Shown here: in pieces, positions 1 to 59,182 of the stretch
Layout: each line of letters opens with the position of its first letter
Position numbering within the stretch: the stretch's first letter is position 1
Origin: Candidatus Magasanikbacteria bacterium RIFOXYD1_FULL_40_23
GTDB taxonomy: Bacteria; Patescibacteriota; Patescibacteriia; Magasanikbacterales; GWA2-37-8
Direction: 5' to 3'
Assembly (NCBI GenBank): GCA_001783215.1
Contig: MFRA01000002.1
Coordinates: forward strand, 1-59,182
DNA: 59,182 bases
Notes under the pieces: generated by a model
Databases searched by the model: none
What the model was told of the DNA's origin: nothing
The model's input: only the letters and a program-made list of their open reading frames with translations
Program-made: the position numbers and the translations under genes

Positions 1-140
1 AGGTGTTTGCTGACAAAATGGGGTGATAAAGGGTAGTTGTAAAAAATGGAAAAAATTTAATTTAAAAAAAATAAAAAACGAATGTTTGCCTAACAGTTTG
101 CAATAATATACAATACACACAATAAATAAATTTTAAGCAT

Positions 141-1157
141 ATGCCCAAAAAACTAAAAATTGCTTTCTACGGTGTTTGGCCAGAAATGAAAGATTACGTA
201 CGCTCCAAAATGAGTGGCTTTAGCGTGGCAATTTCCAACGAAAAAATCAGCGAAACAAATGTCAGTACCGACGCAGATGTATTAGCAGTTTTTGTAGAAA
301 TACCTGTAACCAAAAAAATTATAGAAAAAAACACTCATCTAAAAATGATTGCCACCATGAGCACCGGCTTTGATCATATAGATTTAGCCGCGGCTAAAGC
401 CAACAAAATTCCAGTCTGCAACGTACCTACTTATGGCGAAAACACAGTAGCCGAACATGCTATGGCCTTAATTTTAGGCCTTACCCGCAAACTCTTTCCA
501 TCAGTAAAAAGAGTAAAAGAAGGTTTATACGATTTTCATGGGCTGCGAGGCGTAGATCTAAAAGGTAAAACTTTGGGCGTTATTGGCACAGGTCATATTG
601 GTGCCCATCTTATAAAGATGGCTAGCGGTTTTGAAATGAACATAATTGCATACGATGCATTTCCCAACAAAGACCTAGAAAAAAAATTAGGATTTAAATA
701 TACAACCTTGAACAAATTATTAGCTCAATCAGATATTATAAGTCTTCACACTCCATTACTGCCTGCAACTCACCATTTAATAAATAAAGAAAACATTAAA
801 AAAATAAAAAAAGGTGCATATCTTATAAATACAGCTCGCGGAGCTCTGATAGATCCAGAAGCGCTAGTTTGGGGATTGCAAAGTAACCAGTTGGCTGGTG
901 CTGGACTAGACGTGCTAGAAGACGAAAATTTAATCCAAAATTACGAACAAATAATCTCTTGTAGTAATGATGAATGTAAAATAAAAACTACTCTATTAAA
1001 TAATATTATAATCGACCACCCTAACTCTATTGTTACTCCACACAATGCTTTTAACAGTGCCGAAGCAATCCAAAGAATATTAGATGTCACTATAGAAAAT
1101 ATAAAGTCTTTTGCAAAAGGCAAGGTAATAAACGATGTGACTGTATCAAAGAAATAA
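141..1157 (+). CDS. D-isomer-specific 2-hydroxyacid dehydrogenase (D-lactate dehydrogenase-like)
   Basis: STGFDHID, GVIGTGHIG Rossmann motif, INTARG, LDVLE and TPHNAF catalytic motifs. Confidence 0.9.
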   Translation: MPKKLKIAFYGVWPEMKDYVRSKMSGFSVAISNEKISETNVSTDADVLAVFVEIPVTKKIIEKNTHLKMIATMSTGFDHIDLAAAKANKIPVCNVPTYGENTVAEHAMALILGLTRKLFPSVKRVKEGLYDFHGLRGVDLKGKTLGVIGTGHIGAHLIKMASGFEMNIIAYDAFPNKDLEKKLGFKYTTLNKLLAQSDIISLHTPLLPATHHLINKENIKKIKKGAYLINTARGALIDPEALVWGLQSNQLAGAGLDVLEDENLIQNYEQIISCSNDECKIKTTLLNNIIIDHPNSIVTPHNAFNSAEAIQRILDVTIENIKSFAKGKVINDVTVSKK

Positions 1158-1239
1158 TACTGTGATATAATATCTCCACGGTCGATAGCTGCTCAAACAG
1201 CTAAAATAAACTACAACTTTCTTAAATTTATTTAACTTT

Positions 1240-2778
1240 ATGAAAATTATTACAAAAATAATCTCAATTTTTGTCATTTTTGTTTTTATACTTATAGCAA
1301 AACCAGCCCACGCCTTCTACCTCGAAGTACCTCAAAGTGTTAAAAATTTATTCACAGTGTTTAAATCTGACAAAGCCTTGGCCCAAGAAAGCTCTACCAT
1401 AATGCCGCCGCCTCCAACAGACCCCGCTCAACCAGCGCCATACTCTGGCACATATCAGCCCTACCAACCTACAGACGGCACAGTACCTCCCCCTTCTGGA
1501 ATGGACGGTCAACCAATGAACCAACCATACCCTATGCCACCACAAGAAGGCATGGCTCCTCCTTCTGGCAACCAATACCAAGAACAAGGCATGCCAGGTG
1601 GTCAAAATTACCAGGACAACGGCAAACAACTAGACCAGATGAAACGTGGCATAAGCCAGATGTCTCGTCAGGTAAAACAATTTGAACAAATGATTGCTAG
1701 CGCCGAAAAGAAAGGCACCGCCATTCCAGAAGAAATAAAACAAAATCTTGCCAAAATAAAAAGCATCATTGAGAGTGTACAAAACGCCAAAAGCCAAGAA
1801 GACCTACAGGCTGCAGACACAAGTGAGCTGCAAGAATTAATGCAATCTCTAGAAGAATATAGACGAAATGTGATGGAGGCCCAACAAAGACTAGACGGCA
1901 TGAAACGTGGCATGAAAGGAATGGAGCAGGGATTAAAAATGTTTAAAACCCAAATAACACGATTAACAAAACAAAAAATAACCATCCCTTCCGAAATTAC
2001 CGACAATATTGCTAGACTTGAAACAATTATCTCCACAATTAAAAATGCTAAAACAATCGAAGAAATGGACGCTATCGACTTTGACTTCATGCAAGATGTA
2101 ATGGAAAATTTAGATGACGATCGACGTCAATTAGAAATTCTGGCTCGATGGCCAAAAAGTTTAAAGCAAATAAATAGTGAGCTAACCAAGCTAAATCGCG
2201 AACTAACTAAATCAAAAACCATTGTCAGCCGACTAGCTAAAAAAGATATAGATCTCCAGGCTGAATATACAGCTTTTGCCGACGCTGTAAATAAACTAAA
2301 AAGCGTAAGAGATGAAGCTGTGGCCAAAATGGCAGCCGGTGATTCCGAAGAAGCGTTTAGTCTTCTGGAAGATGATTTCTTTGGACAAATGGATGACGTC
2401 TGGCAAAACCAAAAAATCATAATGACCATGAATAACTTGGGTCGTTTTGCTGCAGAGTTTAAACAAAACATGGCCAAAGCAAATTCTATGGTAAAAAATT
2501 TAAAAAGAAAAAAAGTAGATACTGCTAATTTGGAAGCAATAATATCTCAAGCCAATAGTAAAGGCCAAGAGATTCTTACTCTCTTAAAAGCAAAACCTAT
2601 AGACGAAGAAGCCCTAATTGAAGCTTTGGATGAGCTAGAAAACATTAAACAAGAGTTTGAATCTGAGACGTCTGAATTAACCGGACAAGAAGATGCCCTT
2701 CCTTGGGAAAAAGGCCCACAACAATTTAAGCAAGTATCCCTACCTCAAGGATTTGATAAGTACGTACCCCAAAAATAA
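1240..2778 (+). CDS. Secreted protein with Pro/Gln-rich linker and tandem helical (coiled-coil) repeats
   Basis: Signal peptide ending AHA; PPPPTDPAQP region; two similar ~87-aa units starting QLDQMKRG and RLDGMKRG. Confidence 0.75.
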   Translation: MKIITKIISIFVIFVFILIAKPAHAFYLEVPQSVKNLFTVFKSDKALAQESSTIMPPPPTDPAQPAPYSGTYQPYQPTDGTVPPPSGMDGQPMNQPYPMPPQEGMAPPSGNQYQEQGMPGGQNYQDNGKQLDQMKRGISQMSRQVKQFEQMIASAEKKGTAIPEEIKQNLAKIKSIIESVQNAKSQEDLQAADTSELQELMQSLEEYRRNVMEAQQRLDGMKRGMKGMEQGLKMFKTQITRLTKQKITIPSEITDNIARLETIISTIKNAKTIEEMDAIDFDFMQDVMENLDDDRRQLEILARWPKSLKQINSELTKLNRELTKSKTIVSRLAKKDIDLQAEYTAFADAVNKLKSVRDEAVAKMAAGDSEEAFSLLEDDFFGQMDDVWQNQKIIMTMNNLGRFAAEFKQNMAKANSMVKNLKRKKVDTANLEAIISQANSKGQEILTLLKAKPIDEEALIEALDELENIKQEFESETSELTGQEDALPWEKGPQQFKQVSLPQGFDKYVPQK

Positions 2779-2800
2779 ATTCTGAAAAAACAGAGTACAG

Positions 2801-2838
2801 AAATAAAAACATCCCAATTGCTCGGGATGTTTTTATTT
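2801..2838. terminator. Bidirectional intrinsic terminator
   Basis: aaataaaaacatccc-N8-gggatgtttttattt between the convergent CDS and rnpB. Confidence 0.8.
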
Positions 2839-2839
2839 T

Positions 2840-3418
2840 GCATAGCGTAAGCCGAATTTTGTTTTATCGCGCCGAAGCCTTAGCGAAGGCGGATCGACGA
2901 ATAATGACAATCATTTATCTAGGATTGGTGTTACCACCAACCTCAAGCGAACGAACTTTTCCAAAAACCGGATTGCTCCGATTTAAGGCTGTTCTTGCAT
3001 TCAAGTAAGGATTTAGCCGTTTCACCTCTTAGCTTGCTACCTCCGCTAAGAGCTAAGCACGGGGGCTGTCATCATATACCATTTCTACTGCAGACTATAA
3101 ATTCCGGCATAATTGTTTCAAAATTTTCTAGTTTACCCGCCAGGTAATCCAGAAAATTTATTCATCAATTCTGACTCGAAATTTATAATCTTCGCTACGA
3201 AAGCGTATATGATGACAGCCCCCTAATTCATGATTCAACACGAATGTAAGGTTTGCTCTCTCTTTCCTTTCGAAAAGAAACGTCTCTGCTCGCACCTCAT
3301 CTCGGTATTACCCGAGGCGACGGGGGTTACCCGCTACTCTTCTCCTCCGGCGTGACTATACAGAGGGAATGTTCGGACTTTCCTCCCCAACTTGCGTTAG
3401 GGCGATTGTCTACTATGC
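2840..3418 (-). ncRNA. rnpB: RNase P RNA, unusually long (~580 nt)
   Basis: Minus strand has GAGGAAAGTCCG (CR-I), GGTGAAACGG (CR-III), AGATAAATGATTGTC (CR-IV), ACAAAATTCGGCTTAC (CR-V); P1 is GCATAG/CTATGC. Confidence 0.93.
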
Positions 3419-3424
3419 GGTGAA

Positions 3425-3453
3425 ATTTTAGCATAAAATAAGGGTTTTGTCAA
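3425..3453 (-). promoter_or_regulatory. Sigma70 promoter of rnpB
   Basis: TTGACA-N17-TAAAAT with extended -10 TGn, ending ~6 nt before the P1 5' strand. Confidence 0.8.
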
Positions 3454-3530
3454 TAATATACCGCTGTAAACTTGCTTGCGGAAAGTTTAAAACTGGGGTA
3501 AAATATTAGAAATAATGATAAATAAACTGT

Positions 3531-4952
3531 GTGAAAAAACTAGAACTTTCTCTTGCCTTCATTCAACTTCCTTTAGATTATATTTTAATGGTCCTAGCCG
3601 GCATTACCGCCTACTCTTTGCGTTTTACTTCCATAACCCAAAATATTCGCCCTGTTTTATTTAATCTCGCCTGGGACAAATATTTCCCTCTCATACTTAT
3701 CACCGCTTTAGGCTGGGTAATTATTTTTGCTTTAGCTGGATTATACAGTACAAGTTCCAACCGTAAACTAGCCTCCGACCTCACTCGCGTAATTTTCGCT
3801 TGCTCCACCGGCTTTGCCGCTATTACCATATACGTATTTTTTGCTCTACAAAAATTTGACTCTCGTTTTTTGGTTTTGGCTGGCTGGATACTAGCGATGC
3901 TATATGTTTGTATCGGCAGAATCCTAATGAACGGATTAAAAAAACTAATGCATCGTGCCGGGTATGGACTGCGCAAAACTGTAATTATTGGCAAAGAAAC
4001 TATCGCCGAACAAATAAAAAATGTGCTCAACTCCCGTCCAGGACTGGGATACAAACTTGTTGCTTCTTTTTCTCATTTTAATCTAGAGAGCAAACAATAT
4101 CTTTTGGAAAATCGACCAGATGAAATAATTTTTACCGACCCAAAAGCACACGGTGACGAAGCTATAGACGCCATTGATTTCGCCAACGAACACCATATTG
4201 CTTTCAAATATTCTGCCGACCTATTTTCTACTATATCTACAAATATGGCCGTTAGCACTATTGGCGGTATACCGATTATAGAGCTCCGTCTTACTCGCCT
4301 AACTGGCTGGAGCAGAATAATAAAAAGGCTCGTAGATATTATTGGCAGTTTATTTTTTATAATCCTACTCTCCCCTATATTTATCATAGTTTCTATTATC
4401 GTGGCGCTAGAAAGTGGTTTCCCAATTATCTACAAAAACGAACGTGTAGGCCAAGAAGACAAAAAGTTTTTTGCACTAAAGTTCCGCACCATGCATCAAA
4501 AATTCTCTACTGGCCCTCAGTTTGGCAAACAAGGAGAAGAGGCGCTAAAAAAAGAACAAGAACTAATCGCCACCCAAAGTATAAAGACTGGCCCAATTTA
4601 CAAAATACAAAACGACCCACGCATTACTGGTTTTGGCAGATTCTTGCGTCGCTGGAGCTTAGATGAATTTCCTCAATTCTTCAATGTGCTAAAAGGTGAA
4701 ATGAGTCTGGTAGGACCTCGCCCACACCAGCCGCGCGAAGTACAAGGCTATAAACGCCAGCACAAAATCGTTTTGGCCATTAAACCAGGCTTAACCGGCT
4801 TATCTCAAATCTCTGGCCGTAGCAACCTAAGCTATGAAGAAGAAATAAACCTAGACACCTTTTATATAGAAAACTGGAGCCTATACATGGACATGATTAT
4901 CCTAATAAAAACACCCTTTGTTGTTTTAACCAGTACCGGATCTGTTGTATAG
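3531..4952 (+). CDS. Polyprenyl-phosphate glycosylphosphotransferase (WcaJ/WbaP family)
   Basis: N-terminal TM helices; KRLVDI, KFRTM, DPRIT, SLDEFPQFFNVLKGEMSLVGPRP, KPGLTGLSQ. Confidence 0.92.
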   Translation: MKKLELSLAFIQLPLDYILMVLAGITAYSLRFTSITQNIRPVLFNLAWDKYFPLILITALGWVIIFALAGLYSTSSNRKLASDLTRVIFACSTGFAAITIYVFFALQKFDSRFLVLAGWILAMLYVCIGRILMNGLKKLMHRAGYGLRKTVIIGKETIAEQIKNVLNSRPGLGYKLVASFSHFNLESKQYLLENRPDEIIFTDPKAHGDEAIDAIDFANEHHIAFKYSADLFSTISTNMAVSTIGGIPIIELRLTRLTGWSRIIKRLVDIIGSLFFIILLSPIFIIVSIIVALESGFPIIYKNERVGQEDKKFFALKFRTMHQKFSTGPQFGKQGEEALKKEQELIATQSIKTGPIYKIQNDPRITGFGRFLRRWSLDEFPQFFNVLKGEMSLVGPRPHQPREVQGYKRQHKIVLAIKPGLTGLSQISGRSNLSYEEEINLDTFYIENWSLYMDMIILIKTPFVVLTSTGSVV

Positions 4953-4978
4953 CCCCTATATACTCACTCACTTTGTTT

Positions 4979-6097
4979 ATGCGAATTGCCCTAGTACACG
5001 ATTATCTCGCTCAAGATGGAGGGGCAGAACGAGTTCTAAAGTCCCTGCATGAAATTTGGCCAGAGGCGCCTATTTTTGTTTTGTTCCACGACAAAGAAAA
5101 AATAAAGTTTTTTAATAACAAAAATATCCATGAATCTTTCTTGGCTAAATTACCATTTAAAAATTCGGCCTACCAGTGGTACCTGCCATGGATGCCGCTA
5201 GCTACCGAGCAACACAACCTAAAAGATTTTGATGTGGTAATTTCTACCGCTAGCGTATTTGCCAAAGGCGTAATTACCAGTCCAAACACTTTACATATTT
5301 CTTACTGTCACACTCCTCCTCGTTTTTTGTGGGCCGATAATTATAATTACATTTCCGACCTAAAACAAAATAGGTTTATCAAATTTCTTCTACCTCATTT
5401 TATTCACAAACTACGTATTTGGGACAAAATGAGCGTGGACAGAGTAGACAGTTTTATTGCCAACTCTCGCACCGTACAGCAAAGAATAAATAAATACTAT
5501 CGCAGAGAGAGCGAAGTGATTTACCCTCCGGTAGAACTATTTTCTTGCTCACTACAAAAGACTAGTGATTATTACGCCGCTGGTGGCCGCTTGGTTGGTT
5601 ACAAACGTTTTGATCTAATTGTAAAAGCATTCAACCGACTAAAATGGCCGCTAAAGATATTTGGCGACGGACCAGAACTAGAAACACTTAAAAAAATAGC
5701 CAAAAGCAATATAGAATTTTTGGGACAAATAACCGACGAAGAAAAAGGGGCAATTCTCTCTGGCGCGCGCGCGTTTATCCATCCACAACTAGAAGACTTT
5801 GGCATTACCGCCGTAGAAGCAATGGCTTGCGGCAGACCGGTTATCGCCTTCTCCCAAGGTGGCGCTACGGAAACCATTATCCCCAATGAAACAGGCGTAT
5901 TTTTCCATGCCCAAACATGGGAGTCTTTGTTTGATAAACTACTTAATTTCAACTACGAAAATTGGGATAGCGCCAAAATTCGCGAACATGCAGCCAAATT
6001 TGATGCGCCCTATTTTAAAACTAGTATAAAAAAATACGTTACCGATAGATACGAAGAATTTAAAAAGGGTTTTAATCAACAGGCTCTCATAGACTAG
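4979..6097 (+). CDS. Glycosyltransferase family 4
   Basis: MRIALVHDYL..GGAERV, YCHTPPR, EDFGITAVEAMACGRPV; ATG 4979 preferred over TTG 4973. Confidence 0.9.
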   Translation: MRIALVHDYLAQDGGAERVLKSLHEIWPEAPIFVLFHDKEKIKFFNNKNIHESFLAKLPFKNSAYQWYLPWMPLATEQHNLKDFDVVISTASVFAKGVITSPNTLHISYCHTPPRFLWADNYNYISDLKQNRFIKFLLPHFIHKLRIWDKMSVDRVDSFIANSRTVQQRINKYYRRESEVIYPPVELFSCSLQKTSDYYAAGGRLVGYKRFDLIVKAFNRLKWPLKIFGDGPELETLKKIAKSNIEFLGQITDEEKGAILSGARAFIHPQLEDFGITAVEAMACGRPVIAFSQGGATETIIPNETGVFFHAQTWESLFDKLLNFNYENWDSAKIREHAAKFDAPYFKTSIKKYVTDRYEEFKKGFNQQALID

Positions 6098-6098
6098 T

Positions 6099-7220
6099 AT
6101 GTCACAAATTGGCATAGATATACGCGCCTTAATGTCCCCTGTTCGCACTGGTGTGGGCGAATATACTTACGAACTTCTAAACGCTATTTTTAAAATTGAT
6201 AAAACAAACCAATACTTTCTTTTTTATAATTCCTACAAAGACGTATCCCAGCACATACCAAAGTGGACACAAGAAAATGTACACTACATACATACCAAAT
6301 GGCCAAACAAACTATACAATGCCTCCATTAAACTTTTTGGTATCCCAAAAATAAACAAGATAAAACTGGATTATTTCTTCTCTCCTAACTTTAACTTTAC
6401 TAATTTATCTACGAACACAAAAAGTGTTCTTACAGTTCACGACCTATTTTTTGAATTTTTCCCACATTTTTTTTCTTTCAAACAGAGGCTCTGGCACTGG
6501 GCTATCAACCCAAAAAGGCAGTGCGAAAAAGCCGACATTATAATTACCCCTTCAGAAAACACCAAGCGAGATATAGTTGATATTTATCATATTAGCCCAG
6601 AAAAAATTAAAGTAATCTATCCTGGAATATCTTGCTTGCCAGAGAGCACTTATCCGGAAACCAAAAACAAACTACAACAAAAATACAATCTCCCCCATAA
6701 ATTTATTCTCTTTCTTGGCACGGTAGAGCCGCGTAAAAATATTATCGGCCTAATAGAAGCGTTTGAACAACTTTGTAAAACAACTCTCAACTACTCGCTA
6801 GTGATAGCCGGACACAAGGGCTGGAACGATAACAAAATATACAAAAAAATCGCATTGTCCCCTGTAAAAGAAAAAATAAAACTTATTGGTTCTGTGGATG
6901 CTGCCGACAAGCCAGCACTCTACACAATATCTGATTTGTTTGTTTACCCAAGCTTCTACGAAGGCTTTGGCTTCCCTGTAGCCGAAGCTTTTGCATGCGG
7001 TGTGCCGGTTATTACTTCCAACCGATCTTCTCTGTCAGAGGTGGCAGGAAATGCCGCTTTTCTTGTTAACCCAAACCGCCCAAACGAGCTGGCGCAAGCA
7101 ATGATAGAGATGACAAAAAATGAAAAGCTAAGAGAGAAATTTAAGAATCTTGGGCTAAAACAAGCCAAAAAGTTTAATTGGGGCCAAGCTGCACAAGAAT
7201 TTATTGGTCTTTTAAAATAA
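6099..7220 (+). CDS. Glycosyltransferase family 4 (mannosyltransferase-like)
   Basis: TGVGEY, TVHDL, GTVEPRKN, YPSFYEGFGFPVAEAFACGVPV. Confidence 0.9.
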   Translation: MSQIGIDIRALMSPVRTGVGEYTYELLNAIFKIDKTNQYFLFYNSYKDVSQHIPKWTQENVHYIHTKWPNKLYNASIKLFGIPKINKIKLDYFFSPNFNFTNLSTNTKSVLTVHDLFFEFFPHFFSFKQRLWHWAINPKRQCEKADIIITPSENTKRDIVDIYHISPEKIKVIYPGISCLPESTYPETKNKLQQKYNLPHKFILFLGTVEPRKNIIGLIEAFEQLCKTTLNYSLVIAGHKGWNDNKIYKKIALSPVKEKIKLIGSVDAADKPALYTISDLFVYPSFYEGFGFPVAEAFACGVPVITSNRSSLSEVAGNAAFLVNPNRPNELAQAMIEMTKNEKLREKFKNLGLKQAKKFNWGQAAQEFIGLLK

Positions 7221-7223
7221 TAC

Positions 7224-7571
7224 TTAATTTCTTACAGGCTCCTCACTATCTGAATCTAACTGCTCATAAACCAGCACTTCCTTTTTTGGAAAACATTCGC
7301 TTGATACTATAACTTGAACTCCCCCATCAAGAATGAATCCTTTAGCAGTTGTGTAACCCCTGCTCGAATCTATCTTAAATTTTCCTCCTGGTGGAATAAT
7401 CAATGATCCTATATCTCTTCGTTCGCTTCTTTCCTTAATATCCTGCTCCCCGATGTGAACAACTATCTGTTCAGCAGCGACATAACTTTTACCAGGAACC
7501 AAATCATCAAACCGTATTTGCTTAGGTTTTACTTCTTTATTGTCAAAAATTATCTTCGGTCTTTCGGACAT
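7224..7571 (-). CDS. Hypothetical protein
   Basis: 115-aa ORF filling the gap between GT genes, opposite strand; no motif. Confidence 0.6.
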   Translation of the reverse strand: MSERPKIIFDNKEVKPKQIRFDDLVPGKSYVAAEQIVVHIGEQDIKERSERRDIGSLIIPPGGKFKIDSSRGYTTAKGFILDGGVQVIVSSECFPKKEVLVYEQLDSDSEEPVRN

Positions 7572-7575
7572 ATTA

Positions 7576-7634
7576 TTGATTTAACGAAATTGATTTAACG
7601 AAATCATGTCGGGCAGCGTCCATTAAAGCCCGAC
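7576..7634. repeat. Dispersed repeat family A, copy 1
   Basis: ttgatttaacgaaa x2, then hairpin gtcgggc...gcccgac; homologous to 22759 and 46651. Confidence 0.8.
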
Positions 7635-7716
7635 GCTTAATTAATTAATAACCTTGAATATTTAAAGCTGTCGTGGGATAATTGGGATTATAAACTACCC
7701 TTTAATAAACTGCAAC

Positions 7717-8808
7717 ATGTCTACGCCCAAAATCCTAATTCTCCACGACTACTTTCTCTACAGAGGTGGCGGAGAACGCTTGGTAATCAGCCTAGCCAAA
7801 AATCTAAACGCCGACATAGCCACCGCTTTTATTGGCAAGGATGCTTTTGACCCCCGCGCCGAAGGTATAAATACCATAGAACTATACAAAGAAAAAGGCT
7901 GGTCAAATATGCCTGGGTTTCGCTATCTGCAAGTGCAATTTTCATTTTTATTCAAAACGGGTTTTGCCAAAAAATACGATACCATAATTTACAGCGGCGA
8001 TTGCTTGATTGCCCTGCTTAGGTTAAAGCACAAAAGAAATATCGCCTACATGCACACCCCTCCTCGCCATCTATACGACACTTATCAAAACCGCCTAAAA
8101 CAGTATCCGTTTTGGAAAAAGGCCCTTTTTATTCCATTTGTTAGATTTAATCGTTGGAGATTTGAAGCTTTGTCCCGAAAACTAGATTTGATTATTACCA
8201 ACTCCCAAAATACCAAAGAAAGAATAAAAAGATATTTGAAACTAGACTCAACCGTTGTCTATCCACCTTGTGATACTTTACCTTTTAAAAACTTGGGATA
8301 CGGAGATTACTTTTTCTCTTGGGCAAGGCTATATGATGTAAAACGAGTAGACAAAATAGTAGAGGCATTTACAACTATGCCAGACAAAAAATTAGTAGTG
8401 GCCTCCGGCGGACCAGAGCTAGAAAAAATACAAAAAATGGCCGAGGGACACCCAAATATCACTATAATTGGCTGGATAGACGACGACCAGCTCTTGGAAT
8501 ATCTGGGGCGTTGTTTGGCCACTATATACATTCCTATACGAGAAGACTTTGGTATGAGCGCTGTAGAGTCTATGCAAGCAGGTAAGCCGGTAATTGGCGT
8601 AGCCGAGGGTGGTTTATTAGAAATTATTGAAAACAATAAAAACGGAATTTTGCTACCAGCAGACTTTACTATGATTGCTCTGCAAGAAGCCATAAAAAGC
8701 ATGACACCGGAAAAATCCAAACAGATGGAAGATTCTTGTTACCAAACCTCTCAAAAATTTAGCGAAAAATCATTTATAGAAGGAATAAAAAAAGCCGCGA
8801 ATCTATAA
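7717..8808 (+). CDS. Glycosyltransferase family 4
   Basis: LHDYF..GGGERL, YMHTPPR, EDFGMSAVESMQAGKPV. Confidence 0.9.
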   Translation: MSTPKILILHDYFLYRGGGERLVISLAKNLNADIATAFIGKDAFDPRAEGINTIELYKEKGWSNMPGFRYLQVQFSFLFKTGFAKKYDTIIYSGDCLIALLRLKHKRNIAYMHTPPRHLYDTYQNRLKQYPFWKKALFIPFVRFNRWRFEALSRKLDLIITNSQNTKERIKRYLKLDSTVVYPPCDTLPFKNLGYGDYFFSWARLYDVKRVDKIVEAFTTMPDKKLVVASGGPELEKIQKMAEGHPNITIIGWIDDDQLLEYLGRCLATIYIPIREDFGMSAVESMQAGKPVIGVAEGGLLEIIENNKNGILLPADFTMIALQEAIKSMTPEKSKQMEDSCYQTSQKFSEKSFIEGIKKAANL

Positions 8809-8841
8809 CGATAGGCGGCCACCCCTTCAAACTAACAAACT

Positions 8842-9285
8842 TCATTTTATAGGAGAACCGTTTGGTTCAGGTTCTGGGTCAGGTTCGAGCTCAAGCTCTA
8901 ACTCCGGTTCTGGATCAGGGTCAGGATCAAGATCAGGAAGACCCTGCGCGGCTCGATCTGCTGCCTCTGCAGCCTCTGCCAAAAGCTTCGGATCTTCTGG
9001 TTCAACCGGGTCTTCTGCCGCTTTCAATCGTGCTTTCTTTACTCTCTTTCCATAAAGGTAGAGAGCGGGTGCAAACAAAACTTTATCCAAAGCAAATATG
9101 ATTTTCTTCGTACAGAATACAGAAAATTGTCCAAAAACCCACAGCGGTAACATTATCATGCCCGCAAATTGGTCCCACCATTTTCGATTGCCTATCTCAG
9201 GCTTTTCCATCTCCTTTTGGACCAAGTAACGACCAGTATTAAGATAGGCGAGCCCCAAAGCTACCAAGAAAATGGTTGTGAACAT
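8842..9285 (-). CDS. Hypothetical membrane protein with acidic Pro-rich tail
   Basis: Hydrophobic segments then (D/E)P repeats; likely start MFTTIF after a GGGGG SD (track start 9324). Confidence 0.6.
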   Translation of the reverse strand: MFTTIFLVALGLAYLNTGRYLVQKEMEKPEIGNRKWWDQFAGMIMLPLWVFGQFSVFCTKKIIFALDKVLFAPALYLYGKRVKKARLKAAEDPVEPEDPKLLAEAAEAADRAAQGLPDLDPDPDPEPELELELEPDPEPEPNGSPIK

Positions 9286-9444
9286 CTTTGCCCCCATGCT
9301 GATTGTTGAAAAAGAGCCCCTCAACAGCTAAAAGTATACTACAGACCTAGCTCCTACTTTGTCAAAAGTTAAACATGTTTATTCACAGTGCTTGAAAGGT
9401 AAAAATGGTGTATAATATACTCATAATTTAACGTATCTTTTGCA

Positions 9445-11967
9445 ATGGTCAAAGGATCAACCCCACTAAGAAAAATCCAACTTCGGCATTGCGCTATCTG
9501 CCTAAAAGTAGGGCACAACAAATCCACTTGCCCACAACTTTTACATCAAACTAGTCCGCAGACTACTCCAAAAGCAATTCCGGAAGCAAACACCAAATCT
9601 ACGGAACGCCCTCCGCTCAAATTTTTTGTGCACCATGTCCAATATCAAGACCACGAATCCCCTCATTTGGTAGATCTAAAAGAAAACAAAAATCGCTTAT
9701 ACGAAAATATCCAAGCCTCTGCCCCAGAAGAAAACAAAGACGACTTTTATTTCTTTCACGAAAAATCTACCAAGAACGAACCAAAAGTAATCAACCCCTC
9801 TTTTTCACCAAAAAAATCTCTGGCCGAAAAAAATACAGCCCCAGCTCGCCCACTTAGTGCCGCACCAAAAAATAAACAGTCGCTAGGAAGCAAACTATCG
9901 GACAAACTTTCCAACATTAAACTTTCACAATCGGCTTCAGCTATCGCAAACAAGGCGCGCGCAGTTGCCGCCCCCAAGCATCTAGTTGGGGCAATGGCTA
10001 TGATTTTATTTTTGTTGTTTGTACCAGGCAGAGCCCGCACATACTATTTTGATCTTAAATCTACAACCGATAAAGTAGCCGATAGCAGTACGGCTGGCTT
10101 TTCGGCCCTGCACGATTCTACTTCCGCCCTAATGAACGGAAACCTGTCGGGCGCCCAAACATCTCTTACCAATGCTCTACAAAATTTTAATCAGGCTACG
10201 AATATTTTAGACAGCAAATATAGCTTTTTACAAAAAGTAATTTCGGCGGTGCCAATCATGAATAATGAAATGCAAAGCCGACAAAGACTAGTCACTGCTG
10301 GCCAAGAAATATCCCTTGGTAACACATATCTACTAAAAGGACTTTCCGATGTTGGGCAAAGCAAACTTAGTATTACCAAAAACATGGCACTAGTTGGCAA
10401 CCACCTAAACTCTTCTCTACCTCACTACCAAACAGCTCAGGATGATTTAAACAACGTAGACTCCGATGTGTTGCCTTTTGAATACCAAGAAACGTTCAAA
10501 GAATTCCGCGTGCTATTTAATGTCTATGTAAAAGATCTAGAAAATCTGGCTAGACTAAACAACTCTGTCCAAGAAATATTTGGCGGACAAGGCTTAAGAC
10601 GCTATTTGCTTATCTTCCAAAATCCAGCCGAAATACGTCCTACTGGCGGGTTTATGGGTAGTTTTGCCATGCTCGATATAAAAAACGGCGAAATAGTTAA
10701 AATAGATATCCCAGCTGGCGGATCATACGATTTACAAGGACAGCTCTCCGAATATGTAGCCCCCCCTACCCCACTACTACTATCCAATAAACGCTGGGAA
10801 TTCCAAGACGCCAATTGGTTCCCAGACTTTGCCGCAAGTGCCGAAAAAATCCTTTGGTTCTATCGCCATAGCCGTAATATTACCGCCGACGGTGTAATAG
10901 CGATTAATGCCGATGTTCTAAACAGATTACTTTCTATAATCGGCCCTGTAGCCGAAGATAATCGAGGTTTAGTATTAGACAAAGCGAATGCTCTAGTTAC
11001 CATACAAGATATCGTAGAGCACGGACCAGAAAAAAAGGCCAACAAACCAAAACAGATTTTATCGGATTTAGCGCCCGTATTTATAGAAAATTTTAAAAAA
11101 ATAAAACCACAGGCAATTTTACCAATCCTAACTAATCTAGAAGAATCCCTACAACAAAAAGAAATCCAAACATACTTTGTCGACGACAACACTCAAAAAA
11201 CTATAAAAGAATTTGGTTGGAGTGGCGAAATTACAAATACCAACCCAGACCAAGATTATCTTTTTGTCGTAAATACCAATATCCAAGGACAAAAAAGCGA
11301 TGCCAGAATAAAACAAAGCATAAGCCATCAAGCAGTAATTCAACCGGACGGCACTATACTAAATAGCGTAGTTATTACTCGAGAGCATACGGGTGACATT
11401 CAAGAAAAATTATACGGCCAAACCAATATTGATTACCTGCGTATTTATGTGCCAGAAGGCAGCGAACTGGTGCGCGCCAGTGGCTTTACTTGGCCGGAAG
11501 AAAGAATGTTTAGAGCGCCAGATGCTTGGTACAAAACAGACACCACTTTATCTAATTTAGAAAAAGAAATTTCTACAGACAGCGAATCTGGCACACGTGT
11601 TACAAATGAATTTGGTAAAACAGCTTTTGGTAATTGGATTATTACTGAACCTGGCCAAACTACCGAAGTTCAATTTATTTACAAACTACCTTTCAAAGCT
11701 TGGGAAGAAAACATCAACTCCAACCTAGATAATTGGGCAAAAATTTTCCAATCCAAAAATTCTATTTCTAAATACCAGCTAATTATTCAAAAGCAATCCG
11801 GCATAAATAGCAATTTTGAAAGCCAGGTAATTTACCCAGAGGGCTGGCTACCAATCTGGCACGACGGCATAGGCCTTACTGCAGCTGCCAATGGCATGTC
11901 TATAAAGACAACCGAACTAGATACAGACAAGATTTGGGGATTGATGATGAAAAAGAGTGATGAATAA
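9445..11967 (+). CDS. DUF4012-domain membrane protein with N-terminal CCHC zinc knuckle
   Basis: YLLIFQNPAEIRPTGGFMG, DANWFPDF, DGVIAI, YLRIYVPEGS; N-terminal CAICLKVGHNKSTC. Confidence 0.85.
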   Translation: MVKGSTPLRKIQLRHCAICLKVGHNKSTCPQLLHQTSPQTTPKAIPEANTKSTERPPLKFFVHHVQYQDHESPHLVDLKENKNRLYENIQASAPEENKDDFYFFHEKSTKNEPKVINPSFSPKKSLAEKNTAPARPLSAAPKNKQSLGSKLSDKLSNIKLSQSASAIANKARAVAAPKHLVGAMAMILFLLFVPGRARTYYFDLKSTTDKVADSSTAGFSALHDSTSALMNGNLSGAQTSLTNALQNFNQATNILDSKYSFLQKVISAVPIMNNEMQSRQRLVTAGQEISLGNTYLLKGLSDVGQSKLSITKNMALVGNHLNSSLPHYQTAQDDLNNVDSDVLPFEYQETFKEFRVLFNVYVKDLENLARLNNSVQEIFGGQGLRRYLLIFQNPAEIRPTGGFMGSFAMLDIKNGEIVKIDIPAGGSYDLQGQLSEYVAPPTPLLLSNKRWEFQDANWFPDFAASAEKILWFYRHSRNITADGVIAINADVLNRLLSIIGPVAEDNRGLVLDKANALVTIQDIVEHGPEKKANKPKQILSDLAPVFIENFKKIKPQAILPILTNLEESLQQKEIQTYFVDDNTQKTIKEFGWSGEITNTNPDQDYLFVVNTNIQGQKSDARIKQSISHQAVIQPDGTILNSVVITREHTGDIQEKLYGQTNIDYLRIYVPEGSELVRASGFTWPEERMFRAPDAWYKTDTTLSNLEKEISTDSESGTRVTNEFGKTAFGNWIITEPGQTTEVQFIYKLPFKAWEENINSNLDNWAKIFQSKNSISKYQLIIQKQSGINSNFESQVIYPEGWLPIWHDGIGLTAAANGMSIKTTELDTDKIWGLMMKKSDE

Positions 11968-11992
11968 CTTACTAATTTAAAATTTTACTTTT

Positions 11993-13915
11993 ATGTCTGA
12001 AGAGCCATCCTTTTCTACCAAACCACTTTCCGATGAACCAGAAAACAAACCCAAGAAACCAAGCCGTAAAAAACGCTCACCCGAGACAAGCTCTTCTTCA
12101 AGAGAAAACATAAAACAAACTAAAATTTCCAAACAATTAACCCAGATTTACCAAGACGACCAGGGTCATTTGCCAGATATGAAAAAAATTAAAATTAAAA
12201 AGAACCATTCTGGTTTCAAGACATTTTTGGGCGTAATTTTTGTAGGTGGGCTGCTCGCCGCCACCGCTTGGGCTGGATTTTTTTTCATGCCTAGCGATCA
12301 AAAATTTTCAGAAGAAAAAGTTGAACTTCGCGTAAACGGACCTACCTATGTAACTGCCGGCACCACTACCACCTACAAAATATCTTACGAAAACAAACAA
12401 AATTTAACTCTCAAAAAATTAACTCTAAACATACAGTACCCAGAAGGTTTTGTATTCTTATCCAGTGATGTAGAAGCAAAAAACTCCGGCCACACCGAAT
12501 GGAACCTGGGAGAAATCGCTGCTGGAAAAAAGAAAGAGATTTCTATCACTGGTATTTCCTATGGATCCATAAGCCAAAAACAATCCTGGAGATCTTTCCT
12601 AAAATATAAACCGGAAAATTTTGAATCCGAATTACAAAAAGCGGCTATTTTGGATGTAACTGTAGATAAATCCCCTTTTTCTCTGACAGTAAACGGATCA
12701 AACAAAACCTTGGTTGGTAATGCTTCCGAATATACGTTTGCAGTTAAAAGAGAACAAACTTCCGCTATAAACAAACTAGAATTAAAACCATCTTGGCCGA
12801 AAAATTTTGTGATCACCTCTACCTCTCTACCCCTAACCAAAGACTTTAAATGGATCATTGAACCAAATAAAAAATTGTCCGCAACTTCTTCTGCCCCAGA
12901 TAGCTGGACATTCAAACTCACAGGCAACTTTACTGGCAGTGCCAGCGGTACTGTTCTCCAAGATAACTCTGGAGAAATATCCGGATCGCTTATCACTATA
13001 GCTAACAATAAAACCTTTAACCTAACGGACAACAAAATCACTACCCAGTTGGCACAAAACGACCTAAATTTTAACCTTGCTATTAACGGCTCTTTATCCA
13101 ACTTCAACACTCAACCCGGAGAAGACTTAAACATTACCATCTCATTAAAAAACCAAAGTAAAGGCGACCTACAAAACGCCACTCTTAAACTAAGCTTGGT
13201 TGGTCCCGCCATTAAAAAAACAACCTTGCTTGATTGGTCCAAAATAGAAGACCAATACGATGGCGACATCCAAGGAAAACAAATTACTGACAACTTACGC
13301 AAAGGTGAAATTACCTGGGGCAAAAGTAAAATTTCGTCTCTAGCCAAAATAGCTGGCGGTAAAGAAATTAGCTTGGATATTAAGCTGCCAATAAAAGATT
13401 CCTCCTCTATCAACCTATCCGATCTAGCCACCTCTTCTCAAATCACAGTGGTAGCAGACATAAGCTTCAAAGATGAAGCAAATGTTGTTCATAACTTTTC
13501 TAGCAACCAGATAATTATCGCCGTTAATTCTGATCTTAAATTTGATACTCGCGATACTGTCTCACCATCTGGCAAAGGCGAAAAACACCAACTAAATTGG
13601 GTGGTAACCAATAATTTCCATCCTTTGAAAAATCTGGTTCTATCTGCCGAAGTATATGGTGATGTGAATGTAGAATTACCAACTCCAATACCGGCAGGCA
13701 CAGCTAACTTTAACCCACAAACCAAAAAAATTACCTGGACTATTTCGGAAATGCCAGAAAGCGTAGACGTGCTGGCACTGCCAATCACTATTATCCTGAA
13801 TAAAATTAACCCTACACAAGCGCTACTCGTGTCCAAAGTTCATGTAGAAGCCGACGATACTGTTACCAGAGAAAAGCTTGATTTTATGGGAGATGAAATA
13901 AAATTTAGCAGATAA
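11993..13915 (+). CDS. Single-pass membrane protein with beta-sandwich (DUF11-like) extracellular domains
   Basis: Basic N-terminus, one TM helix, TYKISYEN/YPEGF/WNLGEI beta-rich modules. Confidence 0.7.
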   Translation: MSEEPSFSTKPLSDEPENKPKKPSRKKRSPETSSSSRENIKQTKISKQLTQIYQDDQGHLPDMKKIKIKKNHSGFKTFLGVIFVGGLLAATAWAGFFFMPSDQKFSEEKVELRVNGPTYVTAGTTTTYKISYENKQNLTLKKLTLNIQYPEGFVFLSSDVEAKNSGHTEWNLGEIAAGKKKEISITGISYGSISQKQSWRSFLKYKPENFESELQKAAILDVTVDKSPFSLTVNGSNKTLVGNASEYTFAVKREQTSAINKLELKPSWPKNFVITSTSLPLTKDFKWIIEPNKKLSATSSAPDSWTFKLTGNFTGSASGTVLQDNSGEISGSLITIANNKTFNLTDNKITTQLAQNDLNFNLAINGSLSNFNTQPGEDLNITISLKNQSKGDLQNATLKLSLVGPAIKKTTLLDWSKIEDQYDGDIQGKQITDNLRKGEITWGKSKISSLAKIAGGKEISLDIKLPIKDSSSINLSDLATSSQITVVADISFKDEANVVHNFSSNQIIIAVNSDLKFDTRDTVSPSGKGEKHQLNWVVTNNFHPLKNLVLSAEVYGDVNVELPTPIPAGTANFNPQTKKITWTISEMPESVDVLALPITIILNKINPTQALLVSKVHVEADDTVTREKLDFMGDEIKFSR

Positions 13916-13916
13916 A

Positions 13917-14843
13917 CTACCTGTTCAAAAATTCTTCAAATACAGATTTGGCTAAATCCAAGTCTGTATTTTTTATCCATTTTATTCTTTTATCACGTTT
14001 AAACCAGGTCATCTGTCTCTTGGCATAACGCTTCGTATCTCGTTTCAACACTTCTACCGCCTCTTCCAAAGTCATTTCTCCTCGCAAATAATACCCAATT
14101 TGCTTGTACCCAATACCGCTCATACTAGGAAGATTCCAGCCCAACCCAAGTTCAACCAACTTTTTAGCCTCTTCTACCAAACCATCTTTAATCTGCCTAT
14201 CTACGCGACTATCGATACGCTTGTCCAATTCTTCTTTATTAATATCTATTCCAATCTGCAAAGCATTGTACAAAGGCTTGGATTGCGTTCTTTGACTAAC
14301 AAAAGACTGGCCGCTAGAAATAGCCACCTCCAATGCCCTTAATACTCGACGCGGATTTTTTAAATCTATTTTTTCTACACTCTCCGGATCTCTTTCTTGC
14401 AACATGGCTACCAATTCTGATAGATCCTTTTTTTCTAAATCACTCCTCAACTCTAAATTTGGTTTTGTTTTTGGTATATCCAAATTATCTACTATCGCCC
14501 ATATATATAAACCTGTTCCCCCAACAATTATTGGCAACTTATTTCTGGCCAAAATATCTTGGATACAATCTGTAGCCATAGCTTTAAAATCTGCCAAACT
14601 AAAATCTTGACCCGGGTTTGCTATGTCTACAATATGGTGGGGCACACCCTCTACCAAAAATACCTCTTTTTTCCACTCTCCCCTTGGTTTAGCTGTCCCA
14701 ATATCCATTTTTTTATACACCTGCCTGGAGTCTGCCGAAATGATTTCTCCATTAAATTGTTTGGCCAACACCAAACCAAGATCTGTTTTACCAGATGCAG
14801 TAGGCCCGAGAATAACAGCTATTTTTGGCAGATTGTTTTGCAT
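13917..14843 (-). CDS. miaA: tRNA dimethylallyltransferase
   Basis: GPTASGKT, SADSRQVY, DIGTAKP, VGGTGLY, YAKRQMTWF. Confidence 0.97.
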   Translation of the reverse strand: MQNNLPKIAVILGPTASGKTDLGLVLAKQFNGEIISADSRQVYKKMDIGTAKPRGEWKKEVFLVEGVPHHIVDIANPGQDFSLADFKAMATDCIQDILARNKLPIIVGGTGLYIWAIVDNLDIPKTKPNLELRSDLEKKDLSELVAMLQERDPESVEKIDLKNPRRVLRALEVAISSGQSFVSQRTQSKPLYNALQIGIDINKEELDKRIDSRVDRQIKDGLVEEAKKLVELGLGWNLPSMSGIGYKQIGYYLRGEMTLEEAVEVLKRDTKRYAKRQMTWFKRDKRIKWIKNTDLDLAKSVFEEFLNR

Positions 14844-14898
14844 ACACTAGGAATAAAAAACATCCATTTTATACTTAGGATGTTTTTTACCAGCTATT

Positions 14899-15132
14899 TT
14901 AATTTAAATCATCTTCACTTTCCGTAAAGCCTTCATATCCACTTTCGGCTATTTTCAGTGCTTCTTTTGCATCCTCGTTAGTAATTCTAGTTACTGTTTG
15001 ATCAACAATTTCTATTGCATTACTTTTTTTCTTAGCCACAGGCTTTCCGACGTCAGCTTTAAGCTCCGCTCTCGTATCCCTAATTTGTTTTGATCTTTCT
15101 AAACCTGCTCTTATTTGACGACCTTCTGCCAT
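14899..15132 (-). CDS. Hypothetical small charged protein
   Basis: Likely start MAEGRQ at 15132; followed by a terminator-like hairpin at 14853-14889. Confidence 0.55.
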   Translation of the reverse strand: MAEGRQIRAGLERSKQIRDTRAELKADVGKPVAKKKSNAIEIVDQTVTRITNEDAKEALKIAESGYEGFTESEDDLN

Positions 15133-15304
15133 ATGCTTAATATAGAAATTAAAAAAACTTACAATAACTATTGTACCATATTTTGGTTGTTTTGTCAATA
15201 CTTTTTTGCCTTATTTTGGCTAATTTTAGCCTAAATTATAAAGGTCTAGGCACTCTCTTTGCCTAGACCATAAAACCAAGCCCTCCCCTTCATTTGCGGT
15301 CACG

Positions 15305-15550
15305 TTACCTACACCTACGGTTTGGGTTATATTCCCTACATCCCGGATTTTGGCAAAGCCATTTCCGACACTGAAAACATTTTGGCACAAAACGACTATC
15401 CATAGTGCCTGCACACGCTGCGCAAAAAGTATATTTCCATCTAGTATCACACTTGACGCACTGCAATATTGTAAAACCATTCTCTGGAACTTCGTTGCAC
15501 TTTCTTGCCTCACTCCCACACAGGCATACTTTCAATGCTGTACTAGCCAT
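15305..15550 (-). CDS. Small Cys-rich putative zinc-binding protein
   Basis: 12 Cys in 81 aa including three CxxC; GGGGAGGG SD. Confidence 0.65.
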   Translation of the reverse strand: MASTALKVCLCGSEARKCNEVPENGFTILQCVKCDTRWKYTFCAACAGTMDSRFVPKCFQCRKWLCQNPGCREYNPNRRCR

Positions 15551-15647
15551 AACCCTCCCCTTTATTTAATACATTCAACCATTCTCAAAACAAAAAGTCA
15601 ATCAAAAAACCAACGTAAATTACGTTGATTTTTTTAACCTATTTAAT

Positions 15648-17399
15648 TTAATACTTTCTTTCTTTTATTTCTTCCAAAACTTTCTGCACAAATTCCTCCT
15701 TAGTCATTTTTATCTGATCTTTCTCGCCTCTTACCCGTATCATCCAAGGCTCTCCACCCAACTCTTTATCTCCTACCACTACAATGTAAGGAATCTTTTG
15801 CCCCACAGCTTTGCGAACCTTATTCCCCATAGTTTCGTCGGCCTCATCTATACCCACGCGAATCCCTGCGTCGGATAACTCTTTGAGCAATAACCTGGCT
15901 CCATCTACATGCTTAGATGAAACTGGTGCTAAATGTACCTGCACTGGAGAAACCCAAACTGGAAACGCGCCGGCATGGTGCTCTATAAGAATAGATAAAA
16001 ATCTTTCAATTGAACCCATAATAGCAGCGTGCACCATAACGATTCTTTCTTTTTCTCCTTGCTCGTTTGTGCAAACCAAATCAAACCGCTCCGGTTGATT
16101 ACGATCTATTTGGATAGTAGCCACTTGCCACTGACGACCAATAGAATCTTTGGCCATAAAATCTATTTTCGGTCCATACATAGCAGCTTCACCAATTGCT
16201 TCAAAAGCTTCTACACCTCTTTCTTTTACCAATTCCCGCAATTGCTTTTCTGTACTCTCCCAAACTTCTTTGGTACCTAAATAATTTTCAAACTTAGCTG
16301 GGTCATGCAAAGACAATCTCACTCGCAATTCATTAAACCCAACTGCTTTATAGAATATTTCTATAATATCCCAAATCCTAAACATCTCTTCTTTCACCTG
16401 GGATTCACGACAAAATACGTGCGCATCATCTTGGGTAAACCCGCGCACACGAGAAAGCCCATGAAGCTCTCCACTCTGTTCATCGCGATAGCACATTGTT
16501 GTTTCTGCATAACGCTGTGGCAAATCACGGTAGCTTCGCGCTATATGATTATATATCTGAGTATGATGCGGGCAGTTCATTGGTTTCATCGCAAACTCAT
16601 GCCCTTCACGAGTAGTAATTTTAAATAAATCATTTTTAAATTTATCCCAGTGCCCACTTTTTTCGTACAATTCTTTTTTTGTAATATGAGGAATAGAAAC
16701 TTTTTCATAGCCACGCTCTTTGCGAAGCTGCTGCACAAAATCATCCAATGTATTTCGTAGTAATGTGCCCTTAGGTGTCCACAGAGCCAACCCAGGCCCA
16801 ACCAAATCGGAAAAGGTAAATAAGTCCAACTCCGCTCCCAATTTGCGATGGTCTCTCTTTTTGGCTTCTTCTAACCTTAGTAAATGAGAGTCCAATTCTT
16901 CTTTGGTAGAAAAAAGAAGTCCGTAAATACGAGTAAGAGTGGCATTTTTTTCATCACCTCTCCAATAAGCCCCCGCTACTCTGTGCAATTTTAATGCGTC
17001 GGCTGGAATTTCTTTTGTGTTGTTTACATGGCCACCTCGGCACAGATCCTTAAACGGACCGGATTCATATATAGTTAGTTCTTTGTCTTCGCCCGCGAAC
17101 TCTCGGATTAATTCTAATTTAAACGGCTGATCTTTTTCTTCGGCCTCCGCTTCGGCAGCAGATACCTTTCTGCCCACAAAATTGTGGTGACCTTTTATTA
17201 TACTTTTCATCTTGGTTTCGATTTGTTCTAAATCACTCTCTGACACTACTTGGCCAGCCGGAAAAAGAAAATCATAATAAAAACCATCCTCGATAGTAGG
17301 GCCGATACCCAATTTGGTGCCTGGATACAATTCTAAAACTGCAGCAGCGAGCATATGGGCGGCAGAGTGACGAATACTATCTAAATTTTCTTGATTCAT
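15648..17399 (-). CDS. thrS: Threonyl-tRNA synthetase
   Basis: RHSAAH, DLCRGGH, RDHRKLG, KPMNCPHH, QDDAH, HAAIMGSIERF. Confidence 0.98.
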   Translation of the reverse strand: MNQENLDSIRHSAAHMLAAAVLELYPGTKLGIGPTIEDGFYYDFLFPAGQVVSESDLEQIETKMKSIIKGHHNFVGRKVSAAEAEAEEKDQPFKLELIREFAGEDKELTIYESGPFKDLCRGGHVNNTKEIPADALKLHRVAGAYWRGDEKNATLTRIYGLLFSTKEELDSHLLRLEEAKKRDHRKLGAELDLFTFSDLVGPGLALWTPKGTLLRNTLDDFVQQLRKERGYEKVSIPHITKKELYEKSGHWDKFKNDLFKITTREGHEFAMKPMNCPHHTQIYNHIARSYRDLPQRYAETTMCYRDEQSGELHGLSRVRGFTQDDAHVFCRESQVKEEMFRIWDIIEIFYKAVGFNELRVRLSLHDPAKFENYLGTKEVWESTEKQLRELVKERGVEAFEAIGEAAMYGPKIDFMAKDSIGRQWQVATIQIDRNQPERFDLVCTNEQGEKERIVMVHAAIMGSIERFLSILIEHHAGAFPVWVSPVQVHLAPVSSKHVDGARLLLKELSDAGIRVGIDEADETMGNKVRKAVGQKIPYIVVVGDKELGGEPWMIRVRGEKDQIKMTKEEFVQKVLEEIKERKY

Positions 17400-17480
17400 A
17401 TTTGAAATGAAAGAGGAAATAAATGAGCTTGCTTATTTATTTCCGAATGAATGAAAATATATGTGGCGAAGCCCCTATAC
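17397..17480 (-). repeat. Repeat family B copy (start-codon-abutting element) before thrS
   Basis: Minus strand gtataggggcttcgccacatatat...hairpin...catttcaaatATG; homologous to 24459 and 25969. Confidence 0.8.
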
Positions 17481-17504
17481 GATTTAATTTATTATTAATT
17501 TAAA

Positions 17505-17728
17505 CAAAAAGACCCCGTTGCGCACTATTATAAACAAATAACGCACATCGGGGTCTCTAGCATTTTTGCCAAGGACGGTTCCACCCGAAATTTAACTTTT
17601 TACCCCGTTAAATTCTGCCTTTGGCAGACCCGCTTTGCAGGTATTTAACAGGGTGAATTTGATTTGCAAGCGCTCCGAGAGTGGTACCATATCTTTTCAA
17701 ACTGGGCTGGCTCTCGTACTACCGCGCT
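17505..17728 (-). promoter_or_regulatory. T-box riboswitch (Thr) upstream of thrS
   Basis: AATTTCGGG-TGGAACC-GTC...GACCCCG antiterminator; overlapping terminator AGACCCCG...CGGGGTCT-TTTTG; candidate ACC specifier at 17685-17683; promoter TTGACA-N17-TAGTAT at 17763-17735. Confidence 0.8.
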
Positions 17729-17764
17729 AAAACTATACTAAAATAATCCAAATTATTTGTCAAA

Positions 17765-17900
17765 CCCCGTAGAGATACGCCCGAGCAAATTGGCTTATCG
17801 CGAAGTTTGTTTATATTCATTATTAAAATGAGCGCGTACAAATTACAGAGATTCCCTAATTTACAATTTGCACAAGCGATTCGGGCGTACTTCTACGGGG
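17765..17900. repeat. REP-like palindromic element (CCCCGT...ACGGGG family)
   Basis: ccccgtagagatacgcccga ... tcgggcgtacttctacgggg inverted ends. Confidence 0.7.
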
Positions 17901-17905
17901 CAAAC

Positions 17906-19051
17906 TTATTCTACGTTCTTTACTACTACCTGAACCTTTTCGGCTACAGATGGGGCGGATCTCATCCAGCCTGGAGAAAACTTAACATCTACCCCTACCA
18001 CATGTCCTAAACCAAACACATACCTTTCAATCTCATCTTTCTTTTTTCCAAAGAAATTATTTACCATCAATTTTTCTCCGTTAACGTCTAGGGTTACCAA
18101 AACATCTTGGTATACAGATAATTGTCCTTTTTGTTTTTCTATATCATAACTACCCAAAGTAACTTGTGGTTCTTTGCTTACAGACAAGACTTTCTCGGTA
18201 CTTGCATCTACACGATCAGATACTTCTTTGGCCAAAATTGATTTAAGGTCATCTTTGTTATAATAAACAATCACAACTGTGCTGGTGCCAGATAAATTAA
18301 ATTCGGTTATCTCTTCTCCTATTTGTCTATCTACCGCCACATTATTGTCTGGAACAAAAATTAATTTTTGACCAAAAGACCCGGCATCTTCTAAAGATTC
18401 CTCTACTGTTTGTTTCACTTTATTGGCAAAGTCAGATTTTGCAGATTTTAAATCCTCGGCACTTAACACACCTATTGTTCTTACGCCTCCAGACATCTCT
18501 TTGTTGCTGCTAGCATAAATAACTTTTTGTTTATCTTCTGCCAAACCAGGAATAGTAAATTTACTAGCAGATATGTTGCCACTTGCACCTAATTGATCTG
18601 CATAAACAGACGCCTGAACTTGGCCTTTGGCAGGGATAGATACTCTGTCGGACAAACGGAACAGAACTCCTGCTGAAGTGAGTAATCTGGTGGTCTTAAC
18701 TAATGTTTGAGGAGCGTTTGTTTCGTTAAATAATGTAACTTCACCTGTGGCTATGCCATCGGTAGTCTTGTTGCCAGTCGGAGAATACTTTTGTGATAAA
18801 TGAAATTTGGTAGTTGTAACAATACCCACAATAGAAAGGTCGCCAGTTTTTTGATTGGCTACACCAATATCTAAATTTATATTTTTATTGTCTGTTTTTG
18901 CAACTATAACAATAGTAGCTTTTTTGGAAGTAAAAAATATAATAACACCCAACAAAAGAAGGGTAACAATTAAAAATGTAACAGCAATAGTGCGGTAAAA
19001 TCGTACTGGGGGCTCTGGCGCCAATCTGGTGGCAACTCGATGGGTGATCAT
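17906..19051 (-). CDS. Membrane-anchored protein with baseplate-J-like domain (type common in CPR)
   Basis: N-terminal TM; ATGEVTLFN..QTLVKTTRL..GVLFRL..VYADQLGASGNI. Confidence 0.65.
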   Translation of the reverse strand: MITHRVATRLAPEPPVRFYRTIAVTFLIVTLLLLGVIIFFTSKKATIVIVAKTDNKNINLDIGVANQKTGDLSIVGIVTTTKFHLSQKYSPTGNKTTDGIATGEVTLFNETNAPQTLVKTTRLLTSAGVLFRLSDRVSIPAKGQVQASVYADQLGASGNISASKFTIPGLAEDKQKVIYASSNKEMSGGVRTIGVLSAEDLKSAKSDFANKVKQTVEESLEDAGSFGQKLIFVPDNNVAVDRQIGEEITEFNLSGTSTVVIVYYNKDDLKSILAKEVSDRVDASTEKVLSVSKEPQVTLGSYDIEKQKGQLSVYQDVLVTLDVNGEKLMVNNFFGKKKDEIERYVFGLGHVVGVDVKFSPGWMRSAPSVAEKVQVVVKNVE

Positions 19052-19180
19052 AGGTACAACACAAACTAAACTTAAATAGGAGTTTTTCTTCTAAAAATAT
19101 TATATCACAAAAACGGCAATTCAACTAACCTATCTTTAAGCAAAGGAACTGTGTATAAGTTAGACTGATTTACAAAGATT

Positions 19181-21202
19181 CTAGCGACGGGACGATCGAG
19201 AATCAAATTTTGAATGACTGTCCGATCCAGAATCTTCATCTTTATCATTTTCACCCTTCTCCTTTTCCTTCACAGAAAAAAGAGCAGTATGATTTAAGCC
19301 GGTTATAACCGTCATATTACCTACATGACAAACTGTCTCACCCGGCTTCCAGTTGGCGCACTCACCTATTGCATCAAATTTATTCTTGGTCACACGAACA
19401 CCACCTGAACAACTGTTACCCCTAGTTACAGAAGCTCCTGGCACATCTCTAATACATAAATCATGATTGTACCAAGGCATGCTTATAGTTTTTGTTTCAC
19501 CAGCTGGTAAATCTGCATTGATTGTAACGGCTGGAATATTCCTAATAACATCTGAAACAGAAATAGTAATAGCCGTATTTGGGGCAATAGGCGTAGTACC
19601 ATTTGGGAAAACTACTGCAAAAGTTTGATTGCCATTAGAAGAGATGCTTACAGTATTACCATCTGTAAAACCTACGCCGCCATTTACTACCAACTGTTGA
19701 TCTTCAAAATGAAGGCCGTATATCATTACACGATGATTGAAACTGTCTGCTACATAAATATGATCGGCTAATGCATCATAATAAATATCGTCTACCCCTC
19801 GCATAAGAGATCTTGAGACAGAAGAACTGCTAACATTTAGATCGTAAGCATTGAAAATTGTGGTAAGATTTGGTTGTCCCAAAACATTAACGGCCGCTTC
19901 ACCATTTACAAGAGAAGTATCATCAAAAATTAAAAGGCGGCTATTGCTACCATCGGCCAAGAACATGCGGTTGTTCGCCGTGTCAAAAGACACTCCATAA
20001 GGCTCCCATAAACCACAGGCATTGCCCGCACCATTAGACCCTCCACCACAAGCTGTGTTAGCGGTAGCAGTTGTAAAATCTGGTTGACCAAGCACCTTAC
20101 TGGCTGGAGCACCATTAGAAAAACTAGCTGGATTGAAACTTTCCCAAACCATTACACGATTATTTTGACAATCTGCAACATACAAACGACTCTTAGCTGT
20201 ATCGAAATCTACATCACAAACCAATCCTAATCCAGCTTGAGTTGTTTGAGTTCCTCTAGTAACAAAATCAGCTTTTCCAAGCACACCTACTGCAGATTCA
20301 CCATTAGTAATTGAACCGGTATCAAAAACTAAAACGCGCTGATTGTCATTATCGGCAACAAACAATCGTCCGGCAGCACCACTTACCCCAATTGGATAAT
20401 CAAAACCACAGGAGTTTGTGCTGGTATTATTGCCACCTACTCCACCACCGCAAGGGTTGTTTATAGTAGCAGAAACAAAGTTTGGTTGACCTAATACATA
20501 TGTCCAAGCTGGACCACTTGAAATAGAAGCGTGGCTTGTAGGTAAATCAATACCAACCACACGGTAGTTATTTACATCTGATATCCAAAGACGATTTGCA
20601 GAAGCATCAAACCAAAGAGCTGACGGTCTAGATAATCCACAGGCATTTACAGATCCACTTGATCCTCCACCGCAGGCAGTATTGATTTCACCAGAAGTTA
20701 AACTAGCTTGTCCAAAAACACGATCAGCAGGACGATTGTTAAAATTAGAACCGGGCACAGTGTTTAAGTAAACTAAAACACGATTATTTGCACCGTCGGC
20801 AACAAACAATGTTTTTTGAACAGAGTCAAAAGCTACGCCTTCTGGAAAGTACATTGAGTTTGCAGTTGGAGGTTGAACAGCGCCATAATTTGGATCACCT
20901 ACATTTATACCAGTTGTAAAATCTGGCTGACCAAGCACCCAACCAGCTTCCATACCACTGACTACGGCTAATTTTGCTACAGCGGAAGAAGGAGTGCTTC
21001 TCTGATCAGACGCCACAGTTTCCAAACCAGAATTTCTTTCGCTTACTCTATTTACTAACTTTGCAGATGATTGCTGAGAAACAAATAATAACATTAGTTC
21101 CAACATAACAATCGTACCAACTAAAAAAGACGTAGGGATACTACGAAAAAATTTTAACGGTGATTTGGATGATGATTTAACAACAGCTTTGCGTCTAGGC
21201 AT
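19181..21202 (-). CDS. Exported NHL-repeat beta-propeller protein
   Basis: Repeated (L/M)FVAD..NNRVLV and VLGQPDFT blades; CGGG...CG loops; N-terminal hydrophobic segment. Confidence 0.88.
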   Translation of the reverse strand: MPRRKAVVKSSSKSPLKFFRSIPTSFLVGTIVMLELMLLFVSQQSSAKLVNRVSERNSGLETVASDQRSTPSSAVAKLAVVSGMEAGWVLGQPDFTTGINVGDPNYGAVQPPTANSMYFPEGVAFDSVQKTLFVADGANNRVLVYLNTVPGSNFNNRPADRVFGQASLTSGEINTACGGGSSGSVNACGLSRPSALWFDASANRLWISDVNNYRVVGIDLPTSHASISSGPAWTYVLGQPNFVSATINNPCGGGVGGNNTSTNSCGFDYPIGVSGAAGRLFVADNDNQRVLVFDTGSITNGESAVGVLGKADFVTRGTQTTQAGLGLVCDVDFDTAKSRLYVADCQNNRVMVWESFNPASFSNGAPASKVLGQPDFTTATANTACGGGSNGAGNACGLWEPYGVSFDTANNRMFLADGSNSRLLIFDDTSLVNGEAAVNVLGQPNLTTIFNAYDLNVSSSSVSRSLMRGVDDIYYDALADHIYVADSFNHRVMIYGLHFEDQQLVVNGGVGFTDGNTVSISSNGNQTFAVVFPNGTTPIAPNTAITISVSDVIRNIPAVTINADLPAGETKTISMPWYNHDLCIRDVPGASVTRGNSCSGGVRVTKNKFDAIGECANWKPGETVCHVGNMTVITGLNHTALFSVKEKEKGENDKDEDSGSDSHSKFDSRSSRR

Positions 21203-21363
21203 AAAATTTATTTAAAATACTAAATTAAATAATTAATAAAAATATTATACCATGTAAATTATTATTTACATAATTTGAATACCTGACACAAAAAGGTTGC
21301 AAAATTTTTCCTCTGGCATATACTACATTATGGCGAATTCCTCTGAAGTATAGGGGGTGGAAA

Positions 21364-22044
21364 ATGCCATTTCAAAATATTAAGCCAATTACGGTGTTGT
21401 GCCAAGACAACACCAAAACAACGGCTTTGTCTACTATTTACTCTGCTATTGTCTGCGTACTATATCATGCAGGCGTTTTGGCAGAGTACAACCGGTTGTT
21501 TAACAACAGTACAGGAGTCTACGCTTTTAAAAAAACTGGCGTAGGTGTTAAGCAACATATTGCTAAAGCACGCAAACAAAGCATGGCTGGAGCGCTCAAT
21601 GCGGCCGCTCTACTAGACTTTATTGCAAACGATACAAGTCGCAGCTCGGAAGATAGGTACGATATCGCTCTTATAACAGAAAGTCTTCATTGGACTTATG
21701 GATCGCCACGACTGGTTGGTGGCGTTGGTATGCAGCACCAAGGGTCCGTTGTAACTTATGCGGACCTGCTCTATATTCTCCAGTCGGTGAACGGAGAATC
21801 CGGACTCACTAAGTTTAATCTTTTTTTGAAAATGCGAACTGTGCATGAGCTTGGCCACGTGTTTGGACTTTGGCCCAACACTGCTCCAATAAACGCCACC
21901 GACGAAGAGATGGCTCAAGCACACTGTCCAAACTACTGCGTAATGTATTGGACATTGAAAGAAGATTTCATAGAAAAAATCCGGACAAGACCATTTTGTC
22001 CTTCGTGCTTGGCACAACTAAAAAGCTTCTTTATAAAACGATAA
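21364..22044 (+). CDS. Archaemetzincin-like (M54) zinc metalloprotease
   Basis: HELGHVFGL ... HCPNYCVM ... FCPSC. Confidence 0.75.
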   Translation: MPFQNIKPITVLCQDNTKTTALSTIYSAIVCVLYHAGVLAEYNRLFNNSTGVYAFKKTGVGVKQHIAKARKQSMAGALNAAALLDFIANDTSRSSEDRYDIALITESLHWTYGSPRLVGGVGMQHQGSVVTYADLLYILQSVNGESGLTKFNLFLKMRTVHELGHVFGLWPNTAPINATDEEMAQAHCPNYCVMYWTLKEDFIEKIRTRPFCPSCLAQLKSFFIKR

Positions 22045-22166
22045 AACGCCTCGTGTCACCGCACGAGGTTTATGTTATTACAAAAAAACAACCAAGTAGT
22101 ATAGCTGTTTTTTTGGAACGTTCGCTTGTGGCACGCTAAGCGTGCCTATAACGACGCTCAGCGTCG

Positions 22167-22238
22167 TGTCCTCGTTAGGAGTCGAACCTAAATTTCCGGC
22201 TTCGCAGGCCAGTGTCCTATCCATTGAACGACGAGGAC
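22167..22238 (-). tRNA. tRNA-Arg(GCG)
   Basis: GTCCTCG/CGAGGAC acceptor, CTGGC-CT-GCG-AA-GCCGG anticodon arm, GTTCGA T-loop; CCA not encoded. Confidence 0.93.
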
Positions 22239-22245
22239 TTGTGTC

Positions 22246-22752
22246 TTAATGCAACTTGAACACTCGGCCTAACCTATCGCTAAGAGGTTCTTCTTCTTGA
22301 TCTACATCCTCCAAGATAAACTGGTTAAGATAATCCCTAACCGGCAATGGATCGATGTCTAGAAGCGGAACCTGCAAACGATGTTTTAAGAGGTTGTTGG
22401 TTACAAAATAGATGTTTTTAACTTCTGGCGGATTATAGACTATCCAATACTTTGTTACCTCTTTAAAAGGATAATAGCTATCTCCTACCACTATTCCCGC
22501 CTCTGTAATGGCAAAGAAAACTTCTAGTGGAGCCTGGGTATCTTGTAGGAACAAAATGATACCAAACAGCACCACTATAAGCGCAAATAGATAATTACCA
22601 GAAATAATGGAAAAAAGCAATAGCGCGGCTCCAATCAAGCCCATCACTAAATACCAACGGCTACTGCGCTCGTGCTGGTTATATTCAGTCACAGACCAAG
22701 AAAAAACAACCTCGCCTGTGTTTGCATCTTCTCTGCTTAAGTTAACTGACAT
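22246..22752 (-). CDS. Conserved membrane protein (DUF5673-like)
   Basis: FSW...EY..HERS..WY, two TM helices, PH-like tail. Confidence 0.7.
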   Translation of the reverse strand: MSVNLSREDANTGEVVFSWSVTEYNQHERSSRWYLVMGLIGAALLLFSIISGNYLFALIVVLFGIILFLQDTQAPLEVFFAITEAGIVVGDSYYPFKEVTKYWIVYNPPEVKNIYFVTNNLLKHRLQVPLLDIDPLPVRDYLNQFILEDVDQEEEPLSDRLGRVFKLH

Positions 22753-22758
22753 AAGATT

Positions 22759-22843
22759 TTGATTTTGCGAAATTAATTCAGCAGAATTATGTCGGGCAGT
22801 GTCATTTGAAGCCCGACCTCGGCGTCCTTTGAAACGCGACGCC
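22759..22843. repeat. Dispersed repeat family A, copy 2 (with extra half unit)
   Basis: ttgattttgcgaaa-ttaattcagcagaa-ttatgtcgggc...gcccgac, then ggcgtcctttgaaacgcgac. Confidence 0.8.
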
Positions 22844-22974
22844 GTATTATTAACTTTTTGTGATTGTGTTTAGTATATCATAATTCACATACAAGGGTCA
22901 AAGAACAAAATTGCTTTCACGATTATTTTATGTTAAAATTAATATTCCTGAATTGATTTAATATTGATGCATAT

Positions 22975-24450
22975 ATGATGGAAGAGCAACCACCAATAAA
23001 TTTACTTCAACCTCAAAATCTTCCTCTTACTCCTCCCCCAACCAACAAAACTAAAAGGGCGGTGTTTTTAATTTTAGGCGTAACCATTATACTGCTTTTG
23101 CTCTTACGCAACTACAACATGACCAGATGGCCAACTAGCGCTTCTGATTATGATCCAACTACTCTCAAACCAAAAAAGATAGGCTTCCTACAGACTGTAC
23201 GAAACTTTATTTTCAAATCGGAAAACGTAATGACTGGCCAACAAGAAGACAGGATAAATATTTTATTACTAGGAATTGGCGGCTCTGGCCACGACGGACC
23301 TTATCTTAGCGATACCAATATCATACTTAGCATCAAGCCTAGCACCAACCAGGTGGCTATGATATCTGTACCCAGAGATCTGGCGGCCAAAATGGGGAAT
23401 TATGGTTTTAGAAAAATAAATAACGCCAATGCTTTTGGCGAATTAGAACAATCCGGCAATGGCGGCGAATATGCTCGCAAAGTTTTTGAAGATACTTTCA
23501 ATATAAGCCTGCCCTATTATGCTCGCGTAGACTTTGCTGCGTTCAAAGAACTAATAGACGCTGTGGGTGGTATAAACGTAGATGTGCAAAGATCTTTTGT
23601 AGATACGGCTTACCCAGGACCAAACGATTCTTTCCAAACAATTTCTTTTGAAGCTGGCCCACAACACATGGATGGCGAACGTGCCCTTATCTTTACTCGC
23701 TCTCGCCACGGCTCAAATGGCGAAGGTTCAGATTTTGCCAGAGCAAAACGCCAACAAATAATGCTAGCTGCTTTCAAGAAAAAATTATTATCTAGCGAGA
23801 CATTCCTAAATCCGATTACTCTGCAAAAAGTTATTTCTTCTCTATCCAAACATATTGTAACCAATATAGACTTTGGACAAATAATGTTTTTGGCTGGCTT
23901 AGCCAAAGAAATAGACAACGAAAATATAAAAACTCTAGTTCTAACCGACGCACCCAACGGATTCTTAAAACCTATTACCGGTGAAGGTGGTGCTTATCTA
24001 CTAGCACCAAAAACTGGAAATTTTGACGCCATATCCGCAGCCATAAATAATATTTTTGATGCAACCAGCACCCCAATAGTTTCTATCCCAGATCAAAAAC
24101 CTACGCAGACCCCATCTATCGCCATACCTAACGCTAAAATAGAAATCCAAAACGGTACTTGGCGTGCCGGACTAGCTGCACTAAAGAAACAACAGCTAGA
24201 AAAAGAAGGTTTATTTATATCTGGCGTAGGAAACAGCGCCAAAAGACCTATTTCTATCACTACTATATATATAGTAAACAAAGACGTGCCACAGGCCACC
24301 ATAGACTCTATAACAAGCAAAATAAAGGCCTCCTCCACTGCCAGCTTGCCAGAATGGCTTACTTTAGCGTATAATGAGCCAAGCTCTTCTACAGGCACCC
24401 CGAAGTCCAAACCGGACATCATTATAATTCTAGGAGAAGACGCTATTTAA
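22975..24450 (+). CDS. LCP (LytR-CpsA-Psr) family protein with LytR_C domain
   Basis: INILLLG, SDT, SVPRD, KINNA, RSRH, SDFARAKRQQ; C-terminal IEIQNGT..GLA and DIIIILGED. Confidence 0.93.
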   Translation: MMEEQPPINLLQPQNLPLTPPPTNKTKRAVFLILGVTIILLLLLRNYNMTRWPTSASDYDPTTLKPKKIGFLQTVRNFIFKSENVMTGQQEDRINILLLGIGGSGHDGPYLSDTNIILSIKPSTNQVAMISVPRDLAAKMGNYGFRKINNANAFGELEQSGNGGEYARKVFEDTFNISLPYYARVDFAAFKELIDAVGGINVDVQRSFVDTAYPGPNDSFQTISFEAGPQHMDGERALIFTRSRHGSNGEGSDFARAKRQQIMLAAFKKKLLSSETFLNPITLQKVISSLSKHIVTNIDFGQIMFLAGLAKEIDNENIKTLVLTDAPNGFLKPITGEGGAYLLAPKTGNFDAISAAINNIFDATSTPIVSIPDQKPTQTPSIAIPNAKIEIQNGTWRAGLAALKKQQLEKEGLFISGVGNSAKRPISITTIYIVNKDVPQATIDSITSKIKASSTASLPEWLTLAYNEPSSSTGTPKSKPDIIIILGEDAI

Positions 24451-24458
24451 ACATACAA

Positions 24459-24546
24459 GTATAGGGGCTAAAGCCACATATATACTCATTCGCTCGTATA
24501 AAAAGTTAAATACATTTAACTTTTATACTCACTCATTTCGCATATG
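24459..24546 (+). repeat. Repeat family B copy before der
   Basis: gtataggggctaaagccacatatatactcattcgctcg-hairpin-tcactcatttcgcatATG. Confidence 0.8.
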
Positions 24547-25932
24547 GCTACTCCCGCAAAAATCGTTGATCAAGACTTACCTACCGTTGCTTTGGTGGGG
24601 CGGGTTAATGTTGGCAAATCTAGCCTATTTAACAAAATCATAGAAGAAAATAAAGCTATTGTTTCGGATATTCCGGGCACTACTAGAACTAGAAACATCG
24701 GCCTAGTGAGCTGGCGCGGCAAAAACTTTACCCTAGTAGATACTGGTGGTATTACCTTCTCCGAAGACATCCCTTTGGAAGACGAAATTATAAAACAAAC
24801 AGAGCTTGCCATAAAAGAGGCGGACTTAATTATTTTTGTAGTAGATGTACAAACCGGACTTCTGCCTCAAGAAAGAGACTTGGCCAAACGCTTAATAAAA
24901 CAAAAAGGCAAAACTATATTTGTTGCCAACAAAGCCGACAGCGAGAGAATGCGCATGGATGTACACGAAGGCGAGTGGCTAAAACTGGGCTTGGGCGAAC
25001 CTTTCCCTGTTTCTGCAGCTAACGGATCAAACATAGGCAACTTACTAGACGAAATATTTAAACGCTTAGGCAAAACAAGCAAAAAACCAAAACGAGTCAA
25101 AGAAGAAAAACCTGCAATCAAAGTGGCCCTTATTGGTAAACCAAATGTGGGCAAATCTTCTTTGTTTAATGATTTAATCGGCAAAGACGAAGTAATTGTT
25201 AGTCCCTTAGCACATACCACTCGTGAACCGCACGACACTCTAGTAGAAGTAAATGGCCAGCCAATTATCTTTGTAGATACTGCCGGTATCCGCCGCAAAG
25301 CCAAAGTTTCCGGAGAACTAGAAAAAGCCGGCATTGGCAAAAGCATAAACATGATCAAAAAAGCCGATATTGTACTTTTGGTTCTAGATGCTAGCGAAAC
25401 TATAACTACCCAAGATCAACAATTAGCCGGACTGCTCCGAGAAAATACTCGCAGCACGATTATTTTGGTAAACAAATGGGATTTGGTAGAAAAAGAAAAT
25501 ACCGATGAATTTAAAAATAATTTCAAAGCCAGAATTTACGCCGACTTCCCTCATTTGGATTTTGCACCGATTATCTTTATCAGCGCCAAAACCAAATACA
25601 AAGTACACGAAATATTCCCGCTTATTTTCCGCGCTTGGGAGGAAAGGCATCTTATTATTCCCGAAGCTGAACTACAAGCATTTTTCAAAAAAACCATTAA
25701 AGAGCATAGACCTGCTCGTGGCAAGGGTACCCGCCACCCAGATATTATGTCTTTCTACCAACTACACAACAACCCACCTCTTTTTGAAATGATGATTAAA
25801 TTCAAAACTTCTATTCACTTTTCTTACGTGCGCTATTTCGAAAACCGCCTGCGCGAAGAGTTCGGCTTCTTTGCTACCCCGATTGTAATCAAACTTACCA
25901 AACTACGAAGAAATATTACCAACTTGAAATAA
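24544..25932 (+). CDS. der: Ribosome biogenesis GTPase Der
   Basis: Two tandem G-domains (GRVNVGKS, GKPNVGKS; DTGG, DTAG; NKAD, NKWD) plus KH-like C-terminus. Confidence 0.96.
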   Translation: MATPAKIVDQDLPTVALVGRVNVGKSSLFNKIIEENKAIVSDIPGTTRTRNIGLVSWRGKNFTLVDTGGITFSEDIPLEDEIIKQTELAIKEADLIIFVVDVQTGLLPQERDLAKRLIKQKGKTIFVANKADSERMRMDVHEGEWLKLGLGEPFPVSAANGSNIGNLLDEIFKRLGKTSKKPKRVKEEKPAIKVALIGKPNVGKSSLFNDLIGKDEVIVSPLAHTTREPHDTLVEVNGQPIIFVDTAGIRRKAKVSGELEKAGIGKSINMIKKADIVLLVLDASETITTQDQQLAGLLRENTRSTIILVNKWDLVEKENTDEFKNNFKARIYADFPHLDFAPIIFISAKTKYKVHEIFPLIFRAWEERHLIIPEAELQAFFKKTIKEHRPARGKGTRHPDIMSFYQLHNNPPLFEMMIKFKTSIHFSYVRYFENRLREEFGFFATPIVIKLTKLRRNITNLK

Positions 25933-25968
25933 ACCCTTATACATACTGATAGATACTTATTCATATCG

Positions 25969-26055
25969 CATATATGGGCTAAAGCCACATACATGCTCGT
26001 TCGTTCGGAAATAATCAAAAACATTTGATTATTTCTCTCACTCACTTCGCATATG
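25969..26055 (+). repeat. Repeat family B copy before the 26053 ORF
   Basis: catatatgggctaaagccacatacatgctcgttcgttcg-hairpin-tctcactcacttcgcatATG. Confidence 0.8.
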
Positions 26056-26364
26056 AGCGAAAGAAGCGGCGGAGAAAAAAATATAGAAGAATACCTTTAC
26101 CAAGAATATGATGGTATGATGAATGAAGTCGTATTCAAACTTGTAGAACTAGCGGCCGCAAACGTTAGCGTTAATTTAACGGACAAAGAAATTCGCCGAA
26201 TCAAAGAACTTAATTCCAGAAGAAGCAATATTTTAGAAGTCCAACACGCTGCAAAATCAAAATCTACCGAAGAAAAGATAAAAAGCTACCAAGAAATAAT
26301 CCCAATGCTTAAAGAACTGTTAGATGATATGAAAAAATTCGAGGCAAAAATACTTCCTCGGTAA
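26053..26364 (+). CDS. Hypothetical helical protein
   Basis: 103-aa charged ORF co-oriented between der and pth. Confidence 0.6.
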   Translation: MSERSGGEKNIEEYLYQEYDGMMNEVVFKLVELAAANVSVNLTDKEIRRIKELNSRRSNILEVQHAAKSKSTEEKIKSYQEIIPMLKELLDDMKKFEAKILPR

Positions 26365-26380
26365 TACATCTATTCATTTT

Positions 26381-26911
26381 ATGAAACTAATAGTCGGTCT
26401 AGGCAATCCAGAACCGGAATATACTAACACACGCCACAACGCGGGGTTTCTGGTAATTGATAAATTAGTACAAAATTTGGAAACAAACACTTCTTTTGAT
26501 AAAAAGGCTAATGCAGAAGTATTTAAAACTACTATAAATAAAAAAAGGGCTATTCTGGCTAAACCACTTACCTACATGAATAATTCCGGCACCGCCGTAC
26601 GGGCACTAATGGATTTTTATAAAATAAAATTGGAAAACTTAATCGTAATTCACGACGACAAAGATATTCCTCTTGGAGAAACTAGGCTGCAAACCAACCG
26701 TGGCCCAGCCGGACATAATGGTATCAAATCAATCATCGAACATTTAGGTACACAAAACTTTACTCGCATTCGCGTAGGTGTCGCTCCAGACAAACAGGAA
26801 AGTATAAAAGATACAGCCGGTTTTGTTTTGGGTAAATTTACTGCCGCGGAAATGCAATCTTTAAAAAAAGTTATAGAAAACATAGCTAAAGAAATTGAAA
26901 CTTTGATTTAG
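26381..26911 (+). CDS. pth: Peptidyl-tRNA hydrolase
   Basis: LIVGLGNP, TRHNAGF, KPLTYMN, HDD, GHNGIKS. Confidence 0.97.
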   Translation: MKLIVGLGNPEPEYTNTRHNAGFLVIDKLVQNLETNTSFDKKANAEVFKTTINKKRAILAKPLTYMNNSGTAVRALMDFYKIKLENLIVIHDDKDIPLGETRLQTNRGPAGHNGIKSIIEHLGTQNFTRIRVGVAPDKQESIKDTAGFVLGKFTAAEMQSLKKVIENIAKEIETLI

Positions 26912-27027
26912 GTTGTCATCCCGAGCAAGCCTCGTGGCGACGAGGGATCTATTCAGATTAAAAAATATTTATTTTAGTTTATCGGATTAGGTCCCTCGTC
27001 GGCTACGGCCTCACTCGGGATGACAAC
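26912..27027. repeat. GTCATCCCGAG...CTCGGGATGAC palindromic (REP/RPE-like) element
   Basis: Terminal inverted repeat gttgtcatcccgag/ctcgggatgacaac; inner stem cgacgagggatct/aggtccctcgtcg. Confidence 0.75.
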
Positions 27028-27059
27028 AACTCCTTACCACTCACACTTTACTCCCAATC

Positions 27060-28139
27060 ATGAAATATCACGCCGCCCTGGCTCACTTCCCAAAAATAAC
27101 TTACAACCGCTACCAAAAACTGGCGGCTTATTTTTCTGATTTTAAAGATCTTTGGGAAGCGGAAATAAATGATCTTGTGCCCGCCGGACTAGAAGCAAAT
27201 ATTGCCAATGAATTTTTGGCTTGGCGCGAAGTTAACCCGATAGAAAAAATAATGGAAAATCTAAACAAAGAAAATATACATACTATTTCTATAAACGAAC
27301 CTGGTTACCCACGACTGTTGAAAGAAATAAATGATCCGCCACACACTTTGTTTATCCGTGGAATTTTGCCGCCAGACGAATCTCCAACTTTAGGCGTAGT
27401 TGGCACCAGAAAATTTACCGCTTATGGCAAATTGGCTTGCCAAGAAATCGTGGGTCCGCTAGCCAAACAAGGCGTAGTTATTGTAAGCGGACTAGCTCTC
27501 GGCATAGACGGCATAGCTCATCAAACTACATTAGACAACAGCGGCACTACTATTGCGGTGCTAGGTGGGGGTGTAGATAAAAAAACAATTGCACCTCCAT
27601 CTCATAACAATCTAGCAGAAAAAATCATTGCTAACGGCGGAGCGGTGGTATCCGAATACCCGCCTGGATTTGCGCCTACCGCCTATTCGTTTCCCGCCCG
27701 CAATCGTATTATCGCTGGCCTAAGTTTGGGCACGCTTATTATAGAAGCGGCCGAAATTTCTGGCGCGCTTATTACCACCCGTTGCGCCCTAGACTATAAC
27801 CGCGAAGTTTTTGCTGTTCCCCACCCGATTAACTCGCCCACTGGCATTGGCCCAAATAATTTAATAAAAATGGGCGCCAGGTTAGTTGCTGAATCTAAAG
27901 ATATTTTGGAATCATTAAATATCCAGGAGATAAAAGAAATAATAAATAGCAATAAAGGCACACCAACTAACCCTACCGAAGCCAAAATACTAGAGTGTCT
28001 TTCCAAAGAACCTGTGCATATAGATCTTATTATAAAAACGACCGGCTTAGAGAGCCCAACGGTAAATAGCGCCCTGGTACTTATGGAGATGAGGGGGCGA
28101 GTTCGCAACTTGGGAGGAATGAATTATATTATTAAATAA
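27060..28139 (+). CDS. dprA: DNA-processing protein DprA
   Basis: VVGTR, VSGLALGID, FPARNRII, GALIT, C-terminal winged helix. Confidence 0.96.
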   Translation: MKYHAALAHFPKITYNRYQKLAAYFSDFKDLWEAEINDLVPAGLEANIANEFLAWREVNPIEKIMENLNKENIHTISINEPGYPRLLKEINDPPHTLFIRGILPPDESPTLGVVGTRKFTAYGKLACQEIVGPLAKQGVVIVSGLALGIDGIAHQTTLDNSGTTIAVLGGGVDKKTIAPPSHNNLAEKIIANGGAVVSEYPPGFAPTAYSFPARNRIIAGLSLGTLIIEAAEISGALITTRCALDYNREVFAVPHPINSPTGIGPNNLIKMGARLVAESKDILESLNIQEIKEIINSNKGTPTNPTEAKILECLSKEPVHIDLIIKTTGLESPTVNSALVLMEMRGRVRNLGGMNYIIK

Positions 28140-28210
28140 TAGCCACCAAGGTTGACAAATGATATAATTTGTATTAACCTTAATATTTGTAAATCAAAAT
28201 AATTTTTTCC

Positions 28211-30466
28211 ATGAAAAACCTAGTCATCGTAGAATCTCCTACAAAAGCCAAAACAATTTCCAAATTCTTGGGCAGAAACTTTGTCGTAAAGTCTTCTTTT
28301 GGCCATGTGCGCGATCTACCAAAAAGCAAACTGGGGGTAGATGTAGAAAATAATTTTGAACCTCATTATATAGTAAGCCGAGATAAATCCAAAGTTGCCA
28401 AAGAACTAAAAGATGCGGCCAAAAAATGCGATGGCATCCTATTCGCTACCGATGAGGACCGAGAAGGAGAAGCTATCTCTTGGCACTTAGCCAATATACT
28501 GGGAATTGAACCAAAAGATGCCAAACGCATTGTTTTCCATGAAATTACCAAAACCGCCATCATGCACGCTTTAGAAAATCCAAGACCATTGGATTTAAAA
28601 ATGGTAGACGCGCAACAAGCTCGCAGAATATTGGACAGATTGGTAGGCTACGAATTATCTCCGTTTTTGTGGCGCAAGGTAGCCAAAGGTTTATCGGCTG
28701 GCCGTGTACAATCGGTAGCTGTACGATTAATTGTAGAACGAGAAAGAGAAATCAAAGCTTTTAATCCAGAAGAGTACTGGAGCATAGAAGGTGCTTTTAC
28801 CCCAGATTCCAAAGAGATTTTTACCGGTAAACTTTACGCTATAAAAGATAAAAAAATAGACAAGCTAGATATTAAAACCAAGGCCGAGATAGATAAAATT
28901 TTGGCTGATTTAGAAAAAACTACATATAAAGTAGAAAGTGTAGAAGAGAAAAAAACAAAACGCTTACCTTCTCCCCCATTTACTACTTCCACCTTGCAAC
29001 AAGAGGCCAACAGCCATCTTGGTTTTTCTGCCAAACAAACTATGCGTTTGGCGCAACAGCTATACGAAGGTATTGCCCTTGGCACCGAAGGATCCGTAGG
29101 TTTGATTACCTACATGCGTACCGACGCAGTAAATCTGTCCGAGAAATTCTTGGCTGAAGCCAAAGAAGTAATTGGCACTAATTTTGGTAAAAAATACCAA
29201 CTAGCAACCCCTAGATTTTATAATAACAAAAGTAAAAATGCTCAAGAAGCGCACGAAGCCGTACGCCCTACCGAAGCTATACGCACCCCAGAATCTATTG
29301 AGCAATACCTAGATAGACAACAATTTAGACTATACGACCTTATCTGGAGACGCGCTATGGCCACTCAAATGGCCCCTGCAGAGCTTAATGCCACCACCAT
29401 AGACATATCTAGCAGCAATGATTACAAGTTCCGAGCCAACGGCCAAACTATTGTTTTTGATGGTTTCCTAAAGTTATTCCCAGACCGTGCCAAAGAAAAC
29501 CTTTTGCCGGTAATAAAAACCAACGAAACTTTGACCTGTACGGAACTTAAACCAGAACAACACTTTACCGAACCTCCAGCCAGATACTCGGATGCTACTT
29601 TGGTAAAAGCGATGGAAAATTATGGCATTGGCCGCCCTTCTACTTACGCTCCTACTATTTCTACTATAGAAGACCGAGGCTACATAGAACGCAACGAACA
29701 AAAACGCTTTGCTCCAAAAGATATCGCCTATATTGTAAACGATTTACTTGTTGAACACTTCTTCCACGTGGTGGATTATCAATTCACTGCCGAGATGGAA
29801 AACAACTTAGACGAAATTGCTCACGGCAAAAAAGAATGGCGTCCGGTAATTAGCGCTTTTTGGAAACCATTCAAAGAAAATTTGGATAAAAAAGAAATAG
29901 AAATAGACAAAAAAGTTCTCACCGAAGAGAAATCCGATGAAAAATGCAAGAAGTGCAATTCGGATATGATTATTAAAACTGGACGCTTTGGTAAATATTT
30001 GGCTTGTACCAAATATCCAGAATGCAAAACAACCAAATCTTTAAACGCCGAAGAAGCCAAACAACAAGAAGCGATAGAAGAAGCCAACGAAAAGTGTGAA
30101 AAGTGTGGTGAACCAATGACTCTACGCCGCGGACGATTTGGCCCATTCTTGGGCTGTTCCGGCTACCCAAAATGCAAGAACATAAAAAACATAGAAGTAA
30201 AAATGAACATGAAGTGCCCAAAGTGCGGCCAGGGCGATATTGTGCAGCGCCGCAGCAAGCGAGGCAAGCCGTTCTATAGCTGCAATCGTTACCCGGATTG
30301 TGAATATGCATTGTGGGAAAAACCAACTGGCGAATTCTGCCCAACCTGCAAACAACCACTTACCTACGCACCAAAAGGTGTAATCAAATGCTCCAGCAAA
30401 GAATGCGACTTCAAGAAAAATACAGAGGAATCAGCTCCGTCTGAATCGGCACCAACAGAAGAATAA
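28211..30466 (+). CDS. topA: DNA topoisomerase I
   Basis: IVESPTK, ATDEDREGE, SAGRVQS, ITYMRTD, C-terminal zinc ribbons. Confidence 0.98.
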   Translation: MKNLVIVESPTKAKTISKFLGRNFVVKSSFGHVRDLPKSKLGVDVENNFEPHYIVSRDKSKVAKELKDAAKKCDGILFATDEDREGEAISWHLANILGIEPKDAKRIVFHEITKTAIMHALENPRPLDLKMVDAQQARRILDRLVGYELSPFLWRKVAKGLSAGRVQSVAVRLIVEREREIKAFNPEEYWSIEGAFTPDSKEIFTGKLYAIKDKKIDKLDIKTKAEIDKILADLEKTTYKVESVEEKKTKRLPSPPFTTSTLQQEANSHLGFSAKQTMRLAQQLYEGIALGTEGSVGLITYMRTDAVNLSEKFLAEAKEVIGTNFGKKYQLATPRFYNNKSKNAQEAHEAVRPTEAIRTPESIEQYLDRQQFRLYDLIWRRAMATQMAPAELNATTIDISSSNDYKFRANGQTIVFDGFLKLFPDRAKENLLPVIKTNETLTCTELKPEQHFTEPPARYSDATLVKAMENYGIGRPSTYAPTISTIEDRGYIERNEQKRFAPKDIAYIVNDLLVEHFFHVVDYQFTAEMENNLDEIAHGKKEWRPVISAFWKPFKENLDKKEIEIDKKVLTEEKSDEKCKKCNSDMIIKTGRFGKYLACTKYPECKTTKSLNAEEAKQQEAIEEANEKCEKCGEPMTLRRGRFGPFLGCSGYPKCKNIKNIEVKMNMKCPKCGQGDIVQRRSKRGKPFYSCNRYPDCEYALWEKPTGEFCPTCKQPLTYAPKGVIKCSSKECDFKKNTEESAPSESAPTEE

Positions 30467-30577
30467 GCCCGACTTTCTGCCTATAACAGAAAGTACCTGG
30501 GCGGGCTTTTTAGACAAAGTATCAGCTCCGCCGATATATACCGCATTTCGCCCTTCATTTCATTACGGACACTAATA

Positions 30578-30613
30578 AATAAAAAATCCCCTAATGTTAG
30601 GGGATTTTTTATT
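30578..30613. terminator. Bidirectional intrinsic terminator
   Basis: aaaaaatccccta-atgt-taggggatttttt. Confidence 0.75.
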
Positions 30614-30619
30614 ACAAAT

Positions 30620-31120
30620 TTATTTTTTAACAGAATAAGCAACCATGCTAAGACCGTTTTTTATATATTCTTTTTGCAATTTCATACCAATTTTTTCTGC
30701 CACCTTTCTAGAAGCAAAATTTTCTGCCCTAATATCTCCACCTAACTCTTCAAGCCCCAACACATTAAAACCATAATCTCTGCAAGCAGTCGCCGCTTCG
30801 GTGGCATATCCCATTTTCCAATAGCCCCGTCGGATATGATATCCGATCTCCGGTTTTTCTTCACCATCAATATTTTGAATAGTTATTCCACAATCACCAA
30901 TAAATTCGTCTGTGTCTTTGCGCACCACAGCCCACAAACCAAAACTATTCTTTTTATACCGTTCAATATTTTTTTCTATCCACTGTTTTGTTTCCTCTCT
31001 AGTTTTAACTGACGGATAAAATTGCATGGTAATTGGATCCGCAAAAATTGTAGCCAGGGCATCTACATCGTCTAAAGTAAATTCTCTTAATTGTAGCCGC
31101 TCTGTTTCTAAAATATGCAT
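30620..31120 (-). CDS. GNAT acetyltransferase (RimJ/RimL family)
   Basis: LETERLQLR, EIGY, YWKMGYATEAA, NFASRKVAEKIG. Confidence 0.9.
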   Translation of the reverse strand: MHILETERLQLREFTLDDVDALATIFADPITMQFYPSVKTREETKQWIEKNIERYKKNSFGLWAVVRKDTDEFIGDCGITIQNIDGEEKPEIGYHIRRGYWKMGYATEAATACRDYGFNVLGLEELGGDIRAENFASRKVAEKIGMKLQKEYIKNGLSMVAYSVKK

Positions 31121-31132
31121 ACTTAATGTAAT

Positions 31133-32146
31133 TTAAAACAATCTGCGCAGTCTTCTCAAAATATTATAAATAATATATTTATTTTTATTTATTAACAAAT
31201 CAAACGTCCCTGGTGCTTGGCGCGGAGCACCGCCAAAACCAAGCTTAAATCTGGTTACACCAGCATACTGATGTTTTAAATCATAATTGTATTCTATTTT
31301 CTGTATTCTATTTTCTAAATTCTTACTTGGAGCCACCCCAAAAAAATCATATTCTTTACAGCCAAAAGATTTACCCATTTTGACCCCTTCCCATTGCAGC
31401 AAATACGGCGCCATTAGATTTCTGTATTCATAATCTGACGCGCCATAAAGATATGTAAACGTATTACCAAAACGCACAAACACAGCGCAGGCTACAGCAT
31501 TTTTGTCTTCATAGGCTGTTAACTGATTTATAATTGGAGATTGCAAAACTTTGGCATAATGCTCTTTGTGATGCAAGCCAAACTTGTCGCGACTGCCGGT
31601 TTTATTCATCAGACCCCAAAATACTTCTAAATTTTTGTCTTGGCTAATCTTTAAATTCTTTTTTTCTGCCAAATGAATATTGTATCTGGTTTTTGAGTGC
31701 ATGCCGGCGAGAAGCTGATCCTCTGTTTTATTTAAACCCAAGATTAGCGTGGCGGAAGGGTTAATATCAATACTTTTTTGAAGCATGAAGCTTGAATTAT
31801 GAATGATAGAAGATGGTTCAGTCCTAAAAAATATAACATTTTTTTCTTTCAAAAAATTCGCAATTGTTTCGTATATTCTTACTTCCTGATTCTTACTTCC
31901 TGATTCATCGCTCGTCGGTCCTTTTGGACAAAAAGCATACTGCCAACCAAAAAATATAGGAGTATAGATAAGCTGTGCTTGTGCCAAAACCCTGCCGCCT
32001 TCCACCACAGCCAGCCTCTCTACATTTTTTCCTTCTGCAATTAAAACATCACCCCATGCCCATGATTGGAGAAAGTTACTTGTGCCCTGACCTCGCAAAA
32101 ACCATCCATCCCACTCTTCTTTATTTTGTATTATTTTTATTTCCAT
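31133..32146 (-). CDS. FemABX-family peptidoglycan bridge peptidyltransferase
   Basis: FLQSWAWG, PKGP, KTRYNI, YLYGAS, YDFFGV, FKLGFGG. Confidence 0.9.
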   Translation of the reverse strand: MEIKIIQNKEEWDGWFLRGQGTSNFLQSWAWGDVLIAEGKNVERLAVVEGGRVLAQAQLIYTPIFFGWQYAFCPKGPTSDESGSKNQEVRIYETIANFLKEKNVIFFRTEPSSIIHNSSFMLQKSIDINPSATLILGLNKTEDQLLAGMHSKTRYNIHLAEKKNLKISQDKNLEVFWGLMNKTGSRDKFGLHHKEHYAKVLQSPIINQLTAYEDKNAVACAVFVRFGNTFTYLYGASDYEYRNLMAPYLLQWEGVKMGKSFGCKEYDFFGVAPSKNLENRIQKIEYNYDLKHQYAGVTRFKLGFGGAPRQAPGTFDLLINKNKYIIYNILRRLRRLF

Positions 32147-32237
32147 GTGCGTATCTTACCTAAGACTAGATGAAAAATCAAATTAAAAAGACCCCGCTAA
32201 TTTCAAGGTCTTTTCAATTTTTTATTAATTTAAATTT

Positions 32238-33203
32238 TTACGAAGCTTCTACTTCGTCGTTATATTTCTTTATTGCTTCTTGAACTTTTCCATACACATC
32301 TCGCAGCTGCCTGCCTTTGGATGAAAAAATTGCTCGTAGTGGCGGAGGTGTAACAGTAGTCAAATCCAACGCTGCCACAGCATCTTCCGCACCTTTATGC
32401 AGCTTGCTTATAGCTTTTGGATCATACTCTATATAAAGTTTGGAGTAAGCGAGAATTGCGTTCTCGGCAAAAATTTTGGCATTTTTTACCTTGTCTGTTT
32501 CTGCCGGCGCTTCTCTTTTTTGAACCGAAGTTTCTTTGGCGGAAACTGATTTTTTAACCCTGCTTCGGCTAACACTATCTTCATTAGCAGATTTAAAGCC
32601 CGCTTTTATTTCTTCATCTAATTTTTTTACTTCTGCTTGTTTAGCAGAATTGGCAATAGAGTCTCTTATCCTATCAAGGTCGTTCACTTCCTCTGCTTCG
32701 TCTATAAAATTTTGTCTGGCGTTATTCAAATCTTCTCGAGCTTGTTCCAGCTCACTTTTTGCATTTTTCTTAGATTTTTCACGCTCAGCCACCACTTCTG
32801 GATCGTTATGGCTTTCAGACAAAGCCCTCACCTCTGCTAGAGCTTCTCCTGTTGGAGTAGATATGTCTCTTACCATTTGCAAAGCATCTTTTGTATCTTG
32901 CGAAGGTTCGACTGCTTTCCGAGAATTTTCCACTCTTTTACGACTATTCTCCTTATGGTCTTCTGGGGTTAATAATTTTGCCTTTGGTTTTCTTTTAAAA
33001 ACTTTTGTTGGTTCATCCGAAAAATCATCCTCTGGAAGAACGGCTTTTTCTGCTTTTATTTCTGTAGGAGGAACTACATCTTTTGTTTTTGCCTTCAATC
33101 TAACCACATCTCCCGGCTCTAACCCGGCTTTTTCTAAAGGGCTCAAATCTACCGCTTCGTACCCATTATTTTGTTGGCCTGTCTCGCTTGTACCTCTGCG
33201 CAT
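32238..33203 (-). CDS. Hypothetical highly charged protein
   Basis: 321-aa Lys/Glu-rich ORF, largely helical or disordered. Confidence 0.65.
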   Translation of the reverse strand: MRRGTSETGQQNNGYEAVDLSPLEKAGLEPGDVVRLKAKTKDVVPPTEIKAEKAVLPEDDFSDEPTKVFKRKPKAKLLTPEDHKENSRKRVENSRKAVEPSQDTKDALQMVRDISTPTGEALAEVRALSESHNDPEVVAEREKSKKNAKSELEQAREDLNNARQNFIDEAEEVNDLDRIRDSIANSAKQAEVKKLDEEIKAGFKSANEDSVSRSRVKKSVSAKETSVQKREAPAETDKVKNAKIFAENAILAYSKLYIEYDPKAISKLHKGAEDAVAALDLTTVTPPPLRAIFSSKGRQLRDVYGKVQEAIKKYNDEVEAS

Positions 33204-33447
33204 ATAGACTAAGTTAAAAAATATAAATTTACCTAAATATTATACCATATTTTTGAGAAAAAGTAAATAATAAAAATGGGGTTTTACCTTATTTTCAAGT
33301 CAAACTAGCATGGAGAAAACTCGCTTTCTTCCCTAGATAAACGAAGAAAATGCGTGCAAATCCCATGTTTTAGCCTATCTCTTGCCAAAATAATCAATTT
33401 GGTGTAGTATATGACTTATTAATTACCTTGCTTTAAACTAAAATTAT

Positions 33448-33663
33448 ATGGGCTTACCTGGTCATAGACGTACGTCTTCTCACAAACGCCGCCGCGCCGC
33501 ACACTTTGCTTTGACAGAAACCACCTTCAACGCCTGTCCAAAATGCAAAAAACCTCTTCGCCCACACCGAGCTTGTGCTTTTTGTGGCACCTATAAGGGC
33601 AAAAGCGTAGTCAACGTAGACAAGCGCACCGCTCGTACTGGCCGAAAAACAAAGGCCAAATAA
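33448..33663 (+). CDS. rpmF: 50S ribosomal protein L32
   Basis: RRRAAH, CPKC..RPHRACAFCGTY. Confidence 0.96.
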   Translation: MGLPGHRRTSSHKRRRAAHFALTETTFNACPKCKKPLRPHRACAFCGTYKGKSVVNVDKRTARTGRKTKAK

Positions 33664-33721
33664 TCAATCCCCCTCTCCAATAACTGATAAGTAGCATTAT
33701 CTTTAAATTCTTCGTGGTTCT

Positions 33722-34180
33722 ATGTCTAATCGCCATTTAGCAAGAAGCATCGCCATGCAAGCTCTATTTGAATGGGATTTCCGAGGCAAATCGGAGAGTA
33801 GTTTGCCAAATATAATGGAAAGAGACCTAAAGGAATTCGGCCCGGGCTTGGCAGAAACAGAGTTTGCCAAAAAAATTATAGACGAAGTAAAAGAACACAT
33901 GGAGGAAATAGATAAGATTATTGAACAGTACGCTCCTCAATGGCCAATAGATCAAATTACTATCATTGATCGCAACGTGCTACGCATTGGTATTTACGAA
34001 CTAAAACTAAACCGCGAAGTTCCTCCAAAAGTGGCTATAAACGAAGCTATAGAACTAGCCAAAAACTTTGGCGGGCCATCTTCCGGAAAATTCGTAAACG
34101 GAGTGCTGGGAGCAATATACAAAGATTTACTAGGTGAAGATCACCAAGAAACAACGAGCACAGATAAGGCACAACAGTAG
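33722..34180 (+). CDS. nusB: Transcription antitermination factor NusB
   Basis: [33 protein letters not shown]. Confidence 0.96.
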
Positions 34181-34182
34181 CT

Positions 34183-34956
34183 ATGTCAAAAGAAATTTAT
34201 AGCACACCAGAAATAAAAGAAAAAGATTTTCCTGGTTTGCAAGAAAAATTAAATATTAAATTTAAAAAACCCGAACTTCTAGTTCAGGCTTTTGTGCACC
34301 GTTCTTACCTAAACGAACATCACGATTTTGTAGTCGGGCACAATGAACGCTTAGAATTTTTGGGAGACGCAGTACTGGAATTAATCGTTACTGAATTTCT
34401 TTTCAAAGAATTTGGCAACCCAGAAGGCGAACTTACCAACTGGCGCGCTGCGCTGGTTAACGCCAAAATACTCGCAAGTATCGCTTATGAAATTGGCATG
34501 GAAGAATACCTTTTCCTAAGCCATGGCGAAGCCAAAGACGCTGGCACAAAAGCCAGAGATTACATTATGGCCAACGCTATAGAGGCTTTGATTGGGTCTA
34601 TTTATTTGGACCAAGGATACGAAGTTACCCAACAATTTATCGGCCAATGGGTTTTACCAAAACTACCCTACATTTTAGAAAATGGATTATATCTAGATGC
34701 CAAAAGCCGCTTTCAAGAATCTGCTCAGGAAATAGAAGGCATTACCCCTACCTACAAAGTTTTACATGAAGAAGGCCCAGACCATATCCGATCGTTCAAA
34801 ATCGGCGTATACTTGGGCAAAGATTTGGTAGCAAGCGGAGAAGGTACAAGCAAACAAGAAGGCCAAACCGAAGCAGCCGAAGCAGCCTTAAAAATAAAAG
34901 GTTGGAAGGGTCCAAAGGTAAATATTATAAAAAGAAAAGAAGGAGACCCGCTTTAG
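34183..34956 (+). CDS. rnc: Ribonuclease III
   Basis: NERLEFLGDAVL signature plus dsRBD. Confidence 0.97.
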   Translation: MSKEIYSTPEIKEKDFPGLQEKLNIKFKKPELLVQAFVHRSYLNEHHDFVVGHNERLEFLGDAVLELIVTEFLFKEFGNPEGELTNWRAALVNAKILASIAYEIGMEEYLFLSHGEAKDAGTKARDYIMANAIEALIGSIYLDQGYEVTQQFIGQWVLPKLPYILENGLYLDAKSRFQESAQEIEGITPTYKVLHEEGPDHIRSFKIGVYLGKDLVASGEGTSKQEGQTEAAEAALKIKGWKGPKVNIIKRKEGDPL

Positions 34957-34964
34957 TCATACCA

Positions 34965-35037
34965 GGGTCGGTAGCTCAGCTGGTAGAGCAGATCCCTCTT
35001 AAGGATAAGGTCCTGGGTTCGATCCCCAGCCGACCCA
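34965..35037 (+). tRNA. tRNA-Lys(CTT)
   Basis: GGGTCGG/CCGACCC acceptor, anticodon loop CT-CTT-AA, GTTCGA T-loop. Confidence 0.93.
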
Positions 35038-35039
35038 CT

Positions 35040-35073
35040 AAACTAGAACTCCCGCAAGGGAGTTTTTAGTTTT
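35040..35073 (+). terminator. Intrinsic terminator after tRNA-Lys
   Basis: aactccc-gcaa-gggagtt followed by a T-run. Confidence 0.8.
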
Positions 35074-35140
35074 GTGGGTCGAGCGAGCAAACTGCTTTGC
35101 TTAAAAAAATCCACCCAATTGTCAGTTGAGTGGAAGCCGC

Positions 35141-36205
35141 CTAAAGATAAAAGGGCCAATAGCGCTTTTGAGCCGACGGATCGGCATCATAAACCAAGAA
35201 CTCACCAGTTGTGGCACACATGGCCACCGTGGCCAACGTCACACTTGCACCCGCCTTACGAAACAGTACTGGATGATTCGCAAAAAGATAAATTCCTTCT
35301 TGGAGGTTTTTCGGCAACTCGTTCGGCTTAAAGTTTGCCAAAACATCGTACCGCTCAAAGCTGTTGGGTGAAGCTGCAATAGCTGGATCAGGCAAGTGCA
35401 AACCCAAGCGCCCGGGTGGAACGTGGTTCGTGCAATAGAACACGTCTTGGATTGGAAGCAAATCCATCTCCAATTTAGCTGTCTTGAGGTTAGAAACCAT
35501 CAAAGAAACTGCCTCGCCAGTTCGTCCACATACCACCACATAACCAGTGGTCACAGCATTGGGCTGCAAACTCAGCCAAGTCTTGGCTCCACGCATACTT
35601 TGGGTAAGCGAAGCGCGACAATGCAAGACCTGCTTAGGCCATCCAGGCTGTGCCAATGGATGAAACCCATTATTGGTGATACCAATACGAGCGGCATTAA
35701 GAGATCCTGCCAGATTAAATAGCTGGCCCGAATAGGTCAAACCGACCGATCGCAGAAAGCCATCAAATACCACATCCAGAAGCACCATATTACTACGATT
35801 ATGCTCTTCAAAATCTTCATTATGAACATGTCTGATAGCACCGTCGGAAAAACGCCCAACCCAAGTTGAACACTTATCTGGCGGAATGATACCAGCTTCG
35901 GAAGAAACCTCTTCCGTAAAAGATGTAACGGCAATTACACTTTCATCAACGCTGGCACCTTTTGCTTGCGCACGAAGATATATACCGCTAGGCTTCCATA
36001 TCTCTTCACCCTTACGCAGATAAAACTGCGCCCGATCGTGAATAAGAGACCTTCTCTTCTCTATCTGCATCCCATGTCCAACCATAGTATGCTTAAGCAG
36101 ATACTCCATACCGCGATTGTACACCTCTGGGATATCGCTTCTACACTCTTCTCCTACTTGAAGAGCTACCTCGTAGAACGAGCCACGAGCTTGAACAAAA
36201 CGCAT
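35141..36205 (-). CDS. C45-family Ntn hydrolase (acyl-CoA:6-APA acyltransferase-like)
   Basis: KC|ST nucleophile site, HNED, GSLN..IGITNN, CTNH; ATG 36205 follows an AAAGGAG SD. Confidence 0.8.
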   Translation of the reverse strand: MRFVQARGSFYEVALQVGEECRSDIPEVYNRGMEYLLKHTMVGHGMQIEKRRSLIHDRAQFYLRKGEEIWKPSGIYLRAQAKGASVDESVIAVTSFTEEVSSEAGIIPPDKCSTWVGRFSDGAIRHVHNEDFEEHNRSNMVLLDVVFDGFLRSVGLTYSGQLFNLAGSLNAARIGITNNGFHPLAQPGWPKQVLHCRASLTQSMRGAKTWLSLQPNAVTTGYVVVCGRTGEAVSLMVSNLKTAKLEMDLLPIQDVFYCTNHVPPGRLGLHLPDPAIAASPNSFERYDVLANFKPNELPKNLQEGIYLFANHPVLFRKAGASVTLATVAMCATTGEFLVYDADPSAQKRYWPFYL

Positions 36206-36364
36206 GACACGCTCCTTTGTCAAAAAACGTCTACTTATTTAATGGAACCATACAAACAAATTTACTGTCAAATAAATCACCAAATTTGCATAGGTTTAGC
36301 AGGGTTGAAATTTAATTCATTAAATGATATATTGACCCTATTCTAAACAGACAAAAGATTACTC

Positions 36365-36436
36365 GCCCCTATAGTTTAATGGATAGAATGTCAGGCTTCG
36401 AACCTGAAGATGGGAGTTCGATTCTCTCTGGGGGCA
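36365..36436 (+). tRNA. tRNA-Arg(TCG)
   Basis: GCCCCTA/TGGGGGC acceptor, TCAGG-CT-TCG-AA-CCTGA anticodon arm. Confidence 0.93.
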
Positions 36437-36797
36437 CAATAAATAACGACCCAATAGTTTGGGTCGTTATTTATTTGGTTACCTAGGAGAATCGAACGCC
36501 GGAGCGATGTTCGGCGACGCAAGCGAGCGAGCCGAACCGCGAGGCGGCCCGCCCGGATGAATCCGTTTGGACGGGTGGCTAGACAAAATTTTCGGAAGAA
36601 AATTTTAGTCGAAGCCGATTCTTCCACAGAGGGGCACCACGCTTAGCGTCCCACGCACCAAACATAGCACAAATTAACAACCTAAAAAACGATTTAAAAT
36701 TACAAATCGTTTTTTTGTTGGCATAGATAAAAATTACTGATACACTAACTTATGGTTAGATCATTGACAAAAAATCTCAAACAAGGGGAGGTTTACC

Positions 36798-37646
36798 TTG
36801 AAAGAGAAAACAGGAAAGATCACCAGCTATCAGGACTTGATTTTTGGATACAGACATACAGACCATCGCCTTCATACTTATGGCAAAGTAAAAGAAGACG
36901 ATAAAAAATATACCCTTTACAAAATCATAGCCAATGCACGCTACAAAAAAACCTTGCTTATCACTACCGGTTTCCATGGCGAAGAATTCAATGCACCGAT
37001 CGCGCTTTTACATACTTTTGACAAAATAGTTACCTACGCCAAAAAAAGGCGCGTGCGACTAATTGTGTATCCATGTGTTAATCCTTCCGGGTTTGATTTG
37101 CGCCAGCGCTACAATGCCAGCGACGAACAACCCAACAATGACTTCATGCGCTATGTAATGGAAAATGGAGAAGAGCTAGGTGTTCTAGAAAAAGACGAAC
37201 ATTTTGTTCACTATAATATCGTAGATTCTCCAGCTAAAGAAGTTAAGCTACTCAAAAAAGATATTTTGAAATATCTACTTATTCCCCCTGACGGAATGAT
37301 AGATCTTCATCAACAAGAGGGATCGCTGGAAAACGGCGAAATTTATGCGTACGTTTTTGATCGCACACCACTTTACCGACGCATTATGAGAAAACTAGGA
37401 AAAATTGCTCCCATAGCTAAGAATGACTTATGTACAAGCAACGAAGATAGACGAGAAGTGTTTTATCGGATAAATGAAGATGGTTTGATTGTTTTGCATG
37501 ATGGAACTATTACCGACTTGTTCTACCAGAAAGGTTCCAAGTTTGTAGTAACCTCCGAAACTAAAACAACTATGCCCTTAGAAAAAGTTGCTGCCATCAA
37601 CTTAATTTGGATAAAAGAGCTAATCAACCTCATAGCCAGCAAATAA
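36798..37646 (+). CDS. M14-like zinc carboxypeptidase / succinylglutamate desuccinylase-like protein
   Basis: GFHGEE, NPSG, DLH and late catalytic Glu; TTG start with GGGGAGGT SD. Confidence 0.78.
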   Translation: MKEKTGKITSYQDLIFGYRHTDHRLHTYGKVKEDDKKYTLYKIIANARYKKTLLITTGFHGEEFNAPIALLHTFDKIVTYAKKRRVRLIVYPCVNPSGFDLRQRYNASDEQPNNDFMRYVMENGEELGVLEKDEHFVHYNIVDSPAKEVKLLKKDILKYLLIPPDGMIDLHQQEGSLENGEIYAYVFDRTPLYRRIMRKLGKIAPIAKNDLCTSNEDRREVFYRINEDGLIVLHDGTITDLFYQKGSKFVVTSETKTTMPLEKVAAINLIWIKELINLIASK

Positions 37647-37785
37647 TGCCCCACTTTCACAAAAGGTGGGGTTCGTTAATTTTATTGAAATTTCTATAAA
37701 GTGAATAACTCATTTTTAAAAACAATTGACAGTCAACGAAGATAGGAATAAAATCTTATTTAGTCTGTAACAAGGGGGCTCTGCA

Positions 37786-37881
37786 ATGCACCGAGGGAAG
37801 CTGGCACCAAAACTTGAATTCTACTGCTATGGTACCATCGCTTATTTCGCCTACAGATTTTTTCAAGGCTTGGGGCTATAG
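37786..37881 (+). CDS. Putative 31-aa hydrophobic peptide (not in ORF track)
   Basis: MHRGKLAPKLEFYCYGTIAYFAYRFFQGLGL; AAGGGGG SD; promoter TTGACA-N17-TAAAAT at 37726-37754. Confidence 0.5.
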   Translation: MHRGKLAPKLEFYCYGTIAYFAYRFFQGLGL

Positions 37882-38070
37882 GCAAGGCACTAGCCATACC
37901 CGTCACACAACGGACACGGCATCTTGCTGAAACCATTTCTTAACTAGGCCCACCAAGGGCGCCAAACACGATGACAGGGTTGCTCGGCCTGTCGTGTTTC
38001 TCTACTATATTTACCGAGCAACATAAAAATACCCAGATTAATTTCGGGGTATTTTTATTTTAGAGTTAAA

Positions 38071-38129
38071 TTGACCATGTTAAATACGGCAAAGCCGTCT
38101 GCCTTTGGCAGAATTTAACATGGTTGACA
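38071..38129. repeat. REP-like hairpin (CC.GTTAAAT...ATTTAAC.GG family) ending in a -35 box
   Basis: ccatgttaaat-acggcaaagccgt-ctgcctttggcag-aatttaacatgg flanked by TTGAC; homologous to 17603-17655. Confidence 0.75.
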
Positions 38130-38229
38130 AAATGCCAAAATAGGAGTAAAATTGGCCTTGTCAGGCTTGAAATATGCCTCTTTCCCCTCATTACTTAGCC
38201 AAAATGAGTCATGGGGGGAGGGAAACTAT

Positions 38230-38349
38230 ATGAAGACCATTCTCCGGGTTCTGCTGGCCGCCCTGGCCATCTGGATGATCATCGACAAGTTCGGCCTGTA
38301 CGACTACAAGCCCATGCCGGCTGCCGGCGCCGACGTGATGCCATATTAG
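38230..38349 (+). CDS. Putative 39-aa single-TM peptide
   Basis: MKTILRVLLAALAIWMIIDKFGLYDYKPMPAAGADVMPY; GGGGGAGGG SD; promoter TTGACA-N17-TAAAAT at 38124-38152; terminator 38422-38451. Confidence 0.6.
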   Translation: MKTILRVLLAALAIWMIIDKFGLYDYKPMPAAGADVMPY

Positions 38350-38521
38350 GCATCTACCCCAACGATGTGACCGCTCGACACATCATTGGGCAACAACCCA
38401 CCCCCACCCATCGAGCCATACTAAAAAACCCCGACTTGATCGGAGTTTTTTTGTTTTTCTCTTTCGCAAGAGAAAAAGCATGTCTGAGTGAGCCGCAGCG
38501 AGCGAAGGCGATTCCTACCTA

Positions 38522-40090
38522 CTAAACATCATGACCAGAGTATGACAAATTAAAACTCTTGTTTATCAAAGGAAAATCTGGAACCACATTGCCTTTACCA
38601 GCATAACCTAATACAGCCCAATTGATAAATGATGGATCACGCACATCTACTCTGGTGATTTGCCCTTCATTATCGGTAACCACAAAATAAAAAACTTCAC
38701 CTCTCCAACCTTCGGCCGAACCTACACCATAAGAATTTTTTCTTAATTCTACTTTTCCTTCAAAAACTAATTTTCCACTTGTTGGCATGCTAGCTAAAGC
38801 CTGTTCAATAATACTAAAAGAAGCAAAAATTTCTTTAATGCGAACATACAGTCTAGATCGCACATCACCATTTTTCTCTAAAGCTATATTAAATTTAATT
38901 TTGTTATAAGCAGCATACGGATAATCAATTCTTGAATCACTAACTATTCCCAAAGCTCTGCCGGCCACACCCAACACCCCGTGATCTGTAGCTATTTGAT
39001 AATCAAGTTGACCAGTACCTTCCAAACGATTTAAAAGCGAAGCGCTATCTTCAGAAATATCTATAAACTCGCGGAAATCTTTTTGGATTTTTTGCAAATC
39101 TTGAAGAAGTGCTTTAGATGTATCTGCAGAAATATCTTTGGTCACTCCGCCAATAGTATTAACACCGCGCAAAAATCTGCTACCAGTTAGACGTTCGTGC
39201 CATTGCATAATCTGCTCACGAAGACGAGTACCGTTGGCACCACCAAAACTAAAACCAGTATCTAACATTACAAAACCAACATCATTAAAATGATTGGCCA
39301 ATCTTTCTAGTTCGGAAAATATAACTCTAAGATACTTGGCTCTTTCCGGCACTTCGAAACTAGACAAACTTTCTATAGCCTGGCAAAAAGCCAGTGAGTG
39401 AGTAAAAGAAGTATCACCGGAAACTCTTTCTGATAATTTTACTTTATCTTGTAGTGGCAGAATTTCGAATAGTTTTTCTGTACCTTTGTGAACATAGCCC
39501 AATTTTGGCTCCAACAAAACTATCTCTTCGCCTGCAACACTGAACCTGAAATGTCCTGGCTCAATAATACCAGCATGCACTGGACCTACAGGGATTTCAT
39601 AAATACCCTCCCCTTCCACTGTTTGGAATTGGTAGGTATTGTGCGCCTCTTCTGGTCTTTGTTGCCAATTAAAATCTTTGCGTAAAGGAAATAAATTTTC
39701 TGGCCAATTTTCGTGGAGTATTAACGGTTTATGATCTGGGTGACCAACTGGTTCCAAACCAAAAAAGGTTTTAATTTTTCTTTCGTGCCAAGCTGCCTGC
39801 TGAATTTGTTTGGTAATAGAAGGAAACTCTTCTGTGCCAGACAAAGTTATGTACGGCACCAAAAAAACACTACTCCCCGGAACTCCAAATACATATAGTA
39901 TTCTAAATCTGCCGTGTTCTTTTCTTTCGTCAACGGCCGTAATGGTTTTGAGTGGTAATTTTTGTTCAAAATACAAAGTAGTAGCTACTTTTAAAATATC
40001 ACTAGATGGCACTTCATATATCAAAACATTACCGTCAGTTTTAACTTGATAGTTTTTGGAGATATATTTTTCTACTATTTCTTGATACAT
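38522..40090 (-). CDS. Ehr/HyfG(HycE)-like large subunit (NuoC+NuoD fusion) lacking NiFe ligands
   Basis: GPVHAGIIEPGHFRF, GYVHKGTEK, ELERLANH, EGWRGE; RVSGDTS replaces RxCxxC; SFNLSY replaces DPCxxC. Confidence 0.92.
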   Translation of the reverse strand: MYQEIVEKYISKNYQVKTDGNVLIYEVPSSDILKVATTLYFEQKLPLKTITAVDERKEHGRFRILYVFGVPGSSVFLVPYITLSGTEEFPSITKQIQQAAWHERKIKTFFGLEPVGHPDHKPLILHENWPENLFPLRKDFNWQQRPEEAHNTYQFQTVEGEGIYEIPVGPVHAGIIEPGHFRFSVAGEEIVLLEPKLGYVHKGTEKLFEILPLQDKVKLSERVSGDTSFTHSLAFCQAIESLSSFEVPERAKYLRVIFSELERLANHFNDVGFVMLDTGFSFGGANGTRLREQIMQWHERLTGSRFLRGVNTIGGVTKDISADTSKALLQDLQKIQKDFREFIDISEDSASLLNRLEGTGQLDYQIATDHGVLGVAGRALGIVSDSRIDYPYAAYNKIKFNIALEKNGDVRSRLYVRIKEIFASFSIIEQALASMPTSGKLVFEGKVELRKNSYGVGSAEGWRGEVFYFVVTDNEGQITRVDVRDPSFINWAVLGYAGKGNVVPDFPLINKSFNLSYSGHDV

Positions 40091-40091
40091 A

Positions 40092-41537
40092 CTAATAAAC
40101 TAAAGTTGCAGATGATATTAAAAATTTAATGGCGCCAGGAAATACAAAACCGGAAATCAGTAAAGCTACTGCCAACAGCACGATGGGAGCAACTAACCAA
40201 ACACTACCTTCTCCAGCAGTAATTTCTGAATCAGCTTCTCCAAACATCATAGCAATTACATGTCGAAGAAAACCAATAAACACTAGCCCAATACCTAATA
40301 ATGCAGCCATGGTTACTATTGGGTGGCTACCGATACCGGCAGATAAAATAGAAAGTTCGGTGACAAAAATACCAAACGGTGGCACACCAGTTACAGCCAA
40401 AAATCCAAGGATAAAAATTGCACCAGTTACTGGCAAAGTAGACATTACACCTCTTACATTTTTCATTTTTGTTGAGCTGTACTTTAAGAATATATTACCG
40501 GCTGCCAAAAACAACATTGATTTGGCTAGAGCGTGATAAACCATATGAAGCAGAGCTGCAAAGGCGCCCACTCCCCCAAAACCAAAACCTAAAGCCATTA
40601 TGCCTGCATGCTCAATACTAGAGTAAGCCAATAAACGCTTATAGTTTTTCTGCGCAAAAATGCTAAAGGCCGCCACAACTATAGATATTAAACCGAAAAA
40701 TACAAGCAAATCTTGAGAAAAATCTTTACCTACAGCAGAGTCAATAACTAATTTGAATCTTAAAATCGCCAAAAAAGCTACGTTTAGAAGGGATCCAGAA
40801 AATAATGCAACTACAGGCACCGGTGTTTTGCTGTAAGCGTCTGGGCGCCAGGTGTGCATAGGCACAAAACCAACTTTCGTACCGTAACCAATTAAAACAA
40901 AAATAAATGCCATCTTGGCTATAAACGGATCTAAGTTTGGACCACTTGCAAGCAAGTTACTCCATGTTATAAGTTCAGTATGACCGCCGTTTAAAGCTGG
41001 ATACAAGAAAAGCAATGTACCAAAAAATGCGAATAATAAACCTAGGGAGTTTATAATAAGATATTTCCAAGCGGCTTCCATGGCTGATGGTTTATTGTAA
41101 AAACCGATCAAAAAAGCAGTAGAAAGAGTGGTAGCTTCAATACCAATCCACATCAAAATAGAACTGGTAGTGGTAATGGCAAAAAACATTGCCAAAATAA
41201 ATAAATGAAAAAGAATAAAGTATTGTTTTATTTTTTTAAAATCTATAATCCCTTTGGCCATTTCTGCCTTAAGGTAACCAACAGAATACAAAGCAATTGG
41301 AAAACCAGTGGCAGCCAAAGTAAGCAAGACAATTGATCCCAAATAATCAACGGAGAAATCATGACCCCAAGAATATGATCCACTTTTTAAAACAGCCAAA
41401 ACTATCAAAATGGCAAAAATTAATTCTAAAGCCGAAGCAATGATTGCAATAAAATTTAACAAGCTTGTTTTCTTTCTGATTAACAGCGACAAGCCTGATG
41501 CGACAAATGGTATTGCTAAAATTAAAAATATATACAT
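40092..41537 (-). CDS. HyfF-like proton-conducting antiporter subunit
   Basis: Polytopic; EATTL, EAAWKY, GYGTKVGFVPMHTWRPDAY, KRLLAYSSIEH. Confidence 0.92.
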   Translation of the reverse strand: MYIFLILAIPFVASGLSLLIRKKTSLLNFIAIIASALELIFAILIVLAVLKSGSYSWGHDFSVDYLGSIVLLTLAATGFPIALYSVGYLKAEMAKGIIDFKKIKQYFILFHLFILAMFFAITTTSSILMWIGIEATTLSTAFLIGFYNKPSAMEAAWKYLIINSLGLLFAFFGTLLFLYPALNGGHTELITWSNLLASGPNLDPFIAKMAFIFVLIGYGTKVGFVPMHTWRPDAYSKTPVPVVALFSGSLLNVAFLAILRFKLVIDSAVGKDFSQDLLVFFGLISIVVAAFSIFAQKNYKRLLAYSSIEHAGIMALGFGFGGVGAFAALLHMVYHALAKSMLFLAAGNIFLKYSSTKMKNVRGVMSTLPVTGAIFILGFLAVTGVPPFGIFVTELSILSAGIGSHPIVTMAALLGIGLVFIGFLRHVIAMMFGEADSEITAGEGSVWLVAPIVLLAVALLISGFVFPGAIKFLISSATLVY

Positions 41538-41541
41538 ATAT

Positions 41542-42201
41542 TTACTCTTCTTTTAAGTTCTTCATCATACTCACATCGAGTGAGCCGAATTGTTTATAAA
41601 TCATAGATGCAAATACTGTTGCGATTATCACCCAAACCAAGATATCAAATACTATACCTAGTTGCGGACCGGCGTTCTGTTCTAATCCGGATAAGAAAGC
41701 AAAGGAAACAATTGCATTTTCCAAAGACAATATACCAATCATCTGAGACAAAGCACCTTTACGATTGATTATTACAAATACAGATATAAGCATGGTAGAG
41801 AGTGCCAAAAGCAGAGCGTTGAAATTTTCTTGAGAAAGAATAGATAGCGGTTGAAAAAAGCTAGAGAAGGTAAAAGCTGTCAACATAGCCAAAATTACCA
41901 AGGTCATTGGCCCGTTTAAATAGGTGCTTACGCTAAATTTTAGTTGGTGCTTGTTTATAAGATTGCGGAAGAAATAAGGCGCAACTATAACTTTAACTGC
42001 AAAAACTGAAAGCGCTACCAACATTAAAGTAAAAGATGATTCTTTTAGAGAAGAGTTGAACAACAAAAATGCCACGACAAAAGACTGGGCCATGTAAAGA
42101 AAAACTGCAAAAGAATTTTTCTTGGCAATGTTAATAAAAATAACGGAAGCAAAAATTAAAGCTTCTAAAAAAAATAAGGTTTGTGGGCTCTCAATAAACA
42201 T
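41542..42201 (-). CDS. HyfE-like membrane subunit
   Basis: Polytopic; VKVIVAP, QMIGILSLENAI. Confidence 0.85.
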   Translation of the reverse strand: MFIESPQTLFFLEALIFASVIFINIAKKNSFAVFLYMAQSFVVAFLLFNSSLKESSFTLMLVALSVFAVKVIVAPYFFRNLINKHQLKFSVSTYLNGPMTLVILAMLTAFTFSSFFQPLSILSQENFNALLLALSTMLISVFVIINRKGALSQMIGILSLENAIVSFAFLSGLEQNAGPQLGIVFDILVWVIIATVFASMIYKQFGSLDVSMMKNLKEE

Positions 42202-42203
42202 AG

Positions 42204-43139
42204 TTAAATAAAAATAATCAAACTAATAGCAATTACGCTCAAAATAAATGAGGTAAACAATAAATCCGGTAATCTAAAAAATCTAAACTTTGCGATACTA
42301 GATTCCAAAACCGCTATTAATAAACTTAACAATAAAACCTTGATAACAAACCATCCCAAAGCTGCCAAAATTGGCATTAACCCTACAGTAGTAGCAATTC
42401 CCCAAGGGAAGAATAGATTAGCGCCTAAAGCCAAAAATATTAACAATTTATTAGCCGCTGCCCATTCTACCAAGGCCAATCTTTTGCCTGAGTACTCCAG
42501 AATCATCGCTTCGTGAATCATGGTAAGCTCCAAGTGTGTGGCTGGATTATCAAAAGGAAAGCGAGCAGTTTCGGCCAACATCGCAATCAAAAACCCTGCA
42601 AAAGCTAACATTATAGGCATCATAGCCACAAGCGGAAAGGCAGATACAGCTTCTGATATTTTGAAAAGGTTGGCTGAATCAACTGCAAAAACTAAAGCCA
42701 ACATAGAAAATATCAAACCACCTTCTGTTAAAGAAGCCACTGTCATTTCTCGGCTTGAACCAAAACCACCAAAAGCACTACCTGTATCCATACCGGCCAA
42801 AGCCAAAAAGAAGGTGCTTAAAGCTAAAAGATAAACTATAACAAGTAAATCACTCAGGCTATTATTAGCAAACACTGTAGCAAAAAGCGGAATACTAGCT
42901 CCTACAATGACAGTAACTGCAAAGATAATGTATGGCGCAAATCTAAAAACCCAAGAGGCATCCTCGCTTATTACTTCATCTTTATGAAGCAATTTCCACA
43001 AATCGTTGTATGGCTGGAATATGCTAGCCCCTACTCTATTTTGAAACCTAGCCTTTATCTTGCGAATTACACCAACAAACAAAGGTGATAAGGCAGGTAC
43101 GAGTGCTAATTGAATTGTCCAAATAATTATTGAAGTCAT
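42204..43139 (-). CDS. HyfC/HycD (NuoH-like) membrane subunit
   Basis: RKIKARFQNRVG..QPY.DL.KL, GSSRE, RFPFD..THLELTMIHEAMILEYSG. Confidence 0.93.
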   Translation of the reverse strand: MTSIIIWTIQLALVPALSPLFVGVIRKIKARFQNRVGASIFQPYNDLWKLLHKDEVISEDASWVFRFAPYIIFAVTVIVGASIPLFATVFANNSLSDLLVIVYLLALSTFFLALAGMDTGSAFGGFGSSREMTVASLTEGGLIFSMLALVFAVDSANLFKISEAVSAFPLVAMMPIMLAFAGFLIAMLAETARFPFDNPATHLELTMIHEAMILEYSGKRLALVEWAAANKLLIFLALGANLFFPWGIATTVGLMPILAALGWFVIKVLLLSLLIAVLESSIAKFRFFRLPDLLFTSFILSVIAISLIIFI

Positions 43140-43147
43140 ATTAAGTT

Positions 43148-45193
43148 CTAAAAAGCCAAAAGTATCAATAAGGCAAATAAAGTTAAAAATATATACAAGA
43201 CATAAACATTCAAATTACCCAATTGAATTTTTCTAACATGCGCAGCCAAACGTGCTACTAAGGCCTGCAACGGTTTATACAGATTATTTAAATAAATATC
43301 TTCTATTCCCAAATGCACTGCACTGCTTTTGGCAAAGTAACGCATATCAGCATCGTGGTACTCCACGTCGGTTTGTTTGGTTGGTTTGAGCAAACCACGG
43401 AAAACAGTAATTATAGATCTAGAAAATCCAGTGGCAGTTATTTCCATTCTTCCATTTAAATTTGTACCACAATCCCAAGTGCGTTCAATCTTAATTTTTG
43501 CCTGTCTGTTTATAATTTTCAAAACAATCCATGCCAGCACAAGCGCAGCTACTATACTAAATAAAATAGTGGGCATAGACACTGTGGCAAACCCATCTTT
43601 TAAACTAAAGGCACCCGCAGCAGATGAAAACACAGGCTCGGCAAATCCCAAAGCTCTTACACTGCTGGCTACTGTTGCTAGTACAGAAGTAATATAACTA
43701 GCGAAGAACCCAATAACTAAAGTGAGTGCCGCTAAGATTGCCATAGCAATTCTAAGGGTGACGGCAGACTCTTTGGCATGCTTTGCCTCTTCACTTCTAG
43801 GTCTGGCCAAAAATATTGCGCCAAATGCTTTGACAAAACAAGCCGCTGCCAAACCACCTGTAAATGCCAACGAACCTGCACCTAACAAAAATACCCACTG
43901 TACGGAAACGCTTAAAGATTTGATACCATAAAAAAGAGATTGGAATGTTGCCCATTCACTAAAAAATCCATTAAAAGGCGGAAGAGCCGAAATCGCCATC
44001 GCGCCAACCAAAAAGAAGAAGGCGGTTTGTGGCATATGTTTTATTAAACCACCATATTCTTCCATATTTCTGGTATGAGTCTGAGAAATTACTGAACCAG
44101 CACCCATAAACAATAGGGCTTTAAAGGTTGCGTGGTTTAAAGTATGGAAAAGCGAAGCTACTAGCCCTAACACAGCTAATGATTTCATATCTGATGCCCA
44201 GAATACAAGCGAACTTCCCAATCCTAATAAAATAATACCGATATTTTCTATACTGTGATAAGCCAAGAGTCTTTTGATATCGTGTTCAGTAAGAGCATAA
44301 AGCACACCCAACAAAGAAGAGACTGATCCTATAACTAGAACTACTACCCCCCACCAAACTGGGATACCAGTCATCATATCCATAAAAATTCTGATAAACA
44401 TGTAGATACCGGTCTTGATCATAACTCCAGACATTAGCGCAGAAACATGAGTTGGGGCAGCGCTGTGAGCGCGAGGCAACCAAATATGAACTGGAATAAT
44501 ACCGGCTTTGGTACCGAAACCAATAAGCGCCAAAACAAAAACAAGGTTTTTTACCAAAAGAGAAACCTCTCCCATACTGTTTTTAATCACAGTAAAATCA
44601 AAGGATCCTGTAGACCTATATAGAAGCAAAAAGGCCATGATAATAAAAGCAGTACCTATATGAGTCATGATAAAATATAAGTAACCGGCTCGTAGATTAC
44701 TCTTTTCTTTGTTTTCAAATATAACCAAAAAGAATGATGCCAAAGACATTGTTTCCCAAACTACCAGGAAGAAAATGGCGTTGTGCGCACTGACAACCAT
44801 TAGCATGCCGGCCAAAAAAAGATTGTAGAAAAATCCAAGCGCACCGATATTGTATTTGTTATAGAAGTGTTTTACATATCCCAGACTATATATAGATGCA
44901 ACTAGAGCAATGAGGGATATTACAAAAATAAAAAAAGCGGATAATCTATCCACCCTAAACGAAACTGACAAAAGCGGAGCAAGCAAATCGAAGTTAAAAG
45001 AAAATACAGAGTTCTTTATAAGTACGGATAAAGAAGATACTAGACCTGAGATCGAACCAGATACTGCAAAAACGCTTCCTGCAACATTGGCCCACTTGTC
45101 GCTTTTGGCTAAAACCAGAGATCCTACAGCCCCGATTCCAAATAGCAATAAAGATATAAAAAATATAGTTGATGAAGAGATGGTAGTAAGCAT
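43148..45193 (-). CDS. HyfB-like proton-conducting antiporter subunit
   Basis: WETMSL, GFGTKAG..P.HIWLPRAH, KRLLAYHSIENIG, LPPFNGFFSEW, WDCG. Confidence 0.93.
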   Translation of the reverse strand: MLTTISSSTIFFISLLLFGIGAVGSLVLAKSDKWANVAGSVFAVSGSISGLVSSLSVLIKNSVFSFNFDLLAPLLSVSFRVDRLSAFFIFVISLIALVASIYSLGYVKHFYNKYNIGALGFFYNLFLAGMLMVVSAHNAIFFLVVWETMSLASFFLVIFENKEKSNLRAGYLYFIMTHIGTAFIIMAFLLLYRSTGSFDFTVIKNSMGEVSLLVKNLVFVLALIGFGTKAGIIPVHIWLPRAHSAAPTHVSALMSGVMIKTGIYMFIRIFMDMMTGIPVWWGVVVLVIGSVSSLLGVLYALTEHDIKRLLAYHSIENIGIILLGLGSSLVFWASDMKSLAVLGLVASLFHTLNHATFKALLFMGAGSVISQTHTRNMEEYGGLIKHMPQTAFFFLVGAMAISALPPFNGFFSEWATFQSLFYGIKSLSVSVQWVFLLGAGSLAFTGGLAAACFVKAFGAIFLARPRSEEAKHAKESAVTLRIAMAILAALTLVIGFFASYITSVLATVASSVRALGFAEPVFSSAAGAFSLKDGFATVSMPTILFSIVAALVLAWIVLKIINRQAKIKIERTWDCGTNLNGRMEITATGFSRSIITVFRGLLKPTKQTDVEYHDADMRYFAKSSAVHLGIEDIYLNNLYKPLQALVARLAAHVRKIQLGNLNVYVLYIFLTLFALLILLAF

Positions 45194-45197
45194 ATGA

Positions 45198-45734
45198 TTA
45201 GCGGTTTGTTTTATTGCTAGACTCTACTCCTTCCAAAATTTTAAGCAAGTTACAAAGAATAGTTTTGGGTGATGGCGGATCGCCAGGAATTTGGAAATCA
45301 ACTGGAATTACTTTGTCTACTCCATCTAAAACCGCATAAGATCCTTTAAATATTCCACCACTGATTGCATCGTCTCCTACGGCCACTACAATTTTTGGAT
45401 CAGGAGTGGCTTTGTAAGTACGAATAAGAGCCTCTTTCATGTTTCTAGACACTGGTCCGGTTACCATTAGCATGTCGGCATGACGAGGAGAAGCTACAAA
45501 ATGAATACCGAATCGCTCTACATCATAGTAGGCATTGGTGAGAGCGGTAAGCTCTTGTTCACATGCATTGGTAGAGCCGGCATCTACTTCTCTGATGGCT
45601 AGGGATCCATTAAATAATTTTTTAATTTTTGTTTCTAGCTGTTTTCCTATTACTTCAACACTCTCGTAGCCTAGAAGGTTCGTATCAATAACTGTTTTAG
45701 GGGTACAAAAAATTTTTTTATAAAACTTAAACAT
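45198..45734 (-). CDS. HyfI/HycG (NuoB-like) small subunit with degenerate Fe-S ligands
   Basis: DAGSTNACE, YDVERFG, SPRHAD, VGDDA, IPGDPP; likely start MFKF at 45734. Confidence 0.9.
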   Translation of the reverse strand: MFKFYKKIFCTPKTVIDTNLLGYESVEVIGKQLETKIKKLFNGSLAIREVDAGSTNACEQELTALTNAYYDVERFGIHFVASPRHADMLMVTGPVSRNMKEALIRTYKATPDPKIVVAVGDDAISGGIFKGSYAVLDGVDKVIPVDFQIPGDPPSPKTILCNLLKILEGVESSNKTNR

Positions 45735-45835
45735 ATTTTGAAATTTGAACAGATAAGGAACCATAGTACCTCGAACACCTATCTAAGGTGTGCGAGGCGC
45801 TATGGCAAGTAAAGAACTAATATGGTGCAGTCTAA

Positions 45836-46426
45836 TCAGGCTGCGCGACGGACGATGCCCGGGTGCTTGACCAGAATATCCGGTCGGAACTTCTGACACC
45901 AGGTCTCGAACTCGTTGGCCTTGAGATGCCGTGGATGGCAAGGATCGGTCTCCTGCTCTTTGACGTCGAAGATGATCGCCGCGTCAATCCCCATGGTGTT
46001 GAGCCATCGCTTGGCCACAACGAGTAGGGCCACATTGTGAATCAGGTCAATCCCGAACTTCTGGCCGCCCAGACACGGGTAGTGACCAATGAGAGTGGCG
46101 TGACGACAGCCATTGACTGTGGCCGTTTCCACGTTCAGATTCACCATTCCGCGATGATCGCACGTCTCGTGGATTGGTGACGAAGGCGCCACAACCAGTG
46201 GACCACCCGCACAAATAACCGGGAAAAGAGCCGGGAGGGCTCGCTCCTGCTTCTGCGCAGCATTTTTGTTGATAACATCCAACCACTGAGATACATAACG
46301 CTCGTCAAAACAAGAGAATACCAGTGCCTTTGAGGCCAATGGAAGGGTTTCAGGGTTAATTTCCCGAAGGACCCCAGCTTCTTCCCAGCTACCCACAAGT
46401 TGCTTTTCTTCGTTGCTGGTGAACAT
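45836..46426 (-). CDS. Beta-carbonic-anhydrase-like protein
   Basis: CFDER (CxDxR), AGG and HYPC (HxxC) zinc-site pattern; GAGGAGG SD; promoter TTGACC-N18-TATAAT at 46589-46560. Confidence 0.65.
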   Translation of the reverse strand: MFTSNEEKQLVGSWEEAGVLREINPETLPLASKALVFSCFDERYVSQWLDVINKNAAQKQERALPALFPVICAGGPLVVAPSSPIHETCDHRGMVNLNVETATVNGCRHATLIGHYPCLGGQKFGIDLIHNVALLVVAKRWLNTMGIDAAIIFDVKEQETDPCHPRHLKANEFETWCQKFRPDILVKHPGIVRRAA

Positions 46427-46650
46427 GAAGTCCTCCTCTCCCTATCTTTGATAGGGTTGACATTGGTTGGAAAAACTATTGAAGATGAGTAACGAATTGA
46501 CAGGCTTAATAGGCTGTCTTTCAACTCTTTACTCACCCCCAATAATAAGACCAGCCAATATTATATACCCATTTTTGTTTCCTGGTCAACCCCCTTTAAA
46601 ATTTAAAAAGTGGGTAAATTTTTAGAACAAATTAAGCTTAAAAAAAATAT

Positions 46651-46724
46651 TTGATTCAACAGAATTGACTTAACAGAATCATGTTGCGTAACGTCCATTG
46701 AAACGCGACCATTAAAATGCGGCG
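46651..46724. repeat. Dispersed repeat family A, copy 3
   Basis: ttgattcaacagaa-ttgacttaacagaa-tcatgttgcgt...acgcgac. Confidence 0.78.
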
Positions 46725-46989
46725 CTTCTTAAACGAAATTTTAAAATTAAAATAAAATAATTTAAAAAAAATTACCATACTTACATGAGAATAAAATTTA
46801 TTTTACTACCCTGTGCATAACTTTTGCTTTTACTATTCCCAATTTAAAAAAAACATTCTATAATAAATATGTCGAGATAAATTTTTACAGCAATGCTTGT
46901 CTTGTAAAAATTTCTTCAGTAGGTTTTTTCTTTCCTCGCGAGTAGAAAAAACTTATTACAAATTTAAAAAACGAGAGGAGGTGCACAAT

Positions 46990-47058
46990 ATGGCAAAAGC
47001 TAAAAAAGCAAAAAAGAAGGTAGCTAAAAAGAAATCTAAAGCTAAGAAAGCTAGATAG
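46990..47058 (+). CDS. 22-aa Lys/Ala-rich basic peptide (not in ORF track)
   Basis: MAKAKKAKKKVAKKKSKAKKAR; GAGGAGGT SD; terminator directly after the stop. Confidence 0.75.
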   Translation: MAKAKKAKKKVAKKKSKAKKAR

Positions 47059-47063
47059 TCTTC

Positions 47064-47093
47064 AAAAAATCTCTCCGCAAGGAGAGATTTTTG
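47064..47093. terminator. Bidirectional intrinsic terminator
   Basis: aaaaatctctcc-gcaa-ggagagattttt. Confidence 0.85.
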
Positions 47094-47127
47094 TTTACAA
47101 ATAAAGTCTATTTTAAAACAACCTGCT

Positions 47128-48405
47128 CTATTTTTTATTTATTTTTTGTTCCGGCAAAACTACCTCTACAGAGCCAAATACACCATCATACCCTGGCTTA
47201 ACCTTTACCTTGCCGGATCTCATACTTGCTATAGCTACAGCGATATTTTTATCACTTACAGCACTTTCAATTTCTTTTATTTCTCTGTGGAGCAAAACAG
47301 AAAATTCGTTTCCTAATTTTTTAATTATCGCTTCGTATTCTTTAACCACTTTTTTACTAGATACCCCCACACCAAATACTTTGGCAATAATTTCTTTAAG
47401 CGGCACAATATATTTGTGAGGTATAAATTTTTCTTTTATATTTTTTCTTCCTTTGCCCGTCGAAGCTTTAGCGAAGTCGGGTTTTCTATCTGCTAAATCC
47501 TCTACTCTATGTAACACACCCACGGTTACATTTTTTTTACACTTAGGACAAATTAATTTTTTGGCTTTAGATTCTATCGGCGATAAACATACGCCACAAA
47601 CTGCATGACCGTCATAGTGGTATTTACCTTCTTCCGGATAAAATTCAATTGTATATAAAAACTTTTTCTTATCACCGCTCTTTATCACTTCTATAATCTC
47701 ATTATAAGTAAAATTATCGCTCAACTTTAAAACATTAGCTTCTCTACCTAAATTATTTAAACTGTGCGCATCGGAATTAGAGACCAGAGTAATATTATCT
47801 AACGCAGACAAACGATGGTTCATGGTTGGATCGCTAGATAAACCTGTCTCTATTGCCCTAATATGCGAAGTTAATTCTTCAAAACACTCTTCCAATGAAT
47901 TGTACCCAGACTTGGAACCAAAAACTGCAAACCACGGAGTCCACGCATGAGCCGGAATCATCATAAATCTTGGGTCTATGTCTAAGATTATCCGCAAAAC
48001 ATCTTTGGCAGAAAGCCCCATAATTGGACGGCCATCGGAACGTATATTTACCCCTTTACTCTCCAAAATGGCATTGAACTTTTCTACTGCCTCTATACTA
48101 GGAGCCAAAATAAGCAAATGCACACGCCGAGTAATACCTTTATGTTTGTATATACAAGAAATCTCTGTACCTAAAATAAAACGGGTAACACTACTGTCGT
48201 CTTTTAGTTTAAAAACTCCTTGAGCGCTCTCGCTCAAATTCTCTTTAATATGCCTAATCCAAGCTGGATGAGTAAAATCACCCGTTACTACAATGTCTAT
48301 ACCCTTTTGTTCGCAGGCCTTGGCAATTTTAGGCAAATCCAAATCTGGCGAACAAGCACGCGAATAACGGGAATGAATATGCAAATCAACAATTTTTTCA
48401 GGCAT
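47128..48405 (-). CDS. Endonuclease Q family (PHP-domain) protein
   Basis: DLHIHSRYS, GDFTHP, HAWTPWF, SNSDAHS, GKYH.DGH..C, CPKC, PGYDG; likely start MPEK at 48405. Confidence 0.88.
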   Translation of the reverse strand: MPEKIVDLHIHSRYSRACSPDLDLPKIAKACEQKGIDIVVTGDFTHPAWIRHIKENLSESAQGVFKLKDDSSVTRFILGTEISCIYKHKGITRRVHLLILAPSIEAVEKFNAILESKGVNIRSDGRPIMGLSAKDVLRIILDIDPRFMMIPAHAWTPWFAVFGSKSGYNSLEECFEELTSHIRAIETGLSSDPTMNHRLSALDNITLVSNSDAHSLNNLGREANVLKLSDNFTYNEIIEVIKSGDKKKFLYTIEFYPEEGKYHYDGHAVCGVCLSPIESKAKKLICPKCKKNVTVGVLHRVEDLADRKPDFAKASTGKGRKNIKEKFIPHKYIVPLKEIIAKVFGVGVSSKKVVKEYEAIIKKLGNEFSVLLHREIKEIESAVSDKNIAVAIASMRSGKVKVKPGYDGVFGSVEVVLPEQKINKK

Positions 48406-48418
48406 ACTGAAAGTTGTA

Positions 48419-49090
48419 TTACTGGGTGTAATATTTTGCCCACTCCTTTGGAGCAGCAACTTCTATTGTCTTTCTTTCTTGACCAGTGGCCAAATTAAAA
48501 CTAAGAGACGTGGCCGCAAGCGCAATAGCCTGATCTGGCAACTTCTCTGTGCTGCCGTACTTGGCATCCCCCAAAATAGACCCGCCTACAAATGCCAACT
48601 GAGACCGAATTTGGTGCGACCGACCTGTACCAAGCCTAATTTTGAGCAATGAATATTTATTATTTGATTCTACAACTTCGTAAAACAGCTCAGCTTGTTG
48701 GCTTCCAGCCACCTGATGATCATAAACGGTAGTTTTATTTTTATTTTCATCTTTTACGAGCCAGTGCACCAACCTATCTTTGTCTCTGCTTGGCCTACCC
48801 ACAACCACTGCATGGTAAATTTTTTCTACTGTATGTTCGCGCCACTGCTCCGATAGCCGACTAGCTCCTTTGGTCGTTTTAGCAAAAAGCACAATTCCTT
48901 GTACATTCCTATCTAGTCGGTGAATAAGGCCTAAAAAAACATTACCTGGTTTATTATATTTATCTTTCAAATATTCTTTTACTTCATCCATCAAGCATCT
49001 ATCGCCGCTCTTGTCTCCCTGCACCAAAACTCCGGCCGGTTTGTATACAGCTACTAAATGATTGTCCTCATAGAGAACTTTAAGTGACAT
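48419..49090 (-). CDS. RluA-family pseudouridine synthase
   Basis: LYED..KPAG, HRLD, TGRSHQIR. Confidence 0.92.
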   Translation of the reverse strand: MSLKVLYEDNHLVAVYKPAGVLVQGDKSGDRCLMDEVKEYLKDKYNKPGNVFLGLIHRLDRNVQGIVLFAKTTKGASRLSEQWREHTVEKIYHAVVVGRPSRDKDRLVHWLVKDENKNKTTVYDHQVAGSQQAELFYEVVESNNKYSLLKIRLGTGRSHQIRSQLAFVGGSILGDAKYGSTEKLPDQAIALAATSLSFNLATGQERKTIEVAAPKEWAKYYTQ

Positions 49091-49111
49091 AAAAAATTAT
49101 TATCTATAAGG

Positions 49112-49999
49112 CTACAAGCTCCAACGAGCAAAAATTCCCGCCGGTAGAAGACGTTCACTGTTTTTCTCGGCAATAGTTAATTCTCCAATTTCAATTTCAC
49201 CACCAAATTGTTTCATCAGATCTCCCAAACTATTTCGATAAGCTACAGCCGAATACCCAGAAGCATATCCATTGATAATAAAAAACAACGGCTTATCACT
49301 TAATATTTGTTTGCAAGATTCTAGCAATGGCAACAAATCTTGTTCGATTTTCCAAACTTCTCCTTCGGCGCCATGGCCAAAGGCCGGCGGATCCATAATA
49401 ATGCCTTCGTATTTTTTACCGCGCTTAATTTCTCTAGCCACAAATTTTTGTGCATCATCCAAAATCCAACGTACGGGTTTCTCTGATAAACCAGATAGTT
49501 CAGCATTTTCTCTAGCCCAACCAATGGCCACTTTGGATCCATCTACATGCACTACTTCGGCTCCAGCTTGAGCAGCAGCAAGCGTAGCACCGCCGGTATA
49601 ACCAAAAAGATTTAAAACCTTAACAGGTTCTACCCTCTTGGCTTTGGTAATTTTTTCTCTAATCCAATCCCAATTCCCGGCTTGCTCCGGAAATACTCCA
49701 GTGTGCTTAAATGCCGAAAGTTTAATCCAAAATTTAAGGCCGCCCAACTCTATTGGCCAACGCTCTGGTAGCTGTTCGCGCACACTCCAATTAGCATCAA
49801 AACTGGCGCGCTTAAAGTAAGCATCACCCTTGTCCCATTCTGATTCGGATAAATTTTTATTCCAAAGAGCCTGGGGATCAGGTCTGGCTACCACCACGTC
49901 TCCATAACGCTCTAACTTTTCTCCATTACCACTATCAAGCAACTCGTAATCTTTGCCTACGGGTGTTGTCAAAATTTTATATTCCGGCATATTTTTCAA
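49112..49999 (-). CDS. SAM-dependent methyltransferase (RlmI/COG1092-like)
   Basis: KHTGVFPEQ, VLNLFGYTGG, IIMDPPAF. Confidence 0.88.
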   Translation of the reverse strand: MKNMPEYKILTTPVGKDYELLDSGNGEKLERYGDVVVARPDPQALWNKNLSESEWDKGDAYFKRASFDANWSVREQLPERWPIELGGLKFWIKLSAFKHTGVFPEQAGNWDWIREKITKAKRVEPVKVLNLFGYTGGATLAAAQAGAEVVHVDGSKVAIGWARENAELSGLSEKPVRWILDDAQKFVAREIKRGKKYEGIIMDPPAFGHGAEGEVWKIEQDLLPLLESCKQILSDKPLFFIINGYASGYSAVAYRNSLGDLMKQFGGEIEIGELTIAEKNSERLLPAGIFARWSL

Positions 50000-50330
50000 T
50001 TAAATCCATTCTAAATTCTACTCCATGTTTTTTAAAACCAAACTTCTCATACCAAGCACATACTATCTCTTTTGAACTTCTGGTATTGGCAATTAATTTA
50101 TAACAGCCTATTTTTTTGGCTTCTTCAATGGCCGCTTGCACCACCTGCTTACCCACACCTTTGCCTCTTTGTTTTTCATCTACAAACACATCCTCTAGCA
50201 ATCCAAACGGTTCTTTGTGTAAGTTATTATATAACACATATAACCAAACTCGACCAATTTCTTTATCTTCTTCTACTACCGTAATTCTTATACCATAACT
50301 ATCGTTCTTTATCTCTCTTTTGACTTGCAT
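49977..50330 (-). CDS. GNAT acetyltransferase
   Basis: LEDVFVD..QRGKGVG, WYEKFGF. Confidence 0.88.
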   Translation of the reverse strand: MQVKREIKNDSYGIRITVVEEDKEIGRVWLYVLYNNLHKEPFGLLEDVFVDEKQRGKGVGKQVVQAAIEEAKKIGCYKLIANTRSSKEIVCAWYEKFGFKKHGVEFRMDLIEKYAGI

Positions 50331-50339
50331 ACTTACCTA

Positions 50340-51119
50340 TTATATTTTATACCTTGATAAAATTTGAATAATTTTTTTGATAATTTCATCTGGCTTGCCC
50401 GAAACAATTGCTTTTTCTATTTCTTGCTTTGCTCCCACCAGATATTGAATACTCTTATCAATTTCTTCGGCAGGTCGCCACGGACCATCCTCAATTTTTA
50501 AAGGTCCAGATTTCTGAGCTAACAACCTATTAATTGAAGCGGTCAACTCTTTGCCATTGCCAAAAAAGCCTGGCTTATGATTTTTTAATTCATTTTGAAT
50601 AAGTAATAGTATATTTTTTAATTCTGATTCTAAAAGTGCTTTGTCAGCGCGCTCTTTTAACAGAGCTTGTTTTTCGGCTTGAATCTGCGCTGGGTCTTTC
50701 CACGACTCTAAACCATTTAGCACTGGATGTTCTTGCACCAACCGCTTTGCATGCTCTACAAATCTTTCTATATTTTCAAAAATATTTTTGTCTTCATTAC
50801 CCGTCGCACCTGCGTGTGTTTTAGAAAAATTTTCCGGAGGCGTAATCCTACCTAAAAAAACTTTAAGCGGCTTGGCCACAACTGTATCCCAGGCCTTTTT
50901 ATCGGCCACTGTTAGCTCATTTGTTTTTTCAAAAACCTGATCAGCCAATTCTAACAGTTTGGCCAGCTCTTCATTGGCCATTTCTAGATTATCTTCATTA
51001 GACAAGTCTGCCAACTGATATTTATCTAACTTTGTGATTATCTGGAATCCTTCCCCCACTAGCGGACTTACAACTTCTTTTTCTTCTGGATTACCAGACC
51101 CGCTTTCACGACTAACCAT
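50340..51119 (-). CDS. Hypothetical helical protein
   Basis: Charged ~260-aa ORF within the minus-strand operon; start uncertain (51119 or 51125). Confidence 0.6.
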   Translation of the reverse strand: MVSRESGSGNPEEKEVVSPLVGEGFQIITKLDKYQLADLSNEDNLEMANEELAKLLELADQVFEKTNELTVADKKAWDTVVAKPLKVFLGRITPPENFSKTHAGATGNEDKNIFENIERFVEHAKRLVQEHPVLNGLESWKDPAQIQAEKQALLKERADKALLESELKNILLLIQNELKNHKPGFFGNGKELTASINRLLAQKSGPLKIEDGPWRPAEEIDKSIQYLVGAKQEIEKAIVSGKPDEIIKKIIQILSRYKI

Positions 51120-52069
51120 ATGCATTTTTTTAGAGTAAGACCTAATTTTTTTACATTTAAACCCCCACCAACTGCTTCCAAATCTAAACTCTTAATTTTT
51201 TTATTCTTCAAATTTTCTTTATCAAAATGGAAAACTCCCCACTTCTTAGATTTATAAAAATCTTTCTGTGCTTTGTGTAATTTGTGATTATTATAAATTA
51301 CCAAATCAATCGGCCTTGGTAAATACTTTTCCAACTGAGATACCATTTCGCTTAATTTTTCTGGCCCAGTTTCTCCGTCTACGCGATACGCATTGCCAGC
51401 CACATATATTATTTTGGCTCTGGATTTGGCAATGGCCTTTTTAACGCCACTAGGAAGGAGCGCCGCAACCAAGCTGGTATATAAGCTACCTGGGCTTAAA
51501 ATAATAGTATCGGCTTGCTCCAAGGCTTTGACTGCCTTTGGGTACACTCTAGCATTTGGCTCCAGCCAAACTTTTTTTATCTTCCAACCTCTATTATACA
51601 CTGGGTTATCTATGAAAGCTTCTGTTTTTATTACCTTGCCATTTTCCAATTCGGCTACCAAATTTATATTTTCCAAAGTAACTGGATAAACACGTCCTTT
51701 GGCTTCTACACTATGCGACATAGCTTCTATGGCATGAATAAAATTACCAGTAAATTGGCTAGTTAGAGTTAAAAATAAATTTCCTAAATTATGAGTATCT
51801 AACTTACCCAAACCGCTGAACCTTGGCTGATAAAAAATTTTACGCAAAGATTGATAGTCATATTTTGAAAGAGACAAAACTGCGCGCATAATATCTCCGG
51901 GTGGCAATGTATTAAATTCTTTGCGAAGTTTGCCAGAAGACCCACCAGAGTCACTCATAGAAATAACTGCGGAGATATCAAAAATATTGGTATAGGTTTT
52001 TAACCCTTCCAAACAAACGGCTGAGCCATTGCCCCCACCAATGACTACTACATTTTTTTTATGAGCCAT
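51068..52069 (-). CDS. YvcK/GlmR (UPF0052) family protein
   Basis: VVIGGGNG, DSGGSSG.LR, PPGDI, HNLGNL, PGSLYTSL. Confidence 0.92.
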   Translation of the reverse strand: MAHKKNVVVIGGGNGSAVCLEGLKTYTNIFDISAVISMSDSGGSSGKLRKEFNTLPPGDIMRAVLSLSKYDYQSLRKIFYQPRFSGLGKLDTHNLGNLFLTLTSQFTGNFIHAIEAMSHSVEAKGRVYPVTLENINLVAELENGKVIKTEAFIDNPVYNRGWKIKKVWLEPNARVYPKAVKALEQADTIILSPGSLYTSLVAALLPSGVKKAIAKSRAKIIYVAGNAYRVDGETGPEKLSEMVSQLEKYLPRPIDLVIYNNHKLHKAQKDFYKSKKWGVFHFDKENLKNKKIKSLDLEAVGGGLNVKKLGLTLKKCIWLVVKAGLVIQKKKKL

Positions 52070-52730
52070 ACTTAATGCCTAAAAAATCATAAATCTCTTT
52101 GTCTTCTAGTGATTTTACAATCAAATCTGCAGCTGAATAGTCGCCAATAGACCAACGGTCGTCATGCCTTACCACACATTTCATTCCCGCTCTCTTGGCA
52201 GCGGAGAGTCCATTTTCCGAATCTTCTACTACCACGCAGTCTTCTGGTGCCACTCCCAACACTTCGGCTGCATACAGAAATACTGCCGGATCTGGCTTAC
52301 CTGCATAATTTACGTGATCAGTAGAAGCTAACGTATCAAAATAATTCTGCCAACCAAACCTGTTTACAATAGTTTCTATTCTATTCAAACTAGCACCAGA
52401 AGCCACCGCTGTTTTTTTATTATCCTGAATTTTGATTTGCTTTAACAAATCTGTCGCACCAATTAGCGGAAGGGCGTGTACTTTGTATACGTCTTCACTG
52501 GTAAGAAGTTTATGTTCCAAAATTTCTTCTACAGAATGGGGCAAGTTGTATAAATCCTTAAAAATCTGTGAAGATTCTAATAAACTTTTTCCATCTACCA
52601 GTTTTACATGCTCCCGCACATACGGCACATTAAATTTTTCTATAAATTTTTGATACGCAGTTAACCAATGCAAGCTGGTATCCACCAGCGTGCCATCCAT
52701 ATCAAAAAGTATTGCTTTAAAATTACTCAT
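52059..52730 (-). CDS. HAD-superfamily phosphatase (beta-PGM-like)
   Basis: FDMDGTL, GKPDP, VEDSENG. Confidence 0.9.
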   Translation of the reverse strand: MSNFKAILFDMDGTLVDTSLHWLTAYQKFIEKFNVPYVREHVKLVDGKSLLESSQIFKDLYNLPHSVEEILEHKLLTSEDVYKVHALPLIGATDLLKQIKIQDNKKTAVASGASLNRIETIVNRFGWQNYFDTLASTDHVNYAGKPDPAVFLYAAEVLGVAPEDCVVVEDSENGLSAAKRAGMKCVVRHDDRWSIGDYSAADLIVKSLEDKEIYDFLGIKYGS

Positions 52731-52738
52731 ACATTATA

Positions 52739-54595
52739 TTATTCAACCGTTACTGATTTAGCCAGATTTCTAGGCCTGTCTACATCGCGCCCCAGAGCTA
52801 CCGCTGTATGGTAGGCAAAAAGCTGTAACGGCAGGGTGTTGAGCAAGGGTTCCAAAACTTCCATAGTTGGTGGCACAAATATCACATCTTGGGCCAGCTC
52901 AGCTGCTCCCAAATCGCCTTCGGTAGCTACCAAAATTATTGGCGCTTTGCGAGCTTTTACTTCTTCTATATTGCTGCGCATCTTATCGTATAATTGGTTT
53001 TTTGTCATGATGGCAAACACTGGAAACATTGGCGAAAGCAAAGCGATTGGACCATGCTTCATCTCTCCGCCAGCTACTGCTTCGCTATGAATATAAGTGA
53101 TTTCTTTTAACTTCAGCGAACCTTCTAGGGCTACGGGAAAATTAACTCCTCTCCCCAAAAATAAAAAGTTCGGATTATTTTTGTATTTATTGGCCAACTC
53201 TTTTATCTTTTCATTTTGTGCCAAAACTAATTTCATTTTTTCTGGAATTTCGGCTAGTGCAGCGAGCAATCTTTGGCCGGTCGCCACGCTTAATTTATTT
53301 AAGCGACCAAATTGCAATGCATACAAAAGCAAAATTGCAGTCATGTTGGTAAAGGCTTTGGTAGAAGCCACAGCGAGCTCGGGACCAGCGTGAATATATG
53401 TTCCACCATCTGTCTCTCTGGCAATTGTGGAACCAACCACGTTTACTATTCCACGCACAAACGCGCCTTTTCTTTTGGCTTCTTTAATTGCAGCCAAAGT
53501 ATCGGCCGTTTCTCCAGATTGAGAAATACCAAACACCAATGTCTGGTTATCTATGATCGGATCACGATAACGAAACTCACTAGCCACATCTACCTCTACC
53601 GGAATACCAGCTAATCGTTCAAACATATATTTTCCCGCCATAGCGGCATACGAAGCTGTGCCACAAGCAATGAGAATAACTCTTTTTATACTACGCATTT
53701 CGGCATCTGTCATATTGAGCCCTGCCAAATGCGCAGTACCTTCTTCTGTTTTATACCTACCACGAATTGCATCTTGCAGCACAGTAGGCTGATCAAAAAT
53801 TTCTTTCAACATAAAATGATCGAACCCCTGCTTTTGTGCACTAGCTTCATCCCACTCTATCTGACTAGTCTGCTTAGTTATATTTTGATCTTTCAAATTT
53901 ACAATATGCAAATTTTCTCTACTAACCTCGGCCACTTCACCATCTTCTAGAAAAATAACTTTTTTAGTATAAGCAAGCATCGGCGTGGCATCACTAGCAA
54001 CAAAATATTCTTGTTCGCCCAACCCAATGACAAGCGGGCTGCCCAAACGAGCAGACACAAGCAAGCTTGGATGATCACCGTGCATAACTACCAAACCGTA
54101 GGTACCGCACACTTGTGCCAATGCTTCTAGCACAGCTTTGCGCAAATCTCCACGGTAATAAAACTCAATTAGGTGCGCCAAAACTTCGGAATCTGTTTCC
54201 GATTTATATATATGACTTGAACCCAGTTTTTCTTTTAACTCACGATAATTTTCTATGATGCCGTTGTGAGCCAAAATAATTTTGCCCGAGCAATCTGAAT
54301 GCGGATGAGCATTGCTTTCGGTAACTCCGCCATGAGTAGCCCATCTGGTATGCGCAATACCAAATGTACTATCAAAACTTTGACCTTTTAGCTTTTCTGA
54401 AAGGTTGTCTATCTTACCAACCGCTCTCACACACTGAATGCTGGCTTCTGGATTTCTACTTTCTGTACTCTGACTTCTATTTTCTATTAAAGCTACCCCA
54501 GCACTGTCGTAGCCACGGTACTCCAAACGACGCAAGCCATTTACAAGAATTGGCAAGGCCTGTTTGGAACCAATATAAGCAACAATACCACACAT
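52739..54595 (-). CDS. glmS: Glutamine-fructose-6-phosphate transaminase
   Basis: MCGI, RGYDSAG, HTRWATHG, SQSGETADT, PRNLAKSVTVE. Confidence 0.98.
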   Translation of the reverse strand: MCGIVAYIGSKQALPILVNGLRRLEYRGYDSAGVALIENRSQSTESRNPEASIQCVRAVGKIDNLSEKLKGQSFDSTFGIAHTRWATHGGVTESNAHPHSDCSGKIILAHNGIIENYRELKEKLGSSHIYKSETDSEVLAHLIEFYYRGDLRKAVLEALAQVCGTYGLVVMHGDHPSLLVSARLGSPLVIGLGEQEYFVASDATPMLAYTKKVIFLEDGEVAEVSRENLHIVNLKDQNITKQTSQIEWDEASAQKQGFDHFMLKEIFDQPTVLQDAIRGRYKTEEGTAHLAGLNMTDAEMRSIKRVILIACGTASYAAMAGKYMFERLAGIPVEVDVASEFRYRDPIIDNQTLVFGISQSGETADTLAAIKEAKRKGAFVRGIVNVVGSTIARETDGGTYIHAGPELAVASTKAFTNMTAILLLYALQFGRLNKLSVATGQRLLAALAEIPEKMKLVLAQNEKIKELANKYKNNPNFLFLGRGVNFPVALEGSLKLKEITYIHSEAVAGGEMKHGPIALLSPMFPVFAIMTKNQLYDKMRSNIEEVKARKAPIILVATEGDLGAAELAQDVIFVPPTMEVLEPLLNTLPLQLFAYHTAVALGRDVDRPRNLAKSVTVE

Positions 54596-54600
54596 ACAAT

Positions 54601-55005
54601 TTATCTATATGGTTTTTCTTCTTTTCTTGCTTCATTTATAATATTATTGGCTTCCTCCACCAACACTGCTAAATCATCTATATTTTTACCGTTTTCATCT
54701 TTCAAAAATTCACTTACCCAAACATTTATTTTATCTACCAAAATATCCATTGCTTCAATTTTTTCTTTATATTCCAACGGCACGGGCAAATGATACTTAT
54801 CACTAAATTTTAACACTAAATAGCCATTTTTATTTTTAGCAAATTTTACGCAATAATCTTTGAAGGTTTGGATATCAAGCACCCCACTCTTTAAAGACTG
54901 CAATGACAAATCCAGTCCACCAAATTCATTAATATAGTCATTATTAAATAAATACTTTATTTTTTCTAAACTAGACAACTCTACTCTATCTTTAGATTCT
55001 GACAT
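54601..55005 (-). CDS. Hypothetical protein
   Basis: 134-aa ORF tightly packed in the operon. Confidence 0.6.
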   Translation of the reverse strand: MSESKDRVELSSLEKIKYLFNNDYINEFGGLDLSLQSLKSGVLDIQTFKDYCVKFAKNKNGYLVLKFSDKYHLPVPLEYKEKIEAMDILVDKINVWVSEFLKDENGKNIDDLAVLVEEANNIINEARKEEKPYR

Positions 55006-55014
55006 AAATAAAAA

Positions 55015-55770
55015 TTAAATACTATTTTTTCTTTTATTTGCTTCCTCTAATTCTGCCGGCGTATTTACCCCAAACCACTCTTTGTTGTCCTTTAGTTTTA
55101 CCACCTGGGTTTTTAAAGATGCATTTATAGCCATTGCTAGCGCCGTAGGCAAACCATACTCCCCTAATTTACGTAGTGGTGGCATAGACGGAAACATACC
55201 CTCAAACCATTTTCTATCAAAACAAAAAGTTCCGGTGCTAATTTCTTTTAATTTTGCCTGCTCTTCGGTTAGGTATTCTTTTTCAATTATTTCTACTCTG
55301 CCATCTGCGTGCCGTACCATTCTTCCCAAACTAACCGGACTATCTATTTCGGCAGACAATACGGAAATCACCGCTTTATTTTCCAAATGCCTTTCAATAA
55401 AATCTGAAATTGTTTGCGCAGAATAAAACGCACTATCGTCGCCGTTTACAACCAAAACTGTACTTATATTTTCTGGAAGCTGCTTCATTCCGGTAAAGGC
55501 GGCGTGGGCAGTGCCTTTTAGTTCTTCTTGCACCACATAACTAACTCTATCTCCAAAATATTCGGTAATTTTTTCTTTATAAAATCCAACAACCATCACA
55601 ATTTGCGCCGGCGAAAAACCTATATTTTCCAACGTAGCCACAAAATAACTGGCAATCGGACGACTACCGATCTCGCACATAACTTTGGGTTTATCTACAC
55701 AATTTAGGCGGGTGCCTTTACCAGCGGCAAGGATTACCACTCCAACATTATTTAATTTGCTGCTCAACAT
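55015..55770 (-). CDS. Sugar-phosphate nucleotidyltransferase (GlmU N-terminal domain only)
   Basis: ILAAGKGTR, PK, Q.ELKGTAHA, NGD, GVNT..EL; no left-handed beta-helix domain. Confidence 0.85.
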   Translation of the reverse strand: MLSSKLNNVGVVILAAGKGTRLNCVDKPKVMCEIGSRPIASYFVATLENIGFSPAQIVMVVGFYKEKITEYFGDRVSYVVQEELKGTAHAAFTGMKQLPENISTVLVVNGDDSAFYSAQTISDFIERHLENKAVISVLSAEIDSPVSLGRMVRHADGRVEIIEKEYLTEEQAKLKEISTGTFCFDRKWFEGMFPSMPPLRKLGEYGLPTALAMAINASLKTQVVKLKDNKEWFGVNTPAELEEANKRKNSI

Positions 55771-56386
55771 ATTGTTTAATTTCGCTTAAAGTTTTAAAGT
55801 ATGGCGCGCCTACTTGCTTGGCTTCTTCCTCGGAGTAGCGTGAGGTGTTTAGCTTTGTTACTACTAGCGCAGCCGGCACCTCTTGCTTTACCGACAAATT
55901 TTCTCGCAAATTGTCATTTATAAAAAATATTTTGTTATTATTATAATTATCCCCCAGATATTTTTCTTTGTTCCCGCTTAGTATTACCAACTCATCAAAC
56001 CTGTCCGAGATCCCACTATCGCGAATCTTGTTTAGTTGAAATGTTTTGTCGCCGGCAGAAAGTAAAACTACTTTATCGGAAACACTTTTTAAAAACTGCA
56101 AAAACATTTCTGTGTCTGGAAAAAGATAATTCTTGGAAAACAGAGCATTTAATTCTGCCTCCACGGTATCTGGCAGATTATAACCCAAGTCACGCAAAAA
56201 TTGCGTATGCTCTTCGAATGTATAGTCGTACTGGTGCGGCGCTACTGTACAAAGAGATTTAAGAAATGTTTCTTTTATATCTTTTTCATTGGCGCCATGT
56301 TTGGCAAAAATACCAAAGATATCCGCCTTAAACGCAACTGTGTTATAAACCGTATCGTCCCAATCTACAAAAGTGTGGCTAAACAT
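55748..56386 (-). CDS. HAD-like hydrolase
   Basis: VDWDDTVY, LSAG, FQLNKI, FINDN. Confidence 0.75.
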   Translation of the reverse strand: MFSHTFVDWDDTVYNTVAFKADIFGIFAKHGANEKDIKETFLKSLCTVAPHQYDYTFEEHTQFLRDLGYNLPDTVEAELNALFSKNYLFPDTEMFLQFLKSVSDKVVLLSAGDKTFQLNKIRDSGISDRFDELVILSGNKEKYLGDNYNNNKIFFINDNLRENLSVKQEVPAALVVTKLNTSRYSEEEAKQVGAPYFKTLSEIKQYVEQQIK

Positions 56387-56407
56387 AATATCACCCTTTA
56401 AATTAAG

Positions 56408-57232
56408 TTACTTACCCAAAACAATCTCGGAAATTATTTTAAATCTTTGTACGACTTCTGTATCCAAGTAGACTTGCTTCTCTTCTTTGGTTTTATAATT
56501 ACCTACTTCTTGCCACAAGGCCCTACCAGCCAAAAACCCAACTGCTCCCGCCTCTACAGCCTCTGTTAGTTGAGCAGCAAACCCTTCAAACTTTTCGCCT
56601 CTGGTAAGCAAAATCCACGGTGTGCTTCCAACGAGCTCGGTAATTTTTTTACATGACTCTAAATCTCCAGGGTACTCTAATTTCCAAACATCGGGAACAA
56701 TATTTTTTTCTAACAACATCTGGATAGAACGCAAAACCCATTCAGCTCGACTCTTCCCAAGCTCTTCGTTGCCATAGGTAACAATTTCCAAAAATAACGG
56801 CAGATTGTTTGCGCGAGAATCGTCCAAAGCTTTTTTAGCCACGGCGATTTGAGAATCACAATTGCTGGCTTCGGGATTAAAATATAATAATAATTTTGCT
56901 CCACCTGCACCCAAATCCTTTAATTGCTTGGCCGAGTATTCTAGTTCGGTATTTCGTTCTCCGGCACTATCTGTATAACCGCTTTTTTCGAGCGGCAGAA
57001 GATATGGCTTGCTTTTGGATTCATAGCCAGCCAAACCCCAACCTACATCTATAAGAACACCGCTAAATTGATCCTGCAAAGCAGAGATAATCATGCCTTT
57101 TATCTCTATCATTTCGGCATCGGTAGCCGATTCCGGATCGGCTGGTTTTACATATTTTTTAAAACTACCGCGATGGTCTAAAGCGAGCATTAAATACTTG
57201 CCCCTATCTTGAAAACTAGATAAATCAGACAT
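56408..57232 (-). CDS. Class I aldolase, tagatose-1,6-bisphosphate aldolase (LacD)-like
   Basis: MLALDHRGS, AKLLLYF, LFLE, DVWKLE, GFLAGRALW. Confidence 0.85.
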   Translation of the reverse strand: MSDLSSFQDRGKYLMLALDHRGSFKKYVKPADPESATDAEMIEIKGMIISALQDQFSGVLIDVGWGLAGYESKSKPYLLPLEKSGYTDSAGERNTELEYSAKQLKDLGAGGAKLLLYFNPEASNCDSQIAVAKKALDDSRANNLPLFLEIVTYGNEELGKSRAEWVLRSIQMLLEKNIVPDVWKLEYPGDLESCKKITELVGSTPWILLTRGEKFEGFAAQLTEAVEAGAVGFLAGRALWQEVGNYKTKEEKQVYLDTEVVQRFKIISEIVLGK

Positions 57233-57301
57233 AAATAATTATATTTTAAGCTAAAAAAGTACCTCTAGAATAACATACGAAAAATTGAGCGTCAATCAAA
57301 C

Positions 57302-57336
57302 AAAAAAGCCGGCCACCACATTGGTGATCCGGCTGG
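57302..57336 (-). terminator. Intrinsic terminator of the GC-rich gene
   Basis: Minus strand agccggatcacc-aatgt-ggtggccggct-ttttt. Confidence 0.75.
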
Positions 57337-57380
57337 CTGACTCCAGTCTGCTCTGTATTGCTACAGAGCAGACATGGTTA

Positions 57381-58913
57381 CTACGACTGCTGGCCCGCCT
57401 GCTGACGAGCCTTCTTGCGCTCGCTCTTGCTGGGCTTCTTGTCGCCCTTCTTGCCGCCCTTGTTCTTCTCGCGCTTCGCAACCGTCTCGGGCTTCTCCGC
57501 GCCGAAGTTGGGATCGTTGCGATCAACGACCTTCTTCTCCGGCTTGTTGACCTTCTGCGGCGGCGTGGGCTTCACCTGGGGCTGCTCCACCTTCTTGACG
57601 ATCGGCGGAGCAACCGGCGGGTTCTCGACGACCTGGGTCGTCTTGGCACCCTCGTTGCGCAGCTTGTCGACGCCCTCGGCCAGGGCCTGCTCGTCCATGC
57701 CAGCGGCACGGGCGTAGTACATGGCCGTGTTGTGATCCGACACCATCGTGTCGACCTCACCCGGCTTGCCTTCACCCTTGGCGAACTTCTCGGCCTTGTT
57801 GAGGGCGAAGCTCTCACGAGCGATGGCCATCTCCGCGAAGATCGTGGTGACCACACCCTTGTCGTTGAAGTCCGACGTGGCGTACTTCTCCTTCTTCATC
57901 ACCTTGTCGGCGGTGCGCCCAGCCAAGGTCTCGGCCAGCGTCTCACTCATGCCGGAGTTGGAGTCGTTGGACTCCAGCAACCGGGCCTTGAGCACCTGCT
58001 TCAGCTGAAGCAGACGCGCCGCCTGCTTCTCCTTGTTGCTGATGGCCTGCTGCTCACGCCGAGCCTTCTCTTCCAGGTCCTCCAGCTTGGGCAGCTGGTG
58101 CAGCTTGTAGATCTCGGGGAAGTGATCCTCGAGCGTGTGCCACACCCACGTCTCCTGCTTCGGCGAAGCCCAGTCCATATCGCGGTGTTCGCGATCCCAG
58201 CGCAGACCCCAGGCCTTGATGACCTGCTGGCACATGCCGATCCACCGCGAGATCTCACCATTGCGCGCGCTGTACAGATCGAACAGCGCCTGGTTCTTGG
58301 TGCGATCCAGCTGACGGCGAGCCTGCTGCACCGCGCATGCCGACTTCACGAAGTGGGCACGCATGGCCTGGGCGAGGTAGCCATCCTCGAACATGAAGTC
58401 GGGGAGCTCCGACAGGGTGTGCCGGAGACGGAGAACCGCCTCGGGGACATCCGAGCTGGACGAATCCTCGTGCCGCACATTCTGGACGGTCTGCTGCTTC
58501 GGCTTGTCCGAACTGGCAGCCAGGCTCCGCTCCATCTTCTTGATGCTCTCGGGAGAGAGCGGGTCGAAACCAGCCATCTTCACGGCCGTCGCACGGAGAC
58601 GCTCCGCCTTCTCCTTCTTGATCCGCCGCTGCTCGATCTGGATCGCGGCTTCCTTGGCCTGCTTGGCCGCGCGCTGTTCGCGCTGACGGTTCTCCAAGGC
58701 CTGCTTGGCAAGGGACCGAATGTCCTTGAACACCTCATCGTGCAAGACCTCGTCGACGGTCACATCGTCGAGATCGGGGGTGGAGCTGATCATCTCCTGG
58801 ATGACCAACTCCAGGGTCCACTCCGTATCGTCACCGGCAGGCGACGAGTCGTCGTCGCTGGGAACGAGGGAGAGAACGCTAGAGGACGAAACGGGGTTGG
58901 TCGGGTTGGACAT
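57381..58913 (-). CDS. GC-rich hypothetical charged protein
   Basis: 510-aa ORF with strongly G/C third codon positions; AAGGAAGGT SD-like leader. Confidence 0.8.
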   Translation of the reverse strand: MSNPTNPVSSSSVLSLVPSDDDSSPAGDDTEWTLELVIQEMISSTPDLDDVTVDEVLHDEVFKDIRSLAKQALENRQREQRAAKQAKEAAIQIEQRRIKKEKAERLRATAVKMAGFDPLSPESIKKMERSLAASSDKPKQQTVQNVRHEDSSSSDVPEAVLRLRHTLSELPDFMFEDGYLAQAMRAHFVKSACAVQQARRQLDRTKNQALFDLYSARNGEISRWIGMCQQVIKAWGLRWDREHRDMDWASPKQETWVWHTLEDHFPEIYKLHQLPKLEDLEEKARREQQAISNKEKQAARLLQLKQVLKARLLESNDSNSGMSETLAETLAGRTADKVMKKEKYATSDFNDKGVVTTIFAEMAIARESFALNKAEKFAKGEGKPGEVDTMVSDHNTAMYYARAAGMDEQALAEGVDKLRNEGAKTTQVVENPPVAPPIVKKVEQPQVKPTPPQKVNKPEKKVVDRNDPNFGAEKPETVAKREKNKGGKKGDKKPSKSERKKARQQAGQQS

Positions 58914-59057
58914 GACGCGTTACCTACCTTCCTTACATTGTCAACGAAACAAAGTTCTTTTTCTCACTTCTGCGATATGCAGGGCGAGAGAACCTTCCGT
59001 CACTGGGCGCCAAAATTGACGCTAAATGACCAAAAATCCTCTAAAAACTAACCACGC

Positions 59058-59086
59058 ACTATACCACAAAATATAGGTTTTGTCAA
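59058..59086 (-). promoter_or_regulatory. Sigma70 promoter of the 510-aa gene
   Basis: TTGACA-N17-TATAGT with TGn extension. Confidence 0.7.
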
Positions 59087-59182
59087 TAGTTAAATTGACC
59101 TAGCAGTAATCTAAACTACTGGAACCACCTAAATGGTAAAATATGGCTTTATCCATAAAGGTGGTATATATGTCAAATGACC

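What the first reader, a model, noticed from the sequence alone, without database searches (positions are those of the whole stretch)
45198..45734. Small subunit has three of four [4Fe-4S] cysteines replaced (C to T, C to D, C to D)
Seen: GSTNACE instead of GSCxxCE, VGDDA instead of GxCA, and PGDPP instead of PGCPP, while the rest (YDVERFG, SPRHAD) is well preserved. Established: these Cys bind the proximal/N2 cluster in NuoB/HycG proteins. Inference: two separate C-to-D changes look like a remodelled site (Asp/Asp/Cys mononuclear metal or none) rather than decay, so the complex may carry no electron-transfer cofactor at all.
Basis: partly seen in the sequence, partly recalled or inferred. Interest (0 to 1): 0.75.

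Follow-up and report, generated by a model that had tools for sequence, protein, structure and literature searches.

The report
Cofactor-free hydrogenase-like membrane complex
The small subunit of a hydrogenase/complex-I-like membrane machine has swapped its iron-sulfur-binding cysteines for acidic residues across a whole, strongly conserved bacterial clade, so the machine probably moves ions with no electron transfer at all.

Summary
The gene lies on the minus strand (45764/45734..45198). Against HycG and MbhJ, cluster ligands 1, 3 and 4 read Thr, Asp and Asp.

It is a clade trait, not an assembly error. All 80 related genome loci and 214 of 329 aligned relatives have at most one ligand Cys. 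The six-gene order is kept, dN/dS is about 0.1-0.16, and both Asp codons are used at the Asp positions.

The remaining Cys is dispensable: it is replaced in 19 of 81 sequences, and 8 of 80 loci have no Cys. The replacements are selected for negative charge, net -2 or -3 in 208 of 214, never basic. They are not among the best-conserved columns. This fits a loose acidic stand-in better than a precise metal site.

The large subunit lacks all four NiFe cysteines, and the operon has no ferredoxin subunit. Membrane-arm Glu and Lys are invariant.

Best reading: a redox-dead Ehr-type complex working as an ion-translocating module. ATP synthase genes (10 of 66 loci) and a beta-carbonic-anhydrase-like gene (7 of 81) are recurrent neighbours. 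It is a new variant of a known kind. No structure could be modelled.

The parts
45198..45764 (-). NuoB/HycG-type small subunit without its [4Fe-4S] ligands. It is 188 aa from the ATG at 45764, or 178 aa from the ATG at 45734.
   Evidence: Pfam PF01058 at 2e-25. HycG 7z0s_G at 1.2e-31 and MbhJ 6cfw_J at 5.2e-30. It is the best conserved of the six operon proteins, 59-80% identical across 80 loci, with the lowest median pN, 0.245.
45570..45572 (-). Former ligand 1 (first Cys of C-x-x-C), now Thr (ACC).
   Evidence: Alignment, codon. In 81 relatives: T 38, D 29, S 14.
45561..45563 (-). Former ligand 2, the one Cys retained (TGT).
   Evidence: In 81 relatives: C 62, E 14, A 3, P 1, V 1.
45369..45371 (-). 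Former ligand 3 (Cys of G-x-C), now Asp (GAT). The Asp before it (45372-45374) is ancestral.
   Evidence: In 81 relatives: D 67, G 12, A 1, E 1. The canonical neighbours have G-D-C-A.
45279..45281 (-). Former ligand 4 (Cys of P-G-C-P-P), now Asp (GAT).
   Evidence: In 81 relatives: D 77, N 4.
43148..45193 (-). HyfB/HycC/NuoL-type antiporter-like membrane subunit (681 aa).
   Evidence: NCBIfam NF005086 'hydrogenase 4 subunit B' at 691 bits against a cut-off of 667. HycC 7z0s_C at 3.3e-82. E147, K229, K260 and K358 are invariant in 66 sequences.
42204..43139 (-). NuoH/HycD-type membrane subunit (311 aa).
   Evidence: Pfam PF00146 at 2.9e-47. HycD 7z0s_D at 2.9e-43. Many Glu, Asp, Lys and Arg are invariant in 70 sequences.
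41542..42201 (-). HyfE-type small membrane subunit (219 aa).
   Evidence: NCBIfam NF008556 at 1.4e-17, below its cut-off. K70 and E161 are kept in 69 of 69 sequences.
40092..41537 (-). HyfF/NuoN-type antiporter-like membrane subunit (481 aa).
   Evidence: Pfam PF00361 at 2.6e-51. E134, K221 and K339 are invariant in 64 sequences. They align with the TM5 Glu, TM7 Lys and TM12 Lys of NuoL 8e9g_L (the helix names are recalled).
38522..40090 (-). Fused NuoC-NuoD/HycE-type large subunit (522 aa) without the NiFe ligands.
   Evidence: HycE 7z0s_E at 3.8e-85. Its four NiFe Cys align with S224, T227, S516 and G519. S224, G225 and D226 are kept in 63 of 63 sequences, S516 in 62 and G519 in 61.
45836..46426 (-). 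Possible accessory gene: a beta-carbonic-anhydrase-like protein (196 aa) 72 nt upstream on the same strand.
   Evidence: No Pfam hit. ESM Atlas gives structural TM 0.54-0.57 to Pro_CA_2 clusters. The profile finds 7 members in 81 loci, each the ORF nearest to the operon on its side. Two members pass the PF20393 cut-off. The nine best PDB hits of the profile are all beta-CAs, with E 0.006-1.3.

Best explanation
The gene encodes the small subunit of a six-gene Ehr-type (energy-converting-hydrogenase-related) membrane complex.

Shown: in this clade the proximal [4Fe-4S] site has been abolished. Ligands 1, 3 and 4 are Thr, Asp and Asp here, and ligand 2 (Cys) is dispensable in relatives. The large subunit has lost all four NiFe cysteines. 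No ferredoxin-type subunit is encoded. The whole complex therefore has no recognisable redox-cofactor site, yet all six genes are under strong purifying selection.

Inferred, on the site: the replacement residues are selected for negative charge and polarity rather than exact identity. Carboxylates at any two or three of the four positions stand in for the anionic cluster. A [4Fe-4S] with four thiolates carries -2 or -3, which is established chemistry. This would keep the fold and the electrostatics of the small/large-subunit junction that sits over the NuoH-type subunit.

Inferred, on the function: with its Glu/Lys relay residues intact in the antiporter-like subunits, the complex works as an ion-translocating module not driven by electron transfer. 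Most simply it would be an Mrp-like cation/proton exchanger or gradient converter serving the F-type ATPase of these fermentative bacteria. The ex-redox arm would act as a cytoplasmic cap, gate or proton entry.
For: **Ligand loss.** The alignments to HycG and MbhJ show it. Patterns among 329 aligned relatives: 214 with at most one Cys and 97 with four.

**Clade trait.** The window groups with all 27 sampled loci in a clade of 31 rows, all low-Cys, SH-aLRT 98. All 80 loci are low-Cys.

**Selection.**
- Six-gene order is kept wherever enough DNA is held.
- Median NG86 omega of unsaturated pairs is 0.164 (small), 0.116, 0.115, 0.106, 0.122 and 0.122, and median pS is about 0.8 against pN 0.25-0.37.
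- Position 3 uses GAT 34 and GAC 33 times; position 4 uses GAT 45 and GAC 28 times.

**Cys is dispensable.** It is non-Cys in 19 of 81 sequences, and there is no Cys at all in 8 of 80 loci.

**Charge rule.**
- Net charge is -2 in 173 sequences, -3 in 35, -1 in 5 and 0 in 1, of 214.
- Among 24 distinct patterns, 48 of 86 non-Cys residues are acidic, against a 12.6% background, and none is basic.
- Where position 3 is not acidic (22 sequences), position 2 is acidic in 16. Where position 3 is acidic (192 sequences), position 2 is acidic in only 7.

**Repeated evolution.**
- The AU test rejects one clade for all low-Cys rows (p 0.0138).
- P0148 (S,A,E,S) is 82% identical to a four-Cys protein but 59% to the window's clade. 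P0162 (E,C,E,D) is 75% against 60%.

**No other cofactor.** The large-subunit ligands are lost. The operon Pfam content shows no ferredoxin subunit. The conserved Cys columns are only small C58, HyfB C452 and C575, and large C236.

**Membrane arm intact.** Its charged residues are invariant.

**Context.**
- atpC lies on the same strand within 1.5 kb upstream in 10 of 66 loci that have that much upstream DNA.
- In L038 and L056 it lies convergent downstream.
Against: The ex-NiFe pocket of the large subunit is almost invariant: S-G-D in 63 of 63 sequences, and both the beta1-beta2 loop and the C-terminal motif nearly invariant. That is more than a mere cap would seem to need, and it hints at chemistry or proton handling there.

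Mrp antiporters work without any NuoB/NuoD/NuoH-type subunits (recalled). None of the MrpB/C/E/F/G families was seen in the operon. The Mrp analogy therefore covers only the antiporter-like subunits.

The ATP synthase link holds for a minority of loci and is not present in this window.

Counts of sequences are not independent events. The charge and compensation patterns rest on a handful of lineages.
Confidence: 0.55

Rival explanations
1. The acidic pocket binds a metal cation such as Ca2+, Mg2+, Mn2+, Fe2+ or Zn2+ in place of the cluster, as a structural ion or as a sensor or gate.
For: Carboxylates are dense and never paired with a basic residue at the four positions. Further acidic residues nearby are invariant or nearly so: D51 (69 of 81), E59, E61 and D121 in the 178-aa numbering.
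Against: The positions are among the more variable of a very conserved protein, ranking 106, 100, 91 and 59 of 128. Position 3 is Gly in 12 of 81 sequences and position 2 is non-Cys in 19 of 81. No fixed ligand set exists. No geometry could be modelled.
Confidence: 0.2
2. The complex couples ion flow to a non-redox reaction, most plausibly CO2/bicarbonate interconversion with the neighbouring beta-carbonic-anhydrase-like protein. This would be functionally analogous to DabAB or to NDH-1 with CupA.
For: - A Pro_CA_2-like gene abuts the operon in 7 of 81 loci, and in every case it is the nearest ORF on its side, rank 1 of 3-9.
- In L038 and L056 it sits between atpC and the operon.
- L017 has DabA (PF10070, 1.3e-218) and a SulP transporter flanking the operon.
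- The invariant ex-NiFe pocket suggests retained acid-base chemistry.
Against: It is a minority context: 74 of 81 loci show no such neighbour within 6 kb. Five of the seven members have no Pfam hit, and the PDB E-values are marginal. No fusion of a Cys-less small subunit to such a domain was found among 90 longer relatives. No binding evidence exists.
Confidence: 0.12
3. The site still holds an Fe-S cluster through non-cysteine ligands (Asp, Thr or water), so the complex remains a redox enzyme.
For: Single Asp ligands to [4Fe-4S] clusters are known in other proteins (recalled, not tested here). One Cys is kept in 62 of 81 sequences.
Against: Three non-Cys ligands would be needed. The last Cys is absent in 19 of 81 sequences, and 8 of 80 loci encode no Cys at all. 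Position 3 can be Gly. There is no electron donor or acceptor site elsewhere in the complex.
Confidence: 0.03
4. The operon is a decaying relic of a hydrogenase, and the substitutions are neutral debris.
For: CPR genomes are reduced and have lost many pathways (general knowledge; passages of PMC10633639).
Against: There are six intact genes in fixed order in every locus that holds enough DNA. Omega is 0.1-0.16 with saturated synonymous sites. The small subunit is 59-80% identical across many phyla. The same kind of replacement recurs in independent lineages.
Confidence: 0.02

Closest known systems
[quoted passage not shown] 2020 (PMC7304191) and the Geobacter Ehr (EhrA-D, EhrL, EhrS)
   Same: It has a group-4-hydrogenase-like large subunit without the NiFe CxxC motifs, together with NuoL/HyfB-, NuoH-, HyfE- and HyfF-like membrane subunits and a small subunit. 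The CPR sequences were already reported as a monophyletic Ehr clade lacking the large-subunit cysteines (passages).
   Different: Here the small subunit has also lost its cluster ligands, and its gene comes first in the operon. A classical arrangement is seen beside it in L023: a NiFe-less large subunit (34% identical to the window's) and a four-Cys small subunit fused to a 2x[4Fe-4S] domain. The passages and papers I could search speak only of the large subunit.
E. coli formate hydrogenlyase and hydrogenase 4 (HycG/HyfI small subunit; PDB 7z0s)
   Same: These are the best solved-structure matches for four of the six subunits: HycG 1.2e-31, HycE 3.8e-85, HycD 2.9e-43 and HycC 3.3e-82.
   Different: FHL has the NiFe site, the proximal cluster and Fe-S subunits such as HycF (recalled). 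All the ligand sets are missing here, and no such subunit is in the operon.
Membrane-bound hydrogenase MBH (6cfw) and the sulfane reductase MBS (6u8y) of Pyrococcus furiosus
   Same: MbhJ matches at 5.2e-30, MbhL at 3.9e-42, MbhM at 2e-24, and MbhH at 7.5e-62 (HyfB-like) and 8.3e-30 (HyfF-like). The antiporter-like subunits share the Glu/Lys residues.
   Different: MBH and MBS are redox-driven and keep the small-subunit cluster. They carry an Mrp-like sodium module that is absent here.
Mrp-type Na+/H+ antiporters (for example 7qru)
   Same: MrpA matches at 3e-45. Like the complex as read here, Mrp is redox-independent and moves ions through antiporter-like subunits.
   Different: Mrp has no NuoB-, NuoD- or NuoH-type subunits (recalled). 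The operon here shows no MrpB/C/E/F/G-type families.
Respiratory complex I, subunit NuoB/PSST with cluster N2
   Same: It belongs to the same Pfam family and shares the core motifs.
   Different: There are no N2 ligands. The large subunit has Gly where Nqo4 has Tyr87, and it has a hydrogenase-type beta1-beta2 loop. There is no N-module.
DabAB and cyanobacterial NDH-1 with CupA (energy-coupled CO2 hydration). This is a functional analogy only.
   Same: An antiporter-like proton-conducting subunit is encoded next to a carbonic-anhydrase-like protein.
   Different: No homology of the CA-like neighbour to DabA or CupA was shown. The neighbourhood is seen in 7 of 81 loci only.

Membership tests
NuoB/HycG small-subunit family (Pfam PF01058, Oxidored_q6) | Sequence match above the curated cut-off | tested here: met
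   89.4 bits against a cut-off of 27. NCBIfam NF005012 at 122.6 bits against 116.
NuoB/HycG small-subunit family (Pfam PF01058, Oxidored_q6) | Four cysteine ligands of the proximal/N2 [4Fe-4S] cluster | tested here: not met
   One of four is kept: T, C, D, D against C, C, C, C in HycG and MbhJ. The nearest canonical group has four Cys in 119 of 120 sequences.
NuoB/HycG small-subunit family (Pfam PF01058, Oxidored_q6) | Encoded with a NuoD/HycE-type large subunit and a NuoH-type membrane subunit | tested here: met
   They lie in the same operon. The arrangement is kept in all loci with enough DNA.
Ehr complexes (definition as quoted in PMC6349859, PMC4378227 and PMC10284858; the original paper was not held) | [quoted passage not shown] | tested here: met
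   HycE matches at 3.8e-85. Its four Cys align with S224, T227, S516 and G519, which are conserved in 63 relatives.
Ehr complexes (definition as quoted in PMC6349859, PMC4378227 and PMC10284858; the original paper was not held) | Gene cluster with antiporter-like (NuoL/HyfB, HyfF), NuoH-like and HyfE-like membrane subunits | tested here: met
Ehr complexes (definition as quoted in PMC6349859, PMC4378227 and PMC10284858; the original paper was not held) | Coupling of a cytoplasmic redox reaction to charge translocation (a suspected function, not established) | not testable with these tools
   No cofactor motif is left, which argues against redox coupling in this clade.
Group 4 [NiFe] hydrogenase (Hyc, Hyf, Mbh, Ech) | NiFe-binding CxxC pairs in the large subunit | tested here: not met
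Group 4 [NiFe] hydrogenase (Hyc, Hyf, Mbh, Ech) | Fe-S relay: the proximal cluster plus a 2x[4Fe-4S] subunit | tested here: not met
   The proximal ligands are lost. No Fer4-type ORF or domain is in the operon.
Mrp-type cation/proton antiporter | MrpA/MrpD-type subunits with conserved membrane Glu and Lys | tested here: met
   PF00361 occurs in two subunits. E147, K229, K260 and K358, and E134, K221 and K339, are invariant.
Mrp-type cation/proton antiporter | Small subunits MrpB, C, E, F and G | tested here: not met
   The six operon proteins give only complex-I/Hyf-type families in Pfam and NCBIfam. The HyfE-like protein has a weak NuoK-type match (PF00420, 5.2e-4, below its cut-off).
Respiratory complex I (NDH-1) | Cluster N2 and the quinone-site Tyr/His of NuoD | tested here: not met
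   The N2 ligands are lost. Nqo4 Tyr87 aligns with Gly, and the loop is hydrogenase-like.
Energy-coupled carbonic anhydrase systems (DabAB, NDH-1 CupA), considered for mechanism only | A carbonic-anhydrase-type subunit encoded with, and bound to, an antiporter-like subunit | tested here: inconclusive
   A CA-like neighbour occurs in 7 of 81 loci and is always the nearest ORF.

The most novel reading that the evidence does not exclude
This is a complex-I-type machine that has shed every redox cofactor and is powered, or gated, by non-redox chemistry at its remodelled cytoplasmic arm. Examples are proton-coupled CO2/bicarbonate conversion with the adjacent beta-carbonic-anhydrase-like protein, or acid-base chemistry in the invariant ex-NiFe pocket. 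It would work alongside the F-type ATPase as the missing element of membrane energisation in CPR bacteria.
Probability: 0.13. Interest if true: 0.9.

Novelty: new variant of a known kind. Interest (0 to 1): 0.62.

Why it matters
All well-studied members of the complex I / group 4 hydrogenase superfamily drive ion translocation by redox chemistry at the junction of the small and large subunits. A widespread clade under strong selection keeps that junction and the whole membrane arm, but has no site for any electron carrier. It was found in at least 80 species-level genomes here, out of 364 hits. This gives a natural 'redox-free' version of the coupling machine.

It would show what the Q-module-like arm does apart from carrying electrons. 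It would also offer a minimal system for studying the coupling path.

CPR/Patescibacteria lack a respiratory chain. In a cultivated Saccharibacterium (Southlakia epibionticum) the ATP synthase is dispensable, which the authors take to mean it is not the main driver of the proton-motive force (passages of PMC10633639). What energises or balances their membranes is therefore open. An ion-translocating complex often encoded next to the ATP synthase is a concrete candidate.

The repeated, independent replacement of cluster ligands by carboxylates is also a small lesson in how a metal site can be retired without losing the protein.

Tried and rejected

No model and no fold search could be made.
- Complex prediction (small + large + CA-like) was not available.
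Names for the canonical relatives came instead.
- Marreiros et al. 2013 is not held. Coppi 2005 was not looked up.

**Analyses that led nowhere**
- Mutual information between the four small-subunit positions and large-subunit columns gave only lineage-linked pairs. I draw nothing from it.
- The promoter and terminator scan of the operon region was at shuffle level: 30 found against 23.7 expected, and 9 against 9.1.
- The search for fused forms found 90 proteins of 330-2000 aa. Of these, 63 have four Cys and only two are Cys-less: P0449, fused to a NuoC-type domain, and P0466. There was no new domain.
- A first tblastn with the upstream 196-aa protein found no relative in any locus at E <= 1e-10. 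Only an iterated profile linked the seven neighbours.
- The Fer4 fusion is not the common ancestral state. Only 13 of 97 four-Cys representatives carry such a motif N-terminally.

**Corrections to earlier calls**
- The first dN/dS run had five rows mis-registered by upstream stop codons. It was redone. The position 4 codon counts include five such mis-registered rows.
- The regex motif count was crude for the middle motif. It is superseded by the alignment counts.

**Readings considered and rejected**
- Assembly error or pseudogene.
- An Fe-S cluster with Asp ligands.
Full report
**What is at the coordinates.** The finding lies on the minus strand. The ORF table also allows a start at 45764, giving 188 aa. 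The protein matches PF01058 (2e-25) and the NCBIfam NuoB subfamily above their cut-offs.

It is the first gene of a tight six-gene minus-strand operon:
- small subunit, 45764-45198
- HyfB/NuoL-like, 45193-43148
- NuoH/HycD-like, 43139-42204
- HyfE-like, 42201-41542
- HyfF/NuoN-like, 41537-40092
- fused NuoC-NuoD/HycE-like large subunit, 40090-38522

No ferredoxin-type (Fer4, NuoI, HycF) ORF or domain is present. The rest of the window is housekeeping and cell-envelope genes. The closest homologues carry Candidate Phyla Radiation (CPR)/Patescibacteria names, as do most related loci.

**The observation.** In the residue-by-residue alignments to solved structures, four positions line up. The structures are E. 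coli HycG (7z0s_G, 1.2e-31) and P. furiosus MbhJ (6cfw_J, 5.2e-30).
- The two Cys of C-x-x-C align with Thr and with the one retained Cys.
- The Cys of G-x-C aligns with the second Asp of G-D-D-A.
- The Cys of P-G-C-P-P aligns with Asp.

The codons are 45570-45572, 45561-45563, 45369-45371 and 45279-45281. That these four Cys hold the proximal/N2 cluster is established knowledge of these structures (recalled). The nearest canonical relatives are about 54% identical. They carry Acidobacteria and Handelsmanbacteria names where named. They have Cys at all four positions in 119 of 120 sequences, and they already have Asp before the third Cys.

**Not an artefact: a clade under selection.**

*Close homologues.* The 120 best homologues are 71-89% identical. 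In a crude motif count, 117 of 121 sequences have the G-D-D-A form and 119 of 121 have the P-G-D-P-P form.

*Genome loci.* A scan of one genome per GTDB species found 364 relatives. The best 80 loci are 59-80% identical, and all have at most one ligand Cys. Every locus that holds enough DNA keeps the same six-gene order, and the small subunit is the best conserved of the six.

*Substitution rates.* Nei-Gojobori estimates on pairs with 0.05 < dS < 1.5 give these median omega values:

| Gene | Median omega | Pairs |
|---|---|---|
| small subunit | 0.164 | 36 |
| hyfB-like | 0.116 | 16 |
| nuoH-like | 0.115 | 26 |
| hyfE-like | 0.106 | 30 |
| hyfF-like | 0.122 | 22 |
| large subunit | 0.122 | 15 |

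Over all pairs, synonymous sites are saturated (median pS about 0.8), while pN is 0.25-0.37 and lowest for the small subunit.

*Codon turnover.* Asp at position 3 is encoded by GAT 34 times and GAC 33 times. Asp at position 4 is encoded by GAT 45 and GAC 28 times, among 81 sequences. Five rows of that run were mis-registered, which affects a few position 4 counts.

*Phylogeny.* On an IQ-TREE tree of 90 rows and 114 columns, with the four trait columns removed, the window and all 27 sampled loci fall in one clade of 31 rows. All 31 are low-Cys, with SH-aLRT 98.

**What replaces the cysteines.** Among 350 distinct small subunits, 329 have residues at all four columns. Of these, 214 have at most one Cys, 97 have four, and 18 have two or three.

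*Patterns.* The low-Cys patterns are T,C,D,D (138), D,C,D,D (23), S,C,D,D (12), S,E,G,D (11) and T,E,D,D (5), plus 19 rarer ones.

*Charge.* The net charge of the four positions is -2 in 173 sequences, -3 in 35, -1 in 5 and 0 in 1. No Lys, Arg or His ever occurs there. Counted by the 24 distinct patterns, 48 of 86 non-Cys residues are Asp or Glu, against 12.6% in the proteins overall. A further 20 are Ser, Thr or Asn, and 18 are small or hydrophobic.

*Compensation.* Where position 3 is not acidic (22 sequences), position 2 is acidic in 16. Where position 3 is acidic (192 sequences), position 2 is acidic in only 7. These counts are of sequences, not of independent events.

*The remaining Cys.* It is replaced in 19 of 81 sequences (E 14, A 3, P 1, V 1). 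Eight of 80 loci encode a small subunit with no Cys at all.

*How conserved the positions are.* The four positions are not the most constrained part of the protein. By column entropy they rank 106, 100, 91 and 59 of 128 core columns. I read this as selection for an acidic, polar filling of the former cluster cavity rather than for one exact ligand set.

*Charge of the lost cluster.* A [4Fe-4S] cluster with four thiolates carries -2 or -3 (established chemistry). The observed -2 or -3 therefore fits a charge surrogate. This last step is inference.

**The loss happened more than once.** Other low-Cys representatives lie among four-Cys sequences on the tree. An AU test rejects holding all 43 low-Cys rows together (log-likelihood lower by 73.4, p-AU 0.0138). 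The alignment is short, so this needs care.

Two cases are clear on identity alone:
- P0148 (S,A,E,S) is 82% identical to a four-Cys protein and 59% to the window's clade.
- P0162 (E,C,E,D) is 75% identical to a four-Cys protein and 60% to the window's clade.

The same kind of replacement (carboxylate or hydroxyl) thus recurs.

**The rest of the complex.**

*Large subunit.* It matches HycE best (7z0s_E, 3.8e-85). The four NiFe cysteines align with S224, T227, S516 and G519. Nqo4 Tyr87 aligns with Gly, and the beta1-beta2 loop is of the hydrogenase type.

*Ex-NiFe pocket.* This pocket is almost frozen in 63 relatives:
- S224, G225 and D226 are kept in 63 of 63 sequences.
- Position 227 is S or T.
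- S516 is kept in 62 and G519 in 61.
- The loop and the C-terminal motif are nearly invariant.

*Cysteines.* Across all six proteins, only four columns are Cys in at least half of the sequences: small C58, HyfB C452 and C575, and large C236. The window's complex has six Cys in all. There is no room for a cluster or a NiFe site.

*Membrane arm.* It looks fully functional.
- E134, K221 and K339 of the HyfF-like subunit are invariant in 64 sequences. They align with the TM5 Glu, TM7 Lys and TM12 Lys of NuoL (helix names recalled).
- E147, K229, K260 and K358 of the HyfB-like subunit are invariant in 66 sequences.
- The NuoH-like subunit keeps a long list of invariant Glu, Asp, Lys and Arg residues in 70 sequences.

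**Context.**

*ATP synthase.* F-type ATP synthase genes (b, delta, alpha/beta, gamma, epsilon) lie directly upstream on the same strand in a subset. atpC is within 1.5 kb in 10 of the 66 loci that have that much upstream DNA, with gaps from -9 to 1098 nt, in several CPR phyla. It lies convergent downstream in L038 and L056. This is not so in the window.

*Carbonic-anhydrase-like neighbour.* The 196-aa ORF 72 nt upstream in the window (46426-45836) has no Pfam or NCBIfam hit. Other evidence points to a beta-carbonic anhydrase:
- It shows the C-x-D-x-R and H-x-x-C pattern of beta-carbonic anhydrases (by eye; the pattern is recalled).
- The ESM Atlas places its model next to Pro_CA_2 clusters, with TM 0.54-0.57.
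- A profile iterated over the flank ORFs finds seven members in 81 loci. Each is the ORF nearest to the operon on its side.
- Two members pass the PF20393 cut-off.
- The nine best PDB hits of the profile are all beta-carbonic anhydrases, at marginal E-values of 0.006-1.3.

*Other loci.*
- In L017 (Ca. Scalindua), DabA and a SulP transporter flank the operon.
- In L023 (Lentisphaerae), the operon sits between a second, more distant Ehr-like set and a four-Cys small subunit. The second set's large subunit is also NiFe-less and is 34% identical to the window's. The four-Cys small subunit is fused to a 2x[4Fe-4S] domain. This shows the classical state side by side with the derived one. It suggests that NiFe loss came before cluster loss.
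- The operon also occurs in genomes too large to be CPR: a 3.08-Mb Victivallales chromosome (L037) and a 2.79-Mb contig (L010). It has therefore moved between phyla.

**How it most likely works.**

*Shown.* The complex has no recognisable electron-transfer cofactor site, yet it is maintained by selection with an intact ion-translocation arm.

*Inferred.* The carboxylates replace the cluster's bulk and charge at the junction of the small and large subunits. The complex translocates ions without redox drive. Most simply it is a cation/proton exchanger or gradient converter working with the F-type ATPase.

*A bolder option.* The near-invariance of the ex-NiFe pocket and the carbonic-anhydrase-like and DabA neighbours keep this option open. 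Ion flow may be coupled to non-redox chemistry such as CO2/bicarbonate conversion. I give this about 0.12-0.13.

*Other readings.* A defined metal-cation site is possible but disfavoured by the variability (0.2). A surviving Fe-S cluster (0.03) and decay (0.02) are unlikely.

**Comparison with what is known.** This is an Ehr-type complex by the definition quoted in the papers I could read (passages of PMC6349859, PMC4378227 and PMC10284858). Jaffe et al. 2020 already reported a monophyletic CPR Ehr clade lacking the large-subunit cysteines, and concluded that it likely cannot interact with H2 (passages).

None of the passages found in these papers mentions the small-subunit ligands. The same holds for the Geobacter proteomics paper, the complex I genome analysis and the AOA review. 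Seven full-text searches listed no paper that does by title or abstract.

The founding papers could not be checked. Marreiros et al. 2013 was not held, and Coppi 2005 was not looked up. The supplementary figure S6 of Jaffe et al. could not be checked either. Prior mention there cannot be excluded.

I therefore rate this a new variant of a known kind. The step from 'NiFe-less' to 'wholly cofactor-free', the acidic-replacement rule and its recurrence are the new elements.

**Limits.**
- No structural model could be made.
- The closed metagenome and viral contig collections were not searched.
- Only flanks of 10 kb or less were available, so genome-wide co-occurrence was not tested.
- MAG taxonomic labels are as deposited, and some non-CPR labels on short contigs may be mis-binned.

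Noticed in passing
window 45836-46426 (minus strand); also L034:7480-8196, L035:9275-9868, L038:17267-17605, L042:9225-9893, L056:17526-18110, L018:17367-18296: A divergent beta-carbonic-anhydrase-like (Pro_CA_2-like) gene abuts the operon in 7 of 81 loci. It lies on either side and either strand, and is always the nearest ORF. The window's copy has no Pfam or NCBIfam hit.
   Followed up: partly
L006, L011, L032, L039, L047, L054, L058, L063, L065, L078 (upstream); L038, L056 (downstream, convergent): The F-type ATP synthase operon ends just before the small-subunit gene on the same strand in 10 of 66 loci, or converges on the operon in two more. In L038 and L056 the CA-like gene follows atpC.
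   Followed up: partly
L023:3399-9989 and L023:17232-17996: In a Lentisphaerae MAG, the Cys-less operon sits between a second Ehr-like set and a canonical small subunit. The second set is hyfB-nuoH-hyfE-hyfF-large, and its large subunit is also NiFe-less. The canonical small subunit has four Cys and is fused to a 2x[4Fe-4S] ferredoxin domain. It looks as if the operon was inserted into a classical Ehr operon.
   Followed up: partly
L017:7684-9636 and L017:17941-20511: In a Ca. Scalindua MAG, the operon is flanked by a SulP-family transporter upstream and by DabA downstream on the opposite strand. DabA is a probable inorganic-carbon pump subunit (PF10070, 1.3e-218).
   Followed up: no
window 43148-45193 (HyfB-like), residues 452 and 575: Two cysteines are invariant in 66 of 66 relatives of a protein otherwise poor in Cys. 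C575 sits in a W-x-C-G stretch shared with E. coli HycC. Their role is unknown.
   Followed up: no
P0148, P0162, P0193, P0227, P0126 (representatives): Other lineages of the same small-subunit family have independently lost the cluster ligands, again replacing them with Ser, Asp or Glu. P0148 is 82% identical to a four-Cys protein.
   Followed up: partly
L009, L012, L013 (one MAG); L010, L016: One 'delta proteobacterium' MAG carries three near-identical copies on three contigs (dS 0.06-0.2). In L013 the tblastn matches to several operon genes are partial. This may reflect frameshifts or assembly errors.
   Followed up: no
L037 (3.08-Mb Victivallales chromosome), L010 (2.79-Mb contig): The Cys-less operon also occurs in genomes far too large to be CPR. 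These copies group with the CPR copies on the tree, which implies transfer between phyla.
   Followed up: partly
window 45734 versus 45764: There are two possible start codons for the small subunit. The upstream ATG has an AGGT four bases before it and the downstream one has none. Most relatives align from near the downstream start.
   Followed up: no
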